Assembly: GCF_006345805.1 (NCBI RefSeq)
Contig: NW_021829899.1
Span: 1-46,889 of the forward strand
Origin: Octopus sinensis
Taxonomy: Eukaryota
Reading direction: 5' to 3'
Length of the DNA stretch: 46,889 nt
Part shown: positions 1 to 46,889 of the stretch, piece by piece
How the letters are laid out: every line of letters starts with the position of its first letter
How positions within the stretch are numbered: position 1 is the stretch's first letter
The notes under the pieces: generated by a model
The model's database searches: none
The model's input: the letters and a program-made list of their open reading frames with translations, nothing else
What the model was told of the DNA's origin: nothing
Position numbers and translations under genes: made by a program

Positions 1-212
1 AGCGAAAATACCTGGAGCTCCACGAGGCGCCGGCAGGGGATGGTGGCAATCCTGCTGTACTCTTTCGCCGCAAATTTCTCTCACTCTTTCTTCTGTTGGC
101 CTGCTCGCTTAGCCAGCGGGGTGGCGTCATTGAAGGCTTAAACAATGCGAAGCGCATTGTGAACATGATGTGTAGCATCAGCTGATAGCCTGGTCGGACA
201 CGTGATCACGTG
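1..212 (+). mobile_element. tRNA-derived SINE (family S1 body, alternative 3' tail), cut by the window start
   Basis: 1-90 matches the S1 body (GAGCTCCACGAGGC.CCGGCAGGGGATGGTGG...CCTGCTGTACTCTTTCGCC) seen at 28400-28713, 31726-31868 and 36260-36561. The tail differs and ends in CACGTGATCACGTG before (TA)n. Confidence 0.8.
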
Positions 213-261
213 ATTATATATATTACATATATTATATATATATATATAATACACACACACA

Positions 262-363
<102 letters not shown>

Positions 364-1420
364 TATATGTATATGTGTATATATATCATAGAAACCCCGG
401 AATATTTATGTATCTTTTATTTCTGAAATGGAAGCGAAACCTTGTGCATTAATGACGGTTACGGTTAAGTTTCATTGTGCAAAGTGCCACCAATATAATG
501 TAATCTTGTATTATAAATCATAGACGAATATATTTGACGTTGAATGTTTACAGCATAGTAGAAAAGTGGAAAAAGGAAAAAAAATGGAAACTCATTTTTT
601 ATAAAATAAGCATAATCGAAATCTACCTTCATTGCTTTAATATTATAGTACATAAGCTATAGTGCTGGTTTATAGAAAATGTCAAAATATTTATCTTCAT
701 GGAACAAACAACTCAACCATGTGCAATCATACTATTCATTCACACGTCTGTATTTACAACACAGACATAAAAGATTACAGAGAATCGAGATAAAGCAACA
801 GGTCAAATTCTATGAAACCAGTGGTACGAGAAAGATTACGTAGTTGTCGTAATTACATAGAGCTAAATGATGTATTCATATATCTCCTATCTATATATCA
901 AACTGTCACGCACTCCTTCTCTGCATATGTGTCTGTGTGAACATGTAATTACACACACATACACACCCACCCACGTAAACATTTATGTATGTGTATATAT
1001 GTATATACATACCTACATACACACATATAAGTATATTTATTTATTCGCTTGAGTTATTGTCGCTATTGAACTTTTCTTTTGATGCTGAAATTGCCGTTAT
1101 GGTAGTTATTTTTGTTGTTGTTTTCGCCGCTACTGCCTGCTTTTGGTTCCTCTGTTATCACTATTGCAATATAATAAGTTTGGAGATGGAATTTGTTCTT
1201 AGTTGGTAGGAACGGATTTTTGTCGACGCGAGATGGCCAACTAGAACTCCTATCCAGATACTATCTTCCACAGAACAAGGGATCCCACAATTACCGTTTC
1301 TTATCAATGTCTGAGTTCTGTTGCACTATTGGGAACCTCGACCGTAGAGATTCCAACCTCCCACACTCATTCCAGGAGATCACCATTTATAGCCTCCCAC
1401 AGTTCCTGTGACACGCTACA

Positions 1421-1590
1421 TTATTTACATTATTTACATTATTTACATTATTTACATTTGAGGGATATTTATCCTCATCTTGTTTGTTGTTAACAACATT
1501 TCGGTTGAAATACCCTCCAGTCTTCATCATGTGTCTTGGGGAAATTTCGGACCAGAGTTCTCATTCCTAACGCATTTTTCGATGTTGTTA
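1421..1590 (-). mobile_element. Hammerhead-bearing family A arm (inverted, degenerate core ATGATGA)
   Basis: Reverse complement aligns to 2506-2680, 41350-41500 and 41768-41925. Motif GACAC ATGATGA AGACTG..CAACC GAAATGTT at ~1492-1535. Confidence 0.8.
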
Positions 1591-1686
1591 TTATTATTAT
1601 TATTATTATTATCATCATCATCATCATTATATTATATTATATTTTATTATTATTATTATTATTATTATTATATTATTATTATTATT

Positions 1687-2221
1687 GAGTGAGAGAGAGC
1701 AGTTCATGCCATCAAAGTGACACTGGGGTAAAATATACGAAGCCCAATATACCCATCATGACTACCCGTCTGATAAGGGTACACCAGGCACATGCATCAC
1801 AACCATATGTGTGCGACATGGTGACCTCGTATCAAAATAAAAAGCACATGACCTTGCAGGTGGGGCCCAGTTAGAATTTTCTTCAGATTGAGTAGCCCAT
1901 CCCGCTCAAAAGGTCCCTGAATAAGGGTTGTTTAAGGTTGTTGAAAGAACCACCCATGTTTCCAGAGGTGAATTATTCAAACCCCAAAGAATCCCTCTCA
2001 ACACATGGCTATGATGCTCCCCCACTACTTCTGCTCGTGATCAGAGATGCACATATTGTCAGCCACTAAGGGACATGCTCAACTGGTTAAGGTCAAACAA
2101 TTGACAAGCAAATCTGTGGTATTGAGCAGAATATTTGCTGTAGCCCATCTTTTATACCAAGACAAAACAAGTGTACATGATAACACTTCCAATCAGTTAA
2201 GATCAGAAGCCATGAGAGCCA
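1687..2221 (-). mobile_element. ~535-bp non-coding repeat inserted in (AAT)n, unclassified non-autonomous retroelement
   Basis: Near full-length inverted copy at ~16010-16563. Both copies are flanked by (AAT)/(ATT)n on both sides. Strand assigned only from the (AAT)n orientation. Confidence 0.75.
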
Positions 2222-2222
2222 C

Positions 2223-2254
<32 letters not shown>

Positions 2255-2279
2255 TATTATTATTATTATTATCATCATC

Positions 2280-2317
<38 letters not shown>

Positions 2318-2348
2318 TCATCATCATCATCATCATCATCATCATTCA

Positions 2349-2382
<34 letters not shown>

Positions 2383-2386
2383 CATG

Positions 2387-2435
<49 letters not shown>

Positions 2436-2457
2436 TATTATTATTATTATTATTATA

Positions 2458-2489
<32 letters not shown>

Positions 2490-2505
2490 CATTATTATTA
2501 TTACA

Positions 2506-2715
2506 AATAACATGGAAAAATACCTTAGGAATGAGAATCCAGGTTCGAAATTACTCCAAGACACCTGATGGAGAGTATATAAGCCGAAACGTTGATGGAG
2601 AGTATATCAGCCGAAACGTTGTGTTAACAACAAACAAGATGAGCACAAATATCCGTCGAATGTAAATAACATAAATAATGTACATAATTCCTCATCTCTT
2701 AGATATAGAACTGTG
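2506..2715 (+). mobile_element. Hammerhead-bearing family A arm with 3' tail; ribozyme disrupted
   Basis: Matches 41768-41959 through AGAACTGTG. Core GACAC-CTGATG has lost AAGGCTG and carries a 27-bp tandem duplication (2566-2592 / 2593-2619). Confidence 0.85.
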
Positions 2716-3019
2716 CTGTCATACGCTGTTAACAATGTCTGGTAAGGGGGATAGCTCCCTATTTATAAAACCTGAACTGCATCTCAGAGTATCATAGGTG
2801 GAAGGGAGTGTCCAATGATATTTTTCCATGAACGCTCCCAAGACTAATATGAGGGGAAGGGGAATTTTACAGTGGGAGAGTGATCTGGTTAGTGTTAGGC
2901 GACGAGGTGAAACTAAGGGCGGAGAAACGATGGGATTGGAAATAGTGGAGGGAGGAGATGCCCTCTCTTGTTTTCCGAGTAAGAATGGAAATTGTAGTAG
3001 CGATAGAAAAGGTAGGGTG

Positions 3020-3444
3020 AGAGGGAGAGCTATAGAGAGGGAGAGAGAAAGAGACAGAGAGATAGACAGAGATAAAGTGGGACAGAGAGAGAGAGAGAGA
3101 AATAGGAAAAGAGATAGACAGAGAAAGAAATAGACAAAAACAGAAAAATATAGAGACAGAAAAAGAGAGAAAAGAGAGAAAAGAGAGAGAGAGAAAGAGA
3201 AAGACAGATAGCGAGGGAGAGAAGGAGAAAAGAGAATGACAGAGAAAGAGAGAGACAAAAAGAGAAAGATATGGAGAGACAAAAAGAGAGAAAAAAGAGA
3301 GAGAGAGAGAAAGACAGACAAATTGAGAAAGAGAGAGAGAGACAGAGAGACAGAGTTAAACTGAGACATAGAGAGAGAGAGATCGGAAAAGAGATAGACA
3401 GAGAAAGAGAGAGAGAAAAGACAGAAAGATATGGAGACAGAAAA

Positions 3445-3482
<38 letters not shown>

Positions 3483-3578
3483 AGAAAGAGAGACAGACAG
3501 AGAGACAGACAGAGTCAAACTGAGGTAGAGAGAGAGACAGAGAAAGAGAGAAACAAAAAGACAAAGATACAGAAACAG

Positions 3579-3626
<48 letters not shown>

Positions 3627-3865
3627 AAAGAGACAGAGAGAGCGAGAGATAGAAGGAGACAAAGTGAGACTGTGAGAGAACGAGAGAGAGGAAAAGAGAT
3701 AGACAGAGAAATAGAGAGACGAAAAACAGAAAGATATGGAGACAGAAAAAGAGAGAAAAGAGAGAGAGAGAGAAAAAAGACAGACAGACAGATAAAGAGA
3801 GCCAGACAGAGAGAGAGAGGTAAGGTCAGAGAAAGAGGAGAGAGAGAGAGAGGGGGGGAGAGAGC
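3020..3865. repeat. Degenerate (GA)n purine tract with higher-order repeat units
   Basis: Recurrent AAAGATATGGAGACAGAAAAAGAG-like blocks near 3145, 3265, 3425 and 3730. Confidence 0.9.
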
Positions 3866-4286
3866 ACATATAAACCCAAGACTAAATAGTGTCTGTTAGT
3901 CGTCATTGTTTTCCTTATTGTTGTTGCTGTCGTCAGTATCATGGTCGCCATTGTTGTGGCTGTCGTTGCTATTGATCGGTCATCGTTATCATCGATATTG
4001 TTGTTGTTGTTCTCAGTGTCGTCTTTGTTGTTAATTTCATCGTTGCCACCGACTTTGTTGCTATTTTTGTCGCTATTGTCATCGAGGTCATTATTGTGAT
4101 CCTGACTGATTATCACCATTCTTGTTGTTGGTGTTGTTGGTGCTTTTGTTTTTTTTTATTCCATTGTTGTTCTTGCTGATGTTGATGTTGTTGTTTATGT
4201 TATTGTTGCTGTTGCTATTGTTGTTGTTATTGCAATTTTTTGCCTTCAATTTTGTCGTCGGCGTTGTTGTTACTACTATTATTGTT

Positions 4287-4550
4287 GCGAAGGTGTTACG
4301 ATCGTGGGCCGAATATCCTGACCATGATCGTAAGTTTATGAGTTCGATTCCTTGCGGTGCGTTGTGTTCTTGAGCAAGGCACTCAACTGGTAAAAGATGA
4401 GTTGTACCTGTAATTCAAAGGGGGCCATGTCACGCTGAATCTCTCTGAGAAGTATGTTAAGGATATGCATGTCTGCGAAGCGCTCAGCCACTTGCACTTT
4501 AATTTCACGAGCTGGTTGTTCTGTTGATAGGCTCAGCTGGAACATTCGCC
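4287..4550 (+). mobile_element. Degenerate tRNA-derived SINE with CORE-like block
   Basis: B-box GAGTTCGATTCC followed by GCGTTGTGTTCTTGAGCAAGGCAC, as in 42853-43197. Confidence 0.65.
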
Positions 4551-4678
4551 GTCATAACCTACGTATATATAGACACACGTTTATGCATACACTTTGCTAG
4601 CCAGATTCATGTATGAAGTGCTGCTGAGGTGACTGACTCCGTAACCGACGTCTTGCTACTAATATTCTTGGCGTTGAC

Positions 4679-5266
4679 GGCGGCGAGGTGGCAGAAATGT
4701 TAGCGCGGCGGGTGAAATGCTTAGCGGTATTTCGACTACAGTTACGTTCTGAGTTCAAATTCCGCCGAGGTCGACATTTACTTTCATCCTTTCGGGGTCG
4801 ATTAAACAAGTACCAGTTGCGCACTGGGATCGTTATAATCGGTTTAATCCGTTTGTCTGTCCTTGTTTGTCCCCTCTGTGTTTAGCTCCTTGTGGGTAGT
4901 AAATCTGTCTTTATGTTCTGAGTCCAAATGCCTTTCATCCTTTCGAAGTCGATAAATTAAGTACCAGTTACGCACTAGTGTCGATGTAATCAACTTAAAA
5001 TCCTTTTTTCTGTCCTTTTTTGTCCCCTCTACGTTTAGCCCCTTGTGGGCAATAAAGAAATAAGAAACGTTAGCACGCTGGGCAAAATGCTTGGCGGTAT
5101 TTCATCTTTCTTTACGTTCTGAGTTCAAATTCTGCCGTGGTCGACATTGCCTTTCGTCGCTTCGGAGTCGATAAATTAAGTACCAGTTGCGTACTGGAGT
5201 CGATCTAATCGAACTACTTCCTCTCACCAAATTTCAGACCTTGTGCCTAGAGTGGAAAAGAATATT
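4679..5266 (+). mobile_element. SINE family Y, internally trimeric copy
   Basis: Head GGCGGCGAG.TGGCAGAAA, B-box GAGTTCAAATTCC, three tandem GCCTTTCATCCTTTCGGGGTCGATAAATTAAGTACCAG-like blocks, tail TTGTGCCTAGAGT. Same layout inverted at 26879-27462. Confidence 0.85.
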
Positions 5267-6114
5267 CTTGACGTGTTGTTCACGCTACGTCATTGCATTC
5301 TTTGTTGCTATCGATGTTTCTGTTGGCAATGATGCTGCAATTTACTGTTGTCCACTTTATTGTTATTGTTGTCATTACCGATGCTGCATCTGTCTTTGTT
5401 GTTGCTAATGCACTTGATATTGCTATCGATATCGCGAAAGTCATTCTTTTCTTTCTTGCTGGTGCTCTCGTTGTTCTTTTCGTTACTGTTGTTGTATCAC
5501 TAACAACATATACATTGCTATTTCTGTTGCTGACTATGATAATGATCCTACCGTTGCTAATGTTTTGTTACGGCTACTGTTCATGCTACAGTCATCAACT
5601 TCTTTGTTATTGCTAACGTTTTCGTTGCCATCATTGTTGGCATTGCTAATTTTAAAGCCATTACCGTTGTGGTCTCCACTGCTACTGTTGTAGCTAGTGG
5701 TGTTGTCTCGTTGCTGGCGATTCTGTTGCTAATGTTTTCATGTTGCTAATGACGTCGTGTTGTTGTCGCTAACAGCGTTGTTTTTAATTGCAGTTATTTT
5801 GTCTCTAATATTTCTGTTACTGTTGCTATTTAATCACTATCCGTTTCCAATGTTGTTGTTGTTGTTACACTTGTTGTTATTGTCTAAGGTTTGGATGGCG
5901 GTTGTGATAGTGAGGATATTGTGGATCGCTGGGTTAAATATTGAAATTTTTGCAAAGAACGACAGCTTCAAAGTGCAATAACATTTAACAGTTATTTATC
6001 GATTTATCGATCCATATTCAACATATACTATCCCTACAACCTGTCAAACCCTTAATCTTTGACTTCTCCATCTAGCTGTTTATATACCAACAGAGAAAAA
6101 TATGTATATGCATG

Positions 6115-6159
<45 letters not shown>

Positions 6160-6195
6160 GGCATGCACACACACACACACACACACACACACAAC

Positions 6196-6240
<45 letters not shown>

Positions 6241-6550
6241 TTATATAGGTGTGAGCGTGTGTAGGTATGTATTGCTTGTAAGTATGAATGCATGTATGTT
6301 TATATGTACATCTCTATGTATGTATATATATGGGTGTATGGTGTATCTATCCATACACATACAAGCTCGCATGCGGACGTATGTCAATAGCTACGTAGCT
6401 TTATAGATACATATACGTACTTGCACATATGAAAACACATGAGAGTCTCATTTCATATGCGAATTTTCTTTACCCATTCATCTGTACACTCTTAAATATA
6501 TGTCGCTCTATATGTCTATATCAGTAGCATGTATACATCTGTTGTGTTGT

Positions 6551-6616
<66 letters not shown>

Positions 6617-6963
6617 GTATACGTATATATATATTATATGAACTTATACATATATATACATATATGTATTATTATATTATGTATATATAGATGCAAATAG
6701 ACGTGTATATACATATATGTATATACATATGTGAGTAGTGTATGTTAACGTATATATATATACATACATTCACATATATATACACACACACGCACACACA
6801 TATATTAATGCATACTACATACACACACATATTCATATATAAAGCATACAGACGTGTATATATATACATATACATAAATATATGTATATACTTGTATATA
6901 TTATATATATAATATATATATATATGTGTATGCATATATATATATAAATATGTATATATAAAC

Positions 6964-7041
<78 letters not shown>

Positions 7042-7871
7042 GTGTATTAACGTATGTCCAATATATATATATGCATATATATATTTGCATATATACATAT
7101 ATTCAGATTGCATATATGTGTGTGTATGTGTATTTGTATGTATATGTGTGAATGTGCACGTGTATATATGCAAATACATATATACACGTATACATTCATT
7201 CTATCGTACATAAAAAATGATTAAGTTCACAAAAAAAAAAAATGAAGATGATGAGGGAAAAAATAAGCCAAAAAGACAAGAAGCTAAACGAGATATATAA
7301 AATAAAATGAAATAAAAATGAAATCAAAGCAGCCATAAGACGTTAAGAGTGAGTTTCAAAGATGGCGGTATAGTATAGTCTAAGAAAGAAATCCCAATAA
7401 AATAAAATATAATCAAAACCAGTGCAGAAAATGAAATATAATGATGGACGTTAGAATGAAAACGATGATTTATCGATCAGTTACGACTCTACATTACACT
7501 CATAGAATTATTTATATTATAAAGTTTGTATTTTCTTTGCGTTTGTCATATATTTTTCTATCGCTTATTTCTGTCTTTATCCAGCAACCTCCTTTCATCT
7601 CATTCTCTCTCTGTTTCTCTATCTCTCACCCTCTCAAACACATACACACATTCAGAGACACGCATCCTCTCTATTTCTCCGTCTCCGTCTCCCCCCCTCT
7701 CTCTCTTTCTCTTGTTCTCGCTCTATTTCTTTTTCTTTTTCTCTTTCACTTATTTTGTTTTTTAACAATTTCGCGGTGTAATATAGGATCTTGAGATGGA
7801 ACGATAGAGTCGTAATGGCAGTTGGTGTAACAGCAGTACTAGTGGTTGGTGAAGTAGTTATTATGTAGTTA

Positions 7872-7893
7872 TAATAATATTAATAATAATAAT

Positions 7894-7946
<53 letters not shown>

Positions 7947-9000
7947 TAATAATAATAATAATAATAATAAAAGTAATAATTACCACAACACATAAGAATA
8001 ATATTAATAACAGGAACGATAGTAATAATAATGATGATGATGGTGCTGAAGAAGAAGAAGAAGAAGAAGAAGAAGAAGAAGAAGAAGAAGAAGAAGAGAA
8101 GAGAAGAGAAAAGAAGAGAAGAAGAAGAAAAGAAAGAAGAAGGAAGAAGATAAGAAGAAGAAGAAGAAGAAAGGAAGAAGAAGTAAGAGAAGGAAAGATA
8201 AGAAGAGAAGAAGAATAATAGAATATAAAGAAGAAGAAAAGAAGAAGAAGAAGACAGAAAGAAGAGAATAAAAGAACAGAAGAAGAAGATATAGAAGAAA
8301 GGAGAAGGCAAGACTAGAAGAAGAAGAGAAGTAGAAGAAGCGAGTACGAAGACGGTAAGAAGAGTAAGAGAATCGCATAATAATAAGAAGAAGAAGATAG
8401 AATAAGTAAGAAGAGAGAAGAAGAATAATCTAGAAATAATAAGAACACATACGATAAGAGAGAAGAAAGAAGTAAGAAGAAGAAATAAGAAGTAGGAAGA
8501 TAGAAGAAGAAGAAGAAGAAGAATACAAGAGTAGTAAGAATAAGAAAGAAGAAGAAGAAGAGCAGAAGAAGTAAAGAGAAAAGAACGAACTAATGAATGA
8601 GATAAGCCAAGTAAGCCAAGTAGAAGAGTAGAAAGTTACTCCACAGAAGAAGAAAGAAGAACCTAATAAGATGAATGAATGAAGACAGAAGAAGAGAATG
8701 TGCTAATATAATAATAGATAAGAAGATCAGAAAGATGCTAAGAAAGAAGAAGATAGAGAAAAGAAAATACTAGAAGAAGAAGCCAGAAGAAGAAGAAGAA
8801 GAAGAAGAAGAAGAAGAGAAGAGAGAAGAAGAAAGAAGAAGAAGAAGAAGAACGAAGAAAGAAAGAGGAAGTCGAAGAAGAAGAAGAGACAAGAAGAAGA
8901 AGAAAGAAAAGAGAAGAAGAAGATAGAAGAAGGAAAGAAGAAGAAAGCAAGAAGAAAGAAGAAGAAGAAGAAGAAGAGACGAAGAAGAAGAGCACGCAAC
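7872..9000. repeat. (AAT)n followed by ~950-bp degenerate (GAA)n tract
   Basis: Directly visible. GAA is purest at both ends (8047-8100, 8780-8980) and noisy in the middle. Confidence 0.95.
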
Positions 9001-9349
9001 AATAAAAATATAAAGATATTGATCAGAGATTGCCAGTTCGTATTTAGTTATTGCGTGATTGATTTCGTTGCTTAACGAGAACTCGGCGCGTAAGATTTAT
9101 CAACACGAGTAGTGCTTTGGGTTTCTAGTTTTACCGTTGAGTTTCACCCTTATCATACATACATACATACATAGACATATATATTAAATATTTAAATGTA
9201 TATATATACTATATATATATATACCATATAATATATTCATATATATATATTCATATATATATACATATATATATATATATAAATATATATATATATTACA
9301 TACACATACACACACAGAGGCACACACACATATGGAATACTAAGTTGGT

Positions 9350-9505
9350 GTCTCTATTGCTAAGAAGATCGCTTTGCAACTGCGCGGTTTCAAGTTTAGT
9401 CCTTTACGCAGAACCTTAGGCAAATGTCTTATACTTTAGCCACGGGTCGACCAGTACTTTACGAGTGAATTTCGAAGAAGGAAAATGTGATGAAGCCCAT
9501 TGGAA
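9350..9505 (+). mobile_element. Degenerate 5' half of SINE family X
   Basis: ACCTTAGGCAAATGTCTT.TACT.TAGCC.CGGG.CGACCA...GAAGCCC matches 23031-23195. Confidence 0.7.
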
Positions 9506-9785
9506 ATATGTGTGTGTGTGTGTGTGTATGCGACTCGATACTGTTTTCTGCTTCCATTCTTCTCTAATTCCCTTTTCCCGCCTCCCTCTTTAACCGTTTT
9601 CTATGTGTCTTTCTGTCTCTCATTTCTCTTTTTCTCTCTCTCATTTCTCACACATGACAGACCCTAACACACAGCCACGCCTGTGCCTGTATATATAAAT
9701 TTTCAAGTGCTATAATATGTCATATGGTTGCCGTGCGTGTTGTATCATGTTCTTTACATGTATAAATCCTGCGTATTATGGATTA

Positions 9786-9930
9786 GTGAAGTCGCGTGGC
9801 CTAGTGGCTGTACTCAAGATCACGAGATCGTGGTTTCGATCCCCACACAAGTTGTGCTTTTTGCTCTTGAGGAAAAGACTTCATTCCGCTTTGTTCTACG
9901 TCGCTCAACTACATGCCAATCCACTACAAG
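9786..9930 (+). mobile_element. Degenerate tRNA-derived SINE head
   Basis: A-box-like TGGCCTAGTGG and B-box GGTTTCGATCCC, then a CORE-like block. Confidence 0.6.
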
Positions 9931-9944
9931 ATAATGGATTGGCT

Positions 9945-10080
9945 TACAAGTGTGGGGTGCACAAGGGTTAGGCGTATAAGTGTGAGTCGTACAAGTGTGT
10001 GGCGTACAAGGGTGAGGCGCACATGAGTTAGGTGAACAAGGGTGAGGCGTACAAGGCTGAGGCGCAGAAGGGTGAGCCAC
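9945..10080. repeat. 15-bp minisatellite (GGCGTACAAGGGTGA-like), about 8-9 degenerate units
   Basis: Tandem units directly visible; produces the pseudo-repeat ORFs PHPC / VRLTL. Confidence 0.85.
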
Positions 10081-10208
10081 GTTTTGTATTCAGTGATTGA
10101 AAGATTGAATAGTACCAACGATGTTATCAATACCGACTGATTGAGATTCGTTGTTCAACCGCGTCGGAGGTAATTATGATATGGATTACTCGCGGATTTA
10201 GCATCATG

Positions 10209-10420
10209 TGTGAAAGTGGCGTGGAGTAATGGTTAAGTTGTGACACTGATAATCGCAAGATGATGGTTTCGAGTCATAGATCGGGCGCTCCGTTGTGTTC
10301 CTGGGCAAAAACATTTAATTTCAAGTTGCTCTACGATAACTTTTACATATGGAGATTGGCACACCCTGTACCTGTACAAGCAGTATGAATTTGATGGATG
10401 GAGCTTGTGTAGAGAACATA
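10209..10420 (+). mobile_element. Degenerate tRNA-derived SINE
   Basis: TGGAGTAATGGTTAAG...GGTTTCGAGTC...GTTGTGTTCCTGGGCAAAAACATTT; tail resembles 24817-25010. Confidence 0.6.
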
Positions 10421-10814
10421 CATTTCATTATTTTATGTCCTGGTGTGAGATATTATAATTTAACGAACAGGGGTAAAGAAAGTATTTATACGACTCAATA
10501 ATATTAATATTACTCGAGGTTAAACACACTCTGCCAACGGCTCACAGTGAACTGCTTCCCCTCAGTTGCTCACAGTACTTTATTTTATAGCAAAGTGACA
10601 GTCCAATTGGGCTGGTCGGAAACCTTCCACATCACATTACTATAAGAATATCTGTGCAGATTCTTCTGCAAGAACTGTTGGACCCATCACACGTCGTTCA
10701 TGACAGGAGAATCCATCGATTGCCTAGTAATATTTTCTGTAAGCCTTTGAGTATGCGTCCCCTAGTATATTTAAAAATCCAGAAGGATTCGATGTAGTAC
10801 GTGCAATTCTTTCT

Positions 10815-11000
10815 ATATCAGACGCTAGGCTACGGCCAAATCGGGGCACTACCTTGAAGGGTTTAGTCGAACAGATGGGGCGCATTACTTTGTTTATTCC
10901 AAGTCTGTTACATATTCTGTCGGTCTCTTTCTTGCGAACCACTAATATATCGAGATACAAACAAAACATCACCGGATGTCAAACAGTGCGAATGCAACAA
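10815..11000 (-). mobile_element. Degenerate 3' half of SINE family X
   Basis: GGGGCACTACCTTGAAGGGTTTAGTCGAACA...TATTCTGTCGGTCTCTTT is the reverse complement of 23250-23420. Confidence 0.6.
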
Positions 11001-11058
11001 AATAAACACTCAAGCAGATACATGCACACACACACATACACACATGTATACCAATATG

Positions 11059-11089
<31 letters not shown>

Positions 11090-11120
11090 GATATATATAT
11101 ATATATATAATAAATAAATA

Positions 11121-11790
11121 TTAGGGAATAAATCCAAATTACAGGGAAAAATCAGATTTAGGATTAATCCAATTTTATACTAAAAATTATATAATATTAT
11201 TAGAGACAAAACCACTATTTTGCAAACCAAACAAGGAAAGACTTAATCATACATAAAATTTTAATAAAAAGTCAAAAAAACCGCCACTACAATTGTTTCT
11301 TGTCTTGATCGACAATCTTCAGGTGGACTTCTCCAATCTAAAATATCAATATTTTAAAATATAAAAATAATAATTTTAAAATAATTAAAGTATTAATGAA
11401 AAAATATAATAAATAATCTATTTATAACCTATATATGATCCATATAATCAATATATAACAATATATAAACTAAAATAAACCTATCAGCAATTAATATAAA
11501 ATATAAAATATAAAATATAAAATATAAAACAAAACAAAAAATAAACTATATATACACCCATACACATATAACTAATTATATATAACCATATATAAATACA
11601 TACACTAAATCACACACACCTATATATATATCCCTATACATACACATAAAAACGTCTAGGCAACGATAAATAAATAAAATAGCTAAATACTTCAACACAA
11701 TACTTATTCATACTCCCTCACACACACATACAACCCACATTCCCGCTCTAGAAACGGACATCACTTAAAATAGTGGTTTTTGTCCAACGA
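11121..11790 (-). mobile_element. Penelope-like non-autonomous element with hammerhead motif and short inverted end
   Basis: Embedded in (TA)n, contains an intact hammerhead. GACAAAACCACTATTTT (11205-11221) recurs inverted at 11767-11784. Confidence 0.6.
11284..11326 (-). ncRNA. Type I hammerhead ribozyme motif, canonical core
   Basis: Minus strand: CCAC-CTGAAGA-TTGTC(GATCAA)GACAA-GAA-ACAATTGT-A-GTGG. Stem I 4 bp, stem II 5 bp, palindromic helix III, GUA cleavage triplet. Confidence 0.85.
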
Positions 11791-11802
11791 ATAATATATA
11801 TC

Positions 11803-11861
<59 letters not shown>

Positions 11862-11879
11862 CTATATACACGCACACAA

Positions 11880-12195
11880 GTGAAGGCACATGGCTCAGTT
11901 GTTAGGGCTTCGAACTTACGACCACGATGTTGTGAGTTCGAATCCTGGACGGAGCTGCGTGTTGTGTTCTTGATCAAGACACTTTATTGTTGCTCCAGTT
12001 TATTCAGCTGTAGAAATGTGTTTGCGACGTCACTGGTCAGCCTTGCTTTTTCCTTCGATTACATTGGTGGCGTGGATAGGGGAGGCCGGTATGTCTACTG
12101 GTCTTCCATAAACAACCTTGCCCGGACTTGTGCCTCGCAGGGGAACTTTCTAGGTGCAATCCCATGGTCATCCGTGACCAAAGGGTGTTCTTGAC
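11880..12195 (+). mobile_element. tRNA-derived CORE-like SINE (family S3)
   Basis: A-box TGGCTCAGTTG and B-box GAGTTCGAATCC; colinear with 42853-43197. Confidence 0.9.
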
Positions 12196-12204
12196 GCACA
12201 CACG

Positions 12205-12365
12205 ACATGCTTTCACGCAGTTTTATCTATAAAACACAAGAGACATCGCTCAGTCCCTGGTCATAGAATAAGACATCATTTGTCCAAGGTGCCGTGCAGT
12301 GGTATTGATCTTGAAGACAAGGGGTTCCAATTTAAGGTTCCAAAACGTACATCCATGTCTGCATC
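12205..12365 (-). mobile_element. Degenerate 5' half of SINE family X
   Basis: AGACATCATTTGTCCAAGGTGCCGTGCAGTGG is the reverse complement of the family X head region. Confidence 0.55.
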
Positions 12366-12800
12366 TATATATATACATGTGTGTGTATGTATGAGTGTGC
12401 GTGTGTTTGTGTGTAGACGTGTGTGTGTGTGTGTGTACGCGTAGATATAATCGCAGATGCGGGTATTAAACATTTAAAGGAACTTGATTACAAAAACACA
12501 GTATTCTACGTAAATATTCAAAATATTCACACACACACACACACACATACACAGAGAAAGAAACAAAATAACCCATTTCTTTCGGCTATTAAAAGCTATC
12601 TTCAGAAAAATGTGTCTCCGAGGAGTGCATTTAATGGCCGAAACAAATTGCATGCTTGTAAGAATTGATTGAATTAAACTCATATGTATATAATCACATT
12701 TACAACACACACAGGCACACTCACACACACACACAAACACATGCAAGCACACACGCACAAACACATACACACACGCTTATATATATATATATATACATAT

Positions 12801-12842
<42 letters not shown>

Positions 12843-13105
12843 ATCGATACAGGTACATGCATATATGCACACATATGCAGGAAGTGTGTAAGAATAACCG
12901 TAGGTTTTTCAATGTTAATAACGGTTAATCAAATTAACCCCAACGAGTTAGCATACACAATGTTATTTGGCTTTTAGTTTCTGTCCACACTGTTGGGAAA
13001 ATCATTTCATATTTTACATGTATGTATGTATGTATGTATGTATGTATGTGATTTACGTATGTGTATATATATGTGTGTATATATGTATGTATATATATAT
13101 ATAGG

Positions 13106-13138
<33 letters not shown>

Positions 13139-13245
13139 ATATATACATATGTATATATCGACACATATATCACATATATATACATACATATATACAAATG
13201 TATATATATATTAATATATATATATATGTGTGTGTGGAGAGATAG

Positions 13246-13294
<49 letters not shown>

Positions 13295-13652
13295 GAGAGG
13301 GAGAAAGAATGAAGAAAAAAGAATGAATCAAGTGTGAAAGCAAGGAAAAAGAAGGAAAGTGAGGAGTTAATAGAGTTGCTCGTAAAAATGGTGTTGTTGT
13401 TACTATTGTTGGTGGTGGCAGTGGTGTTGGTAGTGGTAGCACTAGTGTTGAAGTCGCCGGTGTTGGCGCTAGTTGTCATTAGGAAGGTGATAAGAAGGAG
13501 ATCCATAGCAACAACGATGACATCGTCAACAACGACAGCAACATCATCAGTATTAATAAGATGAAAGTCTACAATCACGAAGAACAAACCAACCAACAAA
13601 CAAAAACAATAACAAAACTAACAACAATATTATTATTATTATTATTATTATT

Positions 13653-13889
13653 CTATGTTTGACTTCTGCTTTATGTCTGTACAAGTTGGCTCCAAGTCTC
13701 ACCCAGAGACCTCAAGAGACAACAGGTTGGAAGTGCTGTGCCATATATTTGGGGGTTTTTTTTCTTCCCTTTTTTTGGTCTTGTACTAGTCAGTGTCTAA
13801 TACATAAAAAAAATAATAAATAAATAAATAAATAAAAAATAAAAAAAAGTTTGTTTTAAACCTTGGGATTACATAGAGAGTATTTTGCA

Positions 13890-13891
<2 letters not shown>
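13653..13891 (-). mobile_element. 3' terminus of a Dong/R4-like LINE in (AAT)n
   Basis: Minus strand reads ..ICKILSM* (compare LRRALSM* ending at 15766), then a UTR; (ATT)n on both sides. Confidence 0.65.
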
Positions 13892-13923
<32 letters not shown>

Positions 13924-14509
13924 AAAATGACAACAGTGAAGACAAAGGGGAGATAAACAGTAACAGCAACCACAACAGAAATCGTACCAAGATCACACAT
14001 TAACGGTTAAGGAGACGATTATTTTTGCATGGTAGTGTCGTTGGTTTAATGTATGACTGATATACCACAGCAGAAGTTGGTAAAAGACATAAAGAGATTG
14101 TTTTAATATTTGTTTTTTTAAATATAGAAGAAGAGAGAAGGAAAGATTAGAGAGAAAATATATTGATCGTGATCCAAATTGTAAATTTTACTGAGAATAC
14201 CAAGATGAGGATGATGATGATGGTGATGATGATAATGAAGATGATGATCCTCATAATCATCATCATCATCATATCTTCCTCCTCCTCTTCATCATCATCA
14301 AAGTAATGCGAAATGAAAATGAAAAACGGAAAGAATATAAAATTGATGTCTTCTCATTTCGATAGTAGTAGTAGTAGTAGTAGTAGTAATAGTTGTAGTA
14401 ATTTCAAATTTTAGCACTTGGCTAGTAGATTTTGATGGAAGGGCAAGTTGATTACATCAACCCCCCACTAATTGACTGGTACACACAATAAACATAATAA
14501 AAAAATAAA

Positions 14510-14554
<45 letters not shown>

Positions 14555-14556
<2 letters not shown>

Positions 14557-15939
14557 GGTGTTTACTATAAATTCCTTAGCAGTTCCAGTTGTTACTTATA
14601 GCTACAATGTGTTGAACTGGAATATGAGTGAAGTAAAGAATATAGATAGGAAAATACGCAAGCTGCTGAGTTGTAATAGGATGCACCACCCAAAGGAGAC
14701 GTAGATCGCCTTTACCTCCCCAGAGCCCAAGGAGGTCGAGGCCTGATCCAATTTGAACTAGCTTACAAAACAACCACAATTGGACTGGCCAAATATCTCG
14801 AAATATCGAATGACTGGATGCTAAAGCTCGTGAAAATCACGAGAGACGAAAGAAGCTTCATTCTATCTAAAGGAAAGCAAAAAATTTGCTATTGATCTCG
14901 TGCAGGATACCCAAACTGAACAACCCGAGGGAAGTACGGCAACTATTGTTGCAAAGAAGGTGAAAATGATGGCAACGAAAAAGCGCACGAGCAATTGGCT
15001 GATAGGTGGGAGGAGAAACCTCTACACGGCAAATATGTGACCCGCAGAAACAAGCTGATGTTGACCAGAAGCAAACCCATCAGTGGCTACGGAGCTCAGG
15101 GCTAAAAGCAAAGAGCGAAGGTTTTCATCCTGGCTGCTCAAGATCAAAGCCTATTAACCCGGAACTACCAGGCCAATGTGATGAAAAATGGAGCAGACCC
15201 AAAATGCCGATTCTGCAACGACATGATTGAAACAGTGGACCACCTAATCTCTGGATGTAAAGTCTAGCACCAGTGGAGTATAAATTAAGACATGACAGAG
15301 TTGGCCACTATCTACACTGGCTAATAAGTCGGCATTACAATATCAAAACTGCGACAAGTGGTATAATCACCACCCTGAGGCTGTAACTGAAGGAGAAAAT
15401 GTACCATTCTATGGGACTTTCCAGTACATACAGACCGAACCATCAAGGCCAATAAACCAGATATTGTTGTGAAAGACCAAAACAATAAAGTTTGCTTATT
15501 GATCGACATGAGCATCCCCTGCGATCATAATATCTCAGCGAGAAGAGTTTGACAAGCTCAGAAAAAATAAAGACCTACTCATTGAAATTGAGAAAATGTG
15601 GCATCTCAACGGGTTACAATACCAGTGATCGTAGGAGCACTAGGAATGATCAAGAAGGGGACCAAAATTATATGAGAATGATCCTGGCTTACCATCCCTG
15701 CAAGAAGTGCAAAAGATTGTCTTAACTGGTACATCGCACGTATTGAGAAGAGCATTGTCGATGTGATAACTGTTGCTGCTCATGTATTTAATTTAACTTA
15801 AAAAAAAAATTTTTTTTTAATGAACGAACTATTGAGTTTGGTTTAATGGCCTACCAATGTATACTATGAGTTTCTTTGCCCTAGGAGTCGGGAAGACTCT
15901 CGGAAAGAAATGGAAGCAAATTTGAAAGAAGAAAAAAAA

Positions 15940-15940
<1 letters not shown>
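14555..15940 (+). mobile_element. 5'-truncated R4/Dong-clade LINE: RT thumb, CCHC knuckle, restriction-like endonuclease, 3' UTR; frameshifted
   Basis: Across frames: INSLAVPVVTYSY, MHHPK..VDRLYLPR.QGGRGL, LAAQDQSL.TRNYQ, CRFCNDMIETVDHLISGC, RHDRV, ILWDFPVHTDRTIKANKPDIVVKD..CLLIDMSIP, PVIVGALG; stop at 15764-15766; (AAT)n on both sides. Confidence 0.93.
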
Positions 15941-16008
<68 letters not shown>

Positions 16009-16009
16009 C

Positions 16010-16563
16010 CCCTAATGCAGTACCAGACAGTGGCTTTCATGGCTTCTCATCTTAAGTGATTGGCATTGTTATGTACATTGTTTTGTATTGGTATTAGTGA
16101 TAGGTTACAGCAAATATTCTGCTCAATACCACAGATTTGCTTGTCAGTTGTTTGACCTTCATCAGTTGAGCATGTCCCTTTGTGGCTGACAATATGAACA
16201 TCTCTGATCACGAGGAACAGAAGTAGTGGGGAAGCATCACAGTCATGTATTGAGAGGAATTTTCTGGGGTTTGGATAATTCACCTTTGGAAATACGGGTG
16301 TTTTGTTCAACATCCTTAAGCAACCCTTATTCAGGGACCTTTTGAGCAGAATGGGCTACTCGACCCGCAGAAAATTCTAACTGTGTCCCACCTGCAAGGT
16401 CATGCGCTGTTTATCTTGCTATGAGATCACCATGTCGTGCACATATGGTTGTGATGCATGTACCTGGTGTACCCTTAACAGAAGGGTAGTCATGATGGGT
16501 ATACTGGGCTTCGTATATGTTACCCTAGAGTCACTTTGATGGCATGCAGTGCCCTCTCGCTCA
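16010..16563 (+). mobile_element. Second copy of the ~535-bp (AAT)n-associated element
   Basis: Reverse complement of 1687-2221. Confidence 0.75.
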
Positions 16564-16579
16564 ATAATAATAATAATTA

Positions 16580-17065
16580 AGTACTTACAGCTATAAATAT
16601 CTGAGAGTACTTGAGGCAGTTGGATTCAAACAAAAAGAAAAGGCAATAGGAAATTATCTGCAGCGAGTCACCAAAATAATAGCTTCAAAGCTGAATGCCA
16701 GAAACATAATGTCGGCAATAAACTCGCGCGCAGTCGCAGTAGTTCGGCATGGCGCTGGAATCCTGAAGCGGACCGAGGAGGAGCTAAAGGAGATGCTCAA
16801 GAAGTCAAGAAAGCTCCTAGCAATGCAGGGAACCCATCATCCACGCACAGACACTGACCGCCTATACATGAAGAGAACTGATAAGTGTGGAAGACTGCAT
16901 ACGAATCGATCTCGAGAGATTAAAGAGATACCTAGCCGAAAGTAAGGAAACCTTGCCAGCGTCAGTAAGGAACGAGTGATTATTGGAAGCAGAGAGAAAA
17001 AAAAAGGAAAAACGAAGGAAGAAGTACAAAAAAGACAGGAAGTATAATAACGCAAGAAGGGACTA
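16580..17065 (+). pseudogene. R4/Dong-like reverse transcriptase C-terminal/thumb fragment
   Basis: YKYL...SKLNARNIMSAINSRAVAVVRHGAGIL..TEEELKEM..KSRKLL...HHPRTDTDRLYMKR. Confidence 0.85.
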
Positions 17066-17266
17066 CACAATCAATTCCATGTAACCACAATCCCAGATTA
17101 ATATTTCTCATACATATTTCCCAGGGGTCGACGATATAATAAATGCAGTAAGTTTGCAGAACCACAATCGTGTTCCGGTATAAACATAACTAAACATACA
17201 TACAAGCATACAAACATATATTTTGTAATATATGTAGCCAAATTAACAACTGATTGTGTGTATATA

Positions 17267-17648
17267 CAAGGGTGAGTAAAAAAATAATGATATTTTGTTT
17301 AGGAGAGGTATAATTACCTGTCACTGGAATAATTTAGCGCCTTCAGGCTATCATCTGTTCGACCCCATGAATGAGGGTTTGAGAGAGGCAAACATTACTC
17401 CAGTGACGAGGAAGTGAAAATAGTATTGAAGATGTGGCTCAAAGAACAGTCAACAGAATTTTACGGGGCAAGGATACATACTCTCATTTGAAGGTGGAAC
17501 ATTGCTATTGAGAGAAACGGTGACTATGTTGAGGAGTAGGGATGTGATCCACAGAGGACCAGCTTCATTTTGATGTATGATACATGTTCCTGTGTAGATA
17601 ATTATACCTGTCCTAAACAAAATGATATTACTTTTTGACTCACCCTTG
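17267..17648 (+). mobile_element. Internally deleted mariner element with both TIRs and TA target-site duplication
   Basis: TA|CAAGGGTGAGT... / ...ACTCACCCTTG|TA with ~50-bp imperfect TIRs. Internal LAPSGYHLF and SDEEVK..LKMWLKEQSTEFY..RW..AIERNGDYVEE* match the mariner transposase C-terminus. Confidence 0.92.
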
Positions 17649-18485
17649 TAATATTAACTTCATTTAAGTTATTCCAAAAATATTTCGTTGACATTCTACC
17701 AGATCGCGTCGAAGTATAACGGGTCTAGGATCATATTTCTTTTCGCTTGAAGATCACAATAGTACACTGATACAAAGGTGGAGTGGAGCGACTAACGTTC
17801 TGTTCAATTTCGATAATAAAACCTGTATTGTGTATATTATATATATATATATATTATATAATATATATATTAATAATGTGTGTGTGTGTGTGTGTGTGTG
17901 TGTTGTGTGCGCGCGCGTGTTGTAAGATCCAAGGATCGAATTGTAGAAGGTAGCTTCAAGCAAAGCGTAGAACATATATTTATAACAAACAAACTCCAAG
18001 AACAATAATGCTTTATTGAAGAAGAAGGTTGTCTATTTTTCCTGTATCGAAGTATGCTAAACTGAAAAAAGTGTTTTATAATTCACGGTAGGCAGGCAGG
18101 GCTGACAGGAATGCGAATAAAATACGAGAGTTATGGAACGGAGGAGATATTCTGATCGAATCGTCTGTGTGTTGACATGTACCTCCTCACAACAATGTAA
18201 AATTCATTTAAAATCAAGATACCCTCGGTCTGAAGAGTACCCCGCGCTATACATCCCGCTTGGATATTTACCACTTCTGCGGTTCCCCTAACTCGGATAT
18301 TATCTGCACCATTCCTTAACTCTTGTGTGTGCGAGTATAATTTGCTAGGCGTAATTCTCATCACTGACCACGTCATAACATTAACATATAATTAAGAGAC
18401 AAATAACATGTCTCATCATTATATATTATAATTTTTCAAATTCACAGCGCAAGCCGAACTAATCTTCTATATTTTAAGCGTGTGT

Positions 18486-18529
<44 letters not shown>

Positions 18530-18567
18530 TGACACATATAGATACATACATACGTACTTACATAATA

Positions 18568-18950
18568 TTCTTTTATTCTTTTATTTGTTTCAGTCATTTG
18601 ACTGATGCCATCACAAATCGACCACAGGAGTTATTCATTTTATGTCTAGTACTTATTCTATCGGTGTCTTATGCGGAATTACTAAGTTACGGGGACGTAA
18701 ACACAACAACAGCGATGATGGGGGACAAACACAGACACACACACGCACCCCCCCCGTATATATATATACATATATATGTATGTATGTATACGATGGGCGT
18801 TTCTCAGTTTCCATCTGTCAAATCCACTCACGGGTTTTGTCGGCCCGAGGGTATAGTAAAGACACTTGCCCAAGGGACCATACTGGGGACTGAACACGGA
18901 ACAATTTGGTTGGGGAACAAGCTACTTACCACACACCACTCATTGGCCTA
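18568..18950 (-). mobile_element. SINE family X with internal microsatellite
   Basis: Reverse complement of 23031-23435. Confidence 0.8.
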
Positions 18951-19072
18951 CTTCTATATATATATATACGTACACTACACACACACACGCAATATATATA
19001 TATAATATATATATATATATAATATATAGTTCATACATATATATTTATGTATATATATTATATACATGTGGT

Positions 19073-19111
<39 letters not shown>

Positions 19112-19400
19112 ATACACCTGTCACATACTCATGCATATGTTGTTAGATGTGTTGGTTAGTTTTTCATACACGTATAGTTGATAAAGCCATTACACGTGTA
19201 ATGGCGTAATAAATACGAGGTAGAAAAAATCTAGCATTTTAATGACAGGAATAAAGGAATGCGGTGAATAATATATCAACCCTTACAAGTTGGAAAGAAT
19301 GAAGGAATGACGGCTGGTGTAATCAATGACAGTTGCCTCAATGCATGGAAGGAAATAGGAAAGAACAATGAGGCGGAAAAGACCAGTATGGCAATAATAA

Positions 19401-19474
<74 letters not shown>

Positions 19475-19975
19475 GTAATAATACTAATAATAATAGTAAT
19501 AATAATAACAACAATAATAATAATTTTATTACTCTGATTTTTATTATTCTTATTATTATTGTTGTTGTTGTTGTTGTTTATTGTTCTCTTTAGAATTACT
19601 ATTGCCATGGAGCAAACGTATTCATATATATATACATAAAAAGGAACGTACGCGCAGCTATGATGTAATCGCATTTCGATTGGTTGGATGCATCCACGTA
19701 GTGTATATGATTATATACATACATAAATGCATACATGCATACATGTATATATGCGTATGTATGTGTGTGCTTGTATATGTATGTATATATATGTATATGT
19801 ATATATAATATATATATATTATATATAATATTATATACATATTTCTATATACCTATATACTATATACATACATATATGTTGTTATATATATATATATCTA
19901 TATATATATATTTATATATTTATACATACACCACATACACACACATCACACACACACAACACTACATATTATATA

Positions 19976-20032
<57 letters not shown>

Positions 20033-20083
20033 AGATAGATTCAGGGAGTTTGAGTGGAGGAGAGATAGATAAAGACAGAGAGA

Positions 20084-20340
20084 TACGAGGTGGTACCCAA
20101 AATTAAATGGAATCTTTCCCTGTTGGACAAACCTGCTGTAATTCAGGCTTCCACTGCCAGAAGCCGCATGATCGACTCTCAGTTATCAGCCTGCCGATTG
20201 GCGTCGTCGGGTGTGGTTACTCTTGGGAACAAGGTGTTTCCATGTATTTGTTTTTAGGTTCGGGAAAACGCCGGCCGAAACGGTTTTCATGATTTAAATG
20301 TCTTAAAATAACGCTGCGATGAGCAAAACACAACTTTTAA
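20084..20340 (+). mobile_element. Mariner-like 5' end relic
   Basis: TACGAGGTGGTACCCAAAA TIR-like start and a decayed N-terminal HTH (GKTPAETV...AAMSKTQ). No right end found. Confidence 0.55.
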
Positions 20341-21154
20341 AAATATCGAATGACGTAACATTTTGTCAAGAAGTTTTGTTCGCTATGTCAAGCGCATTTC
20401 AACGTTGATAGCTTTGCATATAATACGTGTGTATGAAAAACTTCAAAAGAAAAAGCAGCATATGTACGTTGTTCCTAAGTTTTAATATTTTCTACAATGC
20501 ATTAAAGAATTTATAATTAAAGAAAACCTTTCTTCAAATATATACGCAGATACACAAGCACAGCATCGTCCATCCTACATATCCACCCTCCAAGGTAGGA
20601 TGAAAATGATACTGGACAAAGATGTCTGAAAATATGTGTGCGTATCTGCGTATCTGTTTGAATATATTTGTTTCAACCATCCTTTCACAGCCTGTTTTAT
20701 TTACGTCATCGTAACCTACCGAATCGGCAAAGAAACCGATGGAAAAAGGCACATGTTTCAAAGAGTAAATGCTTCGTTCGACTAGTTAATAACCTTCAAC
20801 AAGACGCTGTTCCATATGCCCACTGTCCGATGACTGAAAGAACAAAGCTGGAATATACATACATACATACATACATACATACATACATACATACATACAT
20901 AAATACATACATACATACATACATAGATAAATACATACATACATACATACATACACATATAAAGCCTATCATATATTGATCGGCGAGTCCATATAAATAG
21001 AAAGGAAGGAAGATGGGAATGGTTATAGCGAGTATAGAAATATATAGCAGTGTTTCAAAACACGTCTTTCAGTTACTGGGCTTCATGAGCTAACTACCTG
21101 TAAGTAGCCCGTGAGACTAAGTCGTATAGAACTGAATCAAACCTTTTTCTCATA

Positions 21155-21548
21155 TCTTTACATATAAAAGAGAGGTTGTGTGCTGTCTGTCTCCTACGAT
21201 TTAGATTCCTAACTACTCCCACATTTTGCGGTGCAGTTTAACCAAAACCGGGTATCTTATAGTCGTGATTCATATCGAGCCCTTCTGGCTATTAGCGCGC
21301 GTCTACGATGAGTCTGCGATTTAAAAAAAAAATTACCATCAATTTTTCCCATTTTTAATGCATTTTTGGCATATATAAGGGAAGTAACTCTCTAAAATTT
21401 ATTAAATCTCAGAGCGTAAAAAGCTACAGTAACACCCCCCCCCGTTGTGGTTAGGCATATTGAGATGGCTATTATACTTTACATCTCTAAAAATGCTTAT
21501 ATAGTTATTTCCCTTACAAATCCGAGCAACGCCGGACGATACTGCTAG
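21155..21548 (+). mobile_element. Complete non-autonomous Helitron (~394 bp)
   Basis: A|TC start, hairpin TCCGAGCAACGCCGGA at 21521-21536, CTAG|T end, A-T insertion site, no TSD. Confidence 0.88.
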
Positions 21549-21869
21549 TTAAATATGTTTGAGTGCCACATTGTTTCATTTGTCCACTGACTAGTATAAA
21601 TATGTTGAATTATTCTACAACCAGCTTAATTATGTCTTTATGTTCAAAGGGGACACATCCCTAATTTTCATTTTATTTTGATTAGTTTATTTCCCCGTTT
21701 TGTTTTTTTCCCTTTCCACTTTTTTCCTCTACCTTCTCGTTTTGTCTTGTGATTTCTCTTGTTCCAAAGTCTTGATTTGTAAATTAAATAACCATGAGAA
21801 CAAACAATAGACGAGTACTTACGACTTCATATTCTTAATTCCTTTGTGTACATTCGTTGATAATAATTA

Positions 21870-22195
21870 TTAATAAGTGAACTCAGAAGGTGTAAACCAT
21901 CACCAAGGCAACGCCAACGTCCTCTCAACGATTAGCCCGAGATGATTTTTAAAATAAGAATATTTGAAATAATCACGACAGCTCTCAGAAATGAGAATAT
22001 TAAAAATGAACACGACCACTCTCAAAAAAAAAAAACAGGAATCGTTCCAGTACCGGATTGATTCCAAAATCTAATCAGTTTGTTCCAGTCACGAGGCGAA
22101 ACATCCCTGAAAATTACATCCCAATCCAATCAGCGGCTCTTGAGACATCTTGTCCACGGATATACAAACAAACACGACTGAAAACGAGGTAATAA
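21870..22195. mobile_element. Probable Helentron/DINE-1-like non-autonomous element
   Basis: Motifs AAACC..CACCAAGG, CCAAAATCTAATCAGTT, AAATT.CATC..AATCC, ACAAACAAAC and terminal GAGGTAATAA recall this class. Degenerate. Confidence 0.45.
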
Positions 22196-22507
22196 ACTAA
22201 CTACTAAGGCTGGGCTTTTGTGGACGTACTTTATGAATAGATCAGCATGTGATCGCTTAATAATTATTCATTTAAGCTTTCTGTAAGGTAAACAGTTTTA
22301 CAACACAATGATGTCTGACTGTTAATAATTCATTTCTTCTTAGTCCTGTATATAGAGAGTGCCTTGTTCTTTCACCGCCGATTATGTTTCACTATGGACG
22401 CAAAAATGCGTGTTTACTAAATGCAGCCGTGTATATTTATTTACGATATATTCCCATAAGCAAGCTGCCGCAGTATGTATATTAATTTTAATATAAATAT
22501 CGATATT

Positions 22508-22700
22508 AAGGCGGCAAAGCGACAGAATCGTTACCGCAAAATACTTTGTGGAATTTCGTCCGTCTTTACGTTCTGAGTTCAAATTCCGCCGAGGTCGACG
22601 TTGCCTTTCATCAAATCGGGGTCGATAGATTAAATATCAGTTGAACCCTGGAGTAGATCAAATACGCCCTCCGCTAAAATTTCTGGCTTTGTGCCAGCAA
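22508..22700 (+). mobile_element. SINE family Y monomer
   Basis: AGGCGGC head, GAGTTCAAATTCCGCCGAGGTCGAC, a single central block, tail GGCTTTGTGCC. Confidence 0.8.
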
Positions 22701-23030
22701 TTTTGGGGGAAGGAGTAATAATATCTATCTGCCTGTCTGTCTATCTATACGTACATATCAACTTATAAGGCATGATACAGCGGCCAGAAGAGTCGGACGT
22801 TTGAAATTTGCTCACTTATCAGTGTTCACTAAAATAGTTTACAGAAAATATAGCTGTAATCCCGAGGGAAAGAAGCTGATAAGTAACATTCCGATGTTGC
22901 ATCCTACACTAGTATCTTTGATCAAAATTTTCTTTTCTTAAATCTGAAATAACAGGGCTGTTTATTTATCACATGTAACAGGTTTGCTTGTTTTTGATTT
23001 GTCTGCTTTTAAAGTCCATTTACGAACATA

Positions 23031-23435
23031 GGCGTAGGAGTGGCTGTTTGGTAAGTAGCTTCCTTGCCAACCACATGGTTCCTAGTTCAGTCCCATTGCG
23101 TGGCACCTTGGGCGAGTGTCTTCTACTCTAGCCTCGGGCCGACCAAAGCCTTGTGAGTGGATCTGGTAGACAGAAACAGAAAGAAGCCCGTCGTATATAT
23201 GTATATATATGTATGTGACTGTGTATATGCTTGTATGTCTGTGTTTGTCACCTCGACATTGCTTGACAACCGATGCTGATGTGTTTACGTCCCCGTAACT
23301 TAGCGGTTCGGCAAAAGAGACCGATAGAATAAGTGATAGGTTTACAGAGAATAAGTCGTGGTGTCGATTTGCTCGACTAAAGGCGGTGCTCCAGTATGGC
23401 CCCAGTCAAATGACTGAAACAACTAAAAGAAAAAA
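23031..23435 (+). mobile_element. SINE family X, full-length
   Basis: Head GGCGTAGGAGTGGCTG..TGGTAAG, B-box-like AGTTCAGTCCC, internal (TA/TG) repeat, tail AAATGACTGAAAC plus A-rich end; several copies in the window. Confidence 0.88.
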
Positions 23436-23899
23436 CAACTGGAATTAGAAACTGGAAAATGGCGGTTAGCAATATATTACAAGAATAATCGTGTAACAAA
23501 TAAAAAATACGTTAGCGGTTTAATTTTAAAAAAAATCTCCATTGTATTATTTAATCTGATAATCTGATCATATACTGCCCATTTTTGGATCAATATTTGA
23601 TGTGGTCGGGTAATCTAAACACCTGACGAATTAATGCTTAGTATTGCCTCAACCGCTTCCAAAACGCTTTCCCGCCATTGGCTGACGTAATAACGCACCA
23701 TTAATTGGATGTCTGGTTAGACTTAAATTTACTGTGATTGGCTGGTAGGGTTATTCAACATTAAGCATAGCAATTGAGATGCAATAAATATGGTGCATTT
23801 AATCTTTATGGTTTAAGATTGCATTCATCGTTAACCAATAAAAAAATATAATCGGTGCTTTTCATCAGTTTATCTATTTGGCAATCTATCCCAAGAATC

Positions 23900-24040
23900 A
23901 TGTTGCAGAATAAAACATGGAACTCTTATGACGTGGAATTCAAGCTGAAAGTAATGGAGTATGCCAAACAAATCTCAAACCATGAAATCGGATGGAAGAT
24001 AGGCATCGCAGAAATAAAATTGTCAGAAAATGTAGATGAA
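23900..24040 (+). pseudogene. pogo-type transposase N-terminal (Brinker-like) DNA-binding domain relic
   Basis: SYDVEFKLKVMEYAKQISNHEIGWKIGIAE fits the SY..FKLKV..YA...N....KF.V.E pattern. No DDD domain follows. Confidence 0.65.
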
Positions 24041-24189
24041 AGAATGGCAAGATTAGGTATACCTTATCGCATTCTGCGAGAAAATTTAGATCTCAGATGG
24101 CTCTTTGTAGTGAAAGTGAAATGGAATTTAGAAATTTTTTTTTCAAATGACTCTATTGTCACACATGCAACTATTTGCCTTCTATGTTC

Positions 24190-24636
24190 ACATACATACA
24201 TCGGTATGTATACATACATACATACATACATACATACATACATACATACATACATACATAGATATATACTACATACATAATACATACATACATACATGCA
24301 TACATACATACATACACATACATACATACATCATACATACATACATACAACATACATACATACATAATACATACATACATACATACATACATACATACAT
24401 GCATGCATACATACACCATACATACATACATGCATGCATACATACATACATACATACGTACATACATAGATACATACATACATGCATGCATGCATACATA
24501 CATACATACATATATACATACATACATACATACATACATAGATACATATATATACATACATACATAAATACATACATACATACATACATACATACATGCA
24601 TGCATACATACATACATACATACATACATGCATGCA

Positions 24637-24670
<34 letters not shown>

Positions 24671-24682
24671 CATACATATATA
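24190..24682. repeat. ~490-bp (TACA)n microsatellite
   Basis: Directly visible. Confidence 0.97.
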
Positions 24683-25010
24683 TTCTTTAATTTTTTCTAT
24701 TTGTTTCAGTCATTTGACTGCGGCCATGCTGGAGAACCGCATTTAGTAGAGCAAATCGACCCCAGGACGTATTCTTCGCAAGCTTAGTGCTTATTCTATC
24801 GGTGTCTATTGACAATCCACATCGCGACATGGTGGTTTCAATTCTTGGACCCAGTCGTGTGTTGGGATCTTGAGCAAAACACTTCATCTCTCGTTACTTT
24901 GCGATCACTTCGAGAGCTGGCGCATAGTACACCGTGCACCTGTTCAGGCAGCGTCTATTTGAAGAAAGGAGTGAGGTAATATACAGCGCATACATTCATT
25001 TGTGCAGGTT
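24683..25010. mobile_element. Family X 3' half (minus) fused to a headless CORE-like SINE (plus)
   Basis: TTTCAGTCATTTGACTGCGGCCATGCTGGAG to ~24810, then GGTTTCAATTC...TCTTGAGCAAAACACTTCAT. Confidence 0.7.
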
Positions 25011-25095
25011 TGCTCAATAACAAATTGCAAAAAAATGTCTTTCACGAAATACGAAGTATTGCCATCACACACACACACACCACACACACACACAC

Positions 25096-25182
<87 letters not shown>

Positions 25183-25221
25183 TGTGTGTGTGCATGTGTG
25201 TTTGTGAGTGTAGACGTACAT

Positions 25222-25270
<49 letters not shown>

Positions 25271-25384
25271 GTATAGTATAGTGGCTCACGGCCACATTTA
25301 GAAATAGCATCGTTCTTTTATATTTTTATATAAAAATAGACATTTATATATCTATATCATTATATGTATACACACACGCACACA

Positions 25385-25437
<53 letters not shown>

Positions 25438-26878
25438 GTATGTATTTATTAATGTGAAGATATTCACAAACAAAAACAATAAAACAACCAGCATAATTTC
25501 TTAGAAAGACCTAATACAAGTGTGCAAGTGTGCTGTACTTTATTCACGATAAGATTACTGGTACAGACTTCAAAATCTTCCGAATGCGTGTGAGTGTATA
25601 TAAATATATGCACAGACGCTTGACTAGGAACTTATCCGTTTTTGCCTTTTATCTTTTGTTTTAATATTTAAATATTTATCTTTTATCTCTTATAATTTAC
25701 AACTCCTGCTAATGTCATTTTTGCTTCTCTTTCATCCCTGTTCGGTTTTATTGATCTTTGACTGCGTTTAACATATTCTATTTTGTAACATCTTTTCTTG
25801 TGACACCTTCTTTGAATTCAAACCAGACCATTTATTATCAACATATCCGGTACATACATTTTAAATTCCTGGAAATTTACAATACTCAACAAAAATTCTT
25901 CTCTGCATTTCTGAAGAATGTATTCTGATGGAATGACGGTTGACATTGAGTTACGTAAGATCAATTATAAGTAATTATGTTACACTTGTAAAATTATAAA
26001 TAAACAATTTCCATTCTCATTTTCTTTTGTATATTTCTATACCTATGTGTGTGTATATATTTTTATGCTTTAAGTGTGTATATTATATGTCTGTCTCTGT
26101 GTCTCTCAATCTAACAATCTATCTATCTATGCATCGATGGACGCATCTGAAAGGATTAGAGACAAACACTTTCGTCTCTGGTTAATCTCTCATCAACTTC
26201 TTCAAGTATCACTTGAAAAGGAAAGTGAGAGTAGGGAGGTAAGTTTTGTCTAGTGAATGTTTTAAAAAAAGATGGGTGAATGTAGCAAGGATAGCACGTA
26301 TAAATGATGGTGGTGGTGGTGGGGGGTTGATCGGTGATTGTGGTGGTAGTGGTTGTGGTGTTGTTGTAGTGGGTAGTGGTATAAATAATTGTGGTATAAA
26401 TAATTGTAGCAGTAGTAGTAGTAGTAGTAGTAATAGCAGTAGTGACAGGAGTGGGGTAGTAGCAGTAGCAGCAGTAGTAGCATCAGCAGTAGTACATACG
26501 AGATAACTATCCTGGTAAGTTTTCATTTTCAAATGTCAAGTGAAACTCAATTATGTATTTCTTCAACAGTCTATATATGTGTATATATACGTATTCATGT
26601 ATGCGATTCTAACGGTATACATATGTTTACATCTGTGTGTGTGTGTGATTGTATGTATATATGTATTTATGTAATTGACTGTATGTGTTTGTGTGTTTAT
26701 ATATGTAAGTTGTATATTTTCTCTGCATACGCCTGCGTATCTTCTACGTATATACCAATACGCATGCATGTACGTATGTATGAATGCATGTATATTTCTT
26801 GTGTGCATGCGTATGTGTATACATATGCTCACATGTGTATGTATGCATATAACCGTGTGTGTGTATATAAATATATAT

Positions 26879-27462
26879 CCTTTTCTACTCTAGGCACAAA
26901 GCCCGAAGTTTTTGTGGGAGGAGGTAAGTCGATTAGATCGACCCCAGTACGCAACTGGTACTTAATTTATTGACCCCGAAAAGATGAAAGGCAAAGTCGA
27001 CCTCAGCGGAATTTGAACTAAGAACATAAAGACAGACGAAATACCTATTTCTTTACTACTCAGAAGGGGCTAAACACAGCAAGGACAAAAAAGGACAGAC
27101 AAACGGGTTAAGTCGATTATATCAACCCCAGTGCGTAACTGGTACTTATTTAATCGACCACGAAAGGATGAAAGGCAAAGTTGACCTTGGCGGAATTTGA
27201 ACTCAGAACGTAGCGGAAGACGAAATACCTATTTCTTTACTGTACGCAAGGGGCTAAACACAGAAGGGACAAACAAGGACAAACAAACGGATTAAGTCGA
27301 TTATATCGACCCCAGTGCGTAACTGGTACTTATTGAATCGGCCCCTAAAGGATGAAAGGCAAAGTCGACATCGGCGGAAATTGAACTCAGAACGTAGCTG
27401 CAGACGAAATACCGCAAAGCATTTCGCCCGGCGTGCTAACGTTTCTGCCAGCTCGCTGCCTT
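26879..27462 (-). mobile_element. SINE family Y, internally trimeric copy
   Basis: Three ~180-bp units with GAAAGGATGAAAGGCAAAGTCGACC; head AAGGCAGCGAGCTGGCAGAAACG on the minus strand. Confidence 0.88.
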
Positions 27463-28399
27463 AGCTCATTGCCTTCCATGAGGCTCATTTGGAGATCTAC
27501 TAAAAACAGTCTCATTGCCGGTTGTTCGTTCTATTTAAAGCGAATTGCTTATGTATAATGCATTTGCAGAGGTGTATTTCACAATATTTAGTAGTTAAAG
27601 TTTGTCATTATTAGCTCTGGTTAATTCTAGAGGACATTTTATGTCATACATCGCAGTTTTTGAACTACTAAAATACCCACTGTTGTGAAAAGGTTTTTTT
27701 TGTTGTGTGCATTTCCCATCTATATCATTCATTGATATTCCATACACATTCGCATTTGATAGTATAGTTTCAAAAAAAAAAAAAAGAAAACACTAAAATA
27801 TTTATTATTGCAATTGAATAGAAAAGGATAAATATACTTTTTTCATGGATCCCCATTTGGAACTTTTCAAATAATTTATTATAATTTCCAAAATAATTCA
27901 CATATGAAGAAAATCTAAATATTATATATTATTTTGACTCCTAAGACACCTGGCAAAGCCAAAATATATGGATGAAAAAATGTGGGATTTAGTGGGTAAA
28001 TTAGATAATCTACATTAAGCGAATGGAGCATTCTATCCCAAATTAGACCAAAGCCTTTCAAGGTTTATCTATTCTGATTAGATCAACCTAAAGACGCTTA
28101 CAGAATACCAGGTGGTACGAATTGTTACTGTGATTGTATCATTAAACGATGCCACGGGCTACTCGGCGGTAATTGAACAGAGATTATAAAATGAGGGAGC
28201 TGTAAAGCATTCCGTCCTGCACTCTAAAAACTCCCGCCGACATTCCCCGTGTCGCTGCTAGAATGTGTACCATTCGGAACAGTCTTTAAGCGTGCCGCCC
28301 CATTCCTTATGCAGGCTTATATTAGCAGATGCAAAAGTATCGCTCGGGTGCCCCTATAGAGGCTTATATAGCAGCTCAAATTTTAATTTTTTTTTATTT

Positions 28400-28713
28400 A
28401 TGCGCCCTTTTCAAGCCTAGTCAGGCTCATGGGACCGGATTCCCGCTTTCTGTGGCGTATGTGTTCCCCCCACCCCACCAGCTGGACGGGACGCCAGTCC
28501 ATCGCAGCGTTACTCAAGAAACAAGAAGAGAGAAAATGAGAGAAAGTTGGGGCGAAAAAGTACAACGGGGGTCGCCACCACCCCCTGCCGGAGCCTCGTG
28601 GAGCTTTAGGTGCGTTCACCCAATGAACACACACAACGCCCGGTCTGGGAATCGAAACCGCGATTCTCCCACCGCGAGTCCGCTGCCTTAACCACCGGGC
28701 CATTGCGCCTCCA
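28400..28713 (-). mobile_element. tRNA-derived SINE S1
   Basis: Minus head TGGAGGCGCAATGGCCCGGTGGTTAAGG, B-box GGTTTCGATTCCC; colinear with 36260-36561. Confidence 0.9.
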
Positions 28714-28714
28714 C

Positions 28715-28961
28715 TGCGCCCTTTTAAAGCCTAGCCAGGCTCATGTGCCCGGTTTCGCGGTTTCAATGGCGTATGTGTACCCCAGCTGGACGGGACGCCA
28801 GTCCATCGCAACGTTACTCATTTTTGCCAGCTGAGTGGATTGGAACAACGTGAAATGAAGTGTTTTGCTCAAGATCACAACGCGTCGCCCGGTCCAGGAA
28901 TCGAAACCACAATCTTACAATCATGATGCTGAAACACTAACCACTAAGCCACGCGCCTCCA
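28715..28961 (-). mobile_element. tRNA-derived CORE-like SINE S2 sharing the S1 3' tail
   Basis: Minus head TGGAGGCGCGTGGCTTAGTGGTTAG, block TTGTGATCTTGAGCAAAACACTTCATTTCAC, tail ...CCTGGCTAGGCTTTAAAAGGGCGCA. Confidence 0.88.
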
Positions 28962-29444
28962 TAGCACCTCAAATATGATGCCTAAAAACAACTGCTGTCA
29001 TCGATCTCGATCCCTCCACAAGCATCGGTACTAAAGCAGCCTCCTTGTACGGGAGGAAATATTATTTGCCGAGCACGAAGGTAGGAATAGCGTTGGTGCG
29101 TTTAATAATGAATCTGCTAACAGCAATTTAACTTGATTAGTATGCAAGAGGCGCGAGAAGGTTTGACTAAAAGATTATATAAACAGCTGTGAAAAACTAT
29201 TAAACATTCCAGCAAACAAATTTGTAGTAGTAGTAATAGTAAACAATAAGAATTAATGGCTTCCAAAGTTCAACAAGTGAATGTCAGTGGCATTAATAAT
29301 GGCAGGTGAATATAAAGTATATAGGCAATGTACATATCCTGCATATGAAGAGAATATATTGTTGTGAGATGTTTATATTAATTCATAATAACAGACATGA
29401 AACACACGAACGCACACATGCACATACATATAATATAAAAACAC

Positions 29445-29632
29445 ACAGACACTTTTTTCTCTCCTTCTTTCTGTGTTTTTCTCTCTCTGTGTATCTTTCT
29501 GTTGAAGAGCGTAGGCTCGAAACGTTAAAGACTTGTTTTATTTATATTTCCTGAGCGCCATACTAATACAATTGTTCGTTTGTTTTCCACCTGCCTTCGT
29601 CTTTTGTTTATTTTCATAAAGCTTCCCGTTAT
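29445..29632 (+). mobile_element. Family B short hammerhead-bearing element with (TA)n tail
   Basis: Colinear with 38155-38332; both run into (TA)n. Confidence 0.8.
29494..29531 (+). ncRNA. Minimal type I hammerhead-like motif, A6U core variant
   Basis: TCTTT-CTGTTGA-A-GAGC(GTAG)GCTC-GAA-ACGT-T-AAAGA. Confidence 0.7.
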
Positions 29633-29660
29633 ATGTAAATACATATATATATATATTATA

Positions 29661-29701
<41 letters not shown>

Positions 29702-29748
29702 TGTGCCTGAGTGTGTACAAACTAAGTCAATACATGCATATATATATG

Positions 29749-29815
<67 letters not shown>

Positions 29816-29958
29816 GTAGATAGATAGATGGGTAGATAGATATATATGTACAGACATATACATTAGTCTATATATGTATATATGTATATATGTATATATA
29901 TATATTATATATATATATATATATATATGTATATGTATATATAGAGATAGATAGATAG

Positions 29959-30003
<45 letters not shown>

Positions 30004-30286
30004 TATATATACATATATACAGAGAGAGAAAAAGGAAGAGAGAGGCGGGGGATACACTGATAGATGTGAAGTGTCATGTAGTGCAATATAATGTACACCC
30101 ACAACGCAAGAACACCTAGGCAAAGTGTGTATATGTTTTACAATAAAAAATTGTGCTGAATAACTTGTTTTAGATGTGTGTAGATTCAGATATTTGATTA
30201 ATCATATGGATATACCTACCAACATCTAAACACAATTATACATAAATAAATATATATGTAAGTGCGAATGTAAGTTATATATATGC

Positions 30287-30342
<56 letters not shown>

Positions 30343-31187
30343 CGTAAGTATATCGATACATACATATATATATACATGTATATCGATACTTACATATATA
30401 TATATATACATGTGTGTATGTGTGTGTACGTGTTGGATAAAAGAACAATATTAAAACTCTCTTTTATTAAATGCGTATTGCTATGGCTTTCAAGCCTGCA
30501 TTCTGTTCCATTGATGCCAGGCTTCAAAATAACTTCAGATATCACGTTATTATTTTAGTTGTAGTTGTTGTCGCTATTAATGTTATTTTTATTAATATTA
30601 ATAATGACAATCGTGATGATGGTGATGATAACATTAAAAGTATTATAATAATATATTCATATACCTTCACCCAAGGGAACAGATATGTGTGAGCGTGTTT
30701 GCAATTGTTTTTGTATTTTTCAGCGTATATGTGTTTGTGTGTGTGTGTGTGTTTGTGTGTGGTGTGTGAGTGTGTGTGTGTGTCAGTGCGCGCGTGCGAG
30801 CATGTGAACTGAGAATTCCAAATAAGAAGTTGTATACTGAAAATCCTGAATACTGCAACAGAATCTACTAACTATATCATGTTGTCTGCACAATTTGCTA
30901 CGAGTTTCGCATTTTACGCTCATCTAGGATTACCCTTTTTCTCACTCTCTCTCTCTAGTCTCTCTTCCCCTGCCACACACTCATGTAATTTTTTTGTACA
31001 TGTTTTATTTTGAAGGTTTGTACAATTATACCCCACCAGCGTTTTACTTTGAACACCACCAAACTGTGCAATATTATCGAACGGCTGTCGAAATCGTAAA
31101 GAATTTCGGCCGTCAACCGATAGGGGTAGATCGTGTTTTCCTGTTTCCGTATGTTACTTGGTCATTTCCTTGAGCCAAAATTTACGA

Positions 31188-31292
<105 letters not shown>

Positions 31293-31298
31293 CTCTAT

Positions 31299-31360
<62 letters not shown>

Positions 31361-31420
31361 TTATCTAGACTATCTATCTATCTATCTCTTTCTCTCTCTC
31401 TCTCTCTGTGCACACACACG

Positions 31421-31460
<40 letters not shown>

Positions 31461-31465
<5 letters not shown>

Positions 31466-31932
31466 AAGGGTGAAAAGGAACACACGAGTTGATATATATG
31501 AAAAAACAAGTCAAAATAGAAAATGCTAAAATAATTTTATAAAGAACATTTCAGATACAGTAGGGATCACCACCATCCCCTGCCGGAGCCTCGTGGAGCT
31601 TTTTAGGTGTTTTCGCTCAATAAACACTCACAACGCCCGGTCTGGGAATCGAAACCGCGATCCTACGACCGCGAGTCCGCTGCCCTAACCACTGGGCCAT
31701 TGCGCCTCCAGTGGCCCAGTGGTTAGGCCCAGTGGTTAGGGCAGCGGACTAGCGGTCGTAGGATCGCGGTTTCGATTCCCAGACCGGGCGTTGTGAGTGT
31801 TTATTGAGCGAAAACACCTAAAAAGCTCCACGAGGCTCCGGCAGGGGATGGTGGTGATCCCTGCTGTATCTGAAATGTTCTTTATAAAATTATTTTAGCA
31901 TTTTCTATTTTGACTTGTTTTTTCATATATAT
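31461..31932. repeat. Fold-back inverted repeat (207-bp arms) of a SINE S1 head fused to an AT-rich tail
   Basis: Arms 31492-31698 and 31726-31932 with 2 mismatches by eye, 27-bp spacer, and 31 extra nt on the left arm only. Confidence 0.95.
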
Positions 31933-31974
31933 ATATATGATACAAACTTGGGGATAAAACCACTTTAATGATTT

Positions 31975-32058
31975 TAAGTATTAAAAAGTTCAATATACAT
32001 AAATACAGATATATACACTTTGTATATATACATTATATATACATATTTATATATATAG

Positions 32059-32114
<56 letters not shown>

Positions 32115-32759
32115 AATGAACCCAATAAATATCTGATTCATAATATTTGTTCTCATGATTGTGTGGTGGTGGTGGCGATGATTATTCTCTCTATGAATGC
32201 AGACAGACGTAGAGAGAGCGAGAGATTGTGTGTGAAAGCGCTGTCGAAGGCGTATAATTTAAAAATATATATATATAACTATCAAAAAGTATTAAAAAGT
32301 TTAATATACATAAATACAGATATATACACTTTGTATATGAATGGAGACAGACGTAGATAGAGAGAGAGAGTGACATCGCTGGCGAAAGACCGATAGTAGA
32401 CGGTATCACATATTTGAATGCAGACAGACGTGTAGAGAGAGAGAGAGAGTGTGTGAAAGCGCTGTAGAACGCCGCTTGACGAATCGACGTTATATGTAGA
32501 AAGTGATGGGAAGGGGGGAAATAGAGTGAGTGAGGAAGACAGATACATAAAAGACTGAGAGTGGACTTGTCAAAGTGGGTTTTTGGCCCTAGCAACGACA
32601 CCTTTTAAGATAGGGATTTCTAACGTAGCCCACGGGTATCGTCACCTCATTTTACATGTCCCTGTAAATTTTGGAGTCAATCGGACGGGATGTAGTGGCC
32701 TTGAAAGCGATCCAAGCGGTCGAGTCAAACAAACATTTTTTCAGTTTTATAAATAGAGA
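31975..32759 (-). mobile_element. Helitron-like 5' portion with internal duplications
   Basis: Minus strand starts A|TCTCTATTTATAAAACTG...TGTTTGTTTG...CCGATTGACTCCAAAATTT. A ~50-bp direct repeat lies at ~31977 and ~32288. No 3' CTAG end found. Confidence 0.5.
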
Positions 32760-32770
32760 TTAGAGAGTGC

Positions 32771-33280
32771 GGATAAACACGCTAGAAATAGACGCCAAGT
32801 GGCTCTAAAAACCACATCTACACTCCATTAGCACAGGTTGTAAGCGGGAGATGAAAAATGAATATGAATACGTTGTTTAATTGTAAATCAATTTCTGACA
32901 TAGCTCTGTAAAACTCCCTACCTTCATCAGTACGATTTGGGAAGAGCATGTAAATGCAAACATTTATATATACCCACATGAACAATATATACCCGCACGA
33001 TTATATGCAAAGATTTACATGTATACAGTAGTTGAATCTAAATTTTTTCATCTCAACCACACGCTTTTTACTATCCAAAAAGTATCGCAGGGAATTTGAT
33101 CAGGAGCAAATATCTAATTTATGCAAAACCCTAAGACAGAAATCAACTTAAAATTAACCAAATTAAAAACAAAAATCGCCATCATATTTTCATCTACAGC
33201 TTACAACTGTGCTAACGGAGTGTAGATGTGATTTTTGAGTCATTTGGCGTCCATTTCTAGCATGTCGGTGGTGCTTATCC
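32771..33280. mobile_element. MITE-like element with ~75-80 bp imperfect terminal inverted repeats
   Basis: 32771-32845 is the reverse complement of 33199-33280 (GCTAGAAAT.GACGCCAA.TG.CTC.AAAA.CACATCTACACTCC.TTAGCACAG). Confidence 0.75.
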
Positions 33281-33877
33281 TATATATATATATGTGTGTG
33301 TGTGCATGTCGTTCTGTGTGTGTGTGTGTGTGCATGTCGTTCTGTGTGTGTGTGTGTGTGTGTGTACATCAATTTGTCTTGCAAGATTCCTGATGGGAAT
33401 TGTGTCTTGAAACAGATTGCCAAATAACGCACTATATATATATATATATTATATATATATTATATATATATATATATAATGAGTTACAATAAAAATTAAG
33501 AAACAGTAATAATCGAGTGAAGAAAAAACTTTTTGTTGTTGACGGAATTATTGATAAAATTAAATTCATGATTTGCTAACAAAAGTAACCTCAAAAATTT
33601 CACTTAAATCCATACACTTAGTTAATTTCTTATTTACTTTTGCAACGGGTTTGTGCTTTTCTGTTGTAAACGTGTTTTTGCTTTTTTTTTGTTCTTTCGA
33701 TACTGGCTCTTTGGTTCATTGTCAAATTTCGCTTCAACCCTTTGATTTCTTTATTTTCCGTAAAAATATCTTATTTACTTTCTGCCTGTCGTATTAAGAA
33801 TTATAATTTCCGTTACCTAGTTATTTTCATTGATTACTATCTTCTGCATCCTTGTATTTCTGTATACGTATATAACC

Positions 33878-34774
33878 ATGCCTAGAAGGAATGTGTCAAA
33901 TTTGTCTACAATGTCAAGATCAAACAAATGAATGTCTCTGTCCAGGGAAAGCGATACAGCTGAAGAAAGGGAAGCATACCAAGAAACCAACAGACTGTGC
34001 GCTACAAAAGCCATAGCATCTCAAAGTGATGAACAGAGGTATGCACGGCTGACAAGGAATATGATCTCCACGGTAGAACGAAGAGCAATTGGAACAGTTC
34101 AGAGAAGCTGATTCTACGAAGCACTTTTCAATTATGATCCAGCAGTTCATTTTGCAGATGACACTAGAGTTTTCATTGGTGCAATGAGAACTGAGTGCAA
34201 ACATTGTAAAGCAATGAAGTGACCTGGAGAGACACCTGCAATGTGCTGCTGTGGTGGAAAGGTTAATCTTCCTGTAGTCCCCCAACCTCCGGAGCCATTG
34301 CAGAAACTGTTGTCATCAACTGACCAAGATTCCAAGCACTTCCAAAACAAAATTAGACAATACAACGCTGCACTACATATGACATCATTTGGATCCACAA
34401 GAGATATAACTGAGCCAAGATGTAGATCCAAGGTCACATTTGTCACCAGACTGGCGCTCTACTACCTCTGTCAAATGAATCACCAAAATCGGCCGTTCAT
34501 TGTTTACAATCTGTACCTGTTTTTTGGTTACTAAATAAGCCACATAAAACGTGTTTTTGAATTGCATGTATTTACTTTATATGCATATATGAGTTGAAAA
34601 CTTTCTTTTAACACTTCTTTTAACGTCTATGTTTCATGCTGGCATGGGTTGCGGAGTTATTAATATAAAAAGTTGGTATCTCAGCTATTAGTTGTTGAGA
34701 TCCGCGTAAGGAAGACAAGGTTTTTAAATTTCATTATACTTTTTAACCCGAGCAACGCCGGGTATTTCTGCTAG
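33878..34774 (+). mobile_element. Deleted Helitron: RepHel N-terminal pseudogene plus intact 3' terminus
   Basis: IGAMRTECKHCKAMK*PGETPAMCCCGGKVNLP..PPEPLQKLL...HFQNKIRQYNAALHMTSFG; hairpin CCCGAGCAACGCCGGG at 34747-34762 and CTAG|T at 34771-34775. 5' end not resolved. Confidence 0.9.
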
Positions 34775-34802
34775 TATATATATATGTATATATATATATA
34801 TA

Positions 34803-34860
<58 letters not shown>

Positions 34861-34871
34861 ATTATATATAT

Positions 34872-34907
<36 letters not shown>

Positions 34908-35303
34908 CACATACATATATAAGAGCAGAGTAATCAGTACTGGTTGGTAGTGATAAATACTGTAATATAATCGACTCTTAATACATTTTAGGTACTATTC
35001 GCCATGTAGTGACATTTCACCCTAAAATTTTACAAGCAATCCACTATCTGAATGTTTTCCGTAACTATAAGATAATGTTCGAAAAATTTATACCCAAATG
35101 TATTCAACAGTATTATGCCGATATATTTTTTATCTCTTTATCGGTTCATCTACTTATACACGTGCCTGTATACACACACACACACTCATATATATGTATG
35201 CATGTATGTATGTATATATATATATATATACATGTATACATATATATATATGAATGTATACATATATATATGTATATATATATATACGTATGTATATATA
35301 TTA

Positions 35304-35345
<42 letters not shown>

Positions 35346-35462
35346 ATGTATATACACACACACATACTCATATATATGTATGCATGTATGTATGTATATA
35401 TATATATATCTACATGTATACATATATATATATGAATGTATACATATATATATGTATATATA

Positions 35463-35495
<33 letters not shown>

Positions 35496-35508
35496 ATATA
35501 TATATGTG

Positions 35509-35603
<95 letters not shown>

Positions 35604-35839
35604 ATTCCTCCATAGCATAAACAGGTGCATATGTTATTCGTTAATAAGAGTCTGATTCGCTTTCATGCCGCTTAAAATTCCATAGGGTCGACAAGTCAAA
35701 AGTGTTGCTGAAAAATAATATAAGTAACGCATACCAGTTGTGGTGAGTGCTACCCACTTTCTTCTATCCATTCACTGGTAATCTTATACACACATACGCA
35801 CACACACACACACATATGTATACATATATATATATATAT

Positions 35840-36240
35840 ATAGTCTTAATTGAGACAGTCTTAACTGAGAAAGAAAACAAACTATGCTGGATCATAGATA
35901 TAGCATTCCCAGCTGACAAGGTATGCGATAAGGAGGAAAGAAAAATGGAGAGATATGACAGGTTAGCTTGCGAAGTTAAGCAGTTGTGGTCGATGGAAAA
36001 GGTAGCAGTAGTATTAAAAATTGTCGGAGCTCTGGGAACTGAGCAAAAATCTCGAGAAGTACATGGGACAAATAGGAGCTGCAATAAGGGTGAAGCACTT
36101 GCAGAAAACAGAACTGCTTGGAACCACCTGAATACTCCGGAATGTGTTCGAAAAACAAGAGATATTACCATATTTCACTTGGAGTGAACAATTGACATTA
36201 TAGTACATCTCCAGTGTTAGATGTTGTGCAAAGTCAATAA
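35840..36240 (+). mobile_element. 3' fragment of R4/Dong-like LINE (restriction-like endonuclease)
   Basis: KENKLCWIIDIAFPADKVCDKEERKMERYDRLACEVKQLWSM...IVGALGT; ends in AATAATAAT. Confidence 0.85.
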
Positions 36241-36259
36241 TAATGATAATTATTTATGT

Positions 36260-36561
36260 ATGCGCCCTTTTCTAGCCTAGCCAGGCTCATGGGCCCGGTT
36301 TCCAAGTTTCTATGGCGTATGTGTTCCACCCAGCTGGACGGGACGCCAGTCCATTGCAGCGTTACTCAAGAAACAGGAAGAAAGAGTGAGAGAAAGTTGG
36401 GGCGAAAGAGTACAACAGGAGTCACTATCACCCACTGCCGGAGCCTCGTGGAGCTTTAGGTTTTTTCGCTCAATAAACACACACAACGCCCGTTCTGGGA
36501 ATCGAAACCGGAACTCCGACCGCGAGTCCGCTGCCCTAACCACTGGGCCATTGCGCCTCCA
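36260..36561 (-). mobile_element. tRNA-derived SINE S1 within (AAT)n
   Basis: Colinear with 28400-28713. Confidence 0.9.
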
Positions 36562-36957
36562 ATAATAATAATAATAATAATCATAATAATAATAATAATA
36601 ATCTTTTTTTTATCTACTTTTGACAATATCATGCTGTAGCGGGAATAATGAAATAAGTGCTTTTATATGTATATTCAAAATGTTTGAGACATCACATGTT
36701 TATAACGGGTTTTCTTATAAGTTGACGAGACGAATTGAGCTTAACCCTAAGCAGAGTGAGATCCACTGACGTGAATTGAGATGCTCTGCATTAGAATTCG
36801 AAATCACGTGACATGAGTATATCTGCTACATCCCGTAGGGAGCATTGTCTCGTCAGTTTACGAATATAGTTTTTTTTCTGTTGCTAATGAGTCGTTTTTG
36901 ACTCTTATTTCTAGAAATTCTGGTACCACTATGTATCCTTGTCACTTTAGTGACATT

Positions 36958-37049
<92 letters not shown>

Positions 37050-37321
37050 GACATATATATATATATATATGTCTATATGTGTGTGTGTTGGTGTATGCAT
37101 ATATATATATGCCTCTCTTTCATATCGTCATTCCTTAGCTAGATCACATAGTGGTTTGATATGTCATGCTCGTCTCCATAATGCTTTTGGTGGCCTGAGG
37201 ACACACATGAGGAGTTACAAGGGGAATTGTAGACATTGGGGAATGGTAGGTACCTAATGCCAGGTACATTAAAAGACCATACGTCGAAGGGAGAATCCAT
37301 TACATCTGTATGTATGTATGT

Positions 37322-37541
37322 CGTTATTCAGTCTATTCTAATATTTCTTGACAATAGCGAAAGACCCGGTTTCTAATCTAGATCCAATGCTCTTCATTGG
37401 AATTTCAACATCAACATGTATGTGTATATGTAAGTCAATATTCAGTTTATTTTACGATTTCTTGACAATAAAGAACCGGTTTGTAACCTAGATCCAAGGC
37501 TCCTTCATAGGAGTTTCAGCGTCAGCAATAAGGTATTTTTG
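37322..37541 (-). mobile_element. Two tandem copies of family C short element in (TACA)n, hammerhead-like but non-canonical core
   Basis: Both align with 40893-41004. Minus strand CC(A/T)ATGA...AGCCT-TGGATCT-AGGTT...(G/C)AAACCGG. Confidence 0.7.
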
Positions 37542-37991
37542 CATGTATGTATGTATGTATGTATGTATGTATGTATGTATGTATGTATATATGTATGTAC
37601 GAACGTACGAATATATGTACGTACGTAAGTATGTATGTGTTCTATAGTGAATATGTATACCACTCGCGGTAAATAGAGATATGGTTCAGCCATTGTATAT
37701 ACACCAGTAGCCGGTCATCAAGAGAGGGTCGAGAATCGAAGAGATGAGAGACGACTGTAAGCGATAGTATGACAGAAGTTAGTGTATAAATATTACAGTA
37801 CGAAGTGATACAAACGGTATCCGATGACTAGTAACTATTGAGGCTACTAGCGTGAAACAGTAGCTACAATACCACGGCAGCCACACATCACACCAGTAGG
37901 TGAACCCACTTCACAATACTACGTATGGTATTGTGCCCGTCCATAAAACTACATACACACCAACATACACGCATATATACCCACACACCTA

Positions 37992-38125
<134 letters not shown>

Positions 38126-38154
38126 TAGATGGCATGATAGATCGTTAGCTACTA

Positions 38155-38332
38155 CACACATTTTTTTCTTCTTGTTTCTCTCCTTGTTTTTTTCTGTGTA
38201 TCTTTCTGTAGAAGAGCGTAGGCTCGAAACGTAAAAGACTTTTTCTATTCCTGAACGTTATAAATAATACATATGTTTGTTTGTATACCCCCTGCCTTCG
38301 TCTTTTGTTTATTTTCGTAAACTTTCCCTTTA
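38155..38332 (+). mobile_element. Family B short hammerhead-bearing element, second copy
   Basis: Colinear with 29445-29632. Confidence 0.8.
38201..38238 (+). ncRNA. Minimal type I hammerhead-like motif, A6U core variant
   Basis: TCTTT-CTGTAGA-A-GAGC(GTAG)GCTC-GAA-ACGT-A-AAAGA. Confidence 0.7.
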
Positions 38333-39084
38333 AATATATATATATATATATATATACAAGCGTATGCATGCGCATGCGTATGCAGGCAAAATATAAGAAA
38401 TATGTCCCATGAAAATAGTAGCATTAAGACTTATCTTATTACCGAAAACCACACGGACTCATATAACGCATGACATACACACACACACAAAAACACGCAG
38501 ACACACATATATGCATATATGGGTGTATATACACTCACACACACACACATATGTATATGTATGCGTGCGTGTGTTTGCGTTTATATCTACGCGAGTGTTT
38601 GTGTCAGTATAGGCACCCCTATGTTTATATATGTGTAAGTATATATATTTTCTCAAACACACACAGACCTACGCGTATATAGGTGTACATTTGGGCGTGC
38701 GTGCATATGGGAGCGTGTCGCTGACTACGTCTATGTCAAAGAAAATAATTGCTGATGCTATCATCAAAATCCGAATGGATTATCAACGCAGGCCAAGCGA
38801 TCTCCGCAATCAATACCATTAAGCGACTTGTAATCTTGTCTGTTGACTCTGTTCTTGTAGCAAGGACACTACGCCTGCTTGCTCTGTACAGCGTCCTTTA
38901 TGCTATACATAGAACGAAATTAAATGCAACATATGTACATATGTATATATATATATATGTATATATACATGTGTGTGTATCTTCAGCTATAAGATATATG
39001 TTATGTCTATCTATATGTATGGCTAAATGCATGTGGCCCAGTATGTACGTATGGCAATTCTCACACACATACATATAGATGTAT

Positions 39085-39129
<45 letters not shown>

Positions 39130-39415
39130 CGTATATTCACTCATACAGGAGTAAAAGGAACACAACATTATTTTTCTCTGTATGTATGTACGCATATGTG
39201 TAAATAGATAAATAAATATACATATGTATATATATGTATGTATATATGTGGGGGTGTGTATGTGTGTCTGTGTATTTGTGTCTCGGGACAACATTTGCTT
39301 CTGTATATTCTGTATATCTGCTGTCCGTTTGTATGTGTGTATGTATGTATGTATGTATGTATGTATGTATGTATGTATGTATGTATGTATGTACGTATGT
39401 ATGTATGTATGTATG

Positions 39416-39456
<41 letters not shown>

Positions 39457-40159
39457 CTCTATCTATCTATCTATCGATCGATCTAAGTATGCTTCTACAT
39501 GTGCGTTTGTGTACAAGTGTATGTATAACATATATCTTTCTATGAAATAAATGTATCGATCTGTTTGCCCGTCCTGTTTGTCTAAACATCCACCGAAGTT
39601 TTTTCACGATTTCTATGCTTGTAAATCGCTATTTGTAACTATAATTGCATAATCATATAAAAAAGCTATGTGTACATATATGTAAATATTAAATGATGGT
39701 ACTTATTTGAAAGCAAGTTCTAGACTGAAAACCGGCCATTCATTTACGGGAGACTCAGTAATGAGTGTAGACTCAAATATATTACAAATTTACTATTCAC
39801 TCGAGATTTAATTGTCCTTTCACCGCTGTATTATTTACCATGGGTCGTATCATAATTTCCCAGACAATTGACTCATATGTATGTGTGTGTGTATATATAT
39901 AAATGAAACAAAAACGGAATAGAGGGCATCAGAACGTTCGGACAGATAGGTAACACAAAGGCGGACAAGAGAAACAATTAGACGGACGGGCAAAGAAAAA
40001 GAAGACGGGTCATTCTTGGCTTTCTTTCATCAGTCAAGTACCAGAAATTACGACCATTTCGGACAGTTACACTTTAGATGGTTCGATCTGGTTGTCCCCT
40101 CAAAAGTCTAAGCTAAGTGTACTAGTCCCTTTTGTAAGAAAGCTATATATAAGTACACA

Positions 40160-40696
40160 TGCATATAAACCTGGAGATCAGGGGAAAAGAGGATGCCTAC
40201 GCTGAACTATTGAAAAATCTGCAGTTACTCTATCCAGATTACAAGTCCAGGTTTATGCGTGTAATTATTGGAGCACTGGGATATGTAATACACTGCCTAA
40301 ATACCAATCTTGAGAAATTAGGCTTCTTGAAACCAGAAAGAAGAAAGCTGACTTGAATATTACAGATCCAGTTCATCATTGGAACTGTAAAAGTCTGTGA
40401 AACTTTCCAGGAGATTATTACTTCACTATTTGTGAGCGTGTCTAGATATGGAACTATATGCGTGAAATTACATACAAGAAACAAAACACACAAATCAACA
40501 CGTATACATATACATGCATACATGCATACATACATACATACATACATACGTACGTACATACATACATACATACATACATACATACATACATACATACATA
40601 CATACATTTCACTATTTGCGAGCGTGTCTAGATATGGAACTATATGCGTGAAATTACATACAAGAAACAAAGCACACAAATCAACACGTATACATA
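40160..40696 (+). mobile_element. 3' end of an RLE-type LINE with (TACA)n tail and duplicated 3' UTR
   Basis: KEDAYAELLKNLQLLYPDYK..VIIGALG; 89-bp UTR repeated at 40422-40510 and 40608-40696, each followed by (TACA)n. Confidence 0.8.
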
Positions 40697-40892
40697 CATG
40701 CATACATGCATGCATGCATGCATGCATACATGCATACATACATACATACATACATACATACATTCATACATACATACATACATAAATACATACATACATA
40801 CATACATACAAACATACATTCATACATACATACATACATACATACATACATACATACATACATACATACATACATACATACATACATACATA

Positions 40893-41004
40893 CAAAAATA
40901 CCTGTTGTTGATGTTGAAATTGCAATGAAAGAGCCTTGGAACTAGATTAGAAGCCAGATCTTTTTCTATTGGCAGGAAATCTTGAAATAAAACTGAATAA
41001 TGAC
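40893..41004 (+). mobile_element. Family C short element following (TACA)n
   Basis: Reverse complement of 37437-37541. Confidence 0.7.
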
Positions 41005-41403
41005 ATGCATATGTATATATGCTTGTAGCTGATGAATGATTACTATGCTGTAATTTCTCTCGTTTACTTGAACATAGTGCGAATTACCGTTATGAAGATG
41101 TGGAGCTATATTTCCAGGCAGTTGGGCACCCTCACACTTCTATAGAAATGTCAGAGCATATCTGACCCTGATTATGCCAATCATGTGGACAAGAGGCAGT
41201 ATAGCATTTCGTGTTCACCGGATCTCGTACCTTTAGAACTTTTTTCTATGGAAATGCTTAACAGATAAAATTTTGTGTACGAAAGAGGAAACTGAATGCG
41301 AAGAATATCGAGAATCTTTCTCTATGTTTGCGATTCCAATACTTCTTATATTATTTACACTATTTACATTTGATGGATATTTGTCCTCATCCTGTTTGTT
41401 GTT

Positions 41404-41449
41404 AACACAAAGTTTCGGCTGATTTACTCTCCAGCCTTCATCAGGTGTC
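41404..41449 (-). ncRNA. Minimal type I hammerhead motif (helix III palindrome mutated ACGT>ACTT)
   Basis: Minus strand GACAC-CTGATGA-A-GGCTG(GAGAGTAAAT)CAGCC-GAA-ACTT-T-GTGTT. Confidence 0.8.
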
Positions 41450-41521
41450 TGGGGGAAATTGTGAACATGGGTTCTCATTCCTAAGGTATTTTTCGATGTT
41501 GTTGTTGCTGTTGTTGTTGTC

Positions 41522-41578
<57 letters not shown>

Positions 41579-41585
41579 CAGGTCA

Positions 41586-41640
41586 AGTGGTTAAGAGCGA
41601 GGGCTACTAAACTCAAGATTCCGAGTTCCATTCCAGGCAG
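41586..41640 (+). promoter_or_regulatory. 5'-truncated tRNA-like (Arg-like) head with Pol III A/B-box remnants
   Basis: AGTGGTTAAGAGCG...CTACTAA...AAGATTCCGAGTTCCATTCC resembles tRNA D-arm, anticodon arm and T-arm. The B box has one mismatch. Confidence 0.7.
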
Positions 41641-41643
41641 TGA

Positions 41644-41756
<113 letters not shown>

Positions 41757-41823
41757 TAATAATAATAACAACAACATCGAAAAATATCTTAGGAATGAGA
41801 ACCCAGGTTCAAAATTTCCCCAA

Positions 41824-41869
41824 GATACCTGATGAAGGCTGGAGAGTATATCAGCGGAAACGTTGTGTT
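41824..41869 (+). ncRNA. Minimal type I hammerhead motif (one stem II mismatch)
   Basis: GATAC-CTGATGA-A-GGCTG(GAGAGTATAT)CAGCG-GAA-ACGT-T-GTGTT. Confidence 0.8.
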
Positions 41870-42489
41870 AACAACAAACAAGATAAGGGCAAATATCCGT
41901 CAAATGTAAATAATGTAAATAATGTACATAATTCGTCATCTCTTAAATATAGAACTGTGTCCAATACTTCTTGTTACCAAGATTATTTGAACAAGAAATC
42001 TCTTTAGCTTGAGAACAGCCGCTCATAAGAAAAAATCAAATTCAGTCTGTAGATGTTATCAAATTTTGAAAATGAAATGTATTTTTTTATAATCATTAAG
42101 TGGGTGGGCAGTTTTGCTGGGACACACTATACATACATACATACATACATACATACCACAACATACATACATACATACATACATACATACATACATACAT
42201 ACACACATACATACATATATACAAATATACATATATATATCTATATATATGTGTATGTATACACATACAGGTATATACATGTATTAACGTGATAATGTTA
42301 ACACTTAAAGCATTGCAACTAATTGGCTAGTTATTGTAGTATATACGCAAAAACACCTACACATCCACATATAAACTGTATACATGTGCAACAACAACGT
42401 ATATATGAGAAATCTTCATGTAACAGAATATCTTCCTCTGGCATGATTTTTATCAAATATCTTTTCGTCTCGCAGGTGTTGCGGTATAG

Positions 42490-42549
<60 letters not shown>

Positions 42550-42852
42550 TGTATGTATGTATGTATGTATCATGCATGCATGTATGTATGTATGTATGTA
42601 TGTATGTATGTATGTATGTATGTATTATGTATGAATGTAGGTAGGTAGGTATGTATGTATGCACATACATACACATATATACACGCACACATATACATGT
42701 ATGTATGTATATATGCATATATATATATATATATACATACAGACATATATACATGTAAGTGTAAGTGCATATATATTTTACATACATATATATACATGTA
42801 TGTATATATGCATATAGATATATGCATTACATATATATATATGTATATGTAT

Positions 42853-43197
42853 GTGAAGGCGCATGGCTCAGTGGTTAGAGCGTCGAGCTTACGATCGTGA
42901 GGTTGTGAGCTCGAATCCCGGACCGGGCTGCGTGTTGTGTTCTTGAGCAAGGCACTTTATTTCACGTTGCTCCAGTTCACTCAACTGTAGAAATGAGTTG
43001 CGACGTCACAGGTGCCAAGCTGTATCGGCCTTTGTCTTCCCTTGGATAACACTGGTGGCGTGGAGAGGGGAGGCCGGTATGCATGGGCGACTGCTGGTCT
43101 TCCATAAACAACCTTGCCCGGGCTTGTGTCTAGGAGGGTAACTTTCTAGGTGCAATCCCATGGTCATTCATGACCGAAGGGGGTCTTTACCCTTTAT
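42853..43197 (+). mobile_element. tRNA-derived CORE-like SINE S3, well preserved
   Basis: A-box TGGCTCAGTGG, B-box-like GAGCTCGAATCC, block TGTGTTCTTGAGCAAGGCACTTTATTTCAC, tail CTTTACCCTTTA. Confidence 0.92.
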
Positions 43198-43826
43198 ATG
43201 TATGTGTATATATAAAGCACACATATACATATATATATATACATGTATATATACTGTACAGTATATATGTATATAGGTGTGTGTGTTCATAGCTAATTGT
43301 GTGCCTCTGTTCTGTCCGCGCGTATTAAATTTCTGTATGTATGCATGCGTCTATGAGTGTGTGCATGTGTGTGTGTGTGTGTGCGTTTTTGTACACACAT
43401 AGATACACACATTTGCATATACATCAATAGTATTTGTAATGTTAATATCATGATTACTATCACAAGGTATCGCCATCATCACCATCATCTCCATCATCAT
43501 CATCATCATCATCCCCATCATGATCATCGTCATCATCCTTCTCCACTCCCCTCTCCTCACCACCTCCTTCTCTTCACCTTCATCGTCGTCATCATCATCA
43601 TCATAATCATCATCATCATCATCATTACCTTACTCCTCCTTCTCCTCCTCCTCCTCCTCCTGCTCATCATCATCACCTTCATCTTTATCATCATCATTGT
43701 CTTCATCGTTATTCACGAGACAATGTTATCTTTTAAAGTTTAGGTCACTAGGCTCTTAAGTCAGAGTCATTGTTGTTTTGTTTTATTTATTTTGTTATAC
43801 CATTTACTACTATTTGTTTAAATTAG

Positions 43827-43858
<32 letters not shown>

Positions 43859-44044
43859 ATATATATATATTATATATATGGTGTATTTCTTTATGATCTG
43901 AATCTTATCCGGCCGTTTAATTGCATGTAGCCTCATTGCTTCAATATATCCATATTAATATTAGCTCAGAAAAATATAGACTTGGTTTCAAAAACGAAAC
44001 ATTTGTTTACCCCAACAGGAATAAAAATGATAATTATTATTAAT

Positions 44045-45420
44045 TTCATATACATTCATCAGATTAAACTGTTGGAAAAGAAAATAATCCTAACCTCGGA
44101 CTACAACAAGTAACCTTAGATGCCAAGAACCCGCCTAAGTATCCTAGTTGTCCATAATAACATTGTTTTTCTGGAGCTGTACTAAACTGTGTTTTATGCT
44201 TATTTCCTCTATCCATCTGTTCAGATCTTTAGGGATAGTTCCCAATGTACCTATAACTACTGGCATACATTTTACCCGCACTTTCCATAGCTTCTGTAAT
44301 TCAATAGCTAGGTCCTGGTACTTTGCTATTTTTTCTATACTTGACATATAAATGTTTTCATCATTTGGGACTGTAAAGGCAATTATTTGGCTCTTTCTAT
44401 TGCCTTTATCTTCTACTACCTAATCATACCTTCTAGCTTATATTACTCTGTCAGTCGGAATGTTAAAGTCCCACAACATCTTACATTTCTTACTTTCTGG
44501 TAGCTTATTAGGTTCATTTTCATACTATTTATCAGTATGTCCAAATTTTAGCTTTCTACATAATTCCTAGTGGACCACTCTCCCTAGATTGTCATGTATT
44601 TTCTTGTATTCTTTCTGTGTCGGCATGCTACATTCACATACTCTATGAGTAATGTTTTCCTCTTTTGATTTGCATAATCTCCATTGGGAATCTACTTAGT
44701 TTTTGTCTATCTTGGTTTTTATCCAATTAGTATTTAATGCTTGATCGTATGCAGCTACTAACAAATTTATGTCCCCCTCTTCAGCTTTCCTTTCTCCGGC
44801 CATAACCTTGTCTCACTACAACTATTTGCTGAAACTATAATTGGGAATCTACCATGGAACGCCTTCTTCTGTCACACAGATAATTTTTGTTTTTTCTGGT
44901 TTTTAAGCTCGTTTGGTGTTTTGCTTTCCCCATGTCTGTGACTGTAGCAGCTTTTAATAAACTTTCTTCACTATTATGTATATAGGAGTCTATATCTATT
45001 CTAGCTAACTCCACACAGTCTTCTAATGATATTAACCCTCTCCGGCCTTCCTTTCTAGGTAAGAGTAATCTTGCTATTCTTGCCTCTGGGTGTAGTCCTC
45101 CATTCCTATTGAATTATTTCTTAGTTCTTCCGTCTAGCTTTGCTAATTCAGTTTTTGTCCAATCTACAAAAGCTGCTGAGTATCTAAGTAATGATACTAC
45201 CCAAGTATTTTCAGCCTTCATTAGATTCGGACCATATAGCTTTGACTTCATTAGCTTCATTACCCTTCTGATGTACTCCTTCTCAATTTTCGCTTTCATT
45301 TCCGTAGTTAGTACTCTGTCAGATTCTAAGGTTTGTTATAAGTAGTTATAACTCTCTCCTCCTTTCAATGATTTTAATGTCTGACCATCTGATAATTGGA
45401 TGACTTCGCAGTCACCAACT
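44045..45420 (-). mobile_element. Old 5'-truncated R4/Dong-like LINE (RT end, thumb, knuckle, endonuclease)
   Basis: KEYIRRVMKLMKSKLYGPNLMKAENTWVVSLLRYSA, LHPEARIARLLLPRKEGRRGL, MLWDFNIPTDRVI, EKIAKYQDLAIELQKLWK..PVVIGTLG; multiple stops. Confidence 0.92.
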
Positions 45421-46234
45421 AAGGCAGAAACTGAAGGGAGAATCGATCTTGTATTCGGTTAATATGTGGAATGAGAAGATCCGGCGCTGCCCTTTGATCG
45501 CTGGCGATTTGGCGCTAATAACGGAACATTCTACCCGTTTCGATGACTGTACGTTTTCACTAAGAGGGCAAACACTCACGTACGCGCGCGCACGAGAAGC
45601 AATATATACATAAAGACTGGAAAAATTGGGGTTAACGTAATTTTTTTTTCACACGGAACTTGATTAACATATACACTCTCCATCTCAGACAAAGAAATAT
45701 GATCACGTGCATTAACAGGGAGAAAGCGAAAGGGTGAAAGAGAATGGGAGAGAGAGACAGAAAGAGCGAGAGAGAAAGAGAGATGAAAACAAGAGAAACA
45801 TTTAAACGTCGGATGTCAAACAAATCAGCATCAAATCATCGACGTCAAATAGATGGTATCTAGACGGCGCCAAAACGATAGTGTCAAAATGTCTTATACC
45901 TGTTATTCAGCTGAAAGTGTGCCCAACCGCGTTTAAGGAAAAATAAAAACCATCAAGAGTAATTAACGCGATTGCCTATGAAAATATTGAAGATTCCAAC
46001 TAATTGATATTGGTAGGTGGCAATGAAGTTACAGAATTGTTAGGGAAAATGAGAGCAAAGAAAGAGCCGGATAATCAATGAGTGGTGGTGGGAATATGAT
46101 GACTTCGGCCCAAGAATCGGTCAAAATCCGTTCCAGTTCATACGCGTACAATAGTATTGGGTTTTCTTACGTAATATATTCTTTCATATAGTACCAGACA
46201 GGTCATGCGAAACAGCTGTAAAGATATACCTCTT

Positions 46235-46583
46235 GCTAGTTTTGACAATTAGACTGTGGCTATGCTGGGGCAACGCATAGAAAAAATTTAGTCAAACCAA
46301 TTGACTCAAGTAATTATTTAAAGTTTGGTACTTATTCTATCTGTTATTGTGGCCGTAAACACAGCACCACCGGTTGTTAAACGATGGTGGAGGACAAAGA
46401 CAGACAAATAGATAGACAGCCAGACACACATGCACACATACAAATATATGTACATATGGCGGGTTTCTTTCAGTATACGTCGAACACATCCAGTCATGAG
46501 GCTTGCCCAAGGTACACTGCAGTGGGACCGAACACAGTAGCATGTGATTGGGAAGCAACCTTCTTACCTCACAGCCATGCCCG
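46235..46583 (-). mobile_element. SINE family X, degenerate
   Basis: CTTGCCCAAGGT.C.C.GCAGTGGGAC.GAAC...GATTGGGAAGCAA.CTTCTTACC.CACAGCCA is the reverse complement of the family X head. Confidence 0.78.
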
Positions 46584-46756
46584 TTGACACTTAACACATA
46601 TATATGATATACACAACCATATGTAAATACTCGTGGATGTATGTATATATATATATATATACATACGTATGTGCGTGTTGTGTGTGTGTGTGTGTGTCCA
46701 GAGAGAGAGAGATAGGAGATAGAGAGATAGAGATAGAGAGAGAAAGAGGGAGAGAG

Positions 46757-46824
<68 letters not shown>

Positions 46825-46889
46825 GTATGCAAAGATGTCTCAACTGTCATTAGCACTCTGCTGAAGTTGAATATCCTAGCCCTGACTTT

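What the first reader, a model, noticed from the sequence alone, without database searches (positions are those of the whole stretch)
1421..2715. Second family A locus repeats the same asymmetric inverted architecture, including the 35-nt tail
Seen: 40 kb away, a minus arm and a plus arm again flank (ATT)n. The left arm again stops in the TATTTACAT repeats, while the right arm continues GTACATAATTCCTCATCTCTTA.ATATAGAACTGT to the same endpoint. The centre holds the 535-bp element instead of a head. Established (from memory): Penelope 3' pLTRs carry an optional tail of roughly 30-40 nt that is absent from the inverted copy. Inference: the fold-back is a product of the integration mechanism, not chance or misassembly, since arms and flanks differ between the loci.
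Basis: partly seen in the sequence, partly recalled or inferred. Interest (0 to 1): 0.75.

Follow-up and report, generated by a model that had tools for sequence, protein, structure and literature searches.

The report
Two-ended Penelope insertion, later invaded
This mirror-image repeat is one old back-to-back insertion of the end piece of an abundant Penelope-type jumping gene, with a younger element lodged in its middle; the layout is already described, but its near-strict pairing of one long with one short end likely records copying started from both cut DNA strands.

Summary
The locus is one head-to-head insertion of the pseudo-LTR (pLTR) of a protein-coding Penelope-like retrotransposon. 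It has a short-ended minus arm (1418-1587), a tailed plus arm (2509-2714) and a worn 12-bp target duplication around both (10/12 match).

In 88 loci chosen without regard to the tail, 47 had a divergent partner and none a convergent one. Of 43 scorable pairs, 39 were one long plus one short end, 4 short+short and 0 long+long. 23 of 47 pairs had a target duplication, against 7 of 388 controls.

- The tail can sit on either arm.
- The head is lost here by truncation.
- The 535-bp element is an unrelated, younger (AAT)n-targeting insertion.

The layout is published (PMC3846280, PMC8557442). Two-ended priming at two fixed start sites is my best mechanism and is inferred. The unusual part is a tRNA-derived head in the pLTR of the coding element, a possible Pol III promoter, with only suggestive support. 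The scan already noted both ideas on other DNA.

The parts
1406..1417 (+). Left copy of the target-site duplication (worn, 10/12 identical to the right copy)
   Evidence: family duplications mostly 12-13 bp
1418..1587 (-). Short-ended pLTR arm: start of the ORF, minimal hammerhead, ending in AATGTAAAT repeats without the tail
1491..1535 (-). Minimal type I hammerhead motif, broken (first core base changed, 2-nt deletion at the cleavage triplet)
   Evidence: read from alignment; intact form folds with stems I and II in L014
1588..1687 (-). (AAT/GAT)n tract of the left pLTR, downstream of the inserted element
1688..2222 (-). Independent, younger non-coding element (full length about 555 bp, here cut by about 25 nt at its 5' end) inserted into the (AAT)n tract
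   Evidence: 97-98% identical to its best relatives; all 29 oriented copies are followed by an AAT-rich tract and nearly all preceded by one, and 5 of 29 (this locus included) are near family A
2223..2503 (-). Expanded (AAT/GAT)n tract; the left copy is truncated within it, so no head is present
2504..2508 (.). Strand-switch junction between the two copies
   Evidence: sequence shows (ATT)n turning directly into the plus arm
2509..2714 (+). Long-ended pLTR arm, truncated at its first base; candidate start codon at 2531 (inferred)
2560..2625 (+). Minimal hammerhead motif, broken by a deletion in stem II and a 27-bp tandem duplication
2680..2714 (+). 35-nt tail: ORF sequence between the two preferred 3' end points
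   Evidence: loose ends pile up at 2713-2714 in 4 of 4 public runs
2716..2727 (+). Right copy of the target-site duplication
   Evidence: one contig of run X18 bridges tail and flank
41335..41972 (.). Second family A insertion: perfect 13-bp duplication, short minus arm, (ATT)n, truncated tRNA-like head, (AAT)n, tailed plus arm

Best explanation
The locus is a single truncated insertion of an endonuclease-bearing Penelope-like retrotransposon, likely made when both strands of a staggered cut primed reverse transcription at two fixed start sites about 35 nt apart, and later split by an unrelated element. SHOWN: the unit is ORF end - tRNA-like head - (AAT)n - hammerhead arm - tail - ORF; 3' ends fall in two classes; pairs are head-to-head, nearly always one of each class, and often inside a 12-13-bp duplication; the centre element is an independent, younger family. 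FROM PRINT: a Penelope protein cuts and extends both strands in vitro and starts at two internal sites that bound the tail (PMC11167929). INFERRED: (1) the endonuclease makes a cut staggered by about 13 nt; (2) one 3'-OH primes at the distal site and the other at the proximal site, probably on the same RNA or in one dimeric complex; (3) both cDNAs run towards the RNA 5' end, often stopping near the head; (4) their ends are joined and repair yields the duplication; (5) the 535-bp element entered the left (AAT)n later.
For: Arm and tail continue into the ORF in longer copies, with a 401-codon open frame across the border in L128. RVT_1 hit E=1.3e-7. Homologues of 28-68% identity include an 847-aa protein whose N-terminus resembles the arm's translation by eye. 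Of 146 arm ends, 75 short, 60 long, 3 beyond the tail, 8 other. 47 of 88 loci paired, none convergent. 39 of 43 scorable pairs discordant, 0 long+long, 0 of 200,000 permutations as extreme. Duplication score of 9 or more in 23 of 47 pairs against 7 of 388 shifted controls. Solo copies use both ends about equally (21 short, 19 long or longer, 1 other of 41), so each end is a start site in its own right. The tail sits on either arm. The short end lies in the loop of a 10-bp stem in a well-kept copy (z=-2.5). Arms of a pair share rare variants more than shuffled pairs (22 of 3,916 sites, 0.56% against 0.31%, p=0.001).
Against: No junction signature was shown: only 6 of 47 junctions were callable, 1 had an overlap of 3 nt or more, and most had extra bases. 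24 of 47 pairs lacked a duplication at the cut-off, and this locus itself scored only 5. Most of the 41 solo copies gave no adjacent duplication. 4 pairs were short+short. The shared-variant excess is small (within-pair identity 91.3% against 91.0% across pairs) and could come from later gene conversion. The stem-loop is not significant in this locus's own arm (z=-0.13). No empty orthologous site appeared among the joints shown, and no contig spans the whole locus. Frangieh et al. saw no difference in start site between the two strands, so what would force one-of-each pairing is unexplained.
Confidence: 0.62

Rival explanations
1. One priming event, then fold-back: a single cDNA (or an antisense RNA, as proposed for Adineta vaga) self-primes at a palindrome near the head and copies itself back. 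Endonuclease resolution at a fixed site then removes about 35 nt from one arm.
For: Proposed in print from palindromic junctions (PMC3846280). Craig et al. ascribe the tail to endonuclease resolution. It also predicts one long plus one short end and shared variants. Many junctions lie at or near the palindromes at the head's start by eye.
Against: Solo copies end short as often as long, and the ORF-bearing arm can be the short one. Junctions also occur in (AAT)n, in the arm and in the ORF, and often carry extra bases. In vitro the tail ends are reverse-transcription start sites.
Confidence: 0.27
2. Two independent insertions, the second targeted to a pre-existing pLTR or its (AAT)n tract.
For: Penelope endonuclease prefers ATT motifs and its own pLTR. 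Partial tandems and nested pieces occur (L027, L102).
Against: One duplication flanks both arms in 23 of 47 pairs. All 47 pairs are divergent and 39 of 43 discordant.
Confidence: 0.06
3. Assembly artefact or chance pairing of two common repeats.
For: The locus is rich in microsatellites and no public contig spans it.
Against: Arms differ by 16%. A contig of run X18, labelled as another organism, bridges the tail-flank junction with 44 and 107 letters on its two sides. Contigs of two further runs run from the left flank 23-28 letters into the arm. Chance of a partner is about 2%.
Confidence: 0.02
4. A MITE-like DNA transposon whose terminal inverted repeats are the arms.
For: Inverted arms, a duplication and a high copy number.
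Against: Arms are unequal, centres vary, spans run from 205 to 1,423 bp, duplications from 9 to 18 bp, and the arm is the start of an RT ORF.
Confidence: 0.01

Closest known systems
Penelope elements of Adineta vaga (Pen2/Pen2a; PMC3846280, passages and Discussion read)
   Same: Inverted pLTR shorter than the direct one, 31-bp optional tail, 8-10-bp duplication around the whole insert, ORF starting in the pLTR.
   Different: Here duplications are mostly 12-13 bp, copies are in the tens of thousands (rough), most hold only pLTR, and the pLTR has a tRNA-like head and (AAT)n rather than a TATA/Inr motif.
PAc (Poseidon of Anolis; PMC11167929, parts 1-2 of 4 read)
   Same: Hammerhead overlapping the ORF start, tail bounded by two internal start sites, one in a stem-loop.
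   Different: The parts read give no model for inverted pairs and report no strand difference in start site; no tRNA head is described there.
General EN+ PLE insertion layout (PMC8557442, passages read)
   Same: Inverted 5'-truncated copy and a 30-40-bp tail at either end.
   Different: The passages read give no counts of long/short pairing; the tail is ascribed to endonuclease resolution.
Cassandra, Helenus and Ajax TRIMs (PMC10886601) and Schistosoma hammerhead SINEs (PMC6765202); passages read
   Same: Small-RNA-derived Pol III promoter inside a terminal repeat, or in front of a hammerhead.
   Different: Those are non-coding; here the tRNA-like head is part of the protein-coding unit.
Animal non-LTR retrozymes (bioRxiv 10.64898/2026.07.22.740005, part 1 of 5 read)
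   Same: Type I hammerhead, pLTR-derived.
   Different: Retrozymes are head-to-tail arrays; these copies are solo or head-to-head truncations of a coding element.

Membership tests
EN+ Penelope-like element | ORF with reverse transcriptase | tested here: met
   RVT_1 E=1.3e-7 in L091; 10 of 13 homologues carry PF00078
EN+ Penelope-like element | C-terminal GIY-YIG endonuclease | tested here: inconclusive
   No Pfam or PDB hit. A VYSIPC..YKGET..R.EEH motif is present by eye and shared with homologues; reading it as GIY-YIG is recalled.
EN+ Penelope-like element | Partial tandems forming pLTRs that include the ORF start | tested here: met
   L131, L137 and L148 show ORF end - head - arm - ORF; open frame across the border in L128
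EN+ Penelope-like element | Optional 30-40-nt tail and inverted truncated copy | tested here: met
EN+ Penelope-like element | Minimal type I hammerhead in the pLTR | tested here: met
   Core, 5-bp stem I and 6-bp stem II fold in L014; core positions 68-98% conserved. No Rfam hit. Cleavage not tested; both motifs at this locus are broken.
Penelope/Poseidon clade | Phylogenetic placement of the RT | not tested
   No tree built. The extra CxxC finger seen before the endonuclease of a second PLE family in this genome is absent here by eye.
tRNA-derived SINE | tRNA-derived head with A and B boxes | tested here: met
   Colinear with genomic tRNA genes, z=3.2-6.7 over 7 genes tested; A box in 45 of 63 and B box in 49 of 82 covering copies. 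ARAGORN and Rfam do not call it.
tRNA-derived SINE | Separate non-coding lineage with its own 3' end | tested here: not met
   The head follows the ORF stop in most of 30 ORF-end loci; short copies end at the same two points as coding copies
tRNA-derived SINE | Transcribed by RNA polymerase III | tested here: inconclusive
   Indirect only. RNA runs laid were unstranded, of another organism label, and showed no pile-up of starts.
MITE | Symmetric terminal repeats, fixed length, fixed short duplication | tested here: not met
Non-LTR retrozyme | Head-to-tail arrays of intact hammerhead monomers | tested here: not met
   Arrangement is solo or head-to-head, with at most short partial tandems, in 88 loci

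The most novel reading that the evidence does not exclude
[quoted passage not shown] Its transcript starts at the head, carries no Pol III terminator over about 2.6 kb, and is primed twice by one dimeric enzyme, so that one RNA gives both arms and floods the genome with SINE-like fold-backs.
Probability: 0.3. Interest if true: 0.75.

Novelty: new variant of a known kind. Interest (0 to 1): 0.42.

Why it matters
How Penelope-like elements, the closest relatives of telomerase, build their inverted ends is still open in print. A family with thousands of short two-armed copies gives a countable record: 39 of 43 one-long-one-short pairs and no long+long pair turn the question into a specific in vitro test on the existing PAc system. 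If the tRNA head is a working Pol III promoter, it would be a coding retroelement using a promoter type otherwise described for non-coding ones. For annotation, these fold-backs should be filed as Penelope truncations, not as SINEs or MITEs. The locus itself is a dead, ordinary copy.

Tried and rejected
Rfam found no tRNA, hammerhead or other meaningful family in the locus, the heads or the 535-bp element. ARAGORN found no tRNA in 16 head-bearing loci. Pfam and PDB gave no endonuclease hit.

The junction-microhomology test was underpowered: 6 of 47 callable. The idea that every solo copy hides a tiny inverted piece was not borne out; only a few show one (L026, L105, L206).

Run search: no RNA holder listed. 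RNA reads of three runs of one study covered the element on both strands, 86-89% ran on into unlike sequence, and no start pile-up was listed. This is not informative on Pol III.

No empty site appeared among the joints shown in four contig sets (696 joints not shown). Searches for a close sister family without the head returned only family A (28 of 28 loci examined). No similarity was found between the 535-bp element and three LINE-like 3' ends tested, so its partner is unidentified. loci (L031-L060) were fetched but not analysed. Searches used a wrong frame and a degraded head; they were superseded.

Six literature searches listed no paper on a tRNA-derived promoter in an autonomous Penelope element or on two-ended priming of Penelope. 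Repbase entries, subscription papers and supplements were not seen, including the repeat library of PMC13282606, and may already hold this family.

Full report
1. Observation. A minus arm at 1418-1587 stops in TACATTATT repeats, a plus arm at 2509-2714 carries 35 more bases, and the locus at 41348-41959 repeats this. A direct repeat flanks the whole structure: 10 of 12 bases here (1406-1417, 2716-2727; 198 of 20,000 random pairs do as well) and a perfect 13-mer at the second locus. Both centre tracts read ATT/ATC on the top strand, so the centre belongs to the left arm and the strand switch lies at about 2504-2508.

2. What the arm is. A genome search gave 3,805 candidates. A 30-nt motif in the arm has 3,300 exact matches. 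Since 3 of 35 non-anchor arms match it exactly, there are roughly 38,000 arms (wide error). Following flanking sequence led to decayed long copies. L091 reads: 12-bp duplication, short inverted arm, junction, tail running on into an ORF, 3' UTR, head, (AAT)n, arm with tail, duplication. The ORF has an RVT_1 hit and a C-terminal motif that I read from memory as GIY-YIG; Pfam and PDB did not confirm it. Arm and tail are in frame with the ORF. All copies examined are broken; ORF stretches of different copies are 80-92% identical in nearly all pairs, and arms lie about 5% from their majority. The arm holds a minimal type I hammerhead of the kind described for Penelope pLTRs (PMC4209133, passages). 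The host species was not established by any search; an earlier scan note calls it an octopus.

3. Test of the architecture. I took 90 loci from the first 100 listed motif hits on contig C1 and dropped 2 as overlapping, leaving 88; the motif lies far from the tail. Their 146 arms end short (75), long (60), beyond the tail (3) or elsewhere (8). 47 loci have a partner, all divergent. Dropping 4 pairs with an unclassifiable end, 39 of 43 are one long plus one short, 4 short+short and 0 long+long; no permutation of 200,000 reached this. Duplications scored 9 or more in 23 of 47 pairs against 7 of 388 shifted controls, mostly 12-13 bp. The 41 solo loci end short (21) or long (19) about equally, and most gave no adjacent duplication. 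In ORF-bearing copies the tail can be on either arm. In public contigs the family's end piles up at 2713-2714 in 4 of 4 runs. One contig of another organism label bridges the right junction, none spans the locus, and no empty site was shown.

4. The centre. The 535-bp element is its own family: 97-98% identical to its best relatives, set in AAT tracts, near family A in 5 of 29 loci, often beside LINE-like ends. The arms around it are 84% identical. It is therefore most simply a later insertion into the left arm's tract. The head is missing because both copies were truncated before reaching it.

5. Mechanism. The layout is in print: inverted shorter pLTR, 31-bp tail and 8-10-bp duplication in Adineta (PMC3846280, passages and Discussion), and the general scheme in PMC8557442 (passages). 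Frangieh et al. (PMC11167929, parts 1-2 of 4) show cleavage and extension of both strands and two internal start sites bounding the tail. Joining this with the counts, I favour priming from both cut strands, one at each site, with joining of the two cDNAs (0.62). Independent choice of site would give about ten long+long pairs in 47 (my arithmetic), and none was seen. Both ends occur in solos. Paired arms share rare variants slightly more than chance. Against: no junction signature, the small size of the shared-variant excess, and no strand bias in vitro. Fold-back self-priming with trimming remains a real rival (0.27).

6. The tRNA-like head. The 75 nt before (AAT)n are colinear with tRNA genes of this genome (z=3.2-6.7 over 7 genes) and keep A and B boxes in most copies. 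They follow the ORF stop, so they are part of the coding unit. Of 93 head-bearing arms, 43 begin within -6 to +7 of the tRNA +1 position and 14 run on past -13. A palindrome at that spot could also stop the enzyme. No run of four Ts is shared by more than 2 of 26 copies along 2.3 kb. Synonymous shuffles expect about 3 per near-full ORF, with P(0) mostly 0.01-0.06. Two other Penelope-like families in the genome carry 3-14 such runs, at or above expectation, in 9 of 10 loci (the tenth was mis-called). Against: the copies are one evolutionary sample, G runs are also short, and LINE-like A-rich frames had only 2 runs in 2.2 kb. RNA data were uninformative. The closest published cases are non-coding (PMC10886601, PMC6765202; passages). 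Six searches listed nothing on a coding Penelope with such a head; Repbase and supplements were not seen.

7. Earlier scan notes. I reached both readings before looking. The scan had already noted the tRNA-headed Penelope in this genome and two-ended priming in other genomes. These are unchecked notes and add no support.

8. Verdict. Real, correctly read by the first stage, a dead copy in a published layout. Its value lies in the family-level counts and in the untested promoter. New variant of a known kind; interest 0.42.

Noticed in passing
window 31492-31932: A different fold-back, 99% complementary over 207 bp: two back-to-back heads of a tRNA-like SINE family (other copies at 1-97, 28390-28820, 36250-36561) plus about 65 bp of apparently duplicated flank. 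It is much younger-looking than family A, or an assembly artefact.
   Followed up: no
window 1688-2222 and about 16010-16565; L344-L372: The 535-bp element is a young, abundant, non-coding (AAT)n-targeting family of about 555 bp with a fixed 5' end, tandem copies and no Rfam hit; its partner enzyme is unidentified.
   Followed up: partly
L003, L006, L009, L018, L021, L025, L092: 3' ends and ORFs of at least three LINE-like families (R4/Dong-like by recalled motif) sit in the (AAT)n tract of family A pLTRs, so the pLTR seeds landing sites for other elements.
   Followed up: partly
L333-L342: Two younger Penelope-like families with long open frames (up to 1,008 codons) and an extra CxxC finger; used only as T-run controls.
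   Followed up: partly
L065, L070-L072, L123-L126: The same near-full-length copy with its flanks appears on contig C1 and three small contigs at 96-98% identity: duplicated or redundant assembly.
   Followed up: no
window 4679-5265, 22536-22695, 26875-27460: Another dispersed family with a 184-bp tandem unit at 26925-27413.
   Followed up: no
window 37313-37641 and 40683-41012; 11794-12188, 28816-28961 and 42769-43184; 18572-18950 and 23029-23435: Further dispersed repeat pairs of 70-82% identity, not examined.
   Followed up: no
88 loci on G000:C1: Among discordant pairs the long arm was on the + strand in 27 and on the - strand in 12; no cause known, may be chance.
   Followed up: no
arm positions 7, 84-85, 89-90, 126-127: Most variable sites in the arm are CpG positions, as expected from methylation decay.
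   Followed up: no
window 1050-1440: A contig of run X19 matches the left flank with 41 differences in 388 letters and also enters the arm repeats, hinting that the insertion is shared with a diverged genome; it may instead be a paralogue.
   Followed up: no

What the first reader, a model, noticed from the sequence alone, without database searches (positions are those of the whole stretch)
11121..11790. Fully canonical hammerhead in a separate (TA)n-embedded element
Seen: at 11284-11326 (minus) all catalytic core positions are intact, stems I and II are perfect, helix III is the 8-nt palindrome ACAAUUGU and the site is GUA. A 17-18 bp inverted copy of a downstream segment lies at the far end. 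This is the best candidate in the window for an active ribozyme. Established: palindromic helix III allows dimeric hammerheads. Inference: a PLE pLTR-derived element distinct from families A and B.
Basis: partly seen in the sequence, partly recalled or inferred. Interest (0 to 1): 0.7.

Follow-up and report, generated by a model that had tools for sequence, protein, structure and literature searches.

The report
Hammerhead end of Hydra Penelope retroelement
This is a real hammerhead-ribozyme motif, but it is the cut-short end of a common Penelope-type jumping gene, with 750 identical motifs in the same genome; it is predicted to cut RNA only as a pair, and the places where the family's copies stop may record that cutting.

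Summary
The motif is there (11284-11326, minus strand) and is not chance, but it is not fully canonical: stem II closes with U-A rather than G-C, and helix III is predicted to form only between two copies. It is one of 750 identical motifs in this genome. The 670-nt element is a 5'-truncated, intron-retaining 3' end of a Hydra-clade Penelope-like retroelement. The parent has a TERT-like RT, a C-terminal GIY-YIG nuclease and 5.5-7.7 kb units. The distal inverted piece is a second, 32-nt arm. This copy lacks the start site and is likely silent.

Family-wide, a 23-nt first exon is joined GT-AG to an acceptor about 10 nt upstream of the hammerhead. Spliced copies (1202 exact matches) outnumber intron-retaining ones (694). 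Copy 5' ends pile up about 20-fold just 3' of the predicted cut. That may be a footprint of self-cleavage, but a reverse-transcriptase stall fits equally well.

This scan already reported Hydra hammerheads and spliced head-to-head copies on other DNA of this genome. Verdict: a new member of a known kind.

The parts
11284..11326 (-). Type I minimal hammerhead motif (stem I 4 bp, stem II 5 bp closed by U-A, palindromic helix III, GUA); predicted cut between 11288 and 11287
   Evidence: 750 exact copies in G000, control 0
11327..11337 (-). Start of exon 2: spacer between the splice acceptor and stem I, with a 2-nt insertion not seen in the other 29 loci
11338..11771 (-). 3' part of the element's retained spliceosomal intron (1.1-2.7 kb in parents); acceptor AG at 11339-11338; 5'-truncated at about 11767-11771
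11188..11283 (-). Sequence from the hammerhead to the 'short' 3' end point, where one arm of head-to-head pairs ends
11121..11187 (-). 67-nt 'tail' up to the 'long' 3' end point; in parents it lies just upstream of the ORF (ATG 239 nt after the predicted cut in L084)
11767..11798 (+). Inverted second arm, about 32 nt, ending at the short end point; joined to the main arm through a 5-nt microhomology at 11767-11771
11054..11121 (.). (TA)n target flank at the element's 3' end
11794..11868 (.). (TA)n target flank beyond the inverted arm

Best explanation
The stretch 11121-11798 is a 5'-truncated, intron-retaining copy of the hammerhead-bearing end repeat (pLTR) of an abundant Hydra-type Penelope-like retroelement, sitting in a (TA)n tract with a short inverted second arm, and it was likely made by target-primed reverse transcription from two start points 67 nt apart. 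Shown by sequence: the parent is laid out pLTR - ORF (RT plus C-terminal GIY-YIG) - long non-coding region - start site - 23-nt exon - intron - hammerhead - two end points. Inferred: (1) the nuclease nicks both strands of a TA tract; (2) two cDNAs start at the short and long points and are joined head to head by microhomology wherever they stop; (3) RNA started at the pLTR is spliced and gives short intron-less copies, while read-through RNA keeps the intron and gives long copies such as this one; (4) the hammerhead cuts weakly, only as a dimer through helix III and probably with protein help, and the cut or the folded motif is where many cDNAs end. This copy has no start site and no partner hammerhead, so it is likely silent.
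For: Parent: ORF-bearing copies lie upstream of the same end, with open frames of 859, 748 and 762 aa. Hammerheads flank the ORF 7746 nt apart in L082 and 7568 nt apart in L084, and 5509 nt apart in L083, where the second core is mutated. The model (pLDDT 85.9) has telomerase RTs as its top four Foldseek hits. The C-terminal domain matches I-TevI (Z 10.2, rmsd 2.5, 90 aligned), T4 EndoII and UvrC. The DKT, CxCX5C, CxxC and CxH motifs of PMC8557442 section 11 are present. Intron: donor alleles in unspliced copies have matching joined copies that obey GT-AG, including use of the next GT where the first is mutated. Joined form 1202, acceptor form 694 exact matches, controls 0. Spliced copies reach at most 23 nt upstream of the join; 7 of 30 reach exactly 23 and none goes beyond. 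Two end points: 57 of 59 head-to-head rows pair one short with one long arm, as expected from the two RT start sites and tail in PMC11167929. Constraint: 34 of 34 core and stem positions are identical across three subfamilies whose flanks are 83-94% identical.
Against: No RNA data were examined, so transcription, splicing and cutting are inferred from DNA copies. Covariation did not exceed the shuffles (206 of 500 as high); positions 10.1/11.1 are unpaired in 26 of 160 rows. The conservation test is partly circular, because the sister hammerheads were picked with a core descriptor, and only 5 of 20 ORF loci showed a hammerhead. Pfam, NCBIfam and PDB sequence searches did not name the parent's domains, and Foldseek alone missed the nuclease. 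No tree was built with the published Hydra proteins. Units of 5.5-7.7 kb are longer than all 27 listed Hydra consensus sequences (at most 3045 bp).
Confidence: 0.87

Rival explanations
1. The hammerhead does not cut appreciably in vivo. The pile-up of copy ends just 3' of the site marks where reverse transcriptase stalls at the folded motif or slips on the U-run, with joins biased to AT-rich microhomology. This rivals step 4 only.
For: None of the 38 arms stopping below the cut maps exactly to it; most stop 5-25 nt 3' of it, around the U-run (one arm mapped to -1 by the looser method). At the start site, by contrast, 7 of 30 end exactly. Among 16 TA-joined element loci, 7 run 3-10 nt past the cut. 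PMC11167929 found ribozyme mutants did not affect insertion in vitro and found no reads ending at the cut. An unchecked scan note (e1-9589730) read a similar offset in another family as a stall.
Against: The AT-rich, U-rich intron shows no such pile-up: 25 arms pass more than 100 nt of it. Only 2 of 63 arms stop inside the structured 43 nt. 9 of 16 TA-joined loci begin at 0 to +2 (P about 0.004 against an even spread, with known bias), and in L300 both arms stop at the cut. The predicted fold is weak.
Confidence: 0.5
2. It is a separate non-coding retrozyme or solo-pLTR family that multiplies on its own RNA.
For: The window copy is non-coding, and most sampled arms are short and non-coding.
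Against: Most close copies extend 5' into a longer element that carries the ORF. No tandem hammerhead units were seen. The 5' boundary at 11767 is private to this copy.
Confidence: 0.04
3. The inverted arm arose by self-priming on an antisense template, as proposed for rotifer Penelope elements (PMC3846280).
For: Head-to-head layout with palindromic junctions is common here, and this copy retains the intron.
Against: Many head-to-head pairs are precisely spliced and stop at the sense start site, which points to a sense, spliced template. Arms differ in their 3' end in 57 of 59 rows, whereas a fold-back copy would be expected to repeat one end.
Confidence: 0.08
4. This particular copy is an active ribozyme with a role for the host.
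For: Its core and stems are intact.
Against: Intactness is shared with 749 other copies and fits youth (98% substitution identity to a close copy). By eye, the ORF list of the 47-kb contig shows low-complexity and retroelement fragments but no host gene. The start site is missing.
Confidence: 0.03

Closest known systems
Hydra clade of C-terminal-endonuclease Penelope-like elements (Craig et al. 2021, PMC8557442; read: sections 11, 12, 15, passages, supplement parts for Files S1, S2 and snippets of the proteins)
   Same: RT plus C-terminal GIY-YIG; DKT, CxCX5C, CxxC and CxH motifs; hammerhead near the 3' end; (TA)n targets; inverted 5' copy and tail. Listed Hydra hammerheads also often lack G10.1-C11.1 and have short self-complementary helix III.
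   Different: A different family from Hydra-1_Obim (different hammerhead and protein, compared by eye). KWK in place of RWK; Asn-rich insert; units 5.5-7.7 kb against at most 3045 bp; 67-nt tail against 30-40; a kilobase intron in the pLTR is not mentioned for Hydra in the sections read.
[quoted passage not shown]
   Same: Type I topology, 4-bp helix I, palindromic helix III, dimer model; in D. virilis the intron end also abuts helix I.
   Different: No G10.1-C11.1 pair and no clear bulged base before stem II; stem II is 4-5 bp, not 7-8; very uniform among copies.
Penelope of Drosophila virilis (Schostak et al. 2008, PMC2377424; passages)
   Same: Short first exon and an intron in the leader, next to the start site; intron kept in transposed copies.
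   Different: Intron 75 bp there, 1.1-2.7 kb here with duplicated exon-1 units; here intron-less genomic copies are abundant.
PAc Poseidon element of Anolis (Frangieh et al. 2024, PMC11167929; read: parts 1-2 of 4)
   Same: Two internal RT start sites defining the tail; both strands primed; AT-rich targets; protein-assisted hammerhead.
   Different: A different clade; its start sites lie inside the ORF, here upstream of the ATG; no genomic cut-site pile-up reported in the parts read.
Animal non-LTR retrozymes (Li, Clavereau, Pollet, bioRxiv 10.64898/2026.07.22.740005; read: part 1 of 5)
   Same: Type I hammerhead, non-coding copies, PLE origin.
   Different: No tandem units with a hammerhead in each; the copy belongs to a coding parent.

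Membership tests
Hydra-clade PLE | Single ORF with telomerase-like RT and C-terminal GIY-YIG nuclease | tested here: met
   TERT top hits; I-TevI Z 10.2, rmsd 2.5, 90 aligned
Hydra-clade PLE | DKG modified to DKT | tested here: met
   SDKTRNLY in parents
Hydra-clade PLE | CxCX5C linker before the nuclease | tested here: met
   CTCRDKSNC; C5, C7, C13 invariant in 55 sequences
Hydra-clade PLE | CxxC and CxH around the conserved E and N | tested here: met
   C111, C114, E117, N131, C140, H142 at 90% or more; L081 itself has CRN, while L082 and L043 have CRH
Hydra-clade PLE | N-terminal RWK motif | tested here: inconclusive
   KWK at the aligned place; homologues have RWK or RWR
Hydra-clade PLE | No CCHH motif in the nuclease | tested here: inconclusive
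   No such conserved set among the listed columns; judged by eye, without CCHH-bearing controls
Hydra-clade PLE | Hammerhead near the 3' end; insertion in (TA)n | tested here: met
Hydra-clade PLE | Generally shorter than 3 kb (descriptive in the paper, not a diagnostic motif) | tested here: not met
   5.5-7.7 kb between hammerheads against at most 3045 bp
Hydra-clade PLE | Placement in the Hydra RT cluster by phylogeny | not tested
   Published proteins were compared by eye only
Type I minimal hammerhead of PLEs | Core CUGANGA, GAAA, NUH with helices I and II | tested here: met
   155 of 160 rows keep CUGANGA (rows selected by a fuzzy motif)
Type I minimal hammerhead of PLEs | Palindromic positions 15.2-16.2 and loop 3 | tested here: met
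   8-bp self-duplex -6.4 kcal/mol; variant -5.8
Fully canonical hammerhead | G10.1-C11.1 pair | tested here: not met
   U-A 88, A-U 46, unpaired 26 of 160
Type I minimal hammerhead of PLEs | Self-cleavage, as a dimer | not testable with these tools
   Needs an in vitro assay
Non-LTR retrozyme | Tandem non-coding units, each with a hammerhead | tested here: not met
   Single motif in the window; coding parent

The most novel reading that the evidence does not exclude
The genome keeps a record of three RNA templates of one Penelope-like element: read-through RNA with the intron, spliced RNA from the start site, and the hammerhead's 3' cleavage product. About a third of sampled arms stop just after the cut, which would be genomic evidence that a PLE hammerhead cuts in the germ line and that cut RNA is still reverse-transcribed. 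It would also explain intron retention: only start-proximal RNA is spliced.
Probability: 0.35. Interest if true: 0.62.

Novelty: new member of a known kind. Interest (0 to 1): 0.36.

Why it matters
The motif and its setting are known: hammerheads in the pLTRs of Hydra-clade elements are published, one of them from an octopus. The copy itself is ordinary. The family matters because PMC8557442 calls both the hammerhead's function and the meaning of intron retention unknown. Here thousands of young copies map a start site, a splice join, two RT start points and a stop zone at the predicted cut. That gives exact coordinates for a 5'-end mapping experiment and a cleavage assay.

Tried and rejected
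- Rfam: no hammerhead family in the local scan at E<=10, nor among the 150 of 280 whole-window rows shown.
- Folding z-score: no signal.
- Covariation: not above shuffles. The apparent U-A to A-U swap at 10.1/11.1 is undercut by 26 unpaired rows. An extended stem I behind a CG bulge fits two subfamilies but not the third, and was left as unproven.
- Domain names by sequence: Pfam, NCBIfam (one weak RT hit in 1 of 11 proteins) and PDB gave nothing useful; Foldseek missed the nuclease and VIA-align found it.
- More diverged ORF loci: 15 of 20 showed no hammerhead within the fetched 10 kb.
- Sequencing runs: no RNA holder listed. No reads were laid, so expression and RNA ends stay open.
- My first reading of the 3.5-5 kb region as a plain 3' UTR was dropped: its distal 1.1-2.7 kb is an intron.
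- A sharp wall of copy ends exactly at the cut was looked for and not found; 1 of 17 loci was a chance match and was dropped.
- Six arms (L205-L210), tandem duplicates of one insertion, were dropped before the rate estimate.
- Paper searches showed no listing on spliced genomic PLE copies or a cut-site pile-up. The library lacks most subscription papers, and Arkhipova et al. 2003 was not read.
- One search found no paper quantifying the 10.1-11.1 effect.

Full report
Observation. On the minus strand, 11326-11284 reads stem I (CCAC), core CUGAAGA, stem II (UUGUC, 6-nt loop, GACAA), GAA, the palindrome ACAAUUGU, A17 and GUGG. A descriptor with an exact core found this and one weak AT-rich hit in the window. 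Resampled windows gave a strict hit once in 400. It is not fully canonical: 10.1-11.1 is U-A, the site is GUA, and the monomer fold with helix III has a predicted probability near 1e-4, while the 8-bp self-duplex is -6.4 kcal/mol. A local Rfam scan returned no hammerhead family. The inverted piece is real (11205-11221 against 11767-11784) and runs on to about 11798.

Copy number. A 166-nt query gave 1480 candidates in the own genome (2.7 Gb; likely an octopus, from earlier scan notes and recall, not tested). The 39 scored non-self matches are 96-97% identical. The exact 43-mer occurs 750 times, the 16-nt 3' half 2183 times, and a 20-mer just downstream 6038 times; controls were 0, 2 and 0.

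Parent. Most close copies continue 5' of the window's boundary. Of 20 regions of 10 kb, 4 held pieces of one ORF. A protein search gave 154 matches among 150 scored of 4914 candidates. Open frames of 859, 748 and 762 aa were seen, and hammerheads flank the ORF 7746 and 7568 nt apart in L082 and L084, and 5509 nt apart in L083. The predicted structure (pLDDT 85.9, 102 sequences) has telomerase RTs as its top four hits. The C-terminal 154 residues match I-TevI at Z 10.2, then T4 EndoII and UvrC. The motifs that PMC8557442 gives for the Hydra clade are present: DKT, CxCX5C, CxxC and CxH, with KWK for RWK. That paper's supplement lists 27 Hydra families of at most 3045 bp and their hammerheads, many without G10.1-C11.1. 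Its octopus family has another hammerhead and protein (by eye). Sequence libraries did not name the domains.

Constraint on the motif. Among 160 deduplicated rows from the 190 loci then held, 155 keep CUGANGA; 2 rows are probably unrelated matches. N7, loop II and 10.1/11.1 vary (U-A 88, A-U 46, unpaired 26), and 18 rows carry a helix III variant that still self-pairs through G-U. One representative each of three subfamilies shares 34 of 34 core and stem positions with flanks 83-94% identical (P about 0.001-0.003 for the two distant pairs, 0.10 for the close pair). The sisters were picked with a core descriptor, so this is partly circular. Covariation on 18 variants did not exceed shuffles.

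Intron. Many copies lack the sequence 5' of window 11337 and carry a short exon instead. In long copies that exon is followed by GT, and the acceptor AG is at 11339-11338. Several donor alleles have matching joined copies, including use of the next GT where the first is mutated. Intron lengths are 1.1-2.7 kb, with duplicated exon-1 units. Exact matches: joined 1202, acceptor 694 (subfamily A patterns only, not total counts). In 30 spliced loci the match upstream of the join is 12-23 nt, 7 at 23 and none beyond, which I read as the start site. D. virilis Penelope has the same order, with a 75-bp intron whose end abuts helix I. So 11338-11771 is retained intron, and this copy has lost the start site.

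Two end points. Copies end at about 11188 or at 11121, each followed by (TA)n. In head-to-head pairs, 57 of 59 rows join one short and one long arm. This fits the two RT start sites and both-strand priming shown for an Anolis element. The window copy follows the rule: main arm long, inverted arm short, 5-nt microhomology at the join. Spliced head-to-head pairs argue against the antisense self-priming proposed in PMC3846280.

Where arms stop. I took the first 100 listed places of the 6038 (one contig, 0-31 Mb; 101 arms). The classes were 25 intron-retaining, 31 spliced, 5 with a whole hammerhead but another 5' end, 2 stopping inside the hammerhead and 38 stopping 3' of the cut. After dropping 6 tandem duplicates, 21 of 84 arms stop within 16 nt 3' of the cut against 2 of 63 in the 43 nt of the motif, about 20-fold per base. 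None of the 38 maps exactly to the cut. Genome-wide, 17 loci join (TA)n within 12 nt of the cut; 16 are true copies, 9 begin at 0 to +2 and 7 at +3 to +10. TA-joined arms in the U-run are commoner. The pile-up is real, but it has no sharp wall. Cut RNA with trimmed GC-rich ends and an RT stall at the folded motif both fit; I give them about even odds. PMC11167929 found cleavage dispensable in vitro and saw no RNA ends at the cut.

Earlier scan notes. Notes on other DNA of this genome already describe Hydra hammerheads and spliced head-to-head copies. One (e1-10332739), seen before my junction analysis, gave the lead of a capped front end copied twice; I tested the start-site ceiling but not the cap. 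One notes a stop zone 6-8 nt after the cut in another family. They are unchecked and are not counted as support. Nothing was noted for this place or by sequence.

Verdict. A real but ordinary motif: a truncated end of a new Hydra-clade family, likely silent at this locus. The family-level anatomy, above all the stop zone at the cut, makes the open question of hammerhead function in these elements testable. No RNA reads were examined, and supplements of the other papers were not opened; they may bear on whether spliced genomic copies are already described.

Noticed in passing
window 2565 (+), 41829 (+), 41444 (-), 33390 (+): Other hammerhead-like cores of a different sequence family; 41444 and 41829 lie head to head.
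   Followed up: no
window 29499 (+), 38206 (+): Two copies of another repeat with a degenerate hammerhead-like core.
   Followed up: no
L082 / L131 (G000:C11, about 54.12 Mb): Four TTAGGG telomere-type repeats sit right at a splice donor inside one subfamily B copy; seen in 1 of 30 loci of that subfamily.
   Followed up: partly
L081, L082, L083 ORFs: Asn-rich low-complexity insert between RT thumb and nuclease, as described for rotifer Penelope ORFs.
   Followed up: no
L081, L045, L084: About 1 kb of the region after the ORF has the opposite base skew and is inverted between copies.
   Followed up: no
L225 (G000:C1:8143700-8145600): Both arms of a head-to-head pair carry the same non-element sequence joined at the splice acceptor, as if a foreign exon had been spliced on and copied twice.
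   Followed up: no
L084 near the ATG: A donor-like AG-GTAAG follows the fourth codon of the ORF; a second intron was not tested.
   Followed up: no
window 26925-27413: 184-bp tandem of an abundant SINE-like repeat, 2.7 copies.
   Followed up: no
G000:C1:3733320-3736816 (L203-L210): Four tandem duplicates of one short head-to-head insertion.
   Followed up: partly

Follow-up and report, generated by a model that had tools for sequence, protein, structure and literature searches.

The window, 46,889 nt in length, is a complete 46.9-kb unplaced contig of a 2.7-Gb assembly. It contains an inverted repeat with arms at 31492-31698 and 31726-31932, each 207 nt long, 99% complementary and separated by a 27-nt gap. 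The arms mismatch at 31561/31863 and 31673/31751, and each carries one private change relative to the common SINE sequence. A 13-nt duplication occupies 31713-31738, its second copy falling inside the right arm. The RNA fold of the palindrome has an energy of -415.9 kcal/mol (z -48.6), which none of 100 shuffles matched. Each arm consists of SINE sequence, one extra T and 63 nt of AT-rich sequence, the left arm being followed by a further 31 nt, and the insert is bounded on both sides by TA repeats. The near-perfect palindrome of the first-pass annotation, with its two mismatches, 27-nt spacer and 13-nt duplication, is thus borne out by inverted-repeat, duplication and folding analyses. The length of about 65 nt given there for the AT-rich segment is close, the exact figure being 63 nt plus the extra T before the SINE. 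The letters given at the SINE break-off were misread: the left arm has CCTACTGTA, not CCTGCTGTA. The usual continuation of the SINE holds in part, with CTCTTTCGCC in 2 of the 3 other printed copies of the window and CTCTTTCACC genome-wide (first 100 of 14,994 matches). The features are listed below by coordinates and strand.

31424..31460, unstranded: (TA)n microsatellite, left target side (AT array 31424-31466)
31461..31491, minus: 31-nt tail of a Penelope-like element (PLE) and probable outer RT start (the 40 scored hits match at 100% and lead into TA/CA repeats)
31492..31554, minus: left-arm PLE segment of 63 nt, starting at the predicted hammerhead cut (family copies extend upstream into the hammerhead core)
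31555..31555, minus: extra T at the junction (the common SINE has C there, the PLE has A)
31556..31710, minus: 155-nt 5' part of the S1 SINE (about 392 nt), tRNA-like, by sequence comparison; A and B boxes assigned by consensus, B box 31645-31656
31699..31725, unstranded: centre, with the SINE 5' end, a short microhomology join and copy 1 of the 13-nt stutter
31711..31868, plus: second SINE copy, 5' end rearranged, with the 13-nt duplication 31713-31738 and a B box at 31768-31779
31839..31868, plus: 30-nt SINE hairpin (-13.5 kcal/mol alone), exactly the piece captured on C7
31869..31869, plus: extra T at the right junction
31870..31932, plus: right-arm PLE segment of 63 nt, extending from the predicted cut as far as the end without a tail, which is likely the inner RT start (arms of the family stop at +62 or +93)
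31933..31939, unstranded: short TA remnant, right target side (crossed by X2 and X18 contigs)

The flanks of the palindrome do not mirror each other, and its arm ends coincide with the two fixed ends of the PLE family. The right junction is crossed by one contig each from runs X2 and X18, at a low depth of 36-43 and with only 22-24 letters within the element; these contigs fall below the 31-letter overlap threshold, and X2 is possibly the source sample. The check by spanning reads that had been proposed gives partial support, at the right junction in contigs of two studies; the centre is spanned by none of the 24 sequence pieces listed (of more than 124,000). No empty allele is present in the assembly; the left flank is single-copy and the right flank a repeat, and a target duplication is unreadable.

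The AT-rich segment, called unrelated at first pass, is by sequence comparison the 3' end of a PLE with RT and GIY-YIG genes. A genome search with 31461-31560 gave 1182 candidates, of which 40 were scored, each 100% identical over the first 94 nt, and a 19-nt anchor has 473 matches. At 30 fetched loci the segment adjoins TA or CA repeats, and one conserved sequence lies upstream of it in 27 of 29 fetched loci (window excluded). Arms of the family end at +93, the tail, or at +62. An RT gene upstream of the terminal repeat is represented by a 639-aa frame in L042 (RVT_1, E 3.7e-6, 27.2 bits, just below the cut-off of 29.6) that has no PDB match, and an endonuclease of the GIY-YIG type at the C-terminus, with two Cys between its motifs, by a frame in L039 (25 bits, cut-off 22.6). 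The genome search and the two frames relate the segment to a PLE and show that it is not unique sequence. In this family a CxxxxCxxC motif precedes GIY-YIG; the available part of PMC8557442 gives CX2-5CxxC as a feature of the Neptune/Nematis clade.

Among the hallmarks of endonuclease-positive PLEs, a 31-nt tail at one end, an inverted truncated copy and a TA/CA microsatellite target are present; tails of 30-40 nt are described for PLEs in the portions available of PMC8557442 and PMC11167929. Copies reading on past the tail, the tandem pLTR form, gave no hits, TA or CA following the tail in 39 of 39 rows. The geometry is shared with PLE insertions, as had been proposed, and the tailed and tail-less arms match those of the family. 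Because an inverted truncated second copy with a one-sided tail is already a known PLE architecture (PMC8557442, in the part available), the shape of the palindrome is ordinary; the novelty resides in the junction, not in the two-armed shape. A two-armed insertion of another hammerhead family lies at 41347-41926 of the window; it contains tracts of (TTA)n/(AAT)n, has a short palindromic centre resembling a tRNA near 41578-41648, and is likely the family A of the first-pass annotation.

Just upstream of the segment, the PLE family bears a minimal hammerhead of type I, in which U3-A8, a helix II of 4 bp, a palindromic helix III and a GUA site are recognisable. The features of this class were found throughout the motif: the core (U3 U G A N A8 A, GAAA, UH), helices I and II, and palindromic III. 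The identical motif occurs in 36 of 80 fetched arms, and folding two copies as a dimer closes and extends helix III; U3-A8 cores and dimer dependence of minimal hammerheads are described in the accessible text of PMC4209133. The core itself is not within the insert, and Rfam gave no hammerhead among the 150 matches listed of 280. The junction is GUA^C, exactly the predicted cut, and everything upstream of the cut is replaced by SINE. Family copies run upstream of 31461-31556 into the hammerhead core, which confirms the proposal that this stretch normally lies just downstream of a hammerhead cut in a PLE end. Capture of a SINE RNA piece at a PLE end, also proposed, is upheld by the junction and the family comparison. 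The same SINE-T-PLE joint is found on C7, where the SINE piece is reduced to its final 30 nt, a tail is present and the flanks are unrelated (3 rows, 2 loci). That the PLE hammerhead cut in vivo, a step common to ligation and to a template jump, is very probable. The LINE-like sequence at 14513-15977 of the window is 93% identical to sequence beside the C7 joint, likely a common-repeat coincidence.

Breakpoints were listed as exact-anchor copies with a base differing from the family at chosen places and were sorted by eye; the patterns lose copies with any anchor change, so that older subfamilies are missed. The 34 rows at the cut were reduced by 14 point mutants to 20, representing 17 events (8 foreign, 7 own sequence and 2 TA target). 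At -1, setting aside 26 point mutants, together with 8 copies deleted across a direct repeat, reduced 42 rows to 8 events, and these may be cut-site breaks ending in A. There were 4 events, none foreign, in 21 rows at +1, and 2 events in 14 rows at -2. The excess at the cut has a p of 0.004 against +1 (17 vs 4) and 0.0004 against -2 (17 vs 2). The same test on a second hammerhead family gave 22 rows and 4 breaks, with U6 or SINE at the cut in none. A second U6 case, at C10824, was rejected, as the U6-like pattern row proved to be the element's own sequence.

Thirteen foreign-partner loci were read. U6 stands at the cut in 6 rows from 5 loci (L287, L288, L289, L290, L292), always with exactly five T and nothing added, where the pattern allowed 0-5 free bases; U6 identity was scored at L056 (Rfam, 56.1 bits). 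Mature U6 has five U with a cyclic phosphate at its end, according to the available part of PMC6789731. L289 and L290 are 360 kb apart with unrelated flanks, and their rearranged centre is identical but, relative to the tail, oppositely oriented; as they share this centre and private letters, the safe count is 4 independent U6 events. Five T were found in 14 of 61 other dispersed U6 copies, a contrast with the 5 cut loci of p 0.001; the 61 comparison places comprise 57 taken from the first 100 of 171 listed and 5 loci fetched earlier, with L187 left out. In most dispersed U6 copies a SINE 5' end follows after a few extra bases (41/62 by motif). Those at L114-L118 and L166-L222 are mostly fused to SINE 5' ends from several families, L170 combines U6, an S1 fragment and a SINE in one three-part insert, and tandem U6 copies spaced by about 1.1 and 1.4 kb at G000:C1:141.83-141.96 Mb (L119-L143) are likely a U6 gene cluster.

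At three loci the joint runs from cut to cut, the 5' product of another hammerhead family, ending at its own GUC site, being followed by the 3' product of this PLE. The 5' product belongs to family B in L068 (G000:C7:116499670-116499765) and L224 (C27:18836268), joined without microhomology, and to family C in L060 (C6:21666133-21666304), with a 1-nt ambiguity; two of these chimeras are palindromes with the joint in both arms. The other partners are an S1 SINE piece plus T (2 loci, the window and C7), a different SINE plus T (L076), a stretch from inside another element (L054) and 14 unassigned nt (L084). At 8 of the 13 loci the partner terminates at a position for which a cyclic phosphate is either known, as in U6, or predicted, as in hammerhead products; the SINE stands outside these 8, and tRNA-CCA, 5S, poly(A) and full-length SINE are absent among the 13. 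Cross-ligation by the ribozyme and trans-cleavage of the SINE were considered and rejected, as by eye helix I fails to pair across families.

Foreign joins in the S1 SINE follow GT in about 4 cases, GTA in 4-5 and GTAC in 4; a preferred end after GTA was discarded, as neighbouring positions break as often. Immediately 5' of the break is a local hairpin, which in the full SINE competes with other folds (pair probabilities of about 0.3-0.4 for other partners). A SINE variant with a 1-nt deletion, represented by about 10 of 22 rows, would create microhomology of 2 nt and could so account for the extra T, but it is a rare variant against at least 14,994 copies. The joint is seamless for U6 and hammerhead partners and not for the SINE, with its extra T; a cyclic-phosphate end likewise fits U6 and hammerhead partners, the SINE piece being without a defined end. 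A tRNA scan returned none. The SINE-PLE unit is unamplified, its junction occurring at 2 loci and this centre once; a composite SINE/MITE family was rejected for want of many copies, and two other head-to-head S1 pairs are without PLE ends. Other SINE arrangements recorded are full-length S1 SINEs head-to-head without PLE ends in L258 (G000:C2:203798230), an S1 cut after GTA and fused to another SINE in L283, and 184-nt SINE-like units in tandem (2.7 copies) at 26925-27413 of the window.

Among 33 two-armed copies the tail-less arm is longer by at least 10 nt in 10, within 9 nt in 12 and shorter in 11, in a biased sample for which the script missed short pieces in L071 and L083. Each arm of L083 and L223 holds family sequence absent from the other, and for that reason both arms must have been copied from RNA, which agrees with the extension of both strands by PAc; the argument is proof against flipping. 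Recombination between arms can flip a centre, and L289/L290 suggest that flips occur; a longer tail-less arm, as in L287, L290 and L063, is accordingly no proof of a joined RNA, since flips can mimic it. In L063 (G000:C6:60545050-60545262), where the tail-less arm is the longer, a 31-nt ribozyme core, from U3 to the cut, is missing in both arms, for which re-ligated RNA, a structure-guided jump and a flipped centre are three alternatives. All 6 two-armed cases with a foreign partner (window, L060, L068, L084, L287, L289/290) have it in each of their arms, as against 1 of 6 for breaks at the cut that continue in own sequence (p 0.008, groups picked by eye). Partners in both arms fit a covalently joined RNA that was copied twice. 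For the window itself fold-back is possible, because the right arm adds nothing beyond one ambiguous G.

With moderate confidence, we interpret the palindrome as a two-armed PLE insertion in (TA)n, for which the ribozyme cut the PLE RNA, a host ligase, likely RtcB, joined a SINE fragment to it and the joined RNA was copied twice. Hammerhead cleavage would yield a 3' product of 94 nt or more with a 5'-OH, and this end would be ligated to an RNA that bears a terminal 2',3'-cyclic phosphate; in the present case that RNA would be a trimmed SINE, to which a U had perhaps been added. The PLE protein would then cut both (TA)n strands, one cDNA starting at the tail (+93) and one at +62, and close to the SINE 5' end microhomology would unite the 3' ends of the two cDNAs, leaving a 13-nt stutter. 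More generally, and only tentatively, PLE hammerheads in the germline may provide a fixed 5'-OH acceptor to which RtcB joins any cyclic-phosphate RNA (U6, ribozyme products, SINE fragments), with copying twice by the PLE enzyme giving a palindrome.

A template jump at this locus is a possible but less probable course of events: on reaching the 5' end of the cut RNA, the PLE RT would have run off, appended an A without a template and continued from the 3' end of a truncated SINE RNA; fold-back or a repeat jump would account for the second arm. The extra T, present at both SINE junctions and also in L076 and L083, fits a non-templated A, and the S1 SINE has no cyclic-phosphate end known here and no favoured end. 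Jump-like joints are seen in L083 and L223, where the second cDNA goes from the cut to the stop of the first; truncated S1 pieces, like U6, are often fused to the 5' ends of other SINEs genome-wide, and the second hammerhead family, with neither U6 nor SINE at its cut, points the same way. The centre of the palindrome is open to a reading as successive rounds of self-priming at microhomologies of 2-3 nt, self-priming is suggested for PLE palindromes in the available part of PMC3846280, and an engineered R2 RT apparently captures RNAs with 3' or cyclic phosphates (PMC12140624, in the part available). Against a jump stand the seamless five-T U6 joints and the cut-to-cut joints, the lack among the foreign loci of the tRNA-CCA, 5S, poly(A) and full-length SINE ends named above, and the fact that in 0 of 6 cases is the foreign partner confined to one of two arms; pure fold-back, moreover, is unable to make L083 and L223. 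Of the original proposal of an RT template switch with fold-back, the capture of SINE RNA at a PLE end is retained and fold-back is weakened by these two loci; as between switch and ligation, the family's other partners favour ligation.

Compatible with either ligation or a jump, but unlikely, is a shared chimeric source of SINE head and PLE end that was transcribed and re-copied, by which the window and C7 would represent one event, a stillborn composite SINE. The two have an identical junction and the same PLE subfamily letters, L289/L290 resemble two copies of one U6 chimera with unrelated flanks, and inserted ends may be re-usable, as all tail ends seen lead into TA/CA repeats. However, only 2 loci (3 rows) speak for such a source, which is silent on the origin of the first junction, and Pol III would likely terminate short of the RT starts, at T runs of 4, 4, 4 and 6 that follow the cut. 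A library or assembly fold-back artefact, or an inverted duplication at the DNA level, is very improbable. The window being a whole small unplaced contig, with a centre spanned by no listed read or contig and no empty allele in the assembly, would suit an artefact, but the unmirrored flanks, arm ends at the family's two fixed ends, a private change per arm, recurrence of the junction on C7 and the right junction in contigs of two studies all speak against it.

If the preferred course of cleavage, ligation and copying is correct, the palindrome is a dead-end retrocopy, and no function is shown for it. Outward Pol III transcripts of the two arms would both be SINE-sense and not mutually pairing, and a long hairpin RNA would need read-through transcription. 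The roles suggested at first pass, as ADAR substrate with editing, as cruciform and as working divergent Pol III promoters, are unsupported. The value of this single locus is as a mechanism marker. The junctions are a DNA record bearing on PLE hammerhead cutting in cells and on the formation of inverted ends, named as open in the accessible text of PMC8557442, and as exact RNA joints are named they are searchable in existing transcriptomes. If true, a ribozyme and a ligase would provide a route for head swaps between retroelement families and for placing Pol III promoters onto PLE ends, and PLE inverted ends would be two cDNAs rather than a fold-back.

The listings of the literature searches showed no paper on chimeras at PLE hammerhead cuts; the comparisons that follow draw on the portions available of each paper. 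Endonuclease-positive PLE units (Craig et al. 2021, PMC8557442; Arkhipova et al. 2013, PMC3846280) share the inverted 5'-truncated copy, a 30-40 nt tail, a microsatellite target, a hammerhead in the terminal repeat and captured sequence between repeats. In contrast to those units, both arms here end at the ribozyme site and are continued by foreign RNA, and no tandem read-through copy was found. Poseidon PAc of Anolis (Frangieh et al. 2024, PMC11167929) shares two RT starts bounding the tail, from which both strands are cut and extended, an AT-rich target and an upstream hammerhead. There, cleavage is unnecessary in vitro and public RNA-seq has no reads starting or ending at the PAc cut, whereas here DNA copies pile up at the cut, with a U3-A8 core and CxxxxCxxC before GIY-YIG.

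U6/LINE-1 chimeras made by RtcB (Moldovan et al. 2019, PMC6789731) and Alu/LINE-1 chimeras (PMC11838501), for which ligation and switching are both left possible, likewise have a Pol III RNA in sense joined to the 5' end of a retroelement 3' fragment, the U6 with its mature oligo-U. Here, unlike in the U6/LINE-1 chimeras, the acceptor end is set by a predicted ribozyme and not by an unidentified nuclease, the carrier is a PLE, the insert is two-armed in TA repeats without poly(A), and the SINE is 3'-truncated with an extra T. PLE minimal hammerheads (Cervera and De la Pena 2014, PMC4209133), of low activity in vitro, and non-LTR retrozymes (PMC7229834; 10.64898/2026.07.22.740005) share the type I core, U3-A8 covariation and a palindromic helix III needing a dimer. 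RtcB ligates hammerhead products in vitro far better than self-ligation does (PMC7229834). In retrozymes the monomer is closed on itself by ligation, whereas here distinct RNAs would be joined.
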